In this document: positions 1 to 64,000 of the stretch, in pieces | Numbering within the stretch: position 1 is the stretch's first letter | Layout: the number at the start of each line of letters is the position of its first letter | Origin: Vicinamibacterales bacterium | GTDB taxonomy: Bacteria; Acidobacteriota; Vicinamibacteria; Vicinamibacterales; UBA2999 | NCBI GenBank assembly: GCA_035293405.1 | Contig: DATDOE010000062.1 | Coordinates: 7,526-71,525 of the forward strand | Direction of reading: 5' to 3' | DNA: 64,000 nt | Position numbers and translations under genes: made by a program | Notes under the pieces: generated by a model | Databases searched by the model: none | What the model saw: the letters and a program-made list of their open reading frames with translations, nothing else | What the model was told of the DNA's origin: nothing

Positions 1-1
1 C

Positions 2-148
2 GGACAGCGGGATGAGGCGTTCGCCGAGCTCGAACGGGCCTGTGAAGAAAACTCCGCGTTCCTGTATTCGATCGACCTCGATCCCAGGATCGATGCCCTC
101 CGCGCCGACCCCCGTTTCGCGGCCGTGCGCAAGACGCTGGGAATTTGA
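2..148 (+). CDS. 3' end of a TPR-containing protein (kinase/wHTH-TolB-like family C-terminus), partial
   Basis: Frame 2 reads GQRDEAFAELERACEENSAFLYSIDLDPRIDALRADPRFAAVRKTLGI*, the typical 'LRxDPRF' tail; not in the ORF track. Confidence 0.6.
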   Translation, partial: GQRDEAFAELERACEENSAFLYSIDLDPRIDALRADPRFAAVRKTLGI

Positions 149-234
149 CGCCTTTTTTGCGGCGCCGGGACCTGAAGCCCCTGGACAGCGCGAAGTCGAT
201 GTGGAAGAGTTCGGCCAGAGTCGAGGGTTCACAC

Positions 235-1218
235 ATGAAGACCACACGTCTGGTGTCGATCGGCGCGTTGTGCGTGCTCAGCACGTTCTCCGTCTCGGGG
301 CAGGCTCCCTCGGCTCCCCGCACGCCATGGGGCGATCCCGATCTGCAGGGCACGTGGACGAGCGAGGCCGAGCTCAGCGTGCCATTCGAGCGGCCTCGTG
401 AGTTCGGTGATCGGCAGCTCCTCACGGATCAGGAGTTCACCACACGCCGGTCGCAAGTCCAGCGGCAGCTCGATAGCGACAACTCGGACTTCGATCTCGA
501 GACGGCCGACCGCTCCAACGCCGGTGCCGTTGGCTCGGCCACGTCCCCACCCCCGCATTGGTTGGAACGCGGCAAACCGTCGCGGCGCACATCGCTCGTC
601 ATCGACCCGCCCGACGGCCGGATCCCCGCGCTGACCGCTGAGGGTCAGCGGAGGGCTCAGGAAGCCCGCGGGACCTTCGGCGCCAACGGAGCGTTCAACA
701 ACGCCGCCTTCCGCGGCCCGGAAGACCTCAGCCTCTGGGAGCGCTGCATCGCGCGCGGCCTGCCCGGCGCCATCTTCCCCACCGTCTACAACGCCAACAC
801 CCGCATCGTCCAGGGGCCAGGGTACGTCGCCATCACCTACGAGATGATCCACGACACGCGCATCATCCCGACCGACAAACGCTCGCATCTGCCGGCGAGC
901 ATTCGCGGCTACTTCGGTGATTCACAAGGACGCTGGGACGGTGACACCCTGGTGGTGGACGTCACCAATTTCACGGACAGGACGGCGTATCGCGGCTCGC
1001 GCGACACACTGCACCTGATCGAGCGCTTCACCCGCGTGGGCTCGACGCTGCGTTATGAAGTGACGGTGGACGATCCGCACACCTGGACGAAGCCGTGGAC
1101 CGCGGCGCTGGACCTGACGCCGCAGCCGGAGACCATGTTCGAGTACGCCTGCCACGAGGGCAACAACTCGATGCGAAACATCCTCAGCGCGGCGAGGGCG
1201 GCGGAGAAGCGGCAGTAA
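235..1218 (+). CDS. Conserved secreted hypothetical protein (RTPWGDPDLQGxW ... EYACHEGN family)
   Basis: Signal-peptide-like N-terminus from ATG 235; motifs PRTPWGDPDLQGTW, GDSQGRWDGDTLVVD, EYACHEGN. Confidence 0.75.
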   Translation: MKTTRLVSIGALCVLSTFSVSGQAPSAPRTPWGDPDLQGTWTSEAELSVPFERPREFGDRQLLTDQEFTTRRSQVQRQLDSDNSDFDLETADRSNAGAVGSATSPPPHWLERGKPSRRTSLVIDPPDGRIPALTAEGQRRAQEARGTFGANGAFNNAAFRGPEDLSLWERCIARGLPGAIFPTVYNANTRIVQGPGYVAITYEMIHDTRIIPTDKRSHLPASIRGYFGDSQGRWDGDTLVVDVTNFTDRTAYRGSRDTLHLIERFTRVGSTLRYEVTVDDPHTWTKPWTAALDLTPQPETMFEYACHEGNNSMRNILSAARAAEKRQ

Positions 1219-1239
1219 TTCTGAATTGCATCGTCCGTT

Positions 1240-2625
<1,386 letters not shown>

Positions 2626-2628
2626 ACG

Positions 2629-4467
2629 CTACTCCAGGCCAAAGGCCAGCAGCACATTGCCAGGTCGACCGCCGAACGCACCGTATCCAGAATTCACGTA
2701 GACCATACCACCCGCCACGACAGGGCCCGGACCAATCATCGACGCGCCTCTCGCGGCGACACCATTGACCGATCGGAATTCCCGATTGGTGTCGAACTCC
2801 CACAGCACCGATCCTGTTGCCGCTGAATAGGCTCGCAGCGATCCGTCGTTCGAGCCGGAGAAGACAGCGCCAGGAATCGCGGTCACCGCGGCGGACTGCG
2901 CCGCGTTGCAGCCGCGCCCAGTGCCGCAGGTTGGCATCGCCGGTTGCGCGAACCAGGCGCGCTCTCCTGTCGCCAGGCGCACCGCGTGAATGCCGCCCGG
3001 CTTCGGCTGAGTGATGTCGGAGACCGCGAAGTAGGCGAAGTCGGCATCGACCGCGGCGCCCCACTCGATCCCGCCGAGCGTGCCGCCTTGTCCCGCACGG
3101 TACTGCCACAGCACTTCACCGTTGCGGTCGGGATCCAGCGCGAACGCCACGCCCGACTTCTGGCCGATCACGAGCACGTCCCTGCCGCCGGCATGGGCCA
3201 GCGCGGGCGGGCTGCCGAAGTCATGATCGGGCCCGACGACGTCAGGGCAGTTCGCGTTTCCCGCGCGGCACCCCGTGACGTAGATGTCGCCGGGCGTGAC
3301 CTGACGCGTCCACTGAATCTTTCCGGTCTTCAGATCGAGTGCCACCACCGCATCGCTCGAGGGATGCGGTGGACCGCTGTATCCGTTGCCGGTGGCGACG
3401 TAGAGGCGGCCCCGGCGCTGGTCCACGGTCGGCGCCGACCAGATTCCCGATCCGGACGGACCCCAGAGCGCGGCACCTTCGCTGCTCGTGCCGCGGCGTC
3501 GAGCCGGGTCGGCGATCATGTACGTCTTCCAGATCACGCCTCCCGTCGCCGCATCGAGCGCGACGATGCTGCCGCGGAAGGTGCAGCATTCGTAGCGGGG
3601 GTCTGCGCCCTGCGCTTCCTCATAGGACGCGACGGGGACATAGAGACGGCCGTCGTGCAGCGTGGGAGATCCGGTAATCCTCGCCAGCGCGTGATCGTCG
3701 ACCTTGCGCGTCCACACGACGTGTCCCGTATCAGCGTTCACCGCATAGGCGCTGGCCGCGGTGTCGCCAAAATACAGGCGGCCGGGAGACCTGGCGTCGC
3801 GAGGCCCCACCGCGATCGCGGTGCGCACGCCGCCCGCCGCGCTGAAGGTCCAGTGGATGCACCCGGTCTTCGCGTCGAGCGAATAGACCGTGCCGTTCTG
3901 ACTGCCCACGTAGACACGGCCGCCCGCGACGGTCGGCGCGGCCCACGCGACCGAGGCGTCAGGGAAGCCGAGCGCCCATTTGAGCGTGAGTCTGGGAATG
4001 TCGGCGACACGCAACGCCGCGACTTCGCTCGACTGAAATCGCGTGTTCGTGATCGTCGAGCTCCACCCGCGCCACGCCGGCTCACGTGCATCCTCACGGA
4101 TCGGCGCGGGCGTGGAGCAACGGCCCTTGTCTGCCCCGGTCACATCGCCGCCGATGGTCTTTCCCGTGACGAACTCCGCGACGGCGCGGCGATCAGGGCC
4201 GCTCAAACGCGAGCCCTGCGGGCGCATGGCTCCAATGACCAGGCTCTCGATGACGGCCTGCGGTGTGCGGGACTTCAGTGCGTCGAGACTCGGTGCGCGC
4301 GCGTCGACCGCGCCGTTATGACACGAGGCACAACTGGTCTGAAAGACGCGCGCGCCGTCGGAAGACTGCTGCGCCCAAACGGGAGGTACCACGCCCGGGA
4401 CCGCGAGCGCGAGGATCAGGACGAGGGCGAAAGGAAGGGTGTGAGCCGTACGCGCTGAGTCTAGCAC
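2629..4467 (-). CDS. Quinohemoprotein PQQ-dependent dehydrogenase (polyvinyl alcohol dehydrogenase-like) with N-terminal cytochrome c
   Basis: CASCH heme motif, repeated LDAxTG-W beta-propeller motifs, ECCTFRGS vicinal cysteines, DHDFG; start uncertain (GTG 4467 chosen). Confidence 0.85.
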   Translation of the reverse strand: MLDSARTAHTLPFALVLILALAVPGVVPPVWAQQSSDGARVFQTSCASCHNGAVDARAPSLDALKSRTPQAVIESLVIGAMRPQGSRLSGPDRRAVAEFVTGKTIGGDVTGADKGRCSTPAPIREDAREPAWRGWSSTITNTRFQSSEVAALRVADIPRLTLKWALGFPDASVAWAAPTVAGGRVYVGSQNGTVYSLDAKTGCIHWTFSAAGGVRTAIAVGPRDARSPGRLYFGDTAASAYAVNADTGHVVWTRKVDDHALARITGSPTLHDGRLYVPVASYEEAQGADPRYECCTFRGSIVALDAATGGVIWKTYMIADPARRRGTSSEGAALWGPSGSGIWSAPTVDQRRGRLYVATGNGYSGPPHPSSDAVVALDLKTGKIQWTRQVTPGDIYVTGCRAGNANCPDVVGPDHDFGSPPALAHAGGRDVLVIGQKSGVAFALDPDRNGEVLWQYRAGQGGTLGGIEWGAAVDADFAYFAVSDITQPKPGGIHAVRLATGERAWFAQPAMPTCGTGRGCNAAQSAAVTAIPGAVFSGSNDGSLRAYSAATGSVLWEFDTNREFRSVNGVAARGASMIGPGPVVAGGMVYVNSGYGAFGGRPGNVLLAFGLE

Positions 4468-4623
4468 CGGGCCGGAGCAGCAGTAGTCGGGTGCATGGAT
4501 TTGACGAATCTTTTCTCGTTTCTTGGCCACGGAAGACACGCGTTCTCCGTGGCTAAATACCTCGAGCGCACGTGTTTGACATAATTGAACCACCTTGCGC
4601 CAAAGGACGATACGTCAGTCGCA

Positions 4624-5820
4624 ATGAAGTCCATCCTGGCAACGGCACTCGTCGGCGTCCTGATCACGGCTGTGGTCACGGCCCAGCGCGGCAGGACGCC
4701 GGTCGTGCCGAGCCTGCCGTCGATCTCGATGACCTGCGTCCATCATCCCGACGTCATCGAGTCGCGCGCCGGTACCTGTCCGTACTGCAAGATGGCCCTG
4801 GTCCCGGTCCGGCTCGACTCCGCATGGATGTGCCCCATCCATTCCACGGTCACAGAATCCAATCCAGGCTCCTGCCGTCTCTGCCGCCGGCAACTGGTTC
4901 CGGTGACCGTCGCGCTGACGTGGAGGTGCCGTGCGGATTCGACCATCGAGCACGTTGAGCCAGGCACATGCACTGATGGCTCACCCCGGATCGCGCATCG
5001 GACGCTCCGCCCGCACGGCAATCACAACCCGCAGCACGGCGGCCAGTTCTTCATGGCACCGGACAGCTGGCATCACCTCGAGGGTGTCTATCCCTCGGCA
5101 CGCGTCTTCCGCCTCTACATGTACGACGACTTCGGCCGTCCCCTGTCGGCCGAGAAGATGTCGAGCGTGAAGGCGCGCGTGGTGACCAGGGAAACGTTCG
5201 ATCCAGCGACGCGGAAGACCACCGAGCTCTCGGCGTTTTCGCTCGAGGCTCGGCGCAACCGTCCGTACCTCGAAGCACGTGTCGATACGCTTCCGCTTCC
5301 TGCGGAGATGAGCGCGAAGGTGAAGTTCTCGGACGACCAGCCGGAGTACCGCTTCGATTTCACATTCACCGCCTTGTCGAAGGAACCCGCCGCACCGGCG
5401 CCCCGCGCGAGGCAAACACAACCCGTCGCCCAGGCGGTCGCGCCCGCGGCGGCGGTCCCGGCGCCCGGGACGGACACCAGCCTCACTCCGCTGCCGATCC
5501 CCGACACGATGAGCGGCATCCTGGAACAGCTGCGGATGCGTGACAAACAGGTCAGCGAGCTGATCGCGCGCGGCGACTTCGGCGCGGTGTGGGTGCCGGC
5601 GTTCCAGGCAAAGGATCTCGCGATCGCGCTCGAGCCGCACCTCGCACATCTCTCCACCGCGAGGCGCGAAACCGGGGAGCCGGCGCTGGCCCGAGTGGTG
5701 CGCGCTGCGTGGCTGCTTGACGCCTCGGGTGACATCGGCAACCGGCGTCAGATCGAATCCGCGTATGCGGCGTTCACGGCTGCGGTGACCGAGGTCATCG
5801 TGGCCTTCGGTGGGCAATAA
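4624..5820 (+). CDS. Secreted heavy-metal-binding-domain repeat protein
   Basis: [36 protein letters not shown], third degenerate repeat, His-rich [16 protein letters not shown]. Confidence 0.75.
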
Positions 5821-5823
5821 GCG

Positions 5824-7011
5824 ATGCCGCGAGCCACGCACGTCATGCTCGTGGCCGCGCTGGTGACTGGGGCTCTTGCTCTCAGCGTCGCCCGCGGCGA
5901 CGCGCACAAACCGATCACCTCGCCCTACACCTACAACGAGGATGTGTTCCCGATCCTGCGCGACCGCTGCGGACGCTGCCATGTGAGCGGCGGCGTCGCT
6001 CCGATGTCGCTCATGACCCACGCCGACACAGTGCCGTGGGGAGAATCGATCCGCACCGAGCTGCTCGCCGGACAGATGCCCCCGTGGAGCGTCGACTCTG
6101 CGCCGGGGCGATTCCACAACGTCCAGGGACTCACGCCTCGCGAGCTGAACACGATCCTGACGTGGGTCACCGGTGGCACGCCGCTCGGTGACCCCGACAA
6201 GAGTCCGCCTCCGATGACGCACGACAACAGCTGGCGGCTTGGCGCACCGGATCTCACGCTGCCGTTCCCTGCGGAATTCACACTCCTGGCCGACGCCCGG
6301 GAACGAACCGCCGAGCTCATCATCCCGACCGGCATCACCGGGGGCCGGCGAGTCCGGGCGATCGATCTGAGGCCGGGGCGTCCAGAGATCGTGCGCGCCG
6401 CCCAGATCTTCGTACGATCGTCTTCGTCATCCTTGGGTGGAGGCGCATACAACGAGCCCGTGCTTGCCCTCTGGCTGCCGGGCGACGAGCCGGTCGCGCT
6501 CGACGAAGGGCTTGGCTTCGATCTGCCTCCATCGTCGGAGCTCGTCGTGCACGTGCTCTACAGAAAAACATGGGAGTACGAGCGACAGGAGATGCGCGAC
6601 CGCAGCACCGTGGGCGTGTATTTCGCGCCGACAGCCGCGACACCCCTTCAGGCACTCACGCTGTCGCCTGACACGCCCGATCGACGGGTCTTTCGCCGCA
6701 CGCTGCCCAACGACGTGCGGGTCATCGGCATCTACCCGAACGCGGGCTACACGAACACGGCCGTGAAGGTCACCGCCATTCGACCGGACGGAACACGCGC
6801 CGAGCTGATCGCGTTTCACCCTCGACCGGATTGGGCGCGGCGCTATTGGCTTCGCGAGCCTGTACCGCTGCCGCTGGGCACGACGATCGAGGTCAACGCA
6901 TCATTCGACGATGAAGCGCCGATGCTGCCGCTGAGCGCCGCCCCCAGCGCCGCGGCACGACCGGATCTGTCGCGCCTTCGAGTGACGCTGAACATCGTGC
7001 CCGGACGCTGA
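5824..7011 (+). CDS. Cytochrome c + monooxygenase-fold paralogue lacking Cu ligands
   Basis: CGRCH, APMSL, MPPW shared with 1240-2625, but HH, HxH and EM motifs are absent. Confidence 0.7.
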   Translation: MPRATHVMLVAALVTGALALSVARGDAHKPITSPYTYNEDVFPILRDRCGRCHVSGGVAPMSLMTHADTVPWGESIRTELLAGQMPPWSVDSAPGRFHNVQGLTPRELNTILTWVTGGTPLGDPDKSPPPMTHDNSWRLGAPDLTLPFPAEFTLLADARERTAELIIPTGITGGRRVRAIDLRPGRPEIVRAAQIFVRSSSSSLGGGAYNEPVLALWLPGDEPVALDEGLGFDLPPSSELVVHVLYRKTWEYERQEMRDRSTVGVYFAPTAATPLQALTLSPDTPDRRVFRRTLPNDVRVIGIYPNAGYTNTAVKVTAIRPDGTRAELIAFHPRPDWARRYWLREPVPLPLGTTIEVNASFDDEAPMLPLSAAPSAAARPDLSRLRVTLNIVPGR

Positions 7012-7198
7012 CACTTCGCGTCCGGCTGAAACGGTCCGCGCTCTGACAGACGTTGCGCGGCTGTGTCGAAGGCGACCATGTAGGCGGCAACGTTGCCGTC
7101 AATGTGGTGAGTCTTCCGGTCCTCCCATTCTTGGTGTCATAACACTTCCTGTGAGGGGTGGCATTCGACGGCGTCGCCAAGAAGCCGTCATCAACGTG

Positions 7199-8362
7199 TC
7201 ATGTGAGCGGAGGCGGCCGCCTCGGAGCGGGGCCGGCCAGGATCCGGATGTCGTCCGGCGAGACGCCGATGCTGTACTCACCGGTACCGCGGCGCGCCCG
7301 CGCTTCATAGGTTCGCGAGGCTGCCCCGAGAGCGCCCTTGAGCTGACGTTTGGCCTTGGACATGTATCCTCGAAGCCCGTCCAAGTCGGCCTCGAGCCCG
7401 CCTTTCAGCACGGCCGAGAACTCGTCGCCGTCGCGCGGAAAGAGCGCGTGATGATAGGCGCGCAGGCAGCGCTCCACCTCCTGGAGACGAGCCGCATCCT
7501 CGACATCCGGCTTGAACCGGTGCTGTCCGCGCGCCTCAAATTCGAGGGCACGCGCAAGCGCGCCCGCCGGCAGAGGGCCGTAACCCTCGGTGCCCAGTCG
7601 AGCGACCGAGTAGTACCAGAAGAACTGGCGTGGCTGAAGACGCACTTCCACATCGCCGATGCGCAGGCTCAGCGTCCTTGGATCGACGGTCAGCGGAGGC
7701 GGGGCAACGCCCCAAGCCGCCTCTCGCTTGCGGAGGCGAACGATCTCAGCCCATGGGAGATTGCGCTTCAGCGTATCGGTCGTCGTGATCGTCAGGAGCG
7801 GAATCTCGATGTAGGCGAGCTGGTCCTGTTCAGGAATCGTCTGGCCATCGATTCTGACCGCGCCCCGCGGATAGAAGTAGTCGAGGCGCCGTCGCTTGTC
7901 GACGATCTGGCGCTCGATGGCCGGGTGGACGAGCAGGTGGAACAGCTTGTCCTCCGGGCGTCCGGCAATCTGCATCATCGCGTTCAGGTACAGGCTCATG
8001 ACCTTCCTTCCGCCCGACGCAATGGCGTGCACCGTGGCGTCCTTGTCGGAGCAGATACGGCGGACGATGTCGAGCATCCGCTGGGCAAGCGCGTCGCCAT
8101 CCGCCGTCGTCAGGACATCGTCAATCGGCGCACCGTCTGCGCCGGTGAAGACGTGAATCGTCGACGGGCCGAACTTCACGGCGCGACGGGAAGGACCAAG
8201 GTCTGTGCAGAGGCGAACGAACGCACCACGAGGACCCAGAACCGTAGCCTTCAGGACTTTGGCCCCTGCCACAGTCGTGAGCACATGGACTTGGTCGAAG
8301 GTAATACCAGTGGAATGACCGCGCCCCAGGCTCAGACGACCTTCGCGCGGAGCTCCAGGGTT
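7199..8362 (-). pseudogene. NE0113/Csm6-like CARF-domain protein with C-terminal winged helix, 5'-truncated
   Basis: FDQVHVLTT, IDDVLT, VHAIASGGRKVMS, GRPEDKLFHLLV motifs; frame closed by TGA at 8363-8365 before the expected N-terminal GxSPxxxTET strand. Confidence 0.7.
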
Positions 8363-8463
8363 TCAAGGCGTTCGACGATCGACGAGAGGCCAAGTCCCGC
8401 GGCTGATCTGTTCCCGGCGTACAGCGACAACAGTCTGCACTCCGATGCCGCCGCGTACGCGCC

Positions 8464-9180
8464 TCAGCTGCGCTCGCCGACGATCCGGGGCAGCGCACCA
8501 CGCAGTGTGGCGCGGTGGGGGACGTACGCGGAATCGTCGAACCAGCCGATGGCTCCGCTCTCGTGGACAAACGCCAGGCCTACTTCGACACGGGCGGTTC
8601 CCGCGCGCTCGATCTCCACTTCGGCGCGGGCCGCCAGGTCCAGCCAGCGCGACTTGAGGATCTGGGGCTCCATCGACGCCCCCATCGCCCGCAAATCGGC
8701 GGGATCCACACGGGAGTGCCGCTGCATCTGACTGAGTAAGAGCAGCGGACCGAATCCAGGATCTTTCGAGCAGGCCGCCCAGATGACCGCATGCAGCGGA
8801 CAGCGCGCCGCGTAATTGACGATGTCGACGAGATCGCGGGTCTCGGCCCGGCCGCCCATGGCAAGCGCTTTGTTGGTCAGGGCGTCGAACCAGTGGAGCT
8901 TCCATCCGAGCAGGGCGTCCGGTTCGATCGGGAAGAACCGCCACGCCGAGTCGTAGCACCACTCGAGCCGAACGCCTTCCTCGCCACGGGTGATCCACGC
9001 GCGACGAAACGACGGCGTCCAGACTTCTCGCGACGAGGAGTAGCCGGCGGCCTCGAGCGTCGCGACGTCAGCGTCGCTGGCGCGCACGTTCAACGCGATG
9101 CCGCCCGCGACGAAGCTCTCCGGGGAACGATTGGCCGCCAGGAGGGTCAGGAGACCCGTCTGAAAGGGTGTTAGAGGCAC
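8464..9180 (-). CDS. AbiEii/AbiGii-like nucleotidyltransferase, apparent internal deletion
   Basis: MPLTPFQ..LAANRSPESFVAGGIALN, DSAWRFFP, NKALA..GRAETRDLVD; the RxSxDxD segment expected after AGG is missing. Confidence 0.65.
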   Translation of the reverse strand: MPLTPFQTGLLTLLAANRSPESFVAGGIALNVRASDADVATLEAAGYSSSREVWTPSFRRAWITRGEEGVRLEWCYDSAWRFFPIEPDALLGWKLHWFDALTNKALAMGGRAETRDLVDIVNYAARCPLHAVIWAACSKDPGFGPLLLLSQMQRHSRVDPADLRAMGASMEPQILKSRWLDLAARAEVEIERAGTARVEVGLAFVHESGAIGWFDDSAYVPHRATLRGALPRIVGERS

Positions 9181-9250
9181 CGATCGATCTCGGTCGCCGC
9201 CCGCCACGCCCGTATGGAGCCGCGCTGCCTGAGCTGGCGGACGACTATAG
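9171..9250 (-). pseudogene. Probable C-terminal remnant of the small partner gene of the nucleotidyltransferase
   Basis: VVRQLRQRGSIRAWRAATEIDRCL* overlaps the GTG start of the NTase (translational coupling); no N-terminus, qor lies directly upstream. Confidence 0.35.
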
Positions 9251-9274
9251 CGACGCGGCGGAGGGGCGGAGGCC

Positions 9275-10243
9275 CTACTGCAGCAGCACCTTGCCGGTGG
9301 TCCGCCGCGCTTCGAGTTCCCGGTGGGCTGCTGCCGCGTCGGCCATCGGAAACACGTGCCCGATGCGAATCTTCAGTGCGCCGCTCGCCAGCCATTCAAA
9401 GATGGCTTTGGCCCGCGTGAGCAACTCGTCCCGCGTCGCCATGTACTGAAGCAATCCTGGCCGCGTCAGGAAGAGTGACCCTTTCGTACCGAGCGTCGCT
9501 GGATCGAAGGGCGGCACCATGCCGCTCGAGAAACCAAACAACGCGAGCATCCCGCGCGGGCGAAGGCAATTCAGGCTCCTGTCGAAGGTGTCCTTCCCGA
9601 CCGAGTCATAGACGACGTCCACGCCGCGGCCGTCGGTCAGTCGTCGCACCTCCGCTTCGAAGTCCTGCTTCGAATAGATGATCACGTCGTGCGCGCCGGC
9701 CTGTCGCGCCAGTTCGCCTTTCGCGTCGGTGCCTGCCGTCGCGATGACCCGCGCGCCGAGCAGGCGGGCCACTTGCGTGACGACCGACCCGACGCCGCCC
9801 GCGGCCGCGTGGACCAGCGCCGTGTCTCCCGCCTTCAGCGGAAACGTACTGTGCGTGAGGTAATGCGCCGTGAGGCCTTGGAGCATTGCGCCCGCCGCGA
9901 CCTGCATGTCGAGTCCTGGAGGCAGCGGGACGAGCTTCCATGCGGGCACGACCGCGTACTCGGCGTACGACCCCAACGCCATGGCATAGCCGACGCGGTC
10001 GCCGACTCGGACTTCGGTCACGTCCGTTCCGATCTCGGTCACGACTCCCGACGCCTCTGCCCCGATGACAAACGGCAGCGCCGGCACCTTGAGGCGTCCC
10101 GTGCGATATTGGACGTCCAGATAGTTGAGGCCCGACGCCGCGATCTTCACGACCGCTTCCCCGGCGCCGGGCCGCGGGACGTCGACGTCCTCGTACTGAA
10201 GAACCTCCGGACCTCCGAACGCGTGCACACGAACAGCTTTCAT
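9275..10243 (-). CDS. qor: NADPH:quinone oxidoreductase (zeta-crystallin/MDR family)
   Basis: GGPEVL, HAAAGGVG, YDSVGKDT, KGSLFLTRP, RRTTGKVLL. Confidence 0.92.
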   Translation of the reverse strand: MKAVRVHAFGGPEVLQYEDVDVPRPGAGEAVVKIAASGLNYLDVQYRTGRLKVPALPFVIGAEASGVVTEIGTDVTEVRVGDRVGYAMALGSYAEYAVVPAWKLVPLPPGLDMQVAAGAMLQGLTAHYLTHSTFPLKAGDTALVHAAAGGVGSVVTQVARLLGARVIATAGTDAKGELARQAGAHDVIIYSKQDFEAEVRRLTDGRGVDVVYDSVGKDTFDRSLNCLRPRGMLALFGFSSGMVPPFDPATLGTKGSLFLTRPGLLQYMATRDELLTRAKAIFEWLASGALKIRIGHVFPMADAAAAHRELEARRTTGKVLLQ

Positions 10244-10320
10244 CGAATCTCCCTGGCCGCAGATCCTCTCCGCGCCTCCGCGTCTCCGCGGCTTGTGGAC
10301 GTAAAGACGTTTCTAACCGA

Positions 10321-11673
10321 TCAGGGTTGCGCGGACGGAGGTCCGCCGGCCAGCGCTTTCGCTTCCGCGTCGACGTCCTGCTCCCACTGGGTAATCAGGG
10401 GGAACAGACGCCTGACGATGTCCGTGCGCTGGCTGGCAAGGTCGTTACGCTCGCCGACGTCGCCGGCCAGGTTGAAGAGCAATGGCACCCCGCCGTCGAG
10501 CAGCAGCTTCCAGTCCCCCTGGCGCACGGCTCGCTGCCGCCGCGCGGGACTCGTTATCCTGAAGAAGAGCGTGCGCTCCGCCCGTTGCGCGCCTTGCTGA
10601 AGGAGCGGGAGCAGGTTCATGCCCTCGAGGCGCGCCTCGGGCGGCACTCGCGAGTTGGTCACGGCGAGGATCGTCGCCGTGAGATCCATCACGATGCCCA
10701 CCTGCGCCGACGTTCCACCCGCAGGAATCCGCCCAGGCCAGCTGAAGATCGCCGGCACACGGATCCCGCCCTCCCAGAGTGTGCTCTTGCGGTGAAAGAG
10801 CGGCGCGTTGCGCGACAGCCACTCGCCGCCGTTGTCCTGCGTGTAGATGACGAGCGTGTTCTCCGTCAGGCCCCGGCGCTCAAGGGCCGCGAGGATCTGC
10901 CCGACGCCGCGATCCGCGCGCTCGAGAATGGCGGCGTAATCCTGTCGCGTGCTGGTCGGCTCCTCCTGAGGCTGGACGAACCTCCCGTTTCCCGGCGCCA
11001 CCGATGGACGATCCGGCACCTGAAACGGCCAGTGCGCCGCGTTGTAGGACACCTCGAGGAAAAAGGGCCGTCCGGCATTCTGCTCGATGAACTGCACCGA
11101 TCGCTCGGTGAACAGGTCCGTCGAGTAGCCGGTGACATGGGTTGGCGCGTCGTTCTCGAACAGATCGTGCTCGCCGCTCTGATCGGTGTGCTGGTAGTAG
11201 TCGATCAGCCCGCCCTTGAATCCAAAGAAGTAATCGAACCCGTGGGCGAGGGGGCTGAACTCCGGCTTGTAACCGAGGTGCCACTTGCCAATGAGCGCAG
11301 ATCGGTAGCCGTTGTTCTTCAGGAGTTGTGGCAGTGTGCGACCCGTCGCGCGCAGACCCTGATCCCCCGCCTGGCGCGCAGCGCCTAGAGGGTTCTCGAT
11401 CCGAGATCGCTGCTGATAGCGGCCGCTGATGAGAGCGGCGCGCGTCGGTGAGCAGTTGGGCGCCGCGTAGAAGTCGGTCAGACGCGAGCCGGTTTTCGCG
11501 AGGCTGTCGATGCTCGGGGTCTTGATGTCCGGCGCGCCGTAGCTGCCGATGTCTCCATAGCCCACATCGTCAGTGATGATCAGGACGACGTTCGGCCGGG
11601 CACCTTGAGCGGATTGGCCCGCCGCGGGCGCCGCACACGCAATCGCAATGAGAAGAGTCAGTATTGTTCGCAT
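10321..11673 (-). CDS. Arylsulfatase-family sulfatase
   Basis: PNVVLIITDD, CSPTRAALISG formylglycine motif, GKWHLG, signal peptide. Confidence 0.92.
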   Translation of the reverse strand: MRTILTLLIAIACAAPAAGQSAQGARPNVVLIITDDVGYGDIGSYGAPDIKTPSIDSLAKTGSRLTDFYAAPNCSPTRAALISGRYQQRSRIENPLGAARQAGDQGLRATGRTLPQLLKNNGYRSALIGKWHLGYKPEFSPLAHGFDYFFGFKGGLIDYYQHTDQSGEHDLFENDAPTHVTGYSTDLFTERSVQFIEQNAGRPFFLEVSYNAAHWPFQVPDRPSVAPGNGRFVQPQEEPTSTRQDYAAILERADRGVGQILAALERRGLTENTLVIYTQDNGGEWLSRNAPLFHRKSTLWEGGIRVPAIFSWPGRIPAGGTSAQVGIVMDLTATILAVTNSRVPPEARLEGMNLLPLLQQGAQRAERTLFFRITSPARRQRAVRQGDWKLLLDGGVPLLFNLAGDVGERNDLASQRTDIVRRLFPLITQWEQDVDAEAKALAGGPPSAQP

Positions 11674-11675
11674 GG

Positions 11676-12524
11676 CTATTTGAAGATCGCTTTCAGCGCG
11701 TCGACTTGCGAGGGATCGTTTTCGCCGAGCTTCATCGGCGTGACCGAGACATAGCCGTTCGAGACGGCCCAGATATCAGTACCTTGCGGCGCCGTCCCGC
11801 CTTCGTCATAGACGTTCCAGTAGATCGTGCGACCGGATCCGGGGTGCTTCGTCTCCTCGAACCGCTCGTTCCCTCCGCGCTGCAGCGCCTGCGTCGTGAT
11901 CATGTATCCCTTGTAGCCGCCCGGCGGCACCGCGGGGATGTTCACGTTCAGAAAGGTGTTGGGCGCCAGGCCGTACTGCTTGATGCGGCGAGCCACGCCC
12001 AGCACTTCCTCGGCCGCGTAGACGTAGTCGCGAGGCGCGCCCGCCTCCGCCAACGACGTCGCAATCGCGGGGACGCCGTGCATCGCGCCCTCCCGCGCGG
12101 CGCCGACGGTACCCGAGAGGTACGCGGAGAATCCGAGGTTGTAGCCACGATTGATGCCGGACACAACCAGGTCGGGCTTGGCCATCAGGATGTTCCTGAT
12201 GGCGACGTTGACCGAGCTGGCGGGCGTGGCCGTGAGGCCGATCGCTTTCAGGCCGTTTGGCAGGGTGAGGTCCTCTCGGATCACGGGCTCGCTCGTCACG
12301 ATCGAGTGACCTTTGCCGCTTTGATTGTCCGCGGGGGCGACGATGATCACCGTCCCGATGGCCTGGAGCGTCTGCGCCACGATGGCGATGCCCGGGGCAC
12401 GAACACCGTCGTCATTGCTGATCAGGATTCTGTATGGAGGAGGCTGTGGGCGCTGTTGCGCGCGCGCGGGCGCCAGTGCGCACGACGCCAGCAGCAGGGC
12501 AACGATAACGGGAACTCTCGGCAT
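11676..12524 (-). CDS. surE: 5'/3'-nucleotidase SurE (with signal peptide)
   Basis: ILISNDDG, NQSGKGHS, VVSGINRGYN, YLSGTVGAA, LNVNIP. Confidence 0.9.
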   Translation of the reverse strand: MPRVPVIVALLLASCALAPARAQQRPQPPPYRILISNDDGVRAPGIAIVAQTLQAIGTVIIVAPADNQSGKGHSIVTSEPVIREDLTLPNGLKAIGLTATPASSVNVAIRNILMAKPDLVVSGINRGYNLGFSAYLSGTVGAAREGAMHGVPAIATSLAEAGAPRDYVYAAEEVLGVARRIKQYGLAPNTFLNVNIPAVPPGGYKGYMITTQALQRGGNERFEETKHPGSGRTIYWNVYDEGGTAPQGTDIWAVSNGYVSVTPMKLGENDPSQVDALKAIFK

Positions 12525-12537
12525 GGCGCCGAGATTA

Positions 12538-12879
12538 TCAGAATGCGGGGGTGGGAGGCCTGGTGACCCGGTAGATCGCCCAGACCAGCAGAGCGAGCAG
12601 AGCCAGAGGTAACAGCGGCACGAACAACGAGAAGAGCGCAGCGATCAAGGCCCCGACGAGCGCCACAGCCACAACCACCATCACGATCGGCGCAAACACC
12701 AGGCCGAGCAACGCGCCCACCAGGCCGAAGATCATCCCGAAGAGACCGCCAAGGAGCTTGAAGAAGAGCCGAAACGGCAGCGTGACGAGCCAGATAATCG
12801 CGCCGAGGATCATGAAGGGAATGGCAGCGACCCCTATGAAGGCCATGACGAGGGCGCTGAGAATGATGAAGGCCAGCAT
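12538..12879 (-). CDS. Small hydrophobic membrane protein
   Basis: Almost entirely hydrophobic 113-aa ORF co-oriented with its neighbours. Confidence 0.65.
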   Translation of the reverse strand: MLAFIILSALVMAFIGVAAIPFMILGAIIWLVTLPFRLFFKLLGGLFGMIFGLVGALLGLVFAPIVMVVVAVALVGALIAALFSLFVPLLPLALLALLVWAIYRVTRPPTPAF

Positions 12880-12923
12880 CCTGATCGGACACTACGGCAC
12901 AAGAGTTCTACAGGTTCCAAAGG

Positions 12924-13208
12924 TTAGTGTGGATCGCCGGTCCGCATCGTGCCCGGCACGTCGTACTGAACGAGACCACGGCGGACTTCTTCCATCGCCA
13001 CGCGCTCAGCCTTGAACGGCAGCACGCGATGTTCGTCCGCGGCCTCGTCGTCAGCGCTCAAGCGAGGAAGGGCGCCGCGGCGTAGCTGCTTGGCGCGCAT
13101 GGCCGCGACGTCCACGAATAGAAACCGGCTTTCGATCAGTGCCGCCTTGGGACGCGGTGCCCCGTCAGCCTGGTCCTCGGATTCAAGAACCGCGTTCGTC
13201 TCAGCCAT
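12924..13208 (-). CDS. rpoZ: RNA polymerase omega subunit
   Basis: SRFLFVDVAAMRAKQLRRGA..KAERVAMEEV omega signature. Confidence 0.8.
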   Translation of the reverse strand: MAETNAVLESEDQADGAPRPKAALIESRFLFVDVAAMRAKQLRRGALPRLSADDEAADEHRVLPFKAERVAMEEVRRGLVQYDVPGTMRTGDPH

Positions 13209-13233
13209 GGCCCCAGACTAGCAGGAGCCGCCG

Positions 13234-13668
13234 TCAGGCGGCAACCTCGATGTGAATGGTCCGCGGCCGCGCCTCTTCCCTGAACGGCAGCTTCACGGTC
13301 AACACGCCGTTCTTATGGTCGGCGGTGACCTTGCTCGCATCTACCGAGGGCGGCAGCGTGAAGGAGCGATTGAACGGCCCGTAGCCGCGTTCGACGCGTC
13401 GGAACTGTTCCTCCTTCACGTCGGCGGGCATCTTCTTCTCACCCCGCACCGTCAGGACGCTGTTCTCGACGGTGACCTCGACGTCCTCGCGGTTCACATC
13501 CGGCAGCTCGACTTTGATCACCAGATCATGGCCGGCCGTCTCGAAGATGTCGACCGGCGGCACCCAACTGCCGGGCACCGCGCGGTCCTCACCCCGAAGA
13601 TAGACCTCGCCGAACAGCCGGTTCAACTCAGAGAAGTCACGAAGTGGATCGAATCGAGTGATGGTCAT
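13234..13668 (-). CDS. Hsp20/alpha-crystallin small heat-shock protein
   Basis: WVPPVDIFET, VERGYGPFNRSFTLP, NGVLTVKLP, IxI C-terminal motif. Confidence 0.93.
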   Translation of the reverse strand: MTITRFDPLRDFSELNRLFGEVYLRGEDRAVPGSWVPPVDIFETAGHDLVIKVELPDVNREDVEVTVENSVLTVRGEKKMPADVKEEQFRRVERGYGPFNRSFTLPPSVDASKVTADHKNGVLTVKLPFREEARPRTIHIEVAA

Positions 13669-13681
13669 CTTGTTTCTCCCT

Positions 13682-15547
<1,866 letters not shown>

Positions 15548-15584
15548 CTTGTCTCTCCCTTGGTGTCCCTATGGTAGCCACTAT

Positions 15585-15631
15585 ATTAGTGTGTAGCAAG
15601 CATAATATATGATGCACTAACACTCATGAGT
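15585..15631. promoter_or_regulatory. AT-rich divergent promoter with HAIR-like (HspR-type) half-sites
   Basis: ATTAGT-N7-AAGCAT and ATGATG-N7-ACTCAT, followed by ATGAGT; degenerate versions of TTGAGT-N7-ACTCAA between dnaK and hsp20. Confidence 0.3.
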
Positions 15632-15716
15632 AGGACGCAGCAGCCGGGAAACGGTTTCAGCGGTCTTCAGCTGAGATCTGCCCTTTGTGTGCCGACCCGT
15701 GCGATCATGGGCCGTC

Positions 15717-16178
15717 GTGGCCCAGTTCTCCTCTATTCCCTCCACCGAATCCCGTGAGCTCGGAGACGACCTTCGGAACCTGTTCGAGGACCTGGACGCG
15801 TCTTTACGTCCTGAGCAACGGGTGTTTTCCGGCGAGTGCCATCCCGCCCTGGATGTGGTCGAAGCGGATGACGCGGTTGAGATCGTCGTGGATGTCTCCG
15901 GTATTCCGGCCGAGGCACTCCGAGTGCTCTTCCGGGCCGGAGTCGTGGTGGTCGCGGGCGAAAAGGCACCCAGCCCGGTCACCACGGACCCGACGTTTCA
16001 TCTGGTGGAGCGCGAGTTCGGCAGGTTTGCGCGCGCCGTGCGGCTGACCGGCGCCTTCGACGTGGGGCGGGCCCGCGCGGCGCTGGACGCCGGCGAGCTC
16101 ACGATCGTGATCCCCAAGCTCACCGAGCGTCGCGGCCAATCACAAACGATCCCGATTACGTCGGACCGGCGGCTATGA
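15717..16178 (+). CDS. Hsp20 family protein
   Basis: PALDVVE, FHLVEREFGRFARAVRL, GELTIVIPK, IPI; start uncertain. Confidence 0.85.
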   Translation: MAQFSSIPSTESRELGDDLRNLFEDLDASLRPEQRVFSGECHPALDVVEADDAVEIVVDVSGIPAEALRVLFRAGVVVVAGEKAPSPVTTDPTFHLVEREFGRFARAVRLTGAFDVGRARAALDAGELTIVIPKLTERRGQSQTIPITSDRRL

Positions 16179-17008
16179 ACATCCTCTTCATCGGCGACAT
16201 CGTCGGTCGGCCCGGCCGCGAGCTCATTCGCAAGGGTCTGCGCTGGATCGTCGACCGGCACAGCGTCGATCTGGTGATCGCCAACGCCGAGAACTCCGCG
16301 GCCGGCTTCGGGATCACCAAGGACATCGGTGACTCGCTGCTCGAGATGGGCGTCGATGTGATGACGTCCGGCAATCACATCTGGGACAAGAAAGAGGCGA
16401 TCGAGTACATCGGCGGCGAGCCGCGCCTGCTCCGCCCGGCAAACTATCCGGCGGGCGTGCCGGGCCGCGGGTCGTACATCGCGCAAACCGGCGACGGCCG
16501 CGAGGTCGGGGTCATCAACGTGATGGGCCGCGTCTTCATGCTGAACATCGACGACCCGTTTGCCGTGGTCTTGCGCGAGATCGATGCGATCCGCCACCGG
16601 ACGCGGGTCATCATCGTGGACTTCCACGCCGAGGCGACCAGCGAGAAGATCGCGATGGGCTGGCATCTCGACGGCAAGGTCACGCTGGTCGTGGGCACGC
16701 ATACCCATGTGCAGACCGCCGACGAGCGGATCCTGCCGAACGGGACTGCCTACATGACCGATGCCGGGATGACGGGCCCGCACGATTCGATCATCGGCAT
16801 GGAGCGAGAGCCGTCGTTGGCGCGCTTTCTGACCGGCATGCCGATCAAGTTCGAGCCGGCCACCGGCAATCCGCGACTGAACGGCGTGGTGGTGACCGCC
16901 GACGACAAGACCGGTCGTGCGAGCCTCGTCACACGCGTCAGCTATTCGGAGCAGGAGCTCGTCGCTCAGGGTAAGGCGAGTGAGCCTCTGCACGCGCATC
17001 AGCGATGA
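16175..17008 (+). CDS. ymdB: YmdB-like metallophosphoesterase
   Basis: LFIGDIVGRPGR, NAENSAAGFG, TSGNHIWD, DFHAEATSEK, GTHTHVQTAD. Confidence 0.93.
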   Translation: MNILFIGDIVGRPGRELIRKGLRWIVDRHSVDLVIANAENSAAGFGITKDIGDSLLEMGVDVMTSGNHIWDKKEAIEYIGGEPRLLRPANYPAGVPGRGSYIAQTGDGREVGVINVMGRVFMLNIDDPFAVVLREIDAIRHRTRVIIVDFHAEATSEKIAMGWHLDGKVTLVVGTHTHVQTADERILPNGTAYMTDAGMTGPHDSIIGMEREPSLARFLTGMPIKFEPATGNPRLNGVVVTADDKTGRASLVTRVSYSEQELVAQGKASEPLHAHQR

Positions 17009-18447
17009 ACCTGTTCGACCTTCCCTTCGAAGAGCCTGAACCCGAGCCTGAGCCCGAGCCAGCGCCGGTCCGACACCAGCCTGCGCCCGCCCCGGAGCGA
17101 CGCGTCCACACCGTGTCCGAGCTGACCAGCCGCATTCGCACGCTGGTCGAACAGGAGTTCTTCGAGATCTGGGTCGAGGGCGAGCTGTCCAACTGCCGGG
17201 TGTGGAACACCGGCCACATGTATTTCACGCTGAAGGACGCCCACGCGCAGATCAAGGGCGTGATGTTCCGCTCGTCACTGCTTCGTCTCAGGTTCAAGCC
17301 GCAGGACGGCCTGCGGGTCGTGGCCCGAGGGCGCGTCAGCGTCTACGACCCGAAGGGCGAATACCAGATCCTGTGCGAGCACCTCGAGCCCGAGGGCCTC
17401 GGCGCGCGACAACTCGCCGTCGATCAGCTCAAACAGCGGCTCGCACGCGAAGGGTTCTTCGATGAAAGTCGCAAACGCCCGCTCCCTGCTCTGCCGAGGA
17501 AGATTGGCGTCGTGACCTCGCTGGATGGCGCGGCTGTGCGCGACATCATCAAGGTCCTGAGCCGGCGCTATGCGAACGCTCACGTGGTGATCAGGCCCAC
17601 TCGCGTCCAGGGCGAGGGCGCAGCCCTGGACATCGCGCGTGGCCTGGCGGCGATCGCGCGCGTGAGAGGCGTGGACGTCGTGATCGTCGGCCGTGGAGGC
17701 GGATCGATAGAAGACCTCTGGGCGTTCAATGAAGAAGTCGTCGCCCGCGCGATCGCCGGCTGTCCGGTACCGACCATTTCCGCCGTCGGGCACGAGACCG
17801 ACGTGACGATCGCGGACTTCGTCGCCGACCTGCGGGCGCCGACGCCGTCGGCGGCCGCGGAAATGGTGGTGGCGCGCAAGGACGACTTCGTGTCGCGCAT
17901 CGATCGGCTCGCGCACCGCGTGGGGACAGCGATGGCGGCGCGACGGCATCGACTGGAATCGCGTCTGCGCACGCTCGATGCGCGCTCGGGGCCGACCGGC
18001 GCGCGCGGTCGCCTCGCGATGCGCGGGCGTCACACCGCGGAGCTCACGCACGAGTTGCGGCGCGCGATGCGCGGCGGGCTGTCCCGGCGCGAGCGCGTTT
18101 ATCAACGGCTGCGGCTGACGCTCGAGACGTTCGATCTGCGCCGCCGGCTCGGCCGCGTGCGTACACGGCTGGTGGCCGGTGAGGGCAAGCTCGTCTCCGC
18201 AATGGACCGCCATCGCCATGCGATCGATTCACGACTCGGCGACGCGATCGCCAGACTGGACAGCCTGAGCCCGCTGGCCGTGCTGGCACGAGGCTATGCC
18301 GTCTGTTGGAACGGTGACCGCACAGCGGTCATTCGCGATGCGTCGGACGTGAAGATCGGCGATCAGGTGACCGTGACCGTCGCGCGGGGTGAGCTGGCGT
18401 GCGAGGTCACCGACTGCAGACCGCCGAGTGAGGACCGGAGACAATAG
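17005..18447 (+). CDS. xseA: Exodeoxyribonuclease VII large subunit
   Basis: WVEGELSN, GHMYFTLKD, RGGGSIEDLWAFNEE, SAVGHETD, APTPSAAAE. Confidence 0.97.
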   Translation: MNLFDLPFEEPEPEPEPEPAPVRHQPAPAPERRVHTVSELTSRIRTLVEQEFFEIWVEGELSNCRVWNTGHMYFTLKDAHAQIKGVMFRSSLLRLRFKPQDGLRVVARGRVSVYDPKGEYQILCEHLEPEGLGARQLAVDQLKQRLAREGFFDESRKRPLPALPRKIGVVTSLDGAAVRDIIKVLSRRYANAHVVIRPTRVQGEGAALDIARGLAAIARVRGVDVVIVGRGGGSIEDLWAFNEEVVARAIAGCPVPTISAVGHETDVTIADFVADLRAPTPSAAAEMVVARKDDFVSRIDRLAHRVGTAMAARRHRLESRLRTLDARSGPTGARGRLAMRGRHTAELTHELRRAMRGGLSRRERVYQRLRLTLETFDLRRRLGRVRTRLVAGEGKLVSAMDRHRHAIDSRLGDAIARLDSLSPLAVLARGYAVCWNGDRTAVIRDASDVKIGDQVTVTVARGELACEVTDCRPPSEDRRQ

Positions 18448-18448
18448 C

Positions 18449-18700
18449 GTGGATCCCACCATCAAGGACTTCGAAGCCGCCATCGCGGAGCTCGAGACCG
18501 TCGTCAAGAAGCTCGAGGAAGGCGATCTGCCGCTCGAAGCGTCACTGCAGTTGTACGAGCGCGGCGTGCACCTCTCGCGTTTCTGCCATGCACGGCTCGA
18601 AGAGGCCGAACGCCGCATCGAGATCCTCAATGAGCGCGGCGAGCTCAAGCCCGCACCCGCGACGTTTGCGACTGAGGACGATTCAAAGGTCAAAGGGTAA
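18449..18700 (+). CDS. xseB: Exodeoxyribonuclease VII small subunit
   Basis: FEAAIAELETVVKKLEEGDLPLEASLQLYERG. Confidence 0.95.
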   Translation: MDPTIKDFEAAIAELETVVKKLEEGDLPLEASLQLYERGVHLSRFCHARLEEAERRIEILNERGELKPAPATFATEDDSKVKG

Positions 18701-18717
18701 AGGTCAAAGGTCAAAGG
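18683..18717 (+). repeat. Heptamer tandem array (TCAAAGG)x5
   Basis: TCAAAGG TCAAAGG GTAAAGG TCAAAGG TCAAAGG spanning the xseB stop. Confidence 0.9.
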
Positions 18718-18720
18718 CTA

Positions 18721-19635
18721 GTGCTCGCCGACTATCTCGACGCGCGTCATGCCGAGGTCGAAGCGGCACTGGCGTCGGTGCTGCCTGCGGCTCCTGATTG
18801 CCCGGCCGTCGTCGCCGACGCGATGCGCTACAGCCTGATGGCCGGCGGCAAGCGGCTGCGGCCGATCCTGTGCCTGTCCAGCGCGGACGCGGTGGGCGGC
18901 GATCGAGCGCTCGCGATGCCGGCGGCGTGCGCCATCGAGCTGATTCACACCTACTCGCTCATCCACGATGACCTTCCCGCGATGGACAACGACACGATGC
19001 GGCGCGGCAGGCCGACACTGCACGTCGTCGCAGGTGAAGGCATGGCCATCCTCGCCGGAGACGGGCTGTTGACCGAGGCGTTCAACCTCCTGGCGCGCGA
19101 GCCGCGCACGTCGGATGCGACGCTCGTCGCGAGGAAGCTGCGTGTCGTCGAGACCGTCGCCGCGGCGGCTGGTCCGATCGGGATGGTCGGCGGGCAGGCC
19201 ATCGACCTCGCCTCGGTGACGCCCGACCGATCGGGGCAGATACCGCCCGCGCTCGATGCCGACGCGCTGAGGACGATGCACGGGAAGAAGACGGGAGCGC
19301 TGATTCGCGGATCGGCGAAGGCGGGGGCGATCATGGGAGGCGGCGACGACCGTCAGGTGGACGCGATCGATCGGGCGGCGGCAGAGTTTGGTCTGGCGTT
19401 TCAGATCGTCGACGACATCCTCGACGTGGAAGGGGCATCGGCGGACCTCGGAAAGACCGCGGGCAAAGATGCGGCCGCCGGGAAGCCCACCTATCCTCTG
19501 TTCTACGGGATCGAGGTGTCGCGGCGGATGGCCGCTGACTGCCTCCAGCGCGCCGAAGCCGTGCTCGCGGCCGCCAGCATCGCCGACGATCGGCTGCTGG
19601 GGATCGGCCGCTGGATCGTCCACCGCTCGAAGTAG
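18721..19635 (+). CDS. ispA: Farnesyl/geranylgeranyl diphosphate synthase
   Basis: GGKRLRP, LIHDDLPAMDND..RRG, FQIVDDILD, GKTAGKD. Confidence 0.95.
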   Translation: MLADYLDARHAEVEAALASVLPAAPDCPAVVADAMRYSLMAGGKRLRPILCLSSADAVGGDRALAMPAACAIELIHTYSLIHDDLPAMDNDTMRRGRPTLHVVAGEGMAILAGDGLLTEAFNLLAREPRTSDATLVARKLRVVETVAAAAGPIGMVGGQAIDLASVTPDRSGQIPPALDADALRTMHGKKTGALIRGSAKAGAIMGGGDDRQVDAIDRAAAEFGLAFQIVDDILDVEGASADLGKTAGKDAAAGKPTYPLFYGIEVSRRMAADCLQRAEAVLAAASIADDRLLGIGRWIVHRSK

Positions 19636-19640
19636 GACGT

Positions 19641-19713
19641 GGGGTCAGAACTGGGGTCAGAACTGGGGTCAGAGTCGGGGTCAGAATCGGGGTCAGAGCT
19701 GGGGTCTGACCCC
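19641..19713 (+). repeat. 12-bp tandem repeat GGGGTCAGAnnn x5 ending in palindrome GGGGTCTGACCCC (REP-like)
   Basis: Five units 19641-19700 plus 13-bp near-palindrome 19701-19713. Confidence 0.9.
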
Positions 19714-19722
19714 AATCGCAGA

Positions 19723-20451
19723 ATGCGCGTACGTCTCGATCAACTGCTGCTCGATCGTGGGCTGGTTCCCTCCCGGGAACGCGGGCGGGCGCTCGTGATC
19801 GCGGGACAGGTCAGCGTGGACGGGCACGCCGTGACCAAAGCCGGCACCCCCGTCGAGACGACGGCCGATGTGACGCTGCTCGTCCCGGACCACCCGTATG
19901 TCGGCCGGGGTGGGCTGAAGCTCGCTCACGCGCTGGACACGTTTCACATCTCCGTCGACGGTCGTGAATGCCTCGACATCGGCGCATCCACCGGCGGGTT
20001 CACCGATGTGATGCTGCGGCGCGGCGCCGCGCGTGTCGTAGCCCTCGATGTGGGCCACGGGCAGTTGGACTGGACGCTGCGCAACGACTCGCGCGTCCTC
20101 GTCATCGAACATCTGAACGCGCGGAGCCTGAAGCCAGGCATGCTGCCAACGGCGGTGGACCTCGTCACTATCGACGTGTCGTTCATCTCGCTGGCCCGCA
20201 TCTTTCCGGTCGTCCCGCCGCTGCTTCGTCCCGGCGCCGACATCGTCGCGCTCGTCAAACCGCAATTCGAGGCGGGGCGGGGCGAGGTCCGTAAAGGCGT
20301 GATTCGCGATCCCGCCGTGCACGAGCGCGTCCTCGACGAAGTGACGTCGGCAGGCGCTGAGGTAGGATTGACACGCGTGGCGTCGACGCCCTCACCCGTC
20401 ACTGGACAGAAGGGAAACGTCGAGTTCCTCGTCCACTTCCGTCCGTCATGA
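19723..20451 (+). CDS. tlyA: TlyA family rRNA methyltransferase
   Basis: RLDQLL S4 domain, YVGRGGLKL, LDIGASTGGFTD, DVSFISL, KPQFE. Confidence 0.95.
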   Translation: MRVRLDQLLLDRGLVPSRERGRALVIAGQVSVDGHAVTKAGTPVETTADVTLLVPDHPYVGRGGLKLAHALDTFHISVDGRECLDIGASTGGFTDVMLRRGAARVVALDVGHGQLDWTLRNDSRVLVIEHLNARSLKPGMLPTAVDLVTIDVSFISLARIFPVVPPLLRPGADIVALVKPQFEAGRGEVRKGVIRDPAVHERVLDEVTSAGAEVGLTRVASTPSPVTGQKGNVEFLVHFRPS

Positions 20452-21356
20452 CCCACAACGGCATTGCGCGCGTCGGCATCGTGGCCAAGCGTGGGCTGCT
20501 GGCCGCGGCAGATCCCCTCAATCAGCTGGCCACCTGGCTGCGCGCGCGGACGATCGACGTCGTGTTCGAGACCGACACCGCGGCGCTCGCCCGCACCGAC
20601 GGCGACGCGACAACGTACTCGCGCGAGACTCTTCCCGCCGAGGTCGATCTGATCGTCGTCATGGGGGGCGACGGCACGCTGCTCAGCATGGCCACACGCA
20701 CGGCGCAGGCCGGGCGCGACGTCCCTATCCTCGGCGTGAATTTCGGCAGCCTCGGGTTCCTCACCGAGACACGCATCGACGAGCTCTACACGGTGCTCGA
20801 GTCGGTCCTCAACGGCACCGCGACCTTTGACGATCGGGCGATGCTTGCCGCCGACGCCTATCGCGCCCGCGAGCATTTCGATTCGCGAATCGTGCTGAAC
20901 GACGTGGTCTTCACAAAGGCCGCGCTCTCGCGGATCATCGAGCTCTCGATCTCGGTCAGCAGCGGCCTCGTCACCAAGGTCAAAGCCGACGGCCTGATCA
21001 TCGCCAGCGCGACGGGCTCCACCGCCTACAATCTGGCCGCCGGCGGCCCCATCATTCACCCGCGCGCCGATGCCATCGTCCTCACGCCGATTGCGCCGCA
21101 CACGCTGACCAACCGGCCGATCATCGTCCCCGGCAGCGAAGTAATCGAAGTGCGTCCGCAGTTGCGGGGCAACCTCGACGAAATCTTCGTGACCTACGAC
21201 GGCCAGTTCGGCTACCCACTGCAGGAGGGCGACGTCGTGCGCGTCAGGACGTCGGAGCGCACGCTGCGGCTGGTCAAGGCGCCGGCGCGCAGCTACTTCG
21301 AACTGCTGCGCGAGAAGCTCAAGTGGGGCGAGCGCGGCGGAGACGAGCAGGGCTAG
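20448..21356 (+). CDS. nadK: NAD kinase
   Basis: GGDGTLL, GSLGFL, LND, DGLIIASATGSTAYNLAAGGP. Confidence 0.95.
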   Translation: MTHNGIARVGIVAKRGLLAAADPLNQLATWLRARTIDVVFETDTAALARTDGDATTYSRETLPAEVDLIVVMGGDGTLLSMATRTAQAGRDVPILGVNFGSLGFLTETRIDELYTVLESVLNGTATFDDRAMLAADAYRAREHFDSRIVLNDVVFTKAALSRIIELSISVSSGLVTKVKADGLIIASATGSTAYNLAAGGPIIHPRADAIVLTPIAPHTLTNRPIIVPGSEVIEVRPQLRGNLDEIFVTYDGQFGYPLQEGDVVRVRTSERTLRLVKAPARSYFELLREKLKWGERGGDEQG

Positions 21357-21379
21357 AATCGCTTTCCAAGGAGCACTCG

Positions 21380-22228
21380 ATGACCGTCAAGAGACACGTA
21401 TTCGCGCTCGCGATCCTCGCCGCCATGATGTGTGCGGCGCCGTCGGCACAGCGGCGCGCCGCCGTCACGACGCCGCGCATCTACGCGTTCGAGAACGGCT
21501 CCATCAAGGGACTGGATCCCAAGCTCTTCAACTTCACCCGCGAGGAGCTGAAAGAAGTGGATTTCACCAATACGTCGTACCTCATCGTGCACCCCAAGGG
21601 CACGCTGATGTTCGACTCCGGCGCGGTGCCTGACAGCCACTTCAAAGGTGGCGCACCGGTCACCGAAGGGATCATGTCGGCGACCAAGCCACTCCTGCCG
21701 CAGCTCGCCGCGGCAGGCTATGCGCCGGCGGACATCACGTTCTTCGCGATGTCGCATTACCACTCCGACCACACGGCCAACGCGAATGAGTTCGCCAGGG
21801 CGACCTGGATCGTCCAGAAGGCGGAGCGCGATTACATGTTCGCGGACATGCCACAGGGCATCATCCAGCCGACGCACTACAGCGCGCTCAAGAACGCCAA
21901 GACCAGGATCCTGAACAACGAGGACTTCGACGTCTTCGGCGACGGCACGGTGGTCGTCAAGTCAACGCCCGGCCACACGCCGGGGCATCAAGTGGTGTTC
22001 GTGAAGCTGGCGAAGCGGGGAGGGGTGCTCCTGGCGGGCGATCTCTATCACTACCCCGAGGAGCGCACGACCGGCCGCGTGCCGACGTTCGAGTTCAACG
22101 CCGAGCAGTCCAAAGCATCGCGCGAGAAGGTCGAGGCGTTCATCAAGCAGACCGGCGCACAGCTCTGGATCGAGCACGACATCGCCACCCACGCGACGCT
22201 GCCGAAAGTGCCCGCTTACGTGGAGTAA
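21380..22228 (+). CDS. Secreted N-acyl-homoserine lactonase-family metallo-beta-lactamase
   Basis: SHYHSDH, TPGHTPGHQ, LAGDLYH, WIEHD; signal peptide; AGGAG RBS. Confidence 0.85.
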   Translation: MTVKRHVFALAILAAMMCAAPSAQRRAAVTTPRIYAFENGSIKGLDPKLFNFTREELKEVDFTNTSYLIVHPKGTLMFDSGAVPDSHFKGGAPVTEGIMSATKPLLPQLAAAGYAPADITFFAMSHYHSDHTANANEFARATWIVQKAERDYMFADMPQGIIQPTHYSALKNAKTRILNNEDFDVFGDGTVVVKSTPGHTPGHQVVFVKLAKRGGVLLAGDLYHYPEERTTGRVPTFEFNAEQSKASREKVEAFIKQTGAQLWIEHDIATHATLPKVPAYVE

Positions 22229-22234
22229 TACGAC

Positions 22235-22269
22235 AGGGGGAAGGGGAAAGGGGGAAGGGGGAAGGGGGA
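22235..22269 (+). repeat. Heptamer tandem array (AGGGGGA)x5, left flank of the four-helix-bundle gene
   Basis: AGGGGGA AGGGGAA AGGGGGA AGGGGGA AGGGGGA. Confidence 0.9.
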
Positions 22270-22312
22270 AGAGCCGACCAAGGCTCCAGTCATCCAGTCA
22301 TGAGTTCCGTCC

Positions 22313-22684
22313 CTACCCTCTTGCTCGTCCCAACGAGCCGATCAGGCCGTGCAGCATCCGGCCCACTTCCTCGGCATCCGCAATCAGCATCGACGCTTCG
22401 TCCTCGGTCACAATCTCAACTCTTCTCCCCAACTCGACTTGCGTTTGAAGCTCGTGGCTCGAGCCGGTCGAGTAGCGCAGATGGTGAATGTACTCAGGCG
22501 TGTAGTGGCGGCCGAAACCTTCGGCGATGTTCGATGGAATAGATACACACGACTTGCGTATCTCGTGGCCGAGGACCAACTGGTCGTCGCGACGAAAGCG
22601 GCGCGACATCCTGTAGCACCGTTCCGCGAGGTTCATCGACTTCTGCCAGACGTGAAGCTCGCGGAAGGAACTGATCTTGGTCAT
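22313..22684 (-). CDS. Four-helix-bundle protein (23S rRNA IVP/Avd-like family)
   Basis: SFRELHVWQKSM, IRKSCVSIPSNIAEGFGR, GSSHELQTQV, RMLHGLI. Confidence 0.92.
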   Translation of the reverse strand: MTKISSFRELHVWQKSMNLAERCYRMSRRFRRDDQLVLGHEIRKSCVSIPSNIAEGFGRHYTPEYIHHLRYSTGSSHELQTQVELGRRVEIVTEDEASMLIADAEEVGRMLHGLIGSLGRARG

Positions 22685-22755
22685 GCCGCGATCAATCAGC
22701 AGATCACCTGCCACGCGGAATCACTCGCGTTTGGGCAAGGGTGCAATGAATCAGG

Positions 22756-23826
22756 TCATTTACGTCTTCCCCCTGCCCCCTTCTCCCTTTCCTGCGCGCG
22801 CCGCTGCCGGAAGTATTTGACCTGGTACTCGAGGACGTTGGCGTTGTGCTCCTTCAGCGTCGCCGCGAAGACGTGCGAGCCGTCGTTGCGGCTGACGAAG
22901 TAGAGATGCGGGACGGCGGCCGGGGCGAGCGCGGCTTCGATCGAGGCGCGGCCCGGTGAGGCGATCGGGCCAGGTGGAAGACCGGAGTAGCGATAGGTGT
23001 TGTACGGCGAATCGACGCTCAGGTCTTCCCGCCTGATGTTGCCGTTGTAGCGGCCGGCTTTCATCAGCGCGTAGACCACGGTGGGGTCGGCTTGCATGCC
23101 CATGCCGCGGGTCATGCGGTTGCGGTACACCGCCGACACCAGCGGGCGTTCCTCAGCCTTGGCGGTTTCCTTTTCGACCAGCGACGCAAGCGTCACGACT
23201 TGCCGCGTCGTCAGCGACTGCTCACGCGCGCGCTGTCGCAATGTGTCGTCGTAAATGGCGAGAAACCGTTCCACCATCATCGCCACCAACTGCGATGCGG
23301 GAGCGTGGCGCGACAGGCCATACGTCTCCGGAAAGAGGTATCCCTCGAGGTCGGTCGCCTTCGGGTCGATGTCCTTGGCCAGTGACGCGTCTCCCGCGGC
23401 CTTCACGAAATCCCGCGCGGGACCGAAGCCCCGCGCTTCGTAGACCTTGGCCATCTCGGCGATGGTGAGTCCCTCTGGAAACGTGATGCGATGCGCGTAC
23501 ACATCGCCGGCGGCGATCTTCTCGATGACCGCCAGGGCGCTCATCGGCTGATCGAATCGGTACTCGCCGGCTTTCAACGAGCGCGCGCGTCCCGACCACC
23601 ACAGCGCGGCGCGGAACGTGAGGTCGTCGGACACGACGCCGTGGGAAGCCAGGACGCGTCGAATGTCGGCCGAGCCCGCCCCCTGCGCGATGTCCACGAA
23701 CTGCTCGCTCTCGGGGTAGCCCTTGTACGGCTCGTGAATGCGACGCCACAGATCGGTGGCGTAGAGGCCGCCGACGGCGGCGAGACCAAGAGCGATGAGC
23801 GCGGCGAGGAGCAGGAGCTTCCGCAT
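22756..23826 (-). CDS. mltG: Endolytic transglycosylase MltG
   Basis: LKAGEY, TFPEG, LEGYLFPETY, ASLVEKET, MQADPTVVY, SPYNTY..GLPPGPI. Confidence 0.96.
   Translation of the reverse strand: MRKLLLLAALIALGLAAVGGLYATDLWRRIHEPYKGYPESEQFVDIAQGAGSADIRRVLASHGVVSDDLTFRAALWWSGRARSLKAGEYRFDQPMSALAVIEKIAAGDVYAHRITFPEGLTIAEMAKVYEARGFGPARDFVKAAGDASLAKDIDPKATDLEGYLFPETYGLSRHAPASQLVAMMVERFLAIYDDTLRQRAREQSLTTRQVVTLASLVEKETAKAEERPLVSAVYRNRMTRGMGMQADPTVVYALMKAGRYNGNIRREDLSVDSPYNTYRYSGLPPGPIASPGRASIEAALAPAAVPHLYFVSRNDGSHVFAATLKEHNANVLEYQVKYFRQRRAQEREKGAGGRRK
22766..22794 (-). repeat. Degenerate heptamer array complementary to 22235-22269, within the mltG 3' end
   Basis: Plus strand CT TCCCCCT GCCCCCT TCTCCCT TTCCTG. 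Confidence 0.7.
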
Positions 23827-24254
23827 TACTGTTCGTCGAGGTAGTCCTGCAGGATGATGGCCGCCGCCGCGGCATCGAGCCGCTCCTTCCGGACGCGCCA
23901 GTTTCGTTCCCGCAGTGCGAGCCGGCTTTCCGCCTCACGACTCGTGAGCCGCTCGTCCTGAAGGATGACCGGCAGCGACGTCCGGACACCCAGTTTGGCG
24001 GCGAATGCCTCGACGCGCGGTGTCATGTCGCTCGGAGATCCATCCAGATGACGCGGCAGTCCGACGACGAGCGACGCCAGGCCATCCTCCTCCGACGCGA
24101 GCCGGGCCACCTCGGCGACCGCGCATTCCACCGCATTGCCGTCGAGGCCGGACGTCCGCAGCACACCGACGGGGCGCGCCAGGGTGCGCGTCGCATCGCT
24201 GACGGCCACGCCAATCCGTCGTTCACCAACATCCAGCCCTGCCACGCGCCCCAC
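23826..24254 (-). CDS. ruvX: YqgF/RuvX RNase H-like pre-16S nuclease
   Basis: GLDVGERRIGVAVSD, VVGLP, DERLTS, DAAAAAIILQDYLD; start approximate. Confidence 0.93.
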   Translation of the reverse strand: MGRVAGLDVGERRIGVAVSDATRTLARPVGVLRTSGLDGNAVECAVAEVARLASEEDGLASLVVGLPRHLDGSPSDMTPRVEAFAAKLGVRTSLPVILQDERLTSREAESRLALRERNWRVRKERLDAAAAAIILQDYLDEQ

Positions 24255-24306
24255 GTCGTATAATTCTCGCATTCCTTCCACCTGTTCCGTCCTCCGTTAT
24301 CCAGCG

Positions 24307-25434
24307 GTGGCGCTGATCTGTCTGACGCTGGCCGCCGCCGCGCTGGGTGCGCAGGAGCCTGCCGCCTCGTCCCCTGAATCACAGGCGCGGCGTGTGACCG
24401 AGCGCATTCGCGCCCTGCAACGGGAGGCGGAGCGCCTCGCCGGCGAATCGCGCAACGTGGTCGTTGATCTCCGCAAGCTCGAAATCGACCGCGAGCTGAA
24501 GACCGAACAGGCCAAGCAAGCCGCCACCGCGTCGGCGGAGGCCGAGCGCACGCTGCAGATGACGACCGATCGACTGTCCAGGCTGGAGCTGCAGCGACTG
24601 GCGCAGCTCCCGGACATGAAGGTGCAGCTCGTCGACATCTACAAGCGCGGACGGAGCGGGTATGCACGACTGCTCTTCGGCGCAGGCGACTTGCGTGAGT
24701 TTGCGCGGGCGACGCGGGCGGTGTCGGCGCTGGCGAGCATCAACCAGAAGCGGCTGACCGAGCACCGGCGCACGCTGGACGCGCTTCGCGTGGAGCGCGC
24801 CGCGTTCGCGCAGAAAGCCCACGAGCTTCAGACGCGTGAGGCCGAAGCCAAACGCGCGCGCGCCGATGCGGAACGCGCCATCGCCGCACGCGCGGCGATG
24901 ATCGCGCAGATTGATTCGCGGCGCGACCTGACCGCGCAGTACGTGGGCGAGCTGCAGGTGGCCTACGACAAGATCCAGCTGCAGATCGCCGCGTCCGCCG
25001 AAGGACGGTCGCCCGATGCGGTCGCACTGCCCCTGCTGCCGTTTCGAGGCGCCCTCGACTGGCCCATCGGCGGCGGCCGGCTCAGCAGCCGTTTCGGACA
25101 GGTCGCCGGCCGTCTGGGCGGGAGCGCCGTCAAGAACGGCATCGAGATGACGGCCCCCGAGGAGGCGTCTGTCCGTGCCGTCCATAGCGGGACGGTGGCC
25201 TTCGCCGACGCCTACACCGGCTTTGGCACCCTTGTGATCCTGGACCACGGCAGCAACAACTACTCGCTGTACGGCTATCTCGGCTCGGCCGGGGTGCAGA
25301 TGGGTGACGTTGTGGAAACCGGGGCCGAGGTGGGCCGGGTGGGCCTTTCACCGGCCGGGCCGCCGGCGCTCTTTTTCGAGATGCGGATCGACGGCAAATC
25401 GGTCGATCCCGTACAATGGCTCAAGCCTCGATAA
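24307..25434 (+). CDS. envC: EnvC-like murein hydrolase activator (coiled coil + M23 domain)
   Basis: Long coiled coil, LDWPIGG, NGIEM, LVILDHG, LFFEMR..VDPVQWL; start approximate. Confidence 0.85.
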   Translation: MALICLTLAAAALGAQEPAASSPESQARRVTERIRALQREAERLAGESRNVVVDLRKLEIDRELKTEQAKQAATASAEAERTLQMTTDRLSRLELQRLAQLPDMKVQLVDIYKRGRSGYARLLFGAGDLREFARATRAVSALASINQKRLTEHRRTLDALRVERAAFAQKAHELQTREAEAKRARADAERAIAARAAMIAQIDSRRDLTAQYVGELQVAYDKIQLQIAASAEGRSPDAVALPLLPFRGALDWPIGGGRLSSRFGQVAGRLGGSAVKNGIEMTAPEEASVRAVHSGTVAFADAYTGFGTLVILDHGSNNYSLYGYLGSAGVQMGDVVETGAEVGRVGLSPAGPPALFFEMRIDGKSVDPVQWLKPR

Positions 25435-25492
25435 CCCCCGCTCCCACACCCGACTCCATGGTTGGGACTTGTGGAGTTGGTAGTTGGGAGTC
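25433..25492. repeat. Degenerate inverted heptamer arrays (ACTCCCA / TTGGGAG)
   Basis: Left ..CTCCCAC ACCCGAC TCCA; right TTGGGAC TTGTGGAG TTGGTAG TTGGGAG. Confidence 0.6.
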
Positions 25493-25498
25493 GTTTTC

Positions 25499-26662
25499 AT
25501 GACATCTCGTACACGCCTGTGGGTTCTCGCCGTCTCGACGCCGGTCATCGTCTTCGCGCTCGTGGGCGGCTACCTCGGCCAGGCCATGGCGAAGGACGAC
25601 ACGTACCAGCACCTCCGTGTCTTCGATGATGTCGTCTCCCATGTCGTCAATAACTACGTCGAGGAAGTCGACCTGAAACAGGCCATGCGCGGGGCGATGC
25701 GGGGCCTCGCCGATGCCCTCGACCCGGACAGCGCCTATCTGACGCCGGACATGGTCAAGACCTTGGAAGGCAACACGAGCGCCGGCCCGGCGGACGTGGG
25801 CCTGGAGATCACCAGGCAGTACTACCTGCGCGTCGTCTCGGCGCGCGACGGATCTCCGGCCGCGAAGGCGGGACTCCGGACTGGTGATTTCATCCGCGCC
25901 ATCGACAATCGGCCCACTCGCGACATGTCGGTCTACGAGGGCGCGCGCCTGCTTCGTGGCGCGGTTGGCAGCAAGGTCGCGCTTCTGGTGATCCGGGGCA
26001 ACGCCGCCGATCCGCACGAGCTGTCGCTCGTCCGTGAGCGCGTGGCCGGAACCGACCTGACGTCGCGGATGGCCGACGCCTCCACGGGCTATATCCGCAT
26101 GATCGAGTTCAACAAGGAGTCGCCGGCCCACATCAAGCAGGCCGTCGATGCATTGGCCAGGACGGGGGCCACCCGCTTCATCGTGGATCTGCGCGGCACG
26201 GCGCGAGGCGATCTTGACGACGGCATTGCGACGGCGCGCGTGTTCGTGCGCAGCGGCACGCTGGCGGTGCGGCAGACGAAGACGCAGAAGGACGTGATTC
26301 CGGCGCAGGTCAGCGACGGCGCGATCACCGCCCCCGTCGAGCTGTTGATCGATCAGGGCACCGCGGCCGCGGCCGAATTGTTCGCGTCGGCGCTCGGCGG
26401 CAACGCTCGCGCGGAGCTGGTGGGCGAGCGCACGCTGGGCCGCGCCGCGCGCCAGCAGCTGGTGAAGCTACCCGATGGCAGCGGGCTCTGGTTGTCGTCG
26501 GTCCGCTACCTGACACCGAAGAGCGAAGGCATTCACGAGCGCGGACTCGGACCTGACGTCGAAGTCGATCAGCCCGACGTCGAGTTCGGCGCGGCGCCTC
26601 CCGCGAAGGATGCCACGCTCGACAAAGCCCTCGAACGACTCGCCGAGAAGAAGGCCGCGTAG
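25499..26662 (+). CDS. ctpA: S41 carboxyl-terminal protease-like protein (PDZ)
   Basis: LDPDSAYL, GSPAAKAGL PDZ, DLRG, TAAAAELFA, GERTLG; the usual catalytic Ser/Lys positions read Ala/Arg, so it may be inactive. Confidence 0.8.
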   Translation: MTSRTRLWVLAVSTPVIVFALVGGYLGQAMAKDDTYQHLRVFDDVVSHVVNNYVEEVDLKQAMRGAMRGLADALDPDSAYLTPDMVKTLEGNTSAGPADVGLEITRQYYLRVVSARDGSPAAKAGLRTGDFIRAIDNRPTRDMSVYEGARLLRGAVGSKVALLVIRGNAADPHELSLVRERVAGTDLTSRMADASTGYIRMIEFNKESPAHIKQAVDALARTGATRFIVDLRGTARGDLDDGIATARVFVRSGTLAVRQTKTQKDVIPAQVSDGAITAPVELLIDQGTAAAAELFASALGGNARAELVGERTLGRAARQQLVKLPDGSGLWLSSVRYLTPKSEGIHERGLGPDVEVDQPDVEFGAAPPAKDATLDKALERLAEKKAA

Positions 26663-26761
26663 ATCACGCTTTCCTCCTGCACCTCTCTGAGGTATAACCC
26701 ACGCCGTGATGCGCGCGGGCACACGTGTCGTCACCAGCGTGCGCGCACTGGAGGAAGTCTC

Positions 26762-27034
26762 ATGAACAAGCAGGACCTGATATCCAAGATCGCGAAGGAC
26801 ACCGGTTCGTCCAAAGCGGGCGCCGCGGCCGCGGTCGAGTCCTTGATCGACGGCATCACCAAATCGCTCAAGAAGGGTGACCCGATCACCTTCGTCGGCT
26901 TCGGTACGTTCAAGACGGCGCAGCGCAAAGCGCGCACCGCGCGCAATCCGCAGACGGGTGCCGCGATCAAGATTCCGAAGCGGCGGGTCGTGCGATTCAG
27001 CGTCGGCAAAGCGCTCAAAGCACTCGTCCGCTAG
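26762..27034 (+). CDS. hup: DNA-binding protein HU
   Basis: MNKQDLI, GFGTF, ARTARNPQTG; GGAGG RBS. Confidence 0.96.
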   Translation: MNKQDLISKIAKDTGSSKAGAAAAVESLIDGITKSLKKGDPITFVGFGTFKTAQRKARTARNPQTGAAIKIPKRRVVRFSVGKALKALVR

Positions 27035-27096
27035 GCAGGCGGGGCGGCCGCCGTCCGGGTCGCCCTTCCCCAATCCCCCTAAACCCTTCTCCCTTT

Positions 27097-27105
27097 TGTT
27101 ATACT
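27097..27105 (+). promoter_or_regulatory. Extended -10 element (TGnTATACT) for tRNA-Val
   Basis: TGTTATACT 35 nt upstream of the tRNA. Confidence 0.5.
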
Positions 27106-27139
27106 GAGCGTTCGGTTTTCGCCTGATTTCGCAAGATAC

Positions 27140-27216
27140 AGGCGCGTAGCTCAGTTGGTTAGAGCGCCTCCCTGACACGGAGGAGGTCAGTGGTTCGAGT
27201 CCACCCGCGCCTACCA
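27140..27216 (+). tRNA. tRNA-Val(GAC)
   Basis: AGGCGCG/CGCGCCT acceptor stem, TAGCTCAGTTGGTTAGAGC D-arm, CCTCC-CTGACAC-GGAGG anticodon arm, GGTTCGAGTCC, encoded CCA. Confidence 0.97.
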
Positions 27217-27330
27217 ACCTTCGCTCGCTTTGCGAGCTACGGTTGGCAAGCCAGTCTTTGACAGTACGCGCCGGCTTGTCCGCCGAAGCGCTCCGCGCGA
27301 AGGCGGAAGCAGCGGAGCTGCGAAGGCGGG
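27214..27330. repeat. Palindromic repeat element abutting the tRNA 3' end
   Basis: CCAACCTTCGCTCGC-TTT-GCGAGCTACGGTTGG-CAAGCC ... GGCTTG-TCCGCCGAAGC..GCGAAGGCGGA. Confidence 0.65.
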
Positions 27331-27349
27331 CCTTATAAAATCTCTCTCA

Positions 27350-29311
27350 ATGAGCGACCTCAACATCACGCTACCCGACGGAACGACCCGAAGTGTGCCT
27401 GCAGGTACTTCCGTTGCGGACCTGGCGGCCGAGATCTCTCCTGGTCTGGCCAAGGCGGCGCTCGCGGCGGTCGTTGGCGACACGCTCGTCGATCTCTCGT
27501 ACCCGCTGACGACGGACGCGACGCTCAAGATCGTCACCTCGAAGAACGCGGAAGCGCTTCCCCTCTACCGCCACAGCACGGCACACCTGCTGGCGGCCGC
27601 CGTGACGAACCTCTTCCCGGCCGTGCAGTGCGGTATCGGTCCGCCCACCGACGAGGGCTTCTTCTACGACTTCGTCGTTCCCCGGCCGTTCGTCCCCGAG
27701 GACCTCGAGGCGATCGAGAAGAAGATGCGCGAGCTGTCGGACGCCGACCTGATCTTCGAACGGCAGCTGTGGCCGCGCGACGACGCCAAGCGCTTCTTCG
27801 AAGCTCGCGGCGAGCCGCTGAAAGTACAGCTGATCGAGGAGAAGACCGAAGGCCAGACGGAGGTGTCCGTCTACACGATCAAGGACTCGGAGACGTTCGT
27901 CGACTTCTGTCTCGGCCCGCACGTGCCATCAACCGGCAAGCTGAAGGCGTTCACGCTGCTGACCACGTCAAACGCGTACTGGAAGGGCGATGCGCGCAAT
28001 CAGCCGATGCAGCGCGTGTACGGCACGGCATTCCTCTCCGAGAAGGATCTCAAGGAGCAGCTGACCCGGCTGGAGGAAGCCAAGAAGCGCGACCACCGGA
28101 AGATCGGGCGCGAGCAGCACCTGTTCATGTTCCACGGGTGGGCGCCAGGCGCGACGTTCTGGCTGCCCAAGGGCACGACGCTGTACAACACGTTGTCGAA
28201 CTACATGCGCGACGTGCTCATCCCGGCCGGATACACGGAAGTGAAGGCGCCGATCGTCCTCAACAAGGCGCTCTGGGAGACGTCAGGGCACTGGCAGCAC
28301 TATCGCCAGAACATGTTTCTCGTCGAGTCGGAAGGCGAGCAGATGGGCCTCAAGGCGATGAACTGCCCGGGGCACTTCCTGATGTACGCCAGTGAGGCAC
28401 ACAGCTACCGCGACCTGCCGATCCGGTTTCACGAGCAGACACCGCTGCATCGCAACGAAGCCTCGGGCGTGCTCAGCGGCCTGACACGGGTCCGGCAGTT
28501 CAGTCAGGACGACGGCCATTGCTTCGTCATGGAGTCGCAGATCGGCGAAGAGGTCGAGCGCATCCTGCGGCTGGTCCAGCGGGTGTACTCAGATTTCGGC
28601 ATGAAGCCCGAGATGAAGCTCTCGACTCGGCCGCCGGAGTTCCTCGGCACGATCGAGCGGTGGGATCACGCGGAGGCGGAGCTGAAGCGCGCGCTCGACG
28701 CGGTTGGCGAGACCTACGCCATCAACGAGGGCGATGGCGCTTTCTACGGGCCGAAAATCGACTTCGACGTCGTCGACGCCATTGGCCGGAAGTGGCAGTG
28801 CGCCACCATCCAGTTGGATTACGCGATGCCGGAGCGCTTCGACCTCAAATACACGGGGGCGGACAACGCCGAGCATCGTCCGGTGGTCATTCACCGTGCA
28901 ATTTTCGGCAGCTTCGAGCGCTTCGTCGCCTTGCTGATTGAGCATTTCGCGGGTGCGTGGCCACTTTGGCTGGCTCCCGTCCAGGCGGTCGTCATGCCTA
29001 TTTCGGACCGGCATCGGGCGTACGCCGCCGGCGTACGCGACCGACTGGCCGCGGCGGGGCTGCGGGTCGAACTAGACGACCGGCAGGAGAAGATTGGTTA
29101 TAAGATCCGAGAGGCCCAACTGCAGAAGATCCCGTACATGCTGGTAACCGGCGATCGCGAGGCCGCCGAGGGGGCAGTTTCGGTACGTAGTCGTTCGGCG
29201 GGAGACCTGGGGACCCGGGGGCTCGACACGTTCATCACCGACGCGATCGAGGAGATTCGCCGGAGAGACCAGGCGGGGCCGGCGCCCGTCGCGGAGAAAC
29301 AGCCCGCGTAG
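27350..29311 (+). CDS. thrS: Threonine--tRNA ligase
   Basis: TGS domain, RHSTAHLLA, KRDHRKIG, KAMNCPGH, GAFYGPKID, HRAIFGSFERF. Confidence 0.98.
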   Translation: MSDLNITLPDGTTRSVPAGTSVADLAAEISPGLAKAALAAVVGDTLVDLSYPLTTDATLKIVTSKNAEALPLYRHSTAHLLAAAVTNLFPAVQCGIGPPTDEGFFYDFVVPRPFVPEDLEAIEKKMRELSDADLIFERQLWPRDDAKRFFEARGEPLKVQLIEEKTEGQTEVSVYTIKDSETFVDFCLGPHVPSTGKLKAFTLLTTSNAYWKGDARNQPMQRVYGTAFLSEKDLKEQLTRLEEAKKRDHRKIGREQHLFMFHGWAPGATFWLPKGTTLYNTLSNYMRDVLIPAGYTEVKAPIVLNKALWETSGHWQHYRQNMFLVESEGEQMGLKAMNCPGHFLMYASEAHSYRDLPIRFHEQTPLHRNEASGVLSGLTRVRQFSQDDGHCFVMESQIGEEVERILRLVQRVYSDFGMKPEMKLSTRPPEFLGTIERWDHAEAELKRALDAVGETYAINEGDGAFYGPKIDFDVVDAIGRKWQCATIQLDYAMPERFDLKYTGADNAEHRPVVIHRAIFGSFERFVALLIEHFAGAWPLWLAPVQAVVMPISDRHRAYAAGVRDRLAAAGLRVELDDRQEKIGYKIREAQLQKIPYMLVTGDREAAEGAVSVRSRSAGDLGTRGLDTFITDAIEEIRRRDQAGPAPVAEKQPA

Positions 29312-29343
29312 CACCGGCCGGGGACGACTGGAGACTGACCGAC

Positions 29344-29369
29344 GGAGCCAGACGCCAGGGTCTGACCCC
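29344..29369. repeat. Second REP-like GGGTCTGACCCC hairpin
   Basis: GGAGCCAGA-CGCCAGGG-TCTGACCCC, same core as 19701-19713. Confidence 0.6.
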
Positions 29370-29389
29370 GTAAGATTTCGGAGGACGTT

Positions 29390-30001
29390 ATCGCTTTCGA
29401 TCGCTCGCCCAGACGTGATGACCGCGTTCGCACGAATGAACGCATACGGGTTCGCGAAGTCCGGGTCATCGATGAGACCGGACAGCAGCTGGGGATCATG
29501 CCACCGCCGCAGGCGCTGACCATCGCGCGTCAGAAGGGACTCGACCTCGTCGAGATCTCCCCGACCGCGGTGCCGCCGGTGTGCCGGATCATGGACTTCG
29601 GCCAGTACCAGTACCAGGAGCAGAAGCGGTCTCGCGAGGCCAAGAAGCACCAGCGGGTGATCGAGGTCAAGGAGATCAAGTTCCGGCCGAAGGTCGATGT
29701 GCACGACTACGAGTTCAAGAAGAAGCACATCGAGCGCTTCCTGGCCGAAGGCGACAAGGTCAAGGCGACGATCTTCTTCCGCGGTCGCGAGATGGCGCAC
29801 CCCGAGATCGGGCGGCGCATTCTCGAGCGGCTGATGTCCGAGCTGGCGGACGTGGCTCTGGCCGAAACGATGCCCCGGCAGGAGGGCAATCAGATGCACG
29901 TCATCCTGACCCAGCGGACCGGCCGCAAGAGCGCACCGAAACCGAAAGCGGAAACGTCGGCGGGGCCTCAGGCCGAACCGGACACGACCACGGAAGAGTA
30001 G
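29390..30001 (+). CDS. infC: Translation initiation factor IF-3 (ATC start)
   Basis: GGAGG at 29380 then ATC 29390 in frame with [34 protein letters not shown]. Confidence 0.95.
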
Positions 30002-30005
30002 ACAT

Positions 30006-30203
30006 ATGCCGAAACTCAAGACACACCGGGGCGCCGCCAAGCGCTTCAAGGTGACGGGGACAGGGAAGATCGTTCGGGGGAGCGCGTTCAAGCGCCACAT
30101 CCTGACGAGCAAGACGACGAAGTCGAAGCGTCACATGCGCGGCACGCGCACGGTCGCGGACGGGGACCTGCCGAAGCTGAAGCTGATGCTTCCGTATAAA
30201 TGA
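30006..30203 (+). CDS. rpmI: 50S ribosomal protein L35
   Basis: [21 protein letters not shown]. Confidence 0.97.
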
Positions 30204-30207
30204 ACGG

Positions 30208-30286
30208 TGTAATGCAAAATGCAAAATGCGAAATTCAAGAACGACCTTGAATTGTTTGCATTTTGAATTTTGAATTTTGAATTACA
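30208..30286. repeat. Inverted heptamer arrays (AATGCAA)x4 / (TTGAATT)x5 forming a hairpin
   Basis: TGT AATGCAA AATGCAA AATGCGA AATTCAA ... TTGCATT TTGAATT TTGAATT TTGAATT ACA. Confidence 0.9.
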
Positions 30287-30298
30287 GGGATTCTTCAG

Positions 30299-30676
30299 AT
30301 GCCGAGAGTAAAACGAGGAACAGTCCGCCGCGCCAAACGCAAGAAGCTCCTGGCGCGTGCGAAAGGCTTCTTCCAGACCAAGAGCAAGCTGTATCGCGCC
30401 GCGAAAGAGTCGGTCGACACGGCGCTCAAATACGCCTACGTCGGTCGGAAGAACAAGAAGCGCGAGTATCGCCGGCTGTGGGTCGTCCGCATCAACGCGG
30501 CGGCGCGCGAGAACGGGCTCACGTATTCGCAGCTGATGCGCGGCCTCAAGGCCGCCAACAACGCGCTCGATCGCAAGATGCTCGCGGACATGGCTGTCCG
30601 GCAGCCGGCGGCATTCAGCAAAGTGGCCGAGCAGGCGAAGGCCGCGCTCCCCGCCCAATCGGCCGCTTCCGCCTGA
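30299..30676 (+). CDS. rplT: 50S ribosomal protein L20
   Basis: [30 protein letters not shown]. Confidence 0.97.
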
Positions 30677-30759
30677 TCAATGCACAATGCTCAATGCCCA
30701 ATGCCCAATGACCAACCCGATTGGCATTGAGCAATGGGCCTTCTGCATTGAGCATTGAT
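30676..30759. repeat. Inverted heptamer arrays (CAATGCC)x5 / (GGCATTG)x5 forming a hairpin
   Basis: CAATGCA CAATGCT CAATGCC CAATGCC CAATGAC ... GGCATTG AGCAATG GGCCTTC TGCATTG AGCATTG. Confidence 0.9.
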
Positions 30760-30761
30760 TC

Positions 30762-31871
30762 ATGTCTGACTCCCCTCTCAATCACGCGGCTATCGACGCA
30801 CTGCGCGCGCTTTACGAGACGCGCCTGGCTGCCGTCGACACCGTCGCCGCGCTCAAGGGCCTCCACGACGCATTTCTGAGCCGCAAGTCAGGGCTGGTGA
30901 CCGAGCAGATGAAGACGCTCGGCTCGCTACCGCCAGACGCCAGGCGAGCGGTCGGCGGCCTGCTCAACGCACTCAAGACCGAGATCGAAACCTCGATCGC
31001 CGAGAAGCACGCCGCCCTGGCAGCCTCGCGGCCGCTGGCCGGCGCCGTCGACGTCACGCTACCCGGACGCCAGTTGCCCGGTGGACGCATTCACCCGTTG
31101 ATGCGGGTTCGCCAGCAGGTCGAGGACATCTTCACCCACATGGGCTACGAGATCCTCGAAGGGCCGGAGGTCGAGGACGACTTCCACAACTTCGAGGCGC
31201 TGAACATGCCGCCCGACCATCCCGCGCGCGACATGCAGGACACGCTCTATCTGAGCGTGCCCATCGTCGGCGGCACGTGGGGCGCGCACCGGTCGCCCCG
31301 GCCCGGCCACGTGCCCGAGGCGCAAGTCCGCGCCGCCACGTTGCTGCGCACGCATACGTCGGCGATGCAGATTCGGTACATGAAGACGTTCGCGCCGCCG
31401 GTGCGCATCATCGTGCCCGGCCGCGTCTACCGGCGTGACAACCTCGACCTGACCCACACGCCGATGTTCCAGCAGTTCGAAGGCCTGGTCGTGGGCGAAG
31501 GCATCACGATGGCCGACCTCAAGGGCACCTTCGAAGCGATGCTCACCGCACTCTTCGGCAATGTGAACGTGCGGCTGCGTCCGAGCTTCTTCCCCTACAC
31601 CGAGCCGAGCGCCGAGATCGATATCTCGTGTCAGAGCTGCGGCGGCTCCGGCTGCAGCGTGTGCAAGCACACCGGCTGGCTCGAGATTCTGGGCAGCGGC
31701 ATGGTCCACCCCGCGGTCTTCGAGGCGGTCGGCTACGACCCCGAGAACGTCACCGGATTCGCGTTCGGCATGGGCATGGAACGCGTGGCGATGCTGAAGT
31801 ACGGCGTCGACGACATCCGTCTGTTCTACGAGAACGACCTGCGCTTTCTCGAGCAGTTCCCGTCGCTATGA
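30762..31871 (+). CDS. pheS: Phenylalanine--tRNA ligase alpha subunit
   Basis: HPARDMQDT, LLRTHTS, RPSFFPYTEPS, GFAFGMGMER. Confidence 0.98.
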   Translation: MSDSPLNHAAIDALRALYETRLAAVDTVAALKGLHDAFLSRKSGLVTEQMKTLGSLPPDARRAVGGLLNALKTEIETSIAEKHAALAASRPLAGAVDVTLPGRQLPGGRIHPLMRVRQQVEDIFTHMGYEILEGPEVEDDFHNFEALNMPPDHPARDMQDTLYLSVPIVGGTWGAHRSPRPGHVPEAQVRAATLLRTHTSAMQIRYMKTFAPPVRIIVPGRVYRRDNLDLTHTPMFQQFEGLVVGEGITMADLKGTFEAMLTALFGNVNVRLRPSFFPYTEPSAEIDISCQSCGGSGCSVCKHTGWLEILGSGMVHPAVFEAVGYDPENVTGFAFGMGMERVAMLKYGVDDIRLFYENDLRFLEQFPSL

Positions 31872-33913
31872 AGATTCTCGTCTCCTGGCTGCGCGAATTC
31901 GTGGACGTCCCCGGCACGCCCGAGGAGATCGCCACCACGATGTCGGTGCGCGGCTTCGCCGTGGAAGGTATCGAGACGTCGGCCGACGATGCGGTCATCG
32001 ACTTCGAAGTGACGGCCAACCGCCCTGACTGCCTGTCGGTGAGCGGGATCGCCCGGGAAGTGGCGACCGCCTACGGACTCCAGGTACGCCGGCCGGCGGT
32101 CGGTGCCTCCTCGCTCGCGCTGTCCTCGCTCAAGTCGGTCGACCAGGGTGACATCGACATCGTCATCGATAACCCCGAACTGTGCCTGCGCTACGCCGGG
32201 GCGGTCGCTGATGTGAAGGTCGGGCCGTCTCCCGACTGGATGCAGGCGCGGCTGCGCGCGGCCGGCGTGCGGCCGATCAGCAACATCGTTGACGTGACCA
32301 ACTACGTGCTGATCGAGCTCGGCCAACCGATGCACGCGTTCGATCACGCGCGCCTTGGCGGCGGGCAGATCCGCGTGAGAGCGGCTCGACCTGAGGAAAC
32401 GATTCGCACGCTCGACGGCCAGATGCGCCAGCTGACGCCCGACATGCTCGTGATTGCCGACGCGGATCGTCCGGTGGCCGTCGCGGGCGTCATGGGAGGC
32501 GCGGAGAGCGAGGTGAGCGGCGAGACGAGCACCATCGTGCTCGAGAGCGCGTACTTCAATCCGCTGTCGGTGCGTCGCACCAGCAAAGTGCTCGGGCTCA
32601 AGACCGAGGCGAGCATTCGATTCGAGCGCGGCGCCGACCCGCGGCTGCCGGTCACGGCCATGGAGCGCGCGTGCGCGCTGCTCGAACAGATAGGCGCCGG
32701 CACGGCGAGAGGGACGATTGTGGACCGGTATCCCACGCGGGTGGAGCCGGGCATGCGCCGCTTGCGACGAGAGCGTGTCGCGGGACTGCTCGGCGCATCC
32801 ATCCCCGACGCCGACATCCGGCGGATCCTGGAGAGCCTCGGCTTTGCGCTTCGAGAGGCCGAGGGCGGATGGGACGTCACGGTCCCGACACGCAGGGTCG
32901 ACGTGCTGCGCGAGGTGGATCTCATCGAGGAAGTGGCCAGGCACTACGGGTTCGACCGGATTCCCGTGACCTTCCCCGCGCTCACGGTGGCTCCGCCACC
33001 GATCGACCCGCGGGTCACAGAGGCGCGTGCGTTGCGCACGCTCATGACGGGCGCCGGATTCTTCGAGGCCGTGACCTTCGGGTTCATCGCGCAATCGGCC
33101 GCGGCCCGATTTGCGGACGAGGGCGAGGTCGTGCCGATCGCCAACCCGCTGTCCGAGAACTTCGGCGTGCTGAGGCCGTCGCTGATCCCGGGCCTGGTCG
33201 GGGCCGTCGCGCACAATCGGCGTCGCGAGCAGCGTGATGTGCGCCTCTTCGAGATCGGCGCGCGCTTCTCGCGGCGCTGCGGAGAAAGACGCGCGATCGC
33301 CTGCGCGTGGACGGGCGCGATCGGGGGCGATCATTGGAGCGGCGGGACGCGCGACGTCGACTACTTCGACATGCAGGGCGTCGTCGAGCGTCTGTGCAAA
33401 GCGCTGCGGGTCGAGGCACAGAGTGAACCCGTACGCGAGGCGTGGCTCGTGGCGGGGCGCGCGGCCGCGCTCATGATGGATGGCACCCGCATCGGACTGC
33501 TCGGCCAGCTGGCGCCGTCGATCGCCGAACAGCATGGCGTGCCGGCAGGGGACGATGTCTACGTGGCTGAGATCGATCTGGATGCCGTCGATGCCGCAGC
33601 CAGCCAGGACGTGCACATCGAGCCCCTCCCGCGACATCCTTCGGTGACCCGCGACATCTCGATCCTGATCGACGACACGCTCGCCGCCGCCGGCGTGAGG
33701 CAGACGATCAGCGAGCACGCTCCCGACACGCTCGCGCGCGTCAAGGAATTCGACCGTTATCAGGGAAAAGGCGTGCCCGACGGCAAGGTCAGCCTCTCGC
33801 TGCGTCTGACGTTCCGGGCTTCGGACCGCACGCTCACTGATGCCGAGGTGCAGAAGGCCATGGACGCGGTGATTGCCGCGCTTACCGCACGCCATGGCGC
33901 CGTACAGCGTTAG
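31868..33913 (+). CDS. pheT: Phenylalanine--tRNA ligase beta subunit (short form, no B2 domain)
   Basis: MKILVSWLREFV, TANRPDCLS, NIVDVTNYV, RFERGAD, DLIEEVAR, FDX-ACB C-terminus. Confidence 0.96.
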   Translation: MKILVSWLREFVDVPGTPEEIATTMSVRGFAVEGIETSADDAVIDFEVTANRPDCLSVSGIAREVATAYGLQVRRPAVGASSLALSSLKSVDQGDIDIVIDNPELCLRYAGAVADVKVGPSPDWMQARLRAAGVRPISNIVDVTNYVLIELGQPMHAFDHARLGGGQIRVRAARPEETIRTLDGQMRQLTPDMLVIADADRPVAVAGVMGGAESEVSGETSTIVLESAYFNPLSVRRTSKVLGLKTEASIRFERGADPRLPVTAMERACALLEQIGAGTARGTIVDRYPTRVEPGMRRLRRERVAGLLGASIPDADIRRILESLGFALREAEGGWDVTVPTRRVDVLREVDLIEEVARHYGFDRIPVTFPALTVAPPPIDPRVTEARALRTLMTGAGFFEAVTFGFIAQSAAARFADEGEVVPIANPLSENFGVLRPSLIPGLVGAVAHNRRREQRDVRLFEIGARFSRRCGERRAIACAWTGAIGGDHWSGGTRDVDYFDMQGVVERLCKALRVEAQSEPVREAWLVAGRAAALMMDGTRIGLLGQLAPSIAEQHGVPAGDDVYVAEIDLDAVDAAASQDVHIEPLPRHPSVTRDISILIDDTLAAAGVRQTISEHAPDTLARVKEFDRYQGKGVPDGKVSLSLRLTFRASDRTLTDAEVQKAMDAVIAALTARHGAVQR

Positions 33914-33981
33914 CTTGAATCTTCGTACTCTTCGTGGCACCATCTCACCCGGCACCCACATCAGCAGAGGATCGTACCCGG

Positions 33982-34257
33982 ATGGCAAAGCAGGCGGTAG
34001 CGACGCGAACTGATCTCGACTCCATCGATCGTCTCGAGGAGAAAGTGAAGCTCCTGGTCGGCGTGGTCACGCAGCTTCGGAAGGAGCACGCCAAGGCGGC
34101 CGAGGACAACTCCCGGCTGATGCGCGAGCTCGACACCCTGCGCGCGCAGCTGGCCGACAGCGAGGCCACGGGCAGCGAGCTGATGGCGCTGCGCGACGAG
34201 CGCGACCTCATCCGCACGCGCGTCGCCGACATGCTTCAGCAGCTCGAGTCGATCTAA
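33982..34257 (+). CDS. zapB: ZapB-like coiled-coil protein
   Basis: LEEKVKLLV coiled coil, position between pheT and zapA. Confidence 0.7.
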   Translation: MAKQAVATRTDLDSIDRLEEKVKLLVGVVTQLRKEHAKAAEDNSRLMRELDTLRAQLADSEATGSELMALRDERDLIRTRVADMLQQLESI

Positions 34258-34280
34258 CCGGTGCCAACACCAGATCGACG

Positions 34281-34595
34281 ATGAGTAGCGTCATCACGGT
34301 CGAGATCGCAGGCCAGCGCTATCCGATTCGCAGCGCGCTCGACGAACGGTACGTCACCGAGCTGGCCGCTTACGTCGACCAGAAGATGCGCGCCGCTTCC
34401 GATTCAGCACCGGCCAGCGACATTCTCGGCCTGGCCATCCTCGTCGCCCTCAACATCGCCGACGAATTCTTCCGCGAGCGCGATCACAAGGTCTCCTCGA
34501 CCGGCAGTCTGGGCAGTCTGCACGAGCGTGCATTACGGCTCGAGCGGATTGTGGATGCAGCGCTGGCACAAGTCGCCACAAAGCAGGCGGTTTAG
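34281..34595 (+). CDS. zapA: Cell division protein ZapA
   Basis: VEIAGQRYPI, AAYVDQKMR, AILVALNIADE. Confidence 0.92.
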   Translation: MSSVITVEIAGQRYPIRSALDERYVTELAAYVDQKMRAASDSAPASDILGLAILVALNIADEFFRERDHKVSSTGSLGSLHERALRLERIVDAALAQVATKQAV

Positions 34596-34601
34596 CCACT
34601 G

Positions 34602-34630
34602 TTGACCAGGTTCGGATCGCACGATAAGAT
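34602..34630 (+). promoter_or_regulatory. Sigma70-type promoter of 6S RNA
   Basis: TTGACC-N17-TAAGAT directly upstream of the RNA. Confidence 0.75.
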
Positions 34631-34635
34631 CCCGT

Positions 34636-34820
34636 GAGCTCCTGCTTTGCTCGTGATGGTTTTCGGAGGCTCGTCTGAGCCAACGTTAATCCTAAGTGAG
34701 CCGCGAGGTTGCGCGTTGTGCATGCCTCTGTTTCGAGGAAGCCTGAAGCGCAACTAACAACGGCGGCTCCACCTGCTTTCGCAGGTTCACTCGACCTCCC
34801 CACACGGCAAAGCGGGGCTT
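34636..34820 (+). ncRNA. ssrS: 6S RNA
   Basis: About 185 nt downstream of zapA (conserved synteny); closing stem GAGCTCCTGCTTTGC/GCAAAGCGGGGCTT, inner GAGCCG/CGGCTC pairing, U-rich tail. Confidence 0.85.
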
Positions 34821-34863
34821 TTCTTTTTCGGCCCGCTGCCTTTCCCCTCTGGCCGGTTCCTCA

Positions 34864-35871
34864 TTGCAGACGCTGACCGTCGCCGACATCGGAGAACGTG
34901 CGCTCATTGCGCGAATCAGGGCGCATGTGTCCATGCCTTCCTGGGTCGTGCTCGGACCCGGCGACGATGCCGCGGTCATCCGGCCCGTGCGTGGCGCGTT
35001 CGACGTGTTCACGACCGACGCACTCATCGAGGGCGTGCATTTCGATCGCCGGTTCGTGCCCGCCGAGGCCATCGGGCACCGCGCGCTGGCCGTCAATCTG
35101 AGCGACCTGGCCGCAATGGGCGCATCGCCGCGCGCCGCGCTCCTCTCGCTGGCGCTGCCGGCGACGCTCGAGGTAGAGACGTTCGACCAGATACTGCATG
35201 GGCTCCTCACCCTGGCGGCGGCGCACCGGGTCAGTTTGATTGGTGGCAACATCACGTACACACCCGGGCCGTTGATGCTCGATGTCACGGCAATCGGCGC
35301 CGTGCGGCCTCGCCGGCTTCTCGAGCGCGCCGGCGCACGGCCAGGCGATGCGCTGTACGTTACCGGAAGCCTCGGCGAGGCGGCCGTTGGCCTGGAGCGC
35401 CTTCAAGACGCGTCCCGGACGGGGGCCGTCATTCCCGGAGGCTCGTGCGTCGAGCGCTATCTCAGGCCCGAACCTCGAGTCCGAGCCGGCATGCTGCTCG
35501 GAAGGAATCGAGCCGCCTCGAGCTGCATGGATATCAGCGACGGTCTCGCCGACTGCGTGCGGCAGGTCGCCGAAGCCTCTGGCGTGGGAATGACGCTCGA
35601 CGCCTCAGCCATTCCGGTGACCAAGGACGTCAAAGACTGGCAGGAGCAGAAGGGACGCGACCCTCTCGAATCCGCGCTCAGCGGTGGCGATGATTACGAG
35701 CTCTTCTTCACGGTTCGGCCAGCTCATCGGGGCCGCTTCCGGGGTGTGTGCCAGCAACTCGGCGATCTGCCGATAACACGGATTGGAGTCGTCACGAAGG
35801 CCCGGGATTTGCTACTCAAGGATGAGCACGGCACGCGTGGGTTGCCGGCCGGGTACGAGCACTTCAAATAA
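34864..35871 (+). CDS. thiL: Thiamine-monophosphate kinase
   Basis: GPGDDAA, EGVHF, NLSDLAAMG, MDISDGL, ALSGGDDYELFFT. Confidence 0.95.
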   Translation: MQTLTVADIGERALIARIRAHVSMPSWVVLGPGDDAAVIRPVRGAFDVFTTDALIEGVHFDRRFVPAEAIGHRALAVNLSDLAAMGASPRAALLSLALPATLEVETFDQILHGLLTLAAAHRVSLIGGNITYTPGPLMLDVTAIGAVRPRRLLERAGARPGDALYVTGSLGEAAVGLERLQDASRTGAVIPGGSCVERYLRPEPRVRAGMLLGRNRAASSCMDISDGLADCVRQVAEASGVGMTLDASAIPVTKDVKDWQEQKGRDPLESALSGGDDYELFFTVRPAHRGRFRGVCQQLGDLPITRIGVVTKARDLLLKDEHGTRGLPAGYEHFK

Positions 35872-35873
35872 CA

Positions 35874-36542
35874 ATGCGAGTACTCTCGCGCTACGCCTCG
35901 CTCAAGGTCGCGGTCCTGCTGATCGCCGTGATCGGCTTCGTGCTGCTGTACGAAGCGGAGATGTTCGACTCGCGAAGCGCGGTGTGGCAGTCGATGACCA
36001 GTGCCGACGGCTCACCTCTGCCCGGGGCGCGTCTGCCGTTCAGTGCCACCGCGTATTGCAAAGGCACGACGACGGCATCGGGCGTCGGCGTCCGCACCGG
36101 CATTGCCGCGGCCGATCCGGCGCTCCTCCCAGTCGGCAGCGTGCTGAACATCGGCGCCGGCGATCAACGCTACAACGGTGTGTATACGGTGATGGACACG
36201 GGCCCCAAAGTGCAGGGCCGGCTCCTCGATCTCTACATGTGGAGCTGCCACGAGGCACTGCGATTCGGGCGCAAGGATATTCAAGTCACCGTCTTGAGGC
36301 TCGGGTGGGATCCGCGGGCCACTGCGCCCACTCTGATCGATCGCCTGTTCCGGCGTCGTGAGGCCTCGCGCAAGATTCCGTCCGCTGACCCGCCGCCGCC
36401 TGCTGGTGTTCCACCGGCTGACGGTGTGCCAGTCGAGGCCGCCGAAGTGCCCGATGAGGACGCGGGCCCGGAGGCAGAGCCGACTGCATCTCCAACACCG
36501 GCGGTTCCGTCGCCCCTGCCGCCTTCGACGCCTCCCGTCTAA
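35874..36542 (+). CDS. 3D-domain (MltA-like) protein
   Basis: ATAYC, TTASG, AADPALLPVGS, DTGPKVQGRLLDLY; Pro-rich tail. Confidence 0.88.
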   Translation: MRVLSRYASLKVAVLLIAVIGFVLLYEAEMFDSRSAVWQSMTSADGSPLPGARLPFSATAYCKGTTTASGVGVRTGIAAADPALLPVGSVLNIGAGDQRYNGVYTVMDTGPKVQGRLLDLYMWSCHEALRFGRKDIQVTVLRLGWDPRATAPTLIDRLFRRREASRKIPSADPPPPAGVPPADGVPVEAAEVPDEDAGPEAEPTASPTPAVPSPLPPSTPPV

Positions 36543-38386
36543 GGTCCGGTTAAAGCCGACGCCGACGCCGACTCGAACTGAAGCTCATAGAGACGACGAT
36601 AGATTCCGCGTGCGGCGAGCAACTCCTGATGTGTGCCCGACTCGCGAAGCTCACCTTTGTGCAGCACCAGAATGTGGTCCATGTCCTGAATGGTCGACAG
36701 CCGGTGCGCGATGGCGATGGTCGTGCGGCCGCGCATCACCACTGTCAGCGCGTCGCGGATGAGGAGCTCGGTATCGGTATCGACGCTCGACGTGGCCTCG
36801 TCGAGGATCAGCACGCGCGGGTCGAACGCGAGCGCACGCGCGAACGACAGCAGCTGCTTCTGCCCGGACGACAGCGTCGCGCCGCGTTCGGCGACCGGAG
36901 TCTGCGCCCCTCGAGGCATGCGGTCGACGAACTTCGAGGCATGGACGGCACCCAGCGCGCGCCGCACGTCGTCATCCGTCAAGGCGTCGCGGCCAAGCCT
37001 GATATTGCCGGCGATCGTGCCTGAAAAGAGATACACGTCCTGCAGCACCAACCCGAACTGACGACGCAGCGCACCCAGATCGAGGTTCTTGATGTCCACG
37101 CCGTCAATCGTGATGCGGCCCTGCTGGACGTCGTAGAACCGCAGAAGCAGGCTGACGATCGTCGTCTTCCCCGATCCCGTCGCGCCCACGATGGCGACGC
37201 GCTGTCCCGGCTCGACCTCGAACGAGACGTTCCGCAGGACGGGCTCTCCCTCGACGTAGGCAAAGGTCACGTCCTCGAACCGGATGACGCCGCCGTCTTC
37301 AACCGCGGGGGTCGAAGCCCTGTCGCCACGATCTCGAGATTCTTGAGCGTGGGCGAAAGCCCCCGCTCTACGATCTGAAGATTCCTTCGACGTGATCTCC
37401 ACTGGCGTGTCGAGCAGCGCGAAGATCCGCTCGGAAGAGGCCATCGCTCCCTGCAACACATTGAACTTCTCAGAGAGATCGCTGATCGGACGGAAAAACC
37501 GCTGCGAGTACTGGAGGAACGCGACCAGCGAGCCCAGCGTGAGCGCCTCGTCCGCGACCCAGCCACCGCCGACCCAGAGAATCAATGCCGCCGCAAGCGC
37601 GCTGACCAGCTCGATGCCGGGATAGAACACCGCGTAGTAGAAGATCGACCGCACGTTGGCGTCGCGGTGCGCGCGATCGATCTCATCGAAGGCCTCGAAG
37701 TCGCGCGGCTCGCGTCGATAGAGCTGCACCGTGGCCATCCCGGTGATGCGCTCCTGAAGAAACGCATTGATTCGGGCAATCCAGGTGCGCACGGTGCGAT
37801 AGGTCTCGCGCACGTTGAGGCGGAACCACTGCGTGATGATGGCGATGAGCGGCAACACCGAGAACGCGACCAGCGCCAGGCGCCAGTCCATCCACACGAG
37901 CATCACCATGATGCCGACCAGCGTGAACATGTCGCCGAACACGGACACGACGCCCGAGGTAAACAGCTCGTTGAGCACATCGACGTCGGTCGTGACCCGC
38001 GTCATCAACCGGCCGACAGGGTTGCGATCGTAAAAGCGGAGGTCCAGCCGCTGCAAATGCCTGACCATCTGCATCCGCAGGTCGAACATGATCCGCTGAC
38101 CGGTCAGCTGCATCGTCCACGTCTGCACGAACTCCAGCGCGAACGAGCCGATCAGAGTGACCAGATAGAGAGCCGCAACCAGGCCGAGTCCAGACACATC
38201 GCGAGCCGGGATGTAGCTGTCGATGACAATCTTCGTCAGATACGGCGGCGTCAGCTCCAGACACGAGTGGCCAATGATGGCCGCCACGGCGACGACCACT
38301 TGCCGCCGATACGGGCGCAGGTATCCGAGGAGCCGGCGCATCAGCCGGCCGTCGTAGGCTTTTCCGAGGACGTCTTCGTCGTGCAT
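36539..38386 (-). CDS. Type IV ABC exporter subunit (TMD+NBD)
   Basis: GATGSGKT, LSSGQKQ, LILDEATS, IAHRLST. Confidence 0.95.
   Translation of the reverse strand: MHDEDVLGKAYDGRLMRRLLGYLRPYRRQVVVAVAAIIGHSCLELTPPYLTKIVIDSYIPARDVSGLGLVAALYLVTLIGSFALEFVQTWTMQLTGQRIMFDLRMQMVRHLQRLDLRFYDRNPVGRLMTRVTTDVDVLNELFTSGVVSVFGDMFTLVGIMVMLVWMDWRLALVAFSVLPLIAIITQWFRLNVRETYRTVRTWIARINAFLQERITGMATVQLYRREPRDFEAFDEIDRAHRDANVRSIFYYAVFYPGIELVSALAAALILWVGGGWVADEALTLGSLVAFLQYSQRFFRPISDLSEKFNVLQGAMASSERIFALLDTPVEITSKESSDRRAGAFAHAQESRDRGDRASTPAVEDGGVIRFEDVTFAYVEGEPVLRNVSFEVEPGQRVAIVGATGSGKTTIVSLLLRFYDVQQGRITIDGVDIKNLDLGALRRQFGLVLQDVYLFSGTIAGNIRLGRDALTDDDVRRALGAVHASKFVDRMPRGAQTPVAERGATLSSGQKQLLSFARALAFDPRVLILDEATSSVDTDTELLIRDALTVVMRGRTTIAIAHRLSTIQDMDHILVLHKGELRESGTHQELLAARGIYRRLYELQFESASASALTGP
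37303..37371 (-). repeat. Two GTAG/GTGG-tagged REP-like hairpins inside the ABC gene
   Basis: Minus strand GATC-GTAG-AGCGGGGGC-TTTC-GCCCACGCT and GATC-GTGG-CGACAGGGCTTCGACCCCCGCGG. Confidence 0.6.
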
Positions 38387-40137
38387 CAGGACGCCGCCAG
38401 CTCCTCCTCGAGCAACTGCTTGCGATGGAGCTCCGCGTACACTCCGTCACGACGCACGAGCTCGTCATGGGTGCCCGACTCGGCGACCCTCCCCTCGTCC
38501 AGAACGACGATTTGATGCGCGCCGCGTACCGTGGACGCGCGATGCGAAACGATGATGCAGGTGCGCTGGCGCATGACCGTCGAGAGACGCCGCAGAATCT
38601 CCTCTTCGGTGTAGGTGTCCACGGCCGACAACGCGTCGTCCAGGATGAGGATGGCCGGGTCCGTGACGAGCGCACGAGCGATGGCCGTCCGTTGTTTCTG
38701 TCCACCGGAGAGCGTGATCCCGCGCTCCCCGACCATCGTGTCGTACCCCTGCGGGAACGCGTCGATGTCCTGGTCCAGCCTGGCGGTGGCCGCTGCCTGC
38801 TCGACGCGAGCGCGATCCCTTGTTTCGCCGCGCATCCCGAACGCGATGTTGTCGGCAATCGTGGAGCTGAAGAGGAAGGGCTCCTGCGCCACGAATCCGA
38901 TTGCGCCTCTCAACGTCGCCAGCGGAATGTGCCGTACGTCCACGCCGTCGATGAACACCGTGCCCGGCGGTGCGTCATGGAGCCTGGGCAGCAGACTCAG
39001 GAGCGTCGACTTTCCCGATCCGGTCGCGCCCACAATCGCCGTCGTCGTGCCGGCGGGGATGACGAACGAGACGTCGTGAAGGACGGTGGTCTCGCCGTAG
39101 CGGAACGTGAGGTGACGAAACTCGATCGCGCCGCGAATCGGTTCGAGCGCCGTTGTGACCGCGTCACGATCCGAGATCGCCGGAACCGCGTCGAGCACTT
39201 CGAGCATCCGCTTCCACGACGCCAGTCCCCGCTGCAGGAGGTTGGTGACCCAGCCGAACGCGATCATCGGCCAGCCGAGCATCATCAGGTAGGTGTTGAA
39301 CGCCACCAGTTCGCCCACCGTCATGCGCCCGGCCACGACTTCGCGGCTGCCAATCCACAGCACGAGCAGTGCGCCGATGCCCATCAGCAGGCCCATGCTC
39401 GGGTAGTACATCCCCTGCAGCCGGATCAGCGCGCGGTTCCGCACGAGGTACTCCTCGTTGGCGCGTCTGAAGCGCTCGATTTCGAAGGCCTCCTGGGCGT
39501 ATGCGCGCACCACGCGGACCCCGGCCAGCGACTCCTGAGTGACGGCGCTGATGTCCGACAGCTGTTCCTGGATCTTCTCGAAGCGCGTGTGAATCGCCCC
39601 GCCGAAGTACCACACCGCGAACGAGACAAACGGCAGCGGGACGAGCGCGATGGCGGTCAGCCAGGGGTTGATCGAGACCATCAGGATGATCGCCACGACG
39701 AAGGTCAGGCCCGTGGTCGCGGAGTACATGACGGCGGGACCGATCATCATGCGCACGGCGCTCAGATCGTTGGTCGCGCGCGACATCAGGTCGCCGGTGC
39801 GGGTCTGCTGGAAATAGCCGAGGTGCATCCGCTGCAGCGAGGCGAAGAAGTCATTCCGCAGGTCGTACTCGAAGTCGCGCGAGGCGCCGATGATGATGCA
39901 CCTCATGAGGAATCTGAACAGTCCGCCGACAGCTGCCAGTCCCAGCATCACCACCGCGTAGAGCCGGACCTTCTCCAGAGTCACCGCGTCGTGGAGGTCA
40001 TCGATGGCGAACTTGAGCACCCAGGGGCCGGCCAGCGAGATCGCGGTGGTCAAGACCACGCAGACAAAGCCGAGCAGGAACGACCGGCGGTACCTGGTCA
40101 AATACCTGAGCAGTCTGCGTTCCGGAGAGGGCGACAC
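38386..40137 (-). CDS. Type IV ABC exporter subunit (heterodimer partner)
   Basis: GATGSGKS, LSGGQKQR, degenerate Walker B LILDDALS. Confidence 0.95.
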   Translation of the reverse strand: MSPSPERRLLRYLTRYRRSFLLGFVCVVLTTAISLAGPWVLKFAIDDLHDAVTLEKVRLYAVVMLGLAAVGGLFRFLMRCIIIGASRDFEYDLRNDFFASLQRMHLGYFQQTRTGDLMSRATNDLSAVRMMIGPAVMYSATTGLTFVVAIILMVSINPWLTAIALVPLPFVSFAVWYFGGAIHTRFEKIQEQLSDISAVTQESLAGVRVVRAYAQEAFEIERFRRANEEYLVRNRALIRLQGMYYPSMGLLMGIGALLVLWIGSREVVAGRMTVGELVAFNTYLMMLGWPMIAFGWVTNLLQRGLASWKRMLEVLDAVPAISDRDAVTTALEPIRGAIEFRHLTFRYGETTVLHDVSFVIPAGTTTAIVGATGSGKSTLLSLLPRLHDAPPGTVFIDGVDVRHIPLATLRGAIGFVAQEPFLFSSTIADNIAFGMRGETRDRARVEQAAATARLDQDIDAFPQGYDTMVGERGITLSGGQKQRTAIARALVTDPAILILDDALSAVDTYTEEEILRRLSTVMRQRTCIIVSHRASTVRGAHQIVVLDEGRVAESGTHDELVRRDGVYAELHRKQLLEEELAAS

Positions 40138-40175
40138 ATCTACAGGGTACCCCGCGGCCAGCCGATAGACGAAGC

Positions 40176-41015
40176 ATGCGAACCCTGCGAACCCGACTTC
40201 TGGCTGCCGCTCTGCTCGGTCTGCTCTTCTCTGCCCGCGCCGAGGCGCAATTCAGGGTGGCCACTCCCGCGTCGGGTGAGAACTTCCACGTCGAGCTTGG
40301 GCTGATGTTCTGGCAGCCGACACCTCAGCTGCTGATTCAAACCGGCGGCCTTGCCGCGCTCGGCCAGACAGAGGTCGACTTCGTTCAGGAGTTCGCCATC
40401 GAGAACAAGCGATTCAAGGAGTTTCGCGGCGTCATCAAGGCCGGGAAGAAGCACAAGCTTCGCGTCAGTCACGTGCTCGCGGAATACAACGAGTCAGCGA
40501 TATTGCGGCGGACGATCTCCTTCGGTGGTCAGACCTTCCCAGTCAGCGTGGCGGCAACGGCCGACCTGAAATGGGAAGTGTGGCGCTTCGGTTACGAGTG
40601 GGATTTCGTCGCCATGGATCGCGGTGTCGTCGGCTTCGTCACCGAGCTGAAACTCAACAAGGTGTCGGCCGACCTCGCGGCACCCGGCTTCGGCAGCGAG
40701 CTCACCGAGGTCTCAGCCCCGATTCCGACGATCGGCATGCTGGCGCGGGTGTACCCGCACAAGACCTTCTCGTTGACCGCGGAGTTCACTGGCTTCAAAG
40801 TGCCGGGCTTCGTCGCCAAGAAGCTGACCGACGCCATTGACGAAGACGTCGAGGCGACGGAGTGGGACCTCGACATTTACGGCACCCTGAACTTCGGGAG
40901 CCATGTCGGCGCGCAACTCGGGTATCGATCGCTGACCGCCGACTATCTCGTCGACGAGGATGCCGGCAACCTGAAGTTGAAGGGGATGTATTTCGGCGGG
41001 CTGGTGCGGTTCTGA
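40176..41015 (+). CDS. Outer-membrane beta-barrel protein
   Basis: Signal peptide, amphipathic strands, terminal YFGGLVRF beta-signal. Confidence 0.75.
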   Translation: MRTLRTRLLAAALLGLLFSARAEAQFRVATPASGENFHVELGLMFWQPTPQLLIQTGGLAALGQTEVDFVQEFAIENKRFKEFRGVIKAGKKHKLRVSHVLAEYNESAILRRTISFGGQTFPVSVAATADLKWEVWRFGYEWDFVAMDRGVVGFVTELKLNKVSADLAAPGFGSELTEVSAPIPTIGMLARVYPHKTFSLTAEFTGFKVPGFVAKKLTDAIDEDVEATEWDLDIYGTLNFGSHVGAQLGYRSLTADYLVDEDAGNLKLKGMYFGGLVRF

Positions 41016-41025
41016 TTCTCCCGCG

Positions 41026-41110
41026 TTGGGTGTTGGCTCTCGGCTCTGGGCTCTGGGCTTTAGGCTTTGGGAGTTGGCATCAGGCGCGGATCGGGAGTTG
41101 GGAGTTGAGT
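41026..41110 (+). repeat. Heptamer array with drifting unit (GGGCTCT to GGGCTTT to GGGAGTT)
   Basis: TGGCTCT CGGCTCT GGGCTCT GGGCTTT AGGCTTT GGGAGTT ... GGGAGTT GGGAGTT. Confidence 0.8.
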
Positions 41111-41844
41111 TAGTCCTTCCTCGCCACCACCAGCAACGAGCTGCCAATCGGCATGGGGATGCGCCGCGCGAGAGCGGCTTCTCCGCTCAGGAGTGCGGTC
41201 AGCAGCGCGTTCACCGGCGCGCTCGGCACCGCGATGTCCGCCGCCGCGTCGTGGGCCCTGAATGGCCGCGACAACCGCTGCACGAAGCGCACGGCGAGCA
41301 TCAGCGGAAACAGCGACGCGAAGACGAAAGCGACCCGCTCGGCGCGAAGACCGGCCGCTTCCACCAGGCGCCGCGCCATCACCGGCGTATAGCGCCTTCG
41401 CTCCTGCCAGGCCTCTGAATGGTCGCCTCGGAGGACCTCGAGCGCCGCCATTGTGACCACGACCGCCCCGCCGGGTTTCACGATACGCGCCATCTCACGA
41501 AGCGCGGCGAGATCGCCATCAATGCACTGCAGCACGTCGAAGGACGTCGCGACGTCGAACACGTCAGACGCGAAAGGGATCTGTGTGACGTCGGCTCGGA
41601 GCACGGTCCACCCGGCCGCACGCGCCCGCGCGAGGCCACCTTCGGCCACGTCAAAGCCCAGCGCCTTTCCATGAGCTCGAAGCAGCCCGATGTTGTGGCC
41701 GTTACCGCATCCGCAGTCGACCAGCATGAGCCGGTCGCGCCCACCGGCGAGATCGTGTAGCACGGGCGCGACGAATTTTCGGAAACCGCGGAACCAGAAG
41801 TGGGCCGCCTCTGCTCGACCCGTCAACTCGAGCAGGTCGTCCAT
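41110..41844 (-). CDS. Class I SAM-dependent methyltransferase
   Basis: HFWF, VDCGCGNG, FDVATSFDVL, RIVKPGG. Confidence 0.9.
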   Translation of the reverse strand: MDDLLELTGRAEAAHFWFRGFRKFVAPVLHDLAGGRDRLMLVDCGCGNGHNIGLLRAHGKALGFDVAEGGLARARAAGWTVLRADVTQIPFASDVFDVATSFDVLQCIDGDLAALREMARIVKPGGAVVVTMAALEVLRGDHSEAWQERRRYTPVMARRLVEAAGLRAERVAFVFASLFPLMLAVRFVQRLSRPFRAHDAAADIAVPSAPVNALLTALLSGEAALARRIPMPIGSSLLVVARKD

Positions 41845-41847
41845 CAA

Positions 41848-44070
41848 TCAGCGGACGGCGGCCAGGCGGGGGTTCTTGCTCAGCAGGCCGGTCCCATACA
41901 GACGCCGGTAATCCTCGGCGGTCCCGAGAATGCGCTTGACGTAGTTCTGCGTCTCCGGGAACGGGATGTTGTCGATGAACTCGTCGGCTGGCAGCCCCGG
42001 CGCCTCGGTCATCCACCGCGCGACACGGTTCTCGCCGGCGTTGTAGCTGGCGAGCGCATAGTGCGCGCCGCCGAATCGATCGACGAGATCCTTGAAGTAC
42101 TGCGCGCCGAGCCGGACGTTGGTTTCCGGCTGGAGCAGCGAGGCCGTGGTGAAGCCTCTCATCCCCAGCTTGCGCGCGTAGATACGCCCGGTCGCCGGCA
42201 TCAGCTGCATCAGACCACGGGCGTTGGCCGACGAGCGAATCTCCGCGGTGAACGTCGACTCCTGCGCCATCAGTGCCGCGATGAGATACGGGTCGAGACC
42301 GTGGAGCTCCGAGTATTTCTCGATGAGCGGCCAGTAGTCGAGCGGAAAGATGATCCGCAGCACATCGGCCGGCAGATCTTCGCCGCCAGCGGCCAGGAAC
42401 TGCGGATAGGCGCGGCGCATCATGGTGATCGCGCCACGTATGGCCACGAATCGATCCTGTGCGCGCAGACCCAGACCCTGCTTGTACCGGATCCATGCCG
42501 CCGTCGCCTGCAGCTGCGGGGTCTCGCCCCACACCCGCTGCGCATACTGCACTTCCTTCAGCGCATCGTCATAGAGCTGCAGTGACGTGAGGTCACGCAT
42601 CAAGGCTTCAGTCGGAGGCCGCTTGACCGGGGCGATGTTGGCGATCACGGTATCGGCGGGATCCGGCATGACCGGCTCGCGCCGTTCGGTGAGAATCTTG
42701 GCCGCGAGCCGCCCGTAGTACGAGTTGTGGTAGTCGGCCACGACCAGCCGGTAGCGCGCATTGGCGGTGAGCGGGTCGTTCAACTGATCGCGCGAACGGC
42801 CGGCCCAGTACAGCCACGCCGGCCGGTTGTCCGCGCGGGGAAACGCGGCGGCGGCCGACTCGAACATCGCCAGGGCCTCGGCAAACTGCCGGTTCCGATA
42901 CGAAGCCCATCCCGCCTTCCATGCCGCACGTTCCGCATAGCGATGCTTCGGGAACCGAAGGGCCAACTCGCGAAACACGCGATCGGCTTCCGCATCCTCG
43001 TCAGCCACCAGATAGAACGAGGCGAGGCCGTTGAGCGTTTCCGCTGCCCACTCACTGTCGGGAAATTCGGCGACGAGCTCCCGGGCCAGCGTGACGAACG
43101 TCTCCTTCTCACCCAGGCCGCGAGCCGCGGCGAGGTTGAAGAACCGCACCTCGGCTTCTCGTGACCAACCCTTCAGGAGTGGCTTCAGCCCCACGCGCGC
43201 CGCACGAAACCGATCGAGGTAGTAGTCACACTCGGCGAGCCTGAGGGCAATCAGATCCTTGTCAGCGCCTTCAGCCGCCTTCGCCAGTGGCTCGAACCCG
43301 GCGCGGGCCTGCGCCCAGCGCCGCGCCGCGAACAGCCGCTCCGCGCGCTCGAGCGCACGGGCGACGAGATCGCCCGGAATGATCGCCGTCGTCTGGAGAC
43401 GCTCGATGCCAGCCTGTGCCTCAATCGCCTGCGTGGTCAGCGCGCTCGTGTAGTAGACCCGGCGGTAGGCCTCGAGGGCGTGGTCGCGGTGGTTGAGGAT
43501 CTCCTCGACGTGCCCGAGCTTCAACAACGCCTCTTCGGGGTTGCTGAGCTCTCCCAACTTGAGACCGCGGAGGACATCTTTGGCACGCTCGGCATCCTGA
43601 CGTGCGAGGGCCACCTCGGCGAGGCGCAGCGGTACCGCTTCTTTCAGGTCGCCTTCGCGGGTGCGGAGATACAGCGCCGAGAACACCGCGTCAGCGTCAG
43701 CAAACTTCGACAGACCAGCGAGGGCCACGCCGGTGTAGTAGCGGGCGTAATCGGCCAGCGGCGTTCCGGTCAACTCAGTGCCGTTCACGAGCGGCAGGCC
43801 GACCGCGAAATCACCACCGGCGATGGCTCTTACACCACGGGCAAATTTCGCGAAGACCTGCGGGTCCGGGCGACGCGCGCCGGCCGACGCGCCGGGCACG
43901 TCCTGCACGAACCAATACTGTGAGAGATCGGCTGGCAGGGGGGCATGCCGCGTCGCGGTCAGCCGCGTCGCCGTCCCCTCACGCCGAGTGAGATCCTCGC
44001 TGGACTGCTGCGCACCCACTCCGTGGAGCAGGGCGACGGCAACCACGAGGGTCATGACGAGCTGTTTCAC
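41848..44070 (-). CDS. slt: Soluble lytic transglycosylase with TPR repeats
   Basis: AQESTF, ARGLMQLMPAT, ASYNAG, ETQNYVKRI. Confidence 0.92.
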   Translation of the reverse strand: MKQLVMTLVVAVALLHGVGAQQSSEDLTRREGTATRLTATRHAPLPADLSQYWFVQDVPGASAGARRPDPQVFAKFARGVRAIAGGDFAVGLPLVNGTELTGTPLADYARYYTGVALAGLSKFADADAVFSALYLRTREGDLKEAVPLRLAEVALARQDAERAKDVLRGLKLGELSNPEEALLKLGHVEEILNHRDHALEAYRRVYYTSALTTQAIEAQAGIERLQTTAIIPGDLVARALERAERLFAARRWAQARAGFEPLAKAAEGADKDLIALRLAECDYYLDRFRAARVGLKPLLKGWSREAEVRFFNLAAARGLGEKETFVTLARELVAEFPDSEWAAETLNGLASFYLVADEDAEADRVFRELALRFPKHRYAERAAWKAGWASYRNRQFAEALAMFESAAAAFPRADNRPAWLYWAGRSRDQLNDPLTANARYRLVVADYHNSYYGRLAAKILTERREPVMPDPADTVIANIAPVKRPPTEALMRDLTSLQLYDDALKEVQYAQRVWGETPQLQATAAWIRYKQGLGLRAQDRFVAIRGAITMMRRAYPQFLAAGGEDLPADVLRIIFPLDYWPLIEKYSELHGLDPYLIAALMAQESTFTAEIRSSANARGLMQLMPATGRIYARKLGMRGFTTASLLQPETNVRLGAQYFKDLVDRFGGAHYALASYNAGENRVARWMTEAPGLPADEFIDNIPFPETQNYVKRILGTAEDYRRLYGTGLLSKNPRLAAVR

Positions 44071-45299
44071 TGAAGACTCCCGATACTCCCGGCCGACCGA
44101 TGGTCCGCTGACAAGGAGGGTGACCCATCGGTCGCCGGCCTCGATGTCATGAGCCCTGCCGCTTGACGAACCGTGATTGCCTCGAGGACTCGCCCTGAGT
44201 GCCTGGCAAGCACATCAAGGAGCGAAGGCCAATCTGGCCTACTCGGATTATCGGCAATCGGGCCGTCGGCATACAGCACAGCCACGACCGTGCCACCTAC
44301 GGCGACCGGCCAGGACACGGCGTGGCGATGGCCGTTTCCGCCGGCGAATGACGGCAATGACTGACCCTCGTCGCCCCAAGACGTCACCCCTTGACCCGAG
44401 CGAACGACCTCGGCCATAGGCCCGGCTTCGTCGAGCCCCATATCGAGCCTCGCCGCGCCGGACTCGGCCTCAAAGCCCACGATGCGGTACTCCCGAAGCC
44501 TATCGCCTTTGACGAGAAACACGACCGCCCGGCCGGCTTCCCGGCCAGCACTCCGGACCAGACTATCGAGCACCTCACCAAGCGTCGAGGCCTCGTCCAG
44601 AACTCGGATTGCGTCCGGCAAACGCGCGGCCTGCGCCAGCCGTTCGTCGGCGCGTCGCACCGCATCGGTCAACTGGCTCAATTCGCGCCGGACGATTTCC
44701 AGCTCATGCTCCGCGGTATCGATTTCAAGGCCCGACGTCTCGATTTCGCGCCGTGCGGCCTCGATGTCGCGCTGCGCGGTTTCCTTCTCTTGCTCGAGGG
44801 TCTCGAGCCGATGCTGGGCGCTCTCGAGTTCCCGCTTCGCGTTGTCGAGTTCGCGGTTCGCGTTGTCTGCTTCGCGCTTCGTGTTGTCCGCTTCTCGCGT
44901 GGCGGTTTCAACCTCACGCTTCGCGTTGTCTGCATCACGCTTCGCGTTGTCTATTCCGCGCTGCGCGTCCTCTTCTTGACGCGTCGCGTTGTCACGGGCC
45001 TCATCGAGCAGGCGTTGAAGCGCAGCTACTTCGGCCGCCGCGCTCGCCTGTCGCTCTTCGACGTCGCGTGCCGCCGCCTCCCGAACCTCGGCGAGCCGCT
45101 CTTCCGCCTCTCGACGTGCGTCGGCGGTGGCGCTTTCGGCAGCCTCCGCAGCAATTCGAGTACCGGCGTCGTTTGCCGCGCGCACGAGACCCTCCTGGAA
45201 GGTGCCGAGCTCGGCCTCCAGATTGCCTCGAATCGAATCGAGTGCGCGGTTCAGTGTGTCGCGGATGTGATCGTCGAGAGCAGACACGGCTGCTCGCAT
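44067..45299 (-). CDS. Coiled-coil protein with C-terminal GAF-like domain
   Basis: ADNAKRE-type heptads; PVAVGGTVVAVLYAD GAF-like motif. Confidence 0.7.
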   Translation of the reverse strand: MRAAVSALDDHIRDTLNRALDSIRGNLEAELGTFQEGLVRAANDAGTRIAAEAAESATADARREAEERLAEVREAAARDVEERQASAAAEVAALQRLLDEARDNATRQEEDAQRGIDNAKRDADNAKREVETATREADNTKREADNANRELDNAKRELESAQHRLETLEQEKETAQRDIEAARREIETSGLEIDTAEHELEIVRRELSQLTDAVRRADERLAQAARLPDAIRVLDEASTLGEVLDSLVRSAGREAGRAVVFLVKGDRLREYRIVGFEAESGAARLDMGLDEAGPMAEVVRSGQGVTSWGDEGQSLPSFAGGNGHRHAVSWPVAVGGTVVAVLYADGPIADNPSRPDWPSLLDVLARHSGRVLEAITVRQAAGLMTSRPATDGSPSLSADHRSAGSIGSLQ

Positions 45300-45359
45300 T
45301 ATAAGGCGGAGCCTAAGCTGCTGAGGGCGAGAAGTTTGGAGGCGGCTCGAGCGCGGAGG

Positions 45360-47114
45360 TCACCGGAAGATCTGATTGAGCCGGGCTTCGCTGACCAGAC
45401 GCACCGAACGCACGCGCCATTGACCGCCGCTCATCACCCAGACCTGCGAAACCGGGGACACGCGCGGTGCGGCCGCATCCTCAGACCGCTCCGTCATCAC
45501 GGCTGTGAGGACCGCCGTATCAGCGGCGATCTGGACGCTGACCTTGTCGAGCGTTCGACTGACCGGGGATGCAGGTGGAAAGCGTTCCTCATTGCGACGC
45601 TCGTCGGCCAGCTGCAGGCCGTCGGTTGAGAGCGCCGCCATGGCCGTGCGATCCTGTCGATGGTACGCATCGAGCCACTGTCGCGACGCGGCGAGGACGG
45701 CGGATTGCGGAGACGAGGGGCCAGGCGGGGTCAATTCCGCGCGTGGCGCCGTGACGGCAGCCGGCTCTCCGCGGTTGACCGGCGACGGACTCGCATCCAG
45801 TGTCGGCGTATTCGGCGGCGGTGCCGCGGCAACAGACTGCACGATCGGCGGCGCCTGCGCAGGTGCCGGCGACGGCGCGGGAGAGGTCGTCGGTCCTTTG
45901 GCCGTCGGCACCGAGGGCAGCGGTGTGGGTCTTGGGGCGATCGGTGTCGGTGCTGGTGCGGCCGGAGCTGGTGCGGCCGGCTTGGGGCCTTCGACGACGA
46001 ATTGGCGGGTCACGACCTGACCCTCGCGGCCAAGCGGCAGCGCCTCGCCCTTGTTCACCGACACGTACACGGCACCTGCGTTGCCAACACGCAGCGCGAC
46101 GCTGCGTTCAGCGGTCACGCGAAACGTCTCGCCTGCCGCAAACGTCCGACCATCGTCCGACTCTCCATCAATCGTCGTTCGAATCCAGGATGGCTTGCGT
46201 GCTTCAACCACGAGCGACAAATCCGACGGTGCGCTCGCGGCCGGCGCGAGTGGATCTGTTGTCGCCGCAGGCGTTGCGACGGCGGGCGCCACCGGCGCGG
46301 ACGCCTTGGATTCAGCCGCGCGCTCGGGACTTGCGGATACGACGTTGGGTGAGCGAAGCCACCACACAGTGCCCAGCACGATGGCGACACCCGCCAGGCC
46401 AAAGAGTGCGATGAACGTCCTCAACGGCCGGCCGGCGGGTACGGGAACCGCTTCACTGGGAAAGGGCGATGAGAGCAGCACCCTCGAGGCCGCCGACGAC
46501 AACAGCGTGGACTGCCCAAACATCGGCGCCGGCATCGACGAGGCAAATATCGGCGCCTGCATCGGCGCGCGTGGCGACGCCGGCGGCGTGGGAGGAGGCG
46601 GAGGCATGATGGCCGGAGTAAGCGGCTGCGGCGAGATCGCCTGAAACGGCACCGTCCGCGCATCCTCGACGAGCGCGTCCATATCCGCGCGAGCCTCGTC
46701 AAGCATGCTCTTTACGGCGTCTTCGGGTGCGAAGACCGCGTCAGACATTTCGCTCGGCGCGGGCAGGAACGTGCCGCGCTCATCGCCATCCTCTAGATCT
46801 GCTTCGTCCCGCCCTTGATTCAAGAGCGCTGTTGGATCCTGCTTGGAGGCTTCGCCGAGGGCCGCCTGTACCTGCGCGGACAGCACGAGAAGCTCGCGCC
46901 GCGCTTCCATGACGATCTGCCGGACGTTCTTGCGCGCGGACGTGACAATCTCCATGGCCTCGCGCTCGGCGGAGCCGCGCACTTCGTCGCGCAGCCGGGC
47001 CAACTCGTCGGCCTGTGCAATCCACGCGTCCCGGCGGACACGGTACTGCTCGATCAGGTCGGGAACCGGCTTGCCTGCCGGCTCCGGGAGTGTCGATTCG
47101 TCGTGATCTGCCAT
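45360..47114 (-). CDS. Membrane protein: coiled coil, TM, RodZ C-terminal-like (DUF4115) and NTF2-like domains
   Basis: SWIRTTIDG, LRVGNAGAV, LGREGQVV; VSQVWVMSGGQWRV. Confidence 0.7.
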   Translation of the reverse strand: MADHDESTLPEPAGKPVPDLIEQYRVRRDAWIAQADELARLRDEVRGSAEREAMEIVTSARKNVRQIVMEARRELLVLSAQVQAALGEASKQDPTALLNQGRDEADLEDGDERGTFLPAPSEMSDAVFAPEDAVKSMLDEARADMDALVEDARTVPFQAISPQPLTPAIMPPPPPTPPASPRAPMQAPIFASSMPAPMFGQSTLLSSAASRVLLSSPFPSEAVPVPAGRPLRTFIALFGLAGVAIVLGTVWWLRSPNVVSASPERAAESKASAPVAPAVATPAATTDPLAPAASAPSDLSLVVEARKPSWIRTTIDGESDDGRTFAAGETFRVTAERSVALRVGNAGAVYVSVNKGEALPLGREGQVVTRQFVVEGPKPAAPAPAAPAPTPIAPRPTPLPSVPTAKGPTTSPAPSPAPAQAPPIVQSVAAAPPPNTPTLDASPSPVNRGEPAAVTAPRAELTPPGPSSPQSAVLAASRQWLDAYHRQDRTAMAALSTDGLQLADERRNEERFPPASPVSRTLDKVSVQIAADTAVLTAVMTERSEDAAAPRVSPVSQVWVMSGGQWRVRSVRLVSEARLNQIFR

Positions 47115-47350
47115 AGAAGTCTCTGCGGCCGGTCGATTGCCCGACCCGGACCTACCAATTTGTGATCTTGCCCCTGGGCCCGGGCAAAGTCGAGGGCGAA
47201 GTGGTGGGTACTCGACGGTTGACCCTACCCCAAGCTGGGCGTATAGGAGTGCCACCTAACTTGTCAGGGCGCCATAAAGCGACAAAAGCGGCTATTTTGA
47301 GCTGTAACGATTCCGGCGGACCCATCACTAGGCTGACGTAGGGGTGGGAG

Positions 47351-48715
47351 ATGCCTGACCGAGCCCGTGTGTCCGCGTTCGTGATTCTGACAACCGTCGG
47401 TGCGCTCGTCGCCGCGGCCCCGGCAGGGGCTCAAGCGCCGTCCGAGCTCGAAGTCCGCTGCGACGCGGGCGATGGTCTTGAGGCGGCGCTCGGGTCCATC
47501 GAGACCGGCGGACGCATCCTCCTCCGCTCGGGCGTCTGCACCGGCAACTTCTCCATTACGCGCGCTGTCCGCATCCAGGGTGAGGGCCTCGATCGTGTGA
47601 CGCTGCAGGCGGCCGATCCGGCGCGGCCTGTCGTCCAGATCTCCGCCGGCATCACGGTCAAGGTTTCGGGCGTCACGATCAGGGGCGGTCACATCGGGGT
47701 CTCGACCGTCGGACGGATCGAGATGACATTCAGCACGGTGGCCGACAACACCGACGCCGGCATCGAGATTCGGGACGGCGGCATGCTCGTCACCGACAGA
47801 GTCCTGGTGACCCGCAACGTCGGGTCCGGCGTCCGCATCATCAACGGCGAGGCGGCGATCTCCGGAAGCGTGATCAGCAAGAACGTCACGGACAGAGCCG
47901 GTGGTGCGGGAGTCCTGGTCGTCGGCGGGCGGGTCGAGATTGCGATGACCCGGTTCGACGAGAACGAATCGGTCAACGACGGCGGCGGGCTGCTCGCCAC
48001 GCGCAAGGGCATCGTCGTGCTCGATCGCGTTCGATTCTTTCGCAACACGACCCGCGTCGGCCAGGGGGGCGGCATCGCTCTGCGTGGCAGCACTGCCGAC
48101 ATCACCGCCAGCAGCTTCTTCGAGAACGCGGCCGACACCGGCAACGGTGGCGGCATCGCCGTGCTCGACAAGAGCGAGCTGCGCCTGACCAATACGACGC
48201 TGGCCTCCAACGTGGCGTCGTTCTCGTTTCCGTCGAGTCCCGGCGGGTCAGGAGGCGGCATGCACGTGGACAGGACGTCCACCGCCTCGCTCGTGCATGC
48301 CACGCTCGTGAACAACTCGGCTCGCCTCGCCGCTGGAATCGCGTCGTTGAACACCGTGACGATGCAGGCGACGCTGCTCGCCGGAAACCTCGGAGCAGTG
48401 GAACCCGGTGAATGCGGCGGCAGCGGCCGGATTGCGTCTCAGGGATGGAACCTCGTGCTGGATCCCGGCGCGTGCCGCTTCATTGCGCGCCCCGGCGACC
48501 TGCTGGGCGCCTCGCCGCTGCTCGGGCCCTACGGCACTTATGGAGGAGCCTGGAACACGGTGCCACTCCGAAGCGCGAGCCCGGCAATCGATCGCGTCCC
48601 CGCCGACCTGTGCCGCCTCGCCGTCGATCAGCGGCTTCGGCCACGGACCACGCCTGCCGGCAAGCGCTGCGCCATCGGCGCGTTCGAGAGACAACCCGAT
48701 GACGTGATTCCCTAG
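47351..48715 (+). CDS. Secreted right-handed beta-helix repeat protein (choice-of-anchor Q-like)
   Basis: Repeated FxxN..GGGI motifs; LGP..YGG, SPAID, DQRL.PR, IGAFE C-terminus. Confidence 0.8.
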   Translation: MPDRARVSAFVILTTVGALVAAAPAGAQAPSELEVRCDAGDGLEAALGSIETGGRILLRSGVCTGNFSITRAVRIQGEGLDRVTLQAADPARPVVQISAGITVKVSGVTIRGGHIGVSTVGRIEMTFSTVADNTDAGIEIRDGGMLVTDRVLVTRNVGSGVRIINGEAAISGSVISKNVTDRAGGAGVLVVGGRVEIAMTRFDENESVNDGGGLLATRKGIVVLDRVRFFRNTTRVGQGGGIALRGSTADITASSFFENAADTGNGGGIAVLDKSELRLTNTTLASNVASFSFPSSPGGSGGGMHVDRTSTASLVHATLVNNSARLAAGIASLNTVTMQATLLAGNLGAVEPGECGGSGRIASQGWNLVLDPGACRFIARPGDLLGASPLLGPYGTYGGAWNTVPLRSASPAIDRVPADLCRLAVDQRLRPRTTPAGKRCAIGAFERQPDDVIP

Positions 48716-49626
48716 TCCCCCAGCTTGGTTCGCGAGGCCCACTGGGCAAGGACTACGCCGGACAAGGCCACGCCTGCGCCGACGGTCTGCCACGCGCTGA
48801 ACAGCTCGTTGAACAGCAACCATCCGAGCGCTCCGGCGACGACCGGCTGGATCAATACGGTCACCGACGCCGTTGCGGGCGGCAGACGGCCAAGTGCCCA
48901 GGCAATCGAGCCCTGACCGGCCACGTGCACGACGCCGAGGCCGACGCACGCGGCCCAGCCTGCGGCCGCGGCGGGAACGATCTGCTCACCGAGGAGGAGC
49001 GCCGCGATCAGCAGCAGCGGCGCGCCGGCGAGTGACGACCAGAACATCACGCGCATCGCTGCATCCCGCCGTCGTGCGGCGCTCACGGCCAGGAAGTAGA
49101 GCGCGTACCAGATCGCAGTGGCGAGCGAGAACGCATCGCCCAGGAGCGGGTTGGGCCCAACCTCGCCCACGCCCTTCGCCACCGCCATGATCCACGCGCC
49201 GGCGACGGCGAGCGCCACCGCCACGAGGAACAGGCCGGCCGGCCGCTGCTTCAAGAAGATCCACGCGACCGCGGTGACCACCACAGGCGTCAGGTTGGTC
49301 AACACCGTCGCCTTGCCCACCGACGTATTGGCGATGCCGTAGTGCCAGAAGCCGAGATCGAGCGCGAACGCGATGCCGGCGAGCCAGGCGTATCGAGAGG
49401 GTCGGCCGATGCCGCCGGCCGACCGTGTTGCCAGCGTCGCGAGCAACGGCAACGAAAAGAGAAGACGCCAGAAGCCGGCAGAGGCCGGGCCCGCCTGGGC
49501 CAGACGGACCAGGATCGGCGCGAGGCCGATCACGCAGGCGCCGGTCAGCAGCGCCAGGAGCGCCCGACCGCGTTCGGTGTCCGCGTGAGCCGGCATCGCG
49601 GTGGAAGTGGACGACGCAGCCAACAT
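48712..49626 (-). CDS. DMT/EamA family transporter
   Basis: About ten TM helices in two EamA repeats. Confidence 0.88.
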   Translation of the reverse strand: MLAASSTSTAMPAHADTERGRALLALLTGACVIGLAPILVRLAQAGPASAGFWRLLFSLPLLATLATRSAGGIGRPSRYAWLAGIAFALDLGFWHYGIANTSVGKATVLTNLTPVVVTAVAWIFLKQRPAGLFLVAVALAVAGAWIMAVAKGVGEVGPNPLLGDAFSLATAIWYALYFLAVSAARRRDAAMRVMFWSSLAGAPLLLIAALLLGEQIVPAAAAGWAACVGLGVVHVAGQGSIAWALGRLPPATASVTVLIQPVVAGALGWLLFNELFSAWQTVGAGVALSGVVLAQWASRTKLGD

Positions 49627-49994
49627 GTCGCGTTGTCAATAGATTGCAGGATCCGTCGATCCCTGGACTGCAATGCTCGACATTCCACCACAATCAAACC
49701 GATCGGCGCTCTAGGAACCGATCAACCCCCTGGCTGTCATGAAGATACGACCTCATTCCTCGCCCACCACGATGACACTCGGACGTGAGATGAGCACTGG
49801 TTCCGACCGTCTGCGATGTTCTGCGGGCGAGAATCGGCGTCGAGAGGGCGAGGATGGACGCGACGGATTGCTCGTGTTCAGAGCTTGCTCAGCCAAATCC
49901 GGCGGCAAGCCCTTCGCGCCTCGTGATGGATTGAGTAATCGACACGCATTTTGCGGCCAGTTGTTCAATCCCGGGCATTTGACTGGCGGCGCAA

Positions 49995-50013
49995 TGTCGT
50001 ACAAAATGTTACA
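49995..50013. promoter_or_regulatory. Putative TA autoregulatory operator
   Basis: Tandem palindromes TGTCGTACA and TGTTACA just before the antitoxin ATG. Confidence 0.5.
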
Positions 50014-50014
50014 C

Positions 50015-50272
50015 ATGGCCAAGACGTCGACGATCTCCATTCGCGAGCTTCAGCAGAACTTGAAGTCGGTGATGCAACGAGTCGAGCGAGGGCAGGTCAT
50101 TGAAGTCACACGCCGACGCCGCGCAGTGGCACGCCTCAGTCCCCTCGCTCAAACGGATCGTCCGGCCTCACCGTGGCCCGACCTCAATGCGCGGGCTCGA
50201 GGCGTGTTTGGTGACCGCGTGATCGCGCCGTCCGGCTCTGAGGTCGTTATTGGGGACCGCGGTGACCGGTGA
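50015..50272 (+). CDS. Phd/YefM family antitoxin
   Basis: TISIRELQQNLKSVMQRVERGQVIEVTRRRRAVARL. Confidence 0.88.
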   Translation: MAKTSTISIRELQQNLKSVMQRVERGQVIEVTRRRRAVARLSPLAQTDRPASPWPDLNARARGVFGDRVIAPSGSEVVIGDRGDR

Positions 50273-50724
50273 CGACCTACGTTGATTCGAGGGCCCTGGT
50301 GGCGGTGTATGTGTCCGAGCGCTTTTCATCTACAGCTCGCCGCGCCGTTCAGGCCGCCTCGCAGGTGCCGTTCACGCATCTACACGGCCTGGAGGTTTTG
50401 AACGCCTTCGAATTGCTGGTGGGCCGTGACGCGATGACGCGCGACGAATGCCGCGCGGTCCAAGACCAGCTCCAAGACGATCTTGCAAGCCAGCGTCTCG
50501 TCCGTCTCGCGCTCGATCTCGATCAAGTGTTCACAAATGCGTCTGAGCTGTCGCGTGCGTACACAGCGAAGACGTTGACGCGCAGCGTGGACCTACTGCA
50601 CGTCGCCGCATCGCATCTTGCGATGTGCACGACTTTCGTATCCGCAGATGATCGACAGCTCGCAGTCGCGAAGGCGACCGGTCTGAAGGTTATCGACATC
50701 AAGAGCCGCACCCGCGGCCGATAG
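50269..50724 (+). CDS. vapC: VapC/PIN-domain toxin
   Basis: YVDS, LEV, RSVDLLHVA, FVSADDRQ; GTGA overlap with the antitoxin. Confidence 0.88.
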   Translation: MTTYVDSRALVAVYVSERFSSTARRAVQAASQVPFTHLHGLEVLNAFELLVGRDAMTRDECRAVQDQLQDDLASQRLVRLALDLDQVFTNASELSRAYTAKTLTRSVDLLHVAASHLAMCTTFVSADDRQLAVAKATGLKVIDIKSRTRGR

Positions 50725-51095
50725 ACTGGAGCCGGATTCCCGCTGTCTCAGCGGGTGCATCTACAAATCAGGCCGACGAACTTCGGCGCCACACGGCGTC
50801 GGGGAGGTGGTTCACCGCGTGTCCCGATCCTCGCGTACGAGGGCCGCGCTATCGGAGTGGGTGGAACGGCGAAGACGTCCCAGCCAGTGAGCGGCCAGCC
50901 GTCGTGTTTCTGCCAAACGCTGGGACCCTCGGTTCTGGAGCACTGACGACTCTCGGCGATCAGCTTCTTTGTCTTTCCGCATCATCGACCACAGTCGTCG
51001 GAATCGAGGTGAACTAGCCGGAGTGAGCTACGTGCCTGGAGTTCTGCCTATGCCACTGAAGCCATTGGCAACAGTGACCTGGCAAGCTCGGGTAT

Positions 51096-51116
51096 TGGAG
51101 GCGGCGGGAGTCGAAC
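51096..51116 (-). mobile_element. att site: duplicated 3' end of tmRNA/tRNA
   Basis: Minus strand GTTCGACTCCCGCCGCCTCCA = T-loop plus 3' acceptor strand, typical of ssrA; no 5' part present. Confidence 0.75.
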
Positions 51117-51273
51117 TCTACTGACGCGAATCTGTATGTTGGTGACGGCGTGGAACTTCTGGCGACAAGTTTCCTGGTCTCATCGACTTCCAGTCATTGA
51201 GTTGTCCGCTCGCGTCCTCAGCACTCCACTCGAATCAGCCCTGGCCTTGGCAACATTGTGGCAACGCGCGGCG

Positions 51274-51486
51274 TCAGGCCGGCACCGTCTCCAGCGCCAC
51301 GTGCAGCGAGTCCGATTGTGGAATCGAGAAGTTCAGCTTTTCGAACCCGATCACGTGACCAGCCGCGTCCTTCATGAGCACGACTTCGTCGCCTGTCTCC
51401 TCGCAGACGTATTCGCGTGATCGCTCTGTGAACCAGACCGTCAAGGTCTTGCCCTCTCGATCGTAAAACATTTTCACTTCGGCCAT
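51274..51486 (-). CDS. DUF2283-like putative antitoxin
   Basis: KMFYDREGKTLTVWF..VVLMKDAAGHVIGFE. Confidence 0.8.
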   Translation of the reverse strand: MAEVKMFYDREGKTLTVWFTERSREYVCEETGDEVVLMKDAAGHVIGFEKLNFSIPQSDSLHVALETVPA

Positions 51487-51797
51487 ATCTGAGTGCCTTC
51501 CTTGATGGCGTCGGTCGGATAAGCGGTGATCAAGAACCCCTGATCGGCAGCTCGCTTCGCGACCGCGCAGACCCAACGACTCGATCCCGCCGCGTGATAG
51601 AAGAGGAAGACGAGGGGGTCCGAGCGACTCTGTCGAACCTGCTCCGGATTCTCCAAGGTGGTCTTCACGATGTCTTCCCGGCCCTCCATCACTGGATGCT
51701 TCGCAGTCGTGATGAGATGCCACCGTTCGTGAGTGACGCGAACTCGGAAACCCAAGGGCGTGAGCACCTCGAAGAGAACCCCCGGGTCCGGTTCCAC
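51474..51797 (-). CDS. DUF4258-like (RelE/BECR-fold) putative toxin
   Basis: ERWHLI..KHP, TLENPE, FLITAY; overlaps the DUF2283-like gene. Confidence 0.75.
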   Translation of the reverse strand: MEPDPGVLFEVLTPLGFRVRVTHERWHLITTAKHPVMEGREDIVKTTLENPEQVRQSRSDPLVFLFYHAAGSSRWVCAVAKRAADQGFLITAYPTDAIKEGTQIWPK

Positions 51798-51864
51798 CTG
51801 AGCATTCTACCTTCCTCCCAGGTGCATCACGAGAGGCGCTGCATGTGGCTTCGCTTTCGAGTCT

Positions 51865-51934
51865 GCTCTAACGCGCCGCTTCAGCCGCGGCGGCTCATGA
51901 TTGCGCCACGCGCCGTCGGCAAGCGGAGTCAGAC
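51865..51934 (-). mobile_element. Integron attC-like site
   Basis: Minus strand GTCTGAC (R'', contains upstream stop)..CCGCTTGCCGACGGCG..CGCCGCGGCTGAAGCGG..GTTAGAG (R'). Confidence 0.65.
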
Positions 51935-52460
51935 CTCCCTGCCCTTCTGAGCCTCCCGCGTTCGTTCACGCTTGGCAGCCAACTCGGCGCACCGCTGGTC
52001 AAAGCCGAGGCGAAGGATGCCGTTCGTGCCAACCAAGACAGCGCCCAGAGATCCGAACGCGAGCTCGACAGCGATGGAGTCCCGGCTCTCGATGTACGCC
52101 TCATATCTCTCTCGCCCGATCAACGAAGGCTCGTTTGCCAGGACCAGTTCCGTGAAATCGCCACCGTGTACATTTCGGGAGAAATTGCGATACATGATGT
52201 TATACAGGTCACCTCGGCCGACTCGTTTCGCGCGCGCCTCGATGTTCACACCGCTGAACCCGTGCCGTCGCATTGCCTGCAGGGCCTCTTCGGGGTATCG
52301 ACTGTTCAGACGTGCTTCGATCGCGGCGAAGTCATCGAGTGTCGGTCCGTCCGGTATCAGACCAAGCCCCGCGTAGTCTGAGGCTCTCTGCTGCTTTAGC
52401 TTTTCGAGCATCACCGCGTCGATCACCCGTTGGCACGCGTCCTTGGCGTCCTCGCCAAGC
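51929..52460 (-). pseudogene. 3' part of a DUF5677/HEPN-like cassette gene
   Basis: LYNIMYRNFSRNVH motif; 5' end replaced by an oppositely oriented fragment. Confidence 0.45.
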
Positions 52461-52469
52461 ATCTGCAGA

Positions 52470-52592
52470 AAGCACTCAAAGCTCAAGGCGAACGCCACGG
52501 CGCTTTCAGAGACTTCACAAAAAGCGCTGGCGACGATCCTCGACCCACTGCGCGAACGAATCCAAGATTTTCAGAAGAAGGTCGAGAAGATC
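52470..52592 (+). pseudogene. rmuC internal fragment
   Basis: SQKALATILDPLRERIQDFQKKVE resembles the RmuC conserved helix. Confidence 0.5.
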
Positions 52593-52773
52593 CGCGCTGC
52601 CTTGCGGGGGTTGCTGCTGCCCGCGGCCGAGCGCAGGGATTGATTGGTTGCTTTCAGGGACCGCTGGGGGTTGTGGGGCGTCCGGCGCTTCGTCGTCCAA
52701 GAGTCTGGAGTAGAGAGCGCGACTGTCGGAGGCGCTGCGGGTCGCGGCGGGCGATTGGCCGCAGCTTGAGGCT

Positions 52774-53334
52774 ATGCTTCCCAGTCCTCCGAAGACGATC
52801 AGAACGACGCCGCCGATCAACCAGGACCGAAACAGCCAACCCATCTTCGCGCCTTGCCGCAGGTTGCACGAACTCAATCGCCTGAGTATCAGCTACCCAG
52901 CCGAAATCGACTTTCATAGCGACGCGGAACTCACGGCGCGTGTATCAAATCCAGAGAGCGAACTCGCCCACAAGGTCCTGAGCATCCAGCTCCGCAGCGA
53001 TTCCTTTTCCGTTCTTCCGACCGATCCTGTTCCGCTCACGCTGACAAACGGCCAGGAACGACGCTTCATCGCCAGGCCTACGCAATATGGGCTCCGTCGC
53101 GTGCTTGTTTCCGTGCGCGTCAACGGCCCTCCCAATCCGCTGCCCAAGGGCGTGAGCCTGAGCTCCGCGCTCGACGACTGGTCAATCGCAATCCGCGTTC
53201 GTGAGCCCACCAGGCTTTTTGGAATCCCGGAGTTCTACTTCAACGTGACACTCGTGAGCGGCATCGTCGTGCTTCTTCTAAGCGCCGTCGGCTGGATATT
53301 CGTGAGGGTCTCTCCAGCCTTTCTCGGAATCTAG
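52774..53334 (+). CDS. Hypothetical protein or fragment with C-terminal TM helix
   Basis: Open frame with protein-like composition; start unclear. Confidence 0.35.
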   Translation: MLPSPPKTIRTTPPINQDRNSQPIFAPCRRLHELNRLSISYPAEIDFHSDAELTARVSNPESELAHKVLSIQLRSDSFSVLPTDPVPLTLTNGQERRFIARPTQYGLRRVLVSVRVNGPPNPLPKGVSLSSALDDWSIAIRVREPTRLFGIPEFYFNVTLVSGIVVLLLSAVGWIFVRVSPAFLGI

Positions 53335-53354
53335 ACCGACGGCAGATGAGTCGC

Positions 53355-53745
53355 CTAGATTCCGATCTTCTCAATATCCGCGAGCGTGATTTCATCCGAC
53401 GTGCGGTCGTAGAGCTTCGTTGTGTGCGGGCTCTCATGCGCCGCGATCGCCTGCGCGCCTTCGATCGTCCCGCCGTTCAGTGTATGCTGTAATTCCCGTC
53501 GCGCGGAACGTGTGACAGTTCGCCGCGTCGCCGAGCTCCGCGTCGCGCACGCGCCTCTTGATCATCCGGAAGACATCAAAGCGCGTCATTCGCTTTCCGT
53601 TCAGTCTCCGTTCTCTCCTCGCGCGATCCTTATTCCTGGGTTTCTCTTTTGTCATGCTCTGCCAGAGCGGCGCGCCCTTGTCGTCCTCGATCCCGGCCGC
53701 CTCGATATAGGCGTCGAGATATCGACCGGCTGGCACATCCGGTAA
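53355..53745 (-). pseudogene. Tyrosine recombinase C-terminal fragment, frameshifted
   Basis: YLDAYIEAAG, CHTFRATGITAY, frameshift near 53482, then NGGTIEGAQAIAAHESPHTTKLYDRT. Confidence 0.85.
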
Positions 53746-53842
53746 CGATCCCTCTCGCATGACACCGCCGCGCGATCCTGACGGCGACGAAATCCGTTCC
53801 GCTGATCCCTGCGGGCCGATCCTGCCTTCCTTGTCTCGTCTG

Positions 53843-54030
53843 CTGTCCCGCCTCCTTCGCGAAGCGGTTGTTTCTCAACTCTCCCCGCGCATTCTGGCCG
53901 GGCGCGCCGCCCTGTCAACGGGCAAGCCGTTCCCCCCCTCATCGGAATTCGGGGGTGACAGGCCGGCTTATCCGCCCGGCCCCTGTTCTCCGCGTGTTGA
54001 GAAACCCAACCGCGAAGGAGGACAGGACAA
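53843..54030 (+). promoter_or_regulatory. Long imperfect stem-loop upstream of ardC (ssDNA promoter-like)
   Basis: CCTCCTTCGCG..TTTCTCAAC pairs with GTTGAGAAA..CGCGAAGGAGG; inner GGCCGGGCG/CGCCCGGCC and CTGTCA/TGACAG. Confidence 0.6.
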
Positions 54031-54959
54031 TGAAGATCGACAAGGAAGAACGGCAGGACGTTTACACTCGCATCACGGCGCAGATCGTCGCCGCACTCGA
54101 AAATGGCGCGCGGCCCTGGCTCAGGCCGTGGAACGCCGAGCACGCCGCCGGGCGCGTCACGAGGCCGCTGCGTCACAACGGCCAGCCCTACACCGGCATC
54201 AACATCCTCTCGCTCTGGGCTTCGGCGAGCGTGCAGGGCTTCGCCGCCCCGGTCTGGATGACCTACCGCCAGGCCGTCGAACTCGACGCGCACGTCCGCA
54301 AGGGCGAGAAGGGTTCGCCCGTCATCTACGCCAACAGCGTCACGCGCACCGACACCGACGCTGCCACTGGCGACGACATCGAGCGCGCTATTCACTTCCT
54401 CAAGGGCTACACCGTGTTCAACGTCGAGCAGATCGAAGGCCTGCCCGCGCAATACCACGCGCCGGCGGCCCCGCGGCTCGACCCGCTCGCACGTATCGCG
54501 AACGCGGAAAGCTTCTTCACCGCCACCGGTGCCACGCTCGCCCACGGCGGCAACCGCGCCTTCTATCGGCCCTCAACCGACAGCATCGTCCTCCCGCCCT
54601 TCGAGGCCTTCCGCGACGCGCAGAGCTACTACGCGACGCTCGCGCACGAGACGACGCACTGGACCGCGCACGAATCGCGCCTCGCCCGCGACTTCGGCGG
54701 CAGGCGTTTTGGCTCTGAAAGCTATGCCATCGAAGAACTCGTCGCCGAGCTGGGCGCCGCTTTCCTGTGTGCTGATCTTGATCTCGCGCTTGAACCGCGT
54801 GAGGACCACGCTTCGTACATCGCGAACTGGCTGGAAGTCCTGAAGAACGATAACCGCGCCGTCTTCACCGCTGCCTCGCACGCGCAGCGCGCCGCGGATT
54901 TCATCAACGGCCTGCAGCCGGCGGTCGCCGCCGCGGACATCGAGCCTACCCCCGCGTGA
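54030..54959 (+). CDS. ardC: Antirestriction protein ArdC
   Basis: PWLRPW, YTGINIL, WMTYRQA, VRKGEKG, VFNVEQ, HETTHWT, EELVAE; AAGGAGG RBS. Confidence 0.93.
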   Translation: MKIDKEERQDVYTRITAQIVAALENGARPWLRPWNAEHAAGRVTRPLRHNGQPYTGINILSLWASASVQGFAAPVWMTYRQAVELDAHVRKGEKGSPVIYANSVTRTDTDAATGDDIERAIHFLKGYTVFNVEQIEGLPAQYHAPAAPRLDPLARIANAESFFTATGATLAHGGNRAFYRPSTDSIVLPPFEAFRDAQSYYATLAHETTHWTAHESRLARDFGGRRFGSESYAIEELVAELGAAFLCADLDLALEPREDHASYIANWLEVLKNDNRAVFTAASHAQRAADFINGLQPAVAAADIEPTPA

Positions 54960-55169
54960 GCGGGCGTCGGCGCCGTTGCCGTTCATTTCCCCTGGGCGCG
55001 CATCCGGCCCGCGCGTTCTGCAAAAACGGCCGCGCAGAATGCCACGGGAGCGACGATCTCTCCTCGGGCAAGGCTGCGCTATCCCCCCCGCGCGCCCTGC
55101 GCCGGGACAATGCCGGTCTCTCCCCTGCCTTCTCCTTTCGCCGGTTTCCTCAACTCTCAACGCTTTTCA

Positions 55170-55283
55170 TATGTCCTGGCCATCCCACGCACTGGAGTCA
55201 CGGAAGCGGCCGTCGCACTGCAAGACGCTGGCTCGATCCTCGAGGCGTACGCGGAGTACGAAAAGGCGGCGGCGACCGCCTAA
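55170..55283 (+). pseudogene. Chimeric fragment: Crp HTH fused to SpoVG-like C-terminus
   Basis: YVLAIPRTGVTEAAVALQDAGS-ILEAYAEYEKAAATA*; the two halves match 61034-61729 and 60336-60653. Confidence 0.65.
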
Positions 55284-55719
55284 CGTCAGTTGTCCAGCGA
55301 CGGAGCGCGTCGACGCTCCGTCGCTCGACGCGTTCAAGCACACCGGTCCTGCCAGGATGATTCGCGCTCCGGCCGTTTCTCGTCCCGCGCTCACGATCCT
55401 TAGGTTACTGAGCCGGCCAACGGGCGATCCCGCCGTCGATGATCGGCAGCGAGCTTTCCTCAGCCGTCCCTGTCGGTCGTTGTTCCGATTCAGCTCTGCT
55501 GACATCTTCTGATTGCGTTCGCTTTTGGCGCGTTCGCGCGTGGCTCCGCCGTCAAACAGCAGACGGACGACGCGGCACGGCACCGGATTGCCGCTCAAGC
55601 GGCTGTGCCGGCGACGTGCGGCTGGCACACAGGCGCCATAGGTGCCGCGTCTCGGAGACCTCGCGCCGACGCCCCGATCGCCGTGTCCCGCGTGTTGGGG
55701 TTCCTCATTCGGTTGCGAA

Positions 55720-56201
55720 GGAACCCGCAATCATGTTTGTGTGGCTATCGGGGTGACCCGCTGCATGAATGTCACTGCACGCCGTTGCAGGCGCAACGGT
55801 ACCGCAATCGGCTTTCGGGGCCGCTCCGCGGTCGTATCGATCTCGTTGTCGAGGTGCCAGCGGTTCCTGTTGGCGAATTGATGACTGGGCCAGTGTCCCG
55901 TGAGAGCTCGGTTACGGTGCGCGCGCAGGTGATCGAAGCGCGGAATCGGCAAGCGGCTCGCTACGGCGGGACGGGCGTTCACGTCAACGCTGGGCTATCG
56001 GGCCGTGCGCTGGGGCGGCACTGCAGGCTCGCTAAACATGGCTTACGCCTCCTTGAGACAGCGGCGCGCCGGCTCGCACTCAGTGCCACGGGATATGACC
56101 GCGTCCTGAAGGTGGCGAGGACGATCGCGGATCTCACGGGCCGCGACGCGATTCACGCGGAACATCTGGCCGAGGCACTCCAGTATTGGATGATGGAGTG
56201 A
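55720..56201 (+). pseudogene. comM: comM/YifB Mg-chelatase-like ATPase, 3' fragment
   Basis: CLCGYRGD..CHC, YRNRLSGPLRGRID, RVLKVARTIADL, HLAEALQY; 5' two-thirds absent. Confidence 0.85.
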
Positions 56202-56224
56202 CACGCGCGGATTGACGGCAACCG

Positions 56225-56680
56225 TCAGCTTCCCGCAGCTCTTGGCATCTCGTTGATGAGGACCCAGTACAGGCCAAGCCGGCCCACAGCCTCCGAGAAC
56301 TGGTTGAAGTCGACCGGTTTGACCACGTAGCTGTTGGCGCCCAGACGATACGCTTCGTCAAGATCGCGATCTTCTCTCGACGAGGTGATCACGACCACGG
56401 GGATGTCCCGCGTCCTCGAGTCCTCTTTAATGGTACGAAGCACTTCCAGCCCGTCCACCTTCGGCAATTTCAGGTCGAGCAACACGACTTTCGGTCGAGT
56501 GTTCACGTCACGACCCGCGAACTGACCTCTTCCGAAAATAAAATCGAGCGCCGCCGCGCCGTCCTCGACATGATGCAACCGGTTGGCGAGATTCCGCATG
56601 CGAAGGGTCCGCATCGTGAGCTCGGCGTCCTCCGGGCTGTCCTCTACGAGCAGGATCTCGACCTCGTTGAAGTTGGACAT
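56225..56680 (-). CDS. Single-domain response regulator (Rcp1-like)
   Basis: [30 protein letters not shown]. Confidence 0.92.
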
Positions 56681-56681
56681 C

Positions 56682-57788
56682 TCACCTGTCCTTTCTCGGC
56701 AGGGCGAAAGAGAACGTGGCGCCCTCATCGGGTCGCGCCTCCGCCCACACACGACCGCGATGGCGCGTCACGATTCGCTGGACCAGTGCCAGTCCTACGC
56801 CTGTCCCCTCGAACTCAGATGCCTTGTGAAGCCGTTGGAACACCATGAAGAGCTTGGCCACGTACGCCATGTCGAAGCCCACACCGTTGTCCGTCACGGT
56901 GTAGACCACCTCGTCATCCTCCGTGCGGCCGGTCACCTGGATGACTGCCGGCGATCTGGGGCGCGTGTACTTGATGGCGTTTCCGAGCAGGTTGATCCAG
57001 ACCTGGCGCAGCAGTGTGAAATCTCCCAGGACGTCGGGTAAGTCGGCAACGCGTGCGTCGATGGCGCGGTCCGTCTGTGCGGCCGTGATCTCTTCGAGCA
57101 CCGTTCGTGCCAGCGTGGTCATATCGACGCGACTGGATTTCATCCCGTCGCGCCCAAGCCGAGAGAACGCCAGGAGGTCGTCGATGAGCTGCCCCATCTT
57201 CCCGACGTTCTTTCGGATCACATCGAGGACACGCCGGCCCTCGGCGTCAAGCCGCTCGGCCTGTTCCTCGAGCAGGATCCGGCCGAACCCATCGATCGCC
57301 CGCAATGGCGCGCGCAGATCATGCGACACGGAATAGGTGAACCCGTCGAGCTCCTTGTTCGCCGCCTCCAACTCGCGTTGGCGCTGCAGGATTCGCTGCT
57401 CGGCCTCTTTCAGATCGGTGATGTCCCGCAGCACGCCAACAAACAAACGCAAGCCGTCGTCATCGACCCACTCGCCCACGGAGAGATACAGGGGAAACTC
57501 CGAGCCATCCTTTCTTCGCCCCGCAGCCTCTCTTCCAATGCCGATGATCCGACGCTCTCCGGTTTCGCGGTATCGGCTCATGTACCCGTCGTGCTCCTCG
57601 CGGTACGGCGCAGGCATGAGCATATTCACGTTGCGCCCGATGACTTCTCCTGCCTCATAGCCGAAAAGACGCTCGCAGGCTGGGTTGAGTGTTCGCACGA
57701 TGCCGCGCTCGTCGATACTGACGATGCCGTCGATCGCCGTGTCAAGAATGGCCCGTTCAAGACTTTGCTTCGTCTGACGAACCGGCAT
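56682..57788 (-). CDS. PAS (FixL-like) sensor histidine kinase
   Basis: [23 protein letters not shown]; [34 protein letters not shown]. Confidence 0.93.
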
Positions 57789-59796
57789 CCAGAACCTCCC
57801 GGATCTTGGAGAGGAGCGTGTTTGGCGTGAAGGGCTTTTGAATGAAGTTCACGCCGGGCTCCAGCACGCCGTGGTGGACGATCGCGTTATCCGTGTACCC
57901 GGACATGTAGAGCACCTTCACGCCAGGTCGGAGCGCGGATAGACGGTCCGCGAGCTTGCGTCCGCTCATGGTCGGCATGACCACGTCCGTGAGCACCGCG
58001 TGGACCGGCCCCGTGTGACGCTCGAGGGCCAGGAGTGCCTGGTCGCCGTCTGAGGCGTTCAGGACGGTGTAGCCGGCCTTCGTCAGAACCCGCCGAGCGA
58101 GTGTCCGCACCGCCTCTTGGTCCTCCACGAGCAGAATGGTCTCGGTACCTTCGAGCGCAGCCGAGGTCGGCCTCATACTCACGAGCGACTCACGAGCGCC
58201 TGTCTTTGCAGGCAAGTGGATCCTGAACGTTGTGCCCTGTCCAAGTTCGCTATACACCCAGATGAATCCGCCGGCTTGCTTCACAATGCCATACGCCGTA
58301 GAGAGGCCAAGCCCAGTACCCTTACCAGCGGCCTTCGTCGTGAAAAACGGCTCGAAGATGTGCAGGCGTGTCTCTTCGTCCATCCCGGTTCCGTTGTCGC
58401 TGACGGCCAACATCAGGTAATCTCCCGGTGGGACATCAGCCGGTTTGGTTTCGTGGTAGCTCTCGTCGAGCCTGACGTTGGCGGTCTCGATCGTGAGCTT
58501 GCCGCCCATCGGCATGGCATCGCGCGCGTTGACGGCGAGGTTGATGATCAGTTGCTCGACATGAGTCGGGTCGATCTCCACGAGACCCAGATCCTCGCTG
58601 AGCGCCGTGACGACGTCGATGTCTTCGCCGATCAGGGGCCGTAACAGCCGATCCATCTCCTGGATCAGGCGATTGAGATTCACGACGCGGAGCTCGGCGA
58701 CCTGGCGGCGGCTGAAGGCGAGCAACTGGCGCGTGAGTCCTTCGGCTCGTCGCGCGGCATCCTGAATCGCGAGCGCGTCGTCGTGCTGGGCATCCCCGTC
58801 AGGCAGACTCTTGAGCAGGAACTCCGTGTAGCCTTCGATCACCGTAAGCACGTTGTTGAAGTCGTGGGCGATGCCCCCTGCGAGCTTTCCGACAGCTTCG
58901 AGGCGCTGCCCCGCGCGGATCTGGCGCTCGAGGCTGTTGCGGTCGGTGACATCGGTCATGCTCATGATCACATTGTGAGAGTCGATCAGGGTGGCCGGGA
59001 CCTGGAACGCGAGCAGGACATCGATCTGTCGTCCCGCGAGTGTCTCGATCCGGACCTCTTTCTGAAACGTTCCCGTCGCGGTCACGAGGGCGCGAAGAAT
59101 CTCAAGCCAGGCTGAGCCCGAGCCAGGGCGAAGCGCGCTCGCCAGCGCACCGACGATGTGCCCCGGTCCCTCCGCTTGGACCATGCGAACCGCGGCGGCA
59201 TTTGCGGTGAGGATTCGCGTCTGCTCGGCCGCGCGCGTGACCAGCTCGTCTCCCTCCACGAGATGTGCCTCCACAGGGCCGTGCTTCGACACCTCGTCGA
59301 GCGCCACCTTGGTGCTCGAGAGGTCCAGCTCGACGAGGGCGACAGCCGCCGAATCGAAGATGCTCCGATAACGGCGTTCCTCGATCTGCAGTGCCCGCTC
59401 CACTTCGACCCGCTGGCGACGAGACGCAGCCTCCGCCAGCTCTCGGCTCACGACGGGGCCGAGCCGTTCGAGCTTGCCTTTGAGCACATAGTCCTTCGCT
59501 CCGGCACGCATGGCCGCGACCGCGCGCTCCTCCCCGAGCACCCCGGACACGAAAATAAATGGGACGTCTGAGCCGTGTTGTTTGACGATCTCGAAGGCTT
59601 TGAGTCCGTCGTACTGGGGCATCGAGAAGTCGGAAATGATGGCGTGCCAGGGTTTCTGGAGCGCAGCCACGAGCGCCCCCTCGGTATCGACGCGCTCGTG
59701 GGAGATATCAAAGCCCTGGCGCGCGAGCTCGCGCAAGATCAGCTCCGCATCCTCCTCCGAGTCATCGATCACGAGCAGTCTGACAGGAGTTCCCAT
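57757..59796 (-). CDS. Hybrid histidine kinase (REC-PAS-HisKA-HATPase-REC)
   Basis: N-terminal REC, GGIAHDFNN, NARDAM, FEPFFTTK, C-terminal REC. Confidence 0.93.
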   Translation of the reverse strand: MGTPVRLLVIDDSEEDAELILRELARQGFDISHERVDTEGALVAALQKPWHAIISDFSMPQYDGLKAFEIVKQHGSDVPFIFVSGVLGEERAVAAMRAGAKDYVLKGKLERLGPVVSRELAEAASRRQRVEVERALQIEERRYRSIFDSAAVALVELDLSSTKVALDEVSKHGPVEAHLVEGDELVTRAAEQTRILTANAAAVRMVQAEGPGHIVGALASALRPGSGSAWLEILRALVTATGTFQKEVRIETLAGRQIDVLLAFQVPATLIDSHNVIMSMTDVTDRNSLERQIRAGQRLEAVGKLAGGIAHDFNNVLTVIEGYTEFLLKSLPDGDAQHDDALAIQDAARRAEGLTRQLLAFSRRQVAELRVVNLNRLIQEMDRLLRPLIGEDIDVVTALSEDLGLVEIDPTHVEQLIINLAVNARDAMPMGGKLTIETANVRLDESYHETKPADVPPGDYLMLAVSDNGTGMDEETRLHIFEPFFTTKAAGKGTGLGLSTAYGIVKQAGGFIWVYSELGQGTTFRIHLPAKTGARESLVSMRPTSAALEGTETILLVEDQEAVRTLARRVLTKAGYTVLNASDGDQALLALERHTGPVHAVLTDVVMPTMSGRKLADRLSALRPGVKVLYMSGYTDNAIVHHGVLEPGVNFIQKPFTPNTLLSKIREVLDAGSSDEAKS

Positions 59797-59841
59797 ATCA
59801 ATCGCCCGTTACAACTAACGTTGCGCAGCCTGGTCACATTC

Positions 59842-60321
59842 AGGATGAGCGGGGTCCGATTTCCTGGAGGCATGAGATTATGCCCGATCCGCTCCGGGAG
59901 CGCATCGGAAACAGAACGCGTTTCAGGACGTCTCCGGCTGGAATTCGCTGTTCGTGTTCCCACCGCGCCAATGTGCTCGGGTCCACATCCAGGCGGCAAG
60001 CGAGGGCCTTCTGGGTGATTCCGCGTATCAGCGTCTGTCCGACGGCGTCGGCTCAGGCCGAGCATCGTCACCAAGGAACCGGAGGATGTTGGGGAGCCAC
60101 TGCAGCGCTGCTTCCGCCTTCCGGTTCTCCCAGTTCCAGAGGGTGCGTTCCGTCACACCGATCCTCTCGGCGACCTCGCGCTGCAACAGTCGCGAATCCA
60201 GCCGGCGCATTCGGAGATGGTCGCCGAGCGCCCGGAGTTCCCTCGGATAGCCAGACGGCGGAGGTTTCTGCCCTTGAAGGTGGACATGGCAGAAAGGCAA
60301 CGCGGGGATGCGGGTTCGCAT
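59842..60321 (-). pseudogene. Tandem XRE-HTH regulator, frameshifted
   Basis: LGDHLRMRR..QREVAERIGV..NWEN, then in another frame GITQKALACRLDVDPSTLARWE. Confidence 0.65.
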
Positions 60322-60335
60322 TAGGGAGGCCAGCA

Positions 60336-60653
60336 ATGGCAAACGCAACCGGACCGATGCAGAACGTGACCGTCAAACTCTTCCCGAACGACAAGGGCAA
60401 CCCTCCAGGGAAGCTCGCAGACGCCGAGATCCATTTTACCGACGGCGCGCTCGCCGGACTCAAGCTCATCGGCTTCACCATTTGGGAGCGCAAGAACGGC
60501 GGGCGCACCGTGACGTTCCCCGCGCGCCAGTACGCTGTGAATGGCGAACGCCGGAGCTTCGCGCTGCTGCGGCCGATCGTCGACGCCAACGCGCAGAATC
60601 TCGTGCGTGACCTGATCCTCTTGGCCTACGCCGAGCAGGAAATGGTCGCGTGA
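60336..60653 (+). CDS. SpoVG-like hypothetical protein
   Basis: GGAGG RBS; KLADAEIHF..LKLIGFTIWE..VTFPAR..LILLAY pattern resembles SpoVG. Confidence 0.6.
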   Translation: MANATGPMQNVTVKLFPNDKGNPPGKLADAEIHFTDGALAGLKLIGFTIWERKNGGRTVTFPARQYAVNGERRSFALLRPIVDANAQNLVRDLILLAYAEQEMVA

Positions 60654-61033
60654 GCGATCGGCGCTCGCGGTGCGAGCGAAACGTGTGTCGGGCCGATGCA
60701 GAGGGGCGAGCGGGGCTCCACGATCCAGCGACCTCGGCGGTACCAAAAATGCGTAGTCGCTACCCTCGATTCGTTAGGCGGAGATCGCCGTCCGAAGCGG
60801 TCCGCCACTGCTTCTGAGGTCCGAAGAAGCGTTCCAACTTCCGATCTTGCAAAGTCTTGCCGCTCGCGCCCCGTTGTCGTCATGCCAAGTCGAGCGCGAC
60901 CGCTCCATGGCTCCACTCTTGCAGTAGTGTGAACACTGTTCTGCCGCAACCGATCGCTGGGACCTTGGGCCGCCCGAATACTGCGCCACGGCGGAGCCTT
61001 GGCGTCTCGGAATCCTCGAGCAGGAGGGACGTC

Positions 61034-61729
61034 GTGGCACGCGAGAACCGGCTCCTCGCCTCGCTCCAGCCAGACGAAAGACTGCGCCTGGCCTCGCGAC
61101 TCGAACACGTGGTGCTCCCCAAAGGAAAGGTCCTGTACGAAGCCGGCGACGCGGTTCGGCATGCCTACTTTCCGACGCACGGCCTCCTCTCGCTCCTCGC
61201 GATCACGCCCAACGCCGAAGCCATTGAGGTCGCGATGGTGGGCAGCGAGGGGTTCATCGGGCTGCCGATCGTTCTGCACAGCGACACCACGTCGTATCGA
61301 GTCGTGGCGCAGCTCTCCACGGCGGCCCTACGCATGCGCGCCGAGGCCCTGCGCGCGGAACTCGGGCGTTCGAGTTCGTTTCACAAATCCCTCCTGCGCT
61401 ACGCCCACGACGTGCTCAGCGAGACCTCGCGATCTCTCGTCTGCCATCGCTTCCATTCGCCCTCACAGCGCCTCAGCCGATGGTTGCTCGGTGCCGGCGA
61501 CCGTCTCGGTTCCGACACGCTCGACCTGACGCATGAGGGTCTGGCGCATGTCTTGGGGATTCCGCGCACCGCCGTCACTGAGGCGGCCGTCGCGCTCCAG
61601 GACGCCGGCCACATTTGGTATCGACACGGCCACATCATCATCAAGAACCGCCCGCAGCTGAGAATGGCCGCGTGTGATTGCTATCGCGTGAATGAGCGCG
61701 AAGAGGACCACGTCCCTTCCGCTGGTTGA
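61034..61729 (+). CDS. Crp/Fnr family transcriptional regulator
   Basis: NRLLASL, YFPT, EVAMVGSEG, QRLSRWLL, LTHE..HTH, ACDCY; AGGAGG RBS. Confidence 0.9.
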   Translation: MARENRLLASLQPDERLRLASRLEHVVLPKGKVLYEAGDAVRHAYFPTHGLLSLLAITPNAEAIEVAMVGSEGFIGLPIVLHSDTTSYRVVAQLSTAALRMRAEALRAELGRSSSFHKSLLRYAHDVLSETSRSLVCHRFHSPSQRLSRWLLGAGDRLGSDTLDLTHEGLAHVLGIPRTAVTEAAVALQDAGHIWYRHGHIIIKNRPQLRMAACDCYRVNEREEDHVPSAG

Positions 61730-62022
61730 CTGCGCTGTTGCACCGCAGTTCAGCGGCGCGCAGCGTGTTCGCGAACTGTCGGACGCGCGACACTGTCTGA
61801 AACGTGGCAGACAGCGCTGCGCACGGCCGCATACGCTGCGCATAGTCGATCGCTGTCGCGGATGGCTGGTCAGGACCGTCTCCCGAATCCAGGGCCATCC
61901 GCGGGCGGTCAAGAACAACGAAACGCCTGAACCGTCCGGCCTTCCGCGCACGACCGACCGCCGCTCTCCAATTCGGCAGCCGCCGCCCGAGGTCGACAGG
62001 ACACGCGCTTGTGGAGGAAGTT

Positions 62023-62328
62023 ATGACACCTCACCTCCTGCGCACGCGACCGCTCGCGTCGCTCATCCGCCGCCTCTGGATCCCTTCTGTAACGCTCGTC
62101 ACGTTTCCGTCGATCGCGCTCGCGCAATCGCCTTGGGAACGGGCGGCCTCGAATCTTGAAGCGACGTTCACGGGACCGCTGGCGCGGTCGCTCGCGCTCG
62201 TCGCCATCGTCATTGGCGGACTGATGTTCATGTTCGGCGAAGGCGGCGCCAAGCGACAGGTCAGTGGCATCGTCTTCGGCGGCGGCCTTGCGCTGTTCGC
62301 CGCGCAATTTCTCGCCTGGCTCTTCTAG
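62023..62328 (+). CDS. virB2: VirB2/TrbC pilin
   Basis: AQSPWE processing site, FTGPLAR, two hydrophobic helices. Confidence 0.85.
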   Translation: MTPHLLRTRPLASLIRRLWIPSVTLVTFPSIALAQSPWERAASNLEATFTGPLARSLALVAIVIGGLMFMFGEGGAKRQVSGIVFGGGLALFAAQFLAWLF

Positions 62329-62349
62329 CCAGTTCGACGGAGGCACGCC

Positions 62350-62649
62350 ATGCATGCCGGGAATCTGCCGGAGTACCGACCCGTTTATCGCGCGCTCCAT
62401 CGTCCGCTGACGGTGTGCGGCGTGGATCGACGTCTGTTCTTCCTGGCGCTGCTCGTCGGCGCGGCGACGTTCAACCTGTTCTACAGCTTTCTCGCCGGCT
62501 GCCTGCTGTTCGTCCTGCTCTACGCGTTCGCGTGGTTCAGCACGTCGCGCGACCCGCAGATGCTCCAGATCTTGCTGCGGTCGGGAACGGGACGCGCGCG
62601 CTATGACGCCGCGAAGCATGACCGGTTCGAGATCGCCTTCAAGGGGTGA
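62350..62649 (+). CDS. virB3: VirB3/TrbD T4SS protein
   Basis: VYRALHRPLTVCGVDR, two TMs, DPQ. Confidence 0.85.
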   Translation: MHAGNLPEYRPVYRALHRPLTVCGVDRRLFFLALLVGAATFNLFYSFLAGCLLFVLLYAFAWFSTSRDPQMLQILLRSGTGRARYDAAKHDRFEIAFKG

Positions 62650-62652
62650 GTC

Positions 62653-64000
62653 ATGGTCAGAGTCAGCCGCATTCTGAAGGACTACCGCGAGGCCGGAGCC
62701 GTGAACGGCCTGTTGGCCCTGTGGGGCTTTGTCGCTGAGGATTCCACGTTTCTGACCAAGTCCGGCGCCCTGGGCGTCGTGTTCCGCCTGGAAGGCGTCG
62801 ACTACGAATGCCTCGACCACGTCGAGCGACAGGCGATCACGCATCGCTTCGAGCAGGCGCTTCGGCAACTCGACGAGTCCTTCCGCGTCTACCAGTACGT
62901 GATCAAGCGCCCAGCGCCGCCGATTGCCTCGGCGACCCATCCCCAGCCGGTTGTCAACGAGGCGCTCCAGCGTCGTGCCGAGTACCTCTCGTGCAAAGCC
63001 GACGCGCTGTTCGAGCTGGAGTTGTATCTCGTCGTGTTCTACGAGAGCTGGACCCTCGGACCGACCGCCTCACGCCGGTTGGCCGGCCTCACCCGATCGC
63101 CGATCGCGACGCTTCGTGAATGGCTGTCGACGCGAACGGTCACCACGGTGATGGGGGAGCAGCTCGACCAGGCCGTCGCCCATCTGCGCCAGAAAGCCGA
63201 CGCCTTCACGATCCAGCTCGCCGACACGGTCAGGCCGGTCCGGCTCGGCAAGACTGAGGCATTCCGTTTTTTCAGACGTCTGCTCAACTACACGCCGCAC
63301 AAGGCCGATTCCGCGGTGCTCAAGTACGACACCCATCTGGATTTCTACGCCGCCGACTCGTCGGTCGAGTGCCATCGGGACCACCTGGACGTGGATGACT
63401 TCCGCGTCAAGGTGATGACGATGAAGGAGCCGCCAGCGAAGACGTTCGCCCACATCCTGCAGGATCTGTACACGGTCCCCAGCAGCTTCATCGCGTGCCT
63501 GGAATGGCAGCGCCTGCCGAACGCCCAGATGCGGCGTGACATTCACACGCGCCGCCGGCACTTTTTCAACAAGAAAGTCTCGATGATCAACTACCTCAGT
63601 TCGCAAACGAAGCCAGAGGAGATGCTCGTCGACGACTCGGCGACGGCGACCGTCAGCGAGCTGGGGCAGAGCCTGACCGAAATGGAGGTGCACGGCCATT
63701 TCTTTGGCGCGTGCTCGCTCAGCATTGTGCTGTTCGACCGGGACGCCCGGCGGCTCGATCGAAGTGCGGCGGAATGTGTGAAAGCCTTTGCCGGGCACGA
63801 CGGATCACTCTACGAGGAGAGCTACAACCTCTTGAATGCGTGGCTCGCGGTCGTGCCCGGCAACTCCGCTCACAATCTCCGCCGTCTCGCGCTGCTCAAC
63901 ACCACCGTCGCCGACCTCAGCTTCCTCTTCACGCTTCACACGGGCCAGCGCACGAGCGCGCATCTCGGAAACCGCGAATACCTCGCCGTGTTCGAGACGG
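62653..64000 (+). CDS. virB4: VirB4/TrbE ATPase, 5' partial
   Basis: ATG 62653, MVRVSRILKDYREAG..FLTKSG..GVDYE, AWLAVVPGN; open to the window end; follows virB2-virB3. Confidence 0.85.
   Translation, partial: MVRVSRILKDYREAGAVNGLLALWGFVAEDSTFLTKSGALGVVFRLEGVDYECLDHVERQAITHRFEQALRQLDESFRVYQYVIKRPAPPIASATHPQPVVNEALQRRAEYLSCKADALFELELYLVVFYESWTLGPTASRRLAGLTRSPIATLREWLSTRTVTTVMGEQLDQAVAHLRQKADAFTIQLADTVRPVRLGKTEAFRFFRRLLNYTPHKADSAVLKYDTHLDFYAADSSVECHRDHLDVDDFRVKVMTMKEPPAKTFAHILQDLYTVPSSFIACLEWQRLPNAQMRRDIHTRRRHFFNKKVSMINYLSSQTKPEEMLVDDSATATVSELGQSLTEMEVHGHFFGACSLSIVLFDRDARRLDRSAAECVKAFAGHDGSLYEESYNLLNAWLAVVPGNSAHNLRRLALLNTTVADLSFLFTLHTGQRTSAHLGNREYLAVFET

Follow-up and report, generated by a model that had tools for sequence, protein, structure and literature searches.

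A PF05635 four-helix-bundle gene between inverted heptamer arrays in Vicinamibacterales: a probable copy of an accessory DNA cassette

Why should a small bacterial gene lie between two complementary arrays of a 7-nt repeat, at the junction of two protein-coding genes, and why does the same period return at other junctions nearby? The question is raised by one locus in the 64,000-nucleotide stretch of Vicinamibacterales DNA analyzed here (the window). Arm 1, on the forward strand, occupies 22235-22271 and holds 5.3 copies of AGGGGGA (93% matches in TRF), the gene lies on the reverse strand at 22313-22684, and arm 2 occupies 22766-22797 of the forward strand, with 3.4 copies of a CTTCCCC/TCCCCCT-type unit that TRF reports at 22766-22789 and that the degenerate copy CCCTTTCC prolongs. 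Arm 2 was delimited by TRF, the letters themselves, the stem of the predicted fold and comparison with the empty site of genome G004. Read on the sense strand of the gene, arm 2 is the G-rich 5' arm and arm 1 the C-rich 3' arm. The enclosure of the gene by inverted 7-nt arrays had been described in a first-pass annotation of this DNA, and TRF, the letters and Pfam confirm it. Our reading is that the feature is probably one copy of an accessory DNA cassette, made of an arm, a gene and an inverted arm, and working as proposed below.

The gene belongs to the four-helix-bundle family PF05635 and is called here the IVP gene. Its match to the 23S_rRNA_IVP profile (E 5.1e-31) scores 107.5 bits, over a cut-off of 33.8, and covers positions 1-106 of the 106 in the profile; the only other Pfam match is a weak one to bAvd. 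The longest ORF, the one listed for the gene, spans 22313-22714 and begins with a GTG at 22714, but alignment with five related cassettes (six in all) indicates that the start is likely the ATG at 22684, which gives a protein of 123 aa. By sequence similarity its solved relatives are 2gsc (E 1.1e-15) and 2rld (E 3.1e-4), crystal entries with five chains each. E88 is the sole invariant residue of the protein, Q51 and N62 are nearly so, and no known nuclease or recombinase motif was found in it. The earlier suggestion that the transcript could fold with the ORF as the loop agrees with the predicted structure of the 581-nt RNA of the gene strand, in which the arms pair in both the minimum-energy and the centroid predictions, with a z-score of -3.13 and none of 100 shuffles folding equally well. 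A consensus scan of 22100-22900 found neither sigma-70 promoters nor intrinsic terminators, consensus sequences being uninformative for the host organism.

The cassette is located between two convergent host genes. The left one codes for a protein of the metallo-beta-lactamase fold (21323-22228, forward strand; PF00753, E 1.2e-17), has orthologues in relatives, and has its stop 6 nt before arm 1; the right one is mltG, of the YceG family (22756-23826, reverse strand; PF02618, E 1.1e-84). The mltG reading frame terminates within the cassette, with its stop at 22756-22758, arm 2 doubles as coding sequence for the final residues, and the C-terminus of the protein departs from the G004 version where the arm begins. 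The first-pass annotation needs correction for the right arm, which overlaps the last mltG codons. Relatives have or lack the cassette as a whole at the orthologous site. In G004 only 5 bp separate the two stop codons and the arrays are absent, in G012 the spacer is about 130 bp long and holds no IVP gene, and G013 has a different IVP gene with GGTAGCC-type arms. These filled and empty alleles bear out the idea of a discrete cassette that carries no transposase, and Pfam detected none inside the window copy; no enzyme for its movement was identified. Target-site duplication was not visible in the one filled/empty comparison made (G004), in which the genomes are only about 80% identical.

The association between gene and arms is not peculiar to this junction. 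Inverted repeats were found around all 11 IVP (PF05635) loci of the genome, with heptamer arrays at 7, each built from a different unit, and with repeats of period 9, about 23 or 8, or without periodicity, at the remaining 4. Conversely, 12 inverted heptamer pairs have 300-600 nt between their arms; an IVP gene is found in 7 of them and a weak relic in one. The long loops on contigs C103 and C75 gave matches only at E ~1, and it was their motifs and their place between two arms, rather than the score, that led us to name both relics; no IVP remnant was found in the long loops at C110 20319-20692, C110 126427-126963 and C115 3786-4299. In all nine cassettes and relics that were folded the arms are predicted to pair, over 21-58 bp. 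Of 98 near-full-length IVP genes in the genus, 58 lie between inverted arrays and a further 15 have flanking arrays, on one side or on both, without a match as an inverted pair, and the stem score exceeds the 99th percentile of shifted controls at 76 of 89 loci. The bracketed fraction is 43 of 71 for IVP genes of other phyla (16 different taxon labels) and 0 of 242 for shifted control windows, in a sample that, being drawn with a 6-sequence alignment, is biased towards relatives of the window gene; a replicate with HMM-defined coordinates gave 46 of 79. One copy bracketed on both sides is located on plasmid1 of Calothrix brevissima NIES-22. The predicted enrichment of heptamer arrays next to four-helix-bundle paralogues is thus found at all three scales. 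In these cassettes each arm repeats a short unit in tandem, usually one of 7 nt and most often in about 4-4.5 copies (~30 nt).

Our results also show that arms and gene behave as one travelling unit. Cassettes L056 and L080, in one genome, are 94.5% identical, share the AGGGGGC unit and have unrelated flanks, and the window gene is 83.7% identical to that of L075, again with a common unit (AAGGGGG) and unrelated flanks. Since related cassettes with the same unit stand at unrelated sites both within and between genomes, the arms must travel with the gene. Over pairs with unrelated flanks the mean distance between units was 0 at 80% protein identity or more, 2.0 at 70-80%, 2.8 at 50-60% and 3.3 below 40%; the value observed at 70% identity or more was reached by none of 2000 label shuffles, and the rise with protein divergence was seen again across phyla. 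The dN/dS ratios, 0.03-0.25 in all 12 computable pairs, indicate that the protein is under purifying selection. The repeat unit changes slowly, and on both arms: its consensus differs at 0-1 of 7 positions in 6 of the 7 bracketed pairs in which dS exceeds 1 or is saturated. It had been proposed that the period rather than the sequence is the recognized signal, a proposal that is not supported, as the unit is conserved despite saturated synonymous sites and co-diverges with the protein, and as the arms of some IVP genes have a period of 8, 9 or about 23. A fixed polarity with the G-rich arm first was considered as a property of gene orientation and rejected; it is a property of the palindrome, independent of gene direction.

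Heptamer arrays are far more numerous than IVP genes. The genome-wide scan of periods that had been suggested gave a clear outcome, with 594 arrays of at least 3.5 copies for period 7 and 103, 41 and 96 for periods 6, 8 and 9, respectively. The commonest array length is 4-4.5 units (268 of 1223 arrays; ~30 nt), whereas arrays of period 6, 8 and 9 become steadily rarer as copy number rises. Among pairs less than 150 nt apart, 202 are inverted and 17 direct. Called intergenic spacers hold 638 of 904 arrays, with 113 more at the 5' ends, uncertain in position, of genes called as longest ORFs, and 213 of 657 begin between -10 and +4 nt of a gene 3' end as judged from crude gene calls, in keeping with the stop-codon location noted earlier. 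Apart from the cassette arms there are 886 arrays, and eight of the nine distinct units of this genome's own cassettes each match at least two of these exactly. The median number of exact free-array matches was 9.5 for 10 rows of own units (one unit being listed twice) and 0 for 52 foreign cassette units (p 0.001). Some abundant units match only cassettes of congeners (TGGTTCG with 65 exact matches, GGGACTC with 60, AATGCAA with 57, CGGGATT with 41 and GTAGCCG with 34), and AACTCCC, with 58 arrays, matches no cassette among those sampled in the genus. Members of a hairpin family have common arms with sharp ends (for example GTAAT...ATTAC, with about four units per arm) and loops unrelated in length and sequence.

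In anatomy the cassette matches the intervening sequences of 23S rRNA that carry an ORF, except that it stands at a junction of protein genes. The element in helix 45 of Coxiella burnetii, as it is described in the passages of PMC4990558 devoted to it, has terminal inverted repeats that form a 28-bp stem, with an S23p ORF in its loop; GACAGAT heptamers in tandem, whose number varies, lie upstream of this ORF, and RNase III cleaves the stem in vitro at the start of the first repeat; Leptospira is cited there as a further case. Common to the rRNA elements and the cassettes are the PF05635/S23p ORF in the loop of a terminal-inverted-repeat stem, a size of about 430-560 nt, tandem heptamers in the stem region whose copy number varies between strains, and a sporadic distribution, which in the part of the literature consulted is read as horizontal transfer. 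Unlike them, the window cassette is located between protein-coding genes (Lactamase_B-fold and YceG), Rfam finding no rRNA in the window, and cassette arms are long regular arrays, with 11 copies in the genome, each with its own repeat. Moreover, the cassette protein is maintained by purifying selection, whereas the same passages of PMC4990558 argue that the Coxiella protein is decaying. Location of an IVP gene within the genome's own 23S rRNA gene was considered and dropped, as Rfam was empty at the four IVP loci whose arms are not heptamer arrays, one of them near a contig end. Carriage by phages was not supported either, with no tblastn match in phages.

By analogy with the rRNA elements, transcription of a cassette would bring its arms together in a stem of about 30 bp, which would be a substrate of RNase III; cutting would free the IVP message and could allow gene junctions to tolerate the insertion. 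The gene-less arrays may be non-autonomous or decayed relatives of the cassette. The putative role of the protein that we consider most likely is binding of its own repeat arms. Selection at the RNA level on the sense strand was not seen: G-U-type stem mismatches numbered 198 in the sense and 171 in the antisense orientation (36 against 32 cassettes, p 0.28), and duplex energies did not differ between the strands (33 against 25, p 0.38). Transcription together with a host operon is not the rule. Flanks could be called for 27 of the 58 bracketed cassettes, 16 being between convergent and 11 between tandem genes, and in the latter the IVP gene has the same direction as its neighbours in 4 and the opposite one in 7.

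Other explanations account for parts of these observations. Avd, the accessory protein of diversity-generating retroelements (DGRs), works with nucleic acid and a reverse transcriptase, and has a homologous four-helix-bundle fold. That the IVP protein is such a protein is barely conceivable: the match to PF22296 (bAvd, E 1.8e-6) reaches 28.8 bits, below the cut-off of 40, neither a reverse transcriptase nor a template/variable repeat is present near the window gene, for which the DGR reading was rejected, and the search for a trans-acting reverse transcriptase that had been recommended found none near any IVP gene, the single RVT_1 match of the genome being on contig C93, which has no IVP locus. 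DGR reverse transcriptases are nonetheless reported to have PF05635 as their most frequent neighbouring family, in the portion of PMC10053308 that deals with them. The inverted arms could instead make the segment an invertible DNA switch for IVP expression or for read-through into the neighbours, and the gene is indeed reversed in three pairs of cassettes with homologous flanks (L091/L095, L089/L094 and L073/L079). However, recombination between long inverted repeats of any kind is expected to invert the segment as a side effect, no recombinase gene was identified in or beside the cassettes examined, and contigs of four DNA runs show no strand-changing joint at the window cassette, weak evidence coming from contigs only, with 22337-22670 uncovered in runs X2-X4; we regard a switch as very unlikely. 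The hairpins may also have existed beforehand, through polymerase slippage or some other process, with IVP genes as separate small mobile genes that landed in their loops and arms that belong to the site. The 1223 arrays and 202 short-loop pairs set against 11 IVP genes, and the different units found at one junction in different species, would agree with this, as does the slippage to which the sections of PMC4679880 and PMC4692102 on the subject ascribe the bacterial heptamer excess. It is very unlikely given that related IVP genes at unrelated loci keep an identical or near-identical unit, that G004 lacks any hairpin at its empty site, that arm length is peaked and not geometric, and that short-range pairs are overwhelmingly inverted.

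A reading that we consider doubtful is one like the REPIN/RAYT systems, in which an IVP paralogue would recognize the unit that flanks it and would maintain or disperse gene-less hairpins in trans, the cassette being the master and the arrays its dependants. In the published pattern of like kind, as given in the text of PMC3116915 on RAYT genes and their own flanking REPINs, a single-copy gene is flanked by inverted repeats of a family that is dispersed as intergenic gene-less hairpins, every paralogue goes with a repeat family of its own, and the two diverge in parallel. Several of our results point the same way, namely the over-matching of own cassette units among free arrays, the co-divergence of unit and protein at unrelated loci, the conservation of the unit where synonymous sites are saturated, the hairpin families with common sharp-ended arms and unrelated loops, and the turnover of gene-less hairpins at a junction without an IVP gene. 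IVP is, in contrast, a small four-helix bundle with a single invariant residue and without a known nuclease or recombinase motif, whereas RAYT is an IS200/IS605-like HUH tyrosine transposase; the cassette repeats are tandem 7-nt arrays and not 16-20-nt palindromes, and the loops of members of a hairpin family are unrelated. Besides, five abundant families match cassettes only in other genomes and AACTCCC none of those sampled, co-inheritance together with selection for a stem could be enough to account for the co-divergence, and related genomes are non-independent samples. We therefore put forward only tentatively that IVP proteins are sequence-specific partners of repeat-built hairpins, each paralogue binding its own 7-nt unit, perhaps with every subunit of a pentamer taking one unit, as would suit arms of about 4-5 units, and thereby maintaining, copying or protecting a gene-less hairpin family. 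If true, this would amount to a symbiosis like that of REPINs and RAYTs run by a non-enzymatic four-helix-bundle protein, and would explain both the bacterial heptamer excess and the origin of ORF-bearing rRNA intervening sequences.

The accessory cassette that we favour brings together two decades-old puzzles, the over-representation of heptamers in bacteria and the role of the 23S rRNA intervening-sequence protein family, which are coupled here physically and evolutionarily, with the gene within a heptamer hairpin, a unit that co-diverges with the protein and the same units spread across intergenic DNA. Cyanobacterial heptanucleotides, the GGGAATC repeats of Xanthomonas and the TAACTGA repeats of Beggiatoaceae are likewise described as intergenic tandem repeats of about four units, sometimes in inverted pairs, over-represented in relation to other periods and variable between close relatives; unlike the present work, the passages of PMC4692102 and PMC4679880 that describe them draw no connection with PF05635. 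That connection is our main result, and no paper linking PF05635 genes with heptamer arrays was found in the literature. PF05635 would gain a concrete candidate ligand in its own arms, heptamer repeats a candidate origin, and rRNA intervening sequences would be recast as one landing place of a far more general cassette. These modules alter gene ends, as in the C-terminus of mltG, occupy ribosomal-protein operons and mark hot spots of variation between species.

Five other junctions of the window had been listed with arrays of the same period (18683, 25433, 30208, 30676 and 41026), three of them as inverted pairs without a gene, and TRF finds all five to be real. Their units had been called unrelated, which does not hold genome-wide, as they are members of recurrent families and most match IVP cassettes elsewhere in this genome. 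The rpmI-rplT spacer has gene-less arrays of AATGCAA (x4, 30211-30238) and TTTGAAT (x4.1, 30255-30283) that form one hairpin at 30211-30283 on the forward strand (fold of 30204-30292, z -3.17), with a unit common to the IVP cassette of contig C133. Over 26 measured congener spacers this junction has at least 7 different units and an IVP gene in none, because of which the gene-less arrays are not simply decayed cassettes. A second hairpin lies between rplT and pheS (30678-30758, forward strand), with CAATGCC x5.4 at 30678-30715 and ATTGAGC x5.7 at 30720-30758; it folds with a z-score of -7.19 (30674-30762), shares its unit with the IVP cassette of contig C138 and is kept in 11 of 28 measured congener spacers. 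The third, at 25439-25495 on the forward strand between M23 and S41 peptidase genes, is of the AACTCCC/GGGAGTT family, with a TRF array of GTTGGGA x4.3 at 25461-25491 (fold of 25430-25500, z -2.65); one depth-2 record from the DNA runs has 24 other letters in place of 25435-25498, too weak to be taken as an empty allele. The single array (TCAAAGG)x5 at 18683-18717 (forward strand), between a small ORF whose stop is within the array and a polyprenyl synthetase gene, has no structure (z -0.69), and its unit is one substitution away from that of the degenerate cassette of C103. Between convergent genes at 41035-41107 (forward strand), GGCTCTG x5.3 (41035-41071) is followed by GGGAGTT x2.1 (41093-41107); the GGCTCTG unit is of the same family as the IVP cassette of contig C99, and the two arrays fold (z -2.38) via G-U pairs, on the forward strand only.

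The minus-strand ORF at the centre of the window cassette matched the whole PF05635 (23S_rRNA_IVP) profile, with an E value of 5.1e-31 and 107.5 bits (cut-off 33.8), and alignment with five related cassettes placed its start codon at ATG 22684. The gene lies between (AGGGGGA)x5.3 at 22235-22271 and a complementary arm, (CTTCCCC)x3.4, at 22766-22789, both read in the sequence and recovered as tandem-repeat calls. The two arms were paired in the fold of the 581-nt gene-strand RNA (z -3.13), with none of 100 shuffles folding as well, which corroborates the first-pass description of a four-helix-bundle gene between inverted 7-nt arrays. In the clade of the window gene, a short inverted sequence that is not part of the repeat (GGGCTGTC / GACAGCCC) prolongs the stem beyond the arrays. 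The cassette separates two convergent genes, a metallo-beta-lactamase-fold gene on its left (21323-22228, plus strand) and mltG/YceG on its right (22756-23826, minus strand). The mltG reading frame enters the right-hand arm, and its C-terminal residues therefore come from the repeat; the cassette arm supplies about 11 final residues (22756-22800), the stop lies inside the cassette, and the mltG tail differs in G004, another genome of the genus. No Rfam match to rRNA was obtained in the window, where the sole Rfam matches were a 6S/SsrS RNA (34636-34822, plus strand, 80.7 bits) and a tRNA (27140-27213, plus strand).

This architecture is not particular to the window. The window genome carries 11 PF05635 loci, a number with which a genus profile run on all six frames agrees, and in seven of them (contigs C99, C133, C89, C33, C138, C65 and C62, the contig of the window) inverted heptamer arrays flank the gene, with a unit that is different at every locus. 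The remaining four also lie between inverted repeats, with 89-nt arms of period 9 on C64, arms of period ~23 on C56, arms of period 8 on C108 and 48-nt arms without a period at the second locus on C133. When inverted heptamer pairs holding 300-600 nt were collected from this genome (n=12), seven contained an IVP gene and one a weak relic, and the arms were paired in all nine cassettes and relics that were folded (21-58 bp). Two ORFs other than IVP genes were seen inside inverted heptamer pairs, at C133 55130-55574 and C108 92231-92521; judged from the translations, one has a cytochrome-c-like CxxCH motif and the other is a small membrane protein, and they might be host genes that happen to have an array on either side. 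A further pair, TGGTAGC / GCTACGA (C61 5493-5698), holds a 160-nt perfect short tandem repeat that reads KVCKVC... in one frame.

The family was present in 36 of 36 genus genomes searched, G009 included. Our genus sample, which leaves out G009, comprised 98 near-full-length IVP genes of 35 genomes, taken from the best 30 loci and the next 60 listed places, with ~60 more listed places and 106 unlisted matches outside it. Inverted heptamer arrays bracketed 58 of the 98, and another 15 had one or two flanking arrays that did not form an inverted pair. These cassettes used 45 distinct units around a loop of median 514 nt (364-623). When stems of any period were scored, 76 of 89 genus loci ranked above the 99th percentile of the shifted controls, arm periods other than 7 being clade-specific minorities. 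Among the best 80 of 590 cross-phylum hits to a peptide pattern built from relatives of the window gene, 43 of the 71 loci with enough flank were bracketed and 20 more were one-sided, compared with 0 of 242 shifted windows, and a replicate with HMM-defined coordinates gave 46 of 79. Heptamer arrays are thus strongly enriched beside paralogues of the window gene, as the first-pass annotation had expected. Bracketed loci fell under 16 taxon labels, including Cyanobacteria, Bacteroidota, Planctomycetota, Chloroflexota, Clostridia and proteobacterial classes. Sixteen plasmid records held a relative, 15 of them cyanobacterial, and Calothrix brevissima NIES-22 plasmid1 has a full bracket (AGGGTGT x4.3 / CTACACC x4.3); a search for relatives in phages gave no match. 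Plasmids gamma and alpha of Nostoc sp. PCC 7120 have one four-helix-bundle protein accession in common, adjoining transposase genes, with a heptamer array on the downstream side only, a one-unit difference between the copies and different upstream sequence.

The cassette is gained and lost as a unit. At the orthologous lactamase-fold gene/mltG junction, the stop codons are only 5 bp apart in G004, where no array is present, the spacer of G012 is ~130 bp long without an IVP gene, and G013 has another IVP gene with GGTAGCC-type arms, so that filled alleles (the window and G013) and an empty one (G004) both exist, as had been proposed. The arms also travel with the gene, close IVP relatives having identical or near-identical units even between unrelated flanks. 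Two loci of one genome, L056 and L080, were 94.5% identical and had the unit AGGGGGC in both with unrelated flanks, and the window gene and L075, a locus at 83.7% identity, likewise had one unit (AAGGGGG in both) between flanks that are unrelated. When all bracketed pairs at unrelated flanks were compared, the mean distance between units rose from 0 at protein identities of at least 80% to 2.0 at 70-80%, 2.15 at 60-70%, 2.8 at 50-60%, 3.1 at 40-50% and 3.3 below 40%, none of 2000 label shuffles reached the value observed at identities of at least 70%, and the cross-phylum distance was 1.77 at identities of at least 60% against ~3.0, all of these figures being descriptive rather than probabilities because relatives are not independent. 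At orthologous sites, unit drift took the form of single substitutions on both arms, as in AAGCAGG and AATCAGG at 96.8% protein identity. Gene direction was reversed in three pairs with homologous flanks, which would be the expected outcome of recombination between inverted arms.

Protein and unit are both constrained. The dN/dS ratio was 0.03-0.25 in all 12 computable IVP pairs, with three more pairs saturated, and the IVP protein is therefore functional here. In six of seven bracketed pairs with synonymous divergence above 1 or saturated, the unit consensus differed at only 0-1 of 7 positions, a divergence close to the non-synonymous rate; this conservation would follow from selection for the stem, from specific recognition, or from both. 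The first-read arm was G-rich and the second C-rich in 49 of the 58 cassettes from the genus and in 42 of the 45 from the cross-phylum set. Since the structure is a palindrome, this polarity is the same on both strands and independent of gene direction. It was weaker in the gene-less hairpins of the window genome (118 vs 70, with 14 ties), where it was uniform within hairpin families, the large AACTCCC family being C-first.

The window genome (7.58 Mb, 65% G+C, 139 contigs; the window is C62:7526-71525) has heptamer arrays throughout. With at least 3.5 copies, 594 arrays had period 7 and 103, 41 and 96 had periods 6, 8 and 9, which disposes of the concern that other periods might be equally common. 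The units are not arbitrary, as the 691 arrays with at least 3 copies comprised 122 canonical units, ~25 of them recurrent (AACTCCC 58, AACCACG 52, AACCAAG 50, ACTCGGG 50 and AAAATGC 46, for example). Pairs less than 150 nt apart among 1223 period-7 arrays (score at least 30) were inverted in 202 cases and direct in 17. Copy number peaked sharply at 4-4.5 units (~30 nt; 268 arrays), while periods 6, 8 and 9 fell steadily, and array length is therefore constrained. Crude gene calls (5160 genes; 77% coding, an underestimate) placed 638 of 904 arrays in intergenic spacers (384 between tandem genes, 162 between convergent and 92 between divergent ones). The arrays of the window had been said to start at or within a stop-codon region; across the genome, by the same gene calls, 213 of the 657 arrays with a gene 3' end within 400 nt began -10 to +4 nt from it, and the nearness could be explained by short original spacers without targeting.

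Heptamer arrays were indeed present at all five other junctions of the window, and three of them fold as gene-less hairpins (z -2.65, -3.17 and -7.19). The units of these junctions had been regarded as unrelated, but this is not supported: CAATGCC, AATGCAA/TTTGAAT and GGCTCTG recur in IVP cassettes on C138, C133 and C99, respectively, and TCAAAGG is one substitution from the unit of a relic on C103. Among 886 free arrays, the units of the genome's own cassettes (10 rows, 9 distinct units) had a median of 9.5 exact matches, against 0 for 52 foreign units from other genomes (p 0.001). Five abundant units matched cassettes in other genus genomes only, and no cassette with AACTCCC was found in the genus sample. 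Spacers were surveyed in 29 genus genomes (G009 left out), each being measurable in 26-28, and an IVP gene was never found in either rplT-pheS or rpmI-rplT. The former held a conserved CAATGC-type hairpin in 11 genomes, other units in 5 and at most 41 nt in 12; the latter was 0-20 nt without arrays in 7 and had at least 7 different units in the remaining genomes. In G013 the rpmI-rplT spacer (273 nt) stacks two families, a long (CTGGTAG)-type array and then AATGCAA-type units. Members of a hairpin family have sharp-ended common arms of about four units each and unrelated loops of 4-100 nt. Gene-less modules therefore turn over on their own, and cassette decay, suggested by the relics on C103 and C75, cannot be their whole origin.

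How the cassette works may be approached through the Coxiella 23S element. In the available text of PMC4990558, a 28-bp stem of this element closes a loop that contains an S23p ORF, tandem heptameric repeats of variable number adjoin the ORF, and RNase III cuts the element in vitro inside the stem, at the first repeat. A PF05635/S23p-type ORF in a loop and heptamer repeats are thus common to that element, as described there, and to the window cassette, and by homology of design the stem of paired arms is predicted to be processed by RNase III. No sense-strand bias was found in G-U-compatible stem mismatches (198 vs 171) or in duplex energy. The 27 cassettes with callable flanks included 16 between convergent genes and none between divergent genes, and in tandem contexts the IVP gene was antisense to its neighbours in 7 and sense in 4. 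This lack of strand bias, the mostly convergent flanks and an antisense orientation as frequent as the sense one argue against a purely RNA-level logic. A REPIN/RAYT-like system, in which the IVP protein would act both on the arms around its gene and on the copies dispersed through the genome, would fit the co-divergence of unit and protein as well as the units common to cassettes and gene-less arrays, though judged from sequence we hold it to be rather unlikely. A DGR role was rejected, since the single reverse transcriptase of the window genome lies on another contig.

Heptamers and simple repeats have reportedly been treated before, in early cyanobacterial STRR work and in a 2007 simple-repeat survey. 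Apart from the rRNA element of Coxiella, a link between the PF05635 family and heptamer arrays does not appear in the available text of PMC4679880, PMC4692102, PMC10053308, PMC10910872, PMC11637426, PMC4990558 or PMC3116915, though it may already be in print elsewhere.

Other repeats were also seen in the window. At 41020-41112, GGCTCTG and GGGAGTT arrays, which have different units, can pair through G-U wobble on plus-strand RNA only (z -2.38). A period-12 array, (TGGGGTCAGAAC)x5.6, occupies 19640-19706, right where the ORF 19639-20451 begins, and a nested repeat of period 21/63/84 lies at 44829-44993, its 21-nt unit (three times 7) being present in up to 7.9 copies.
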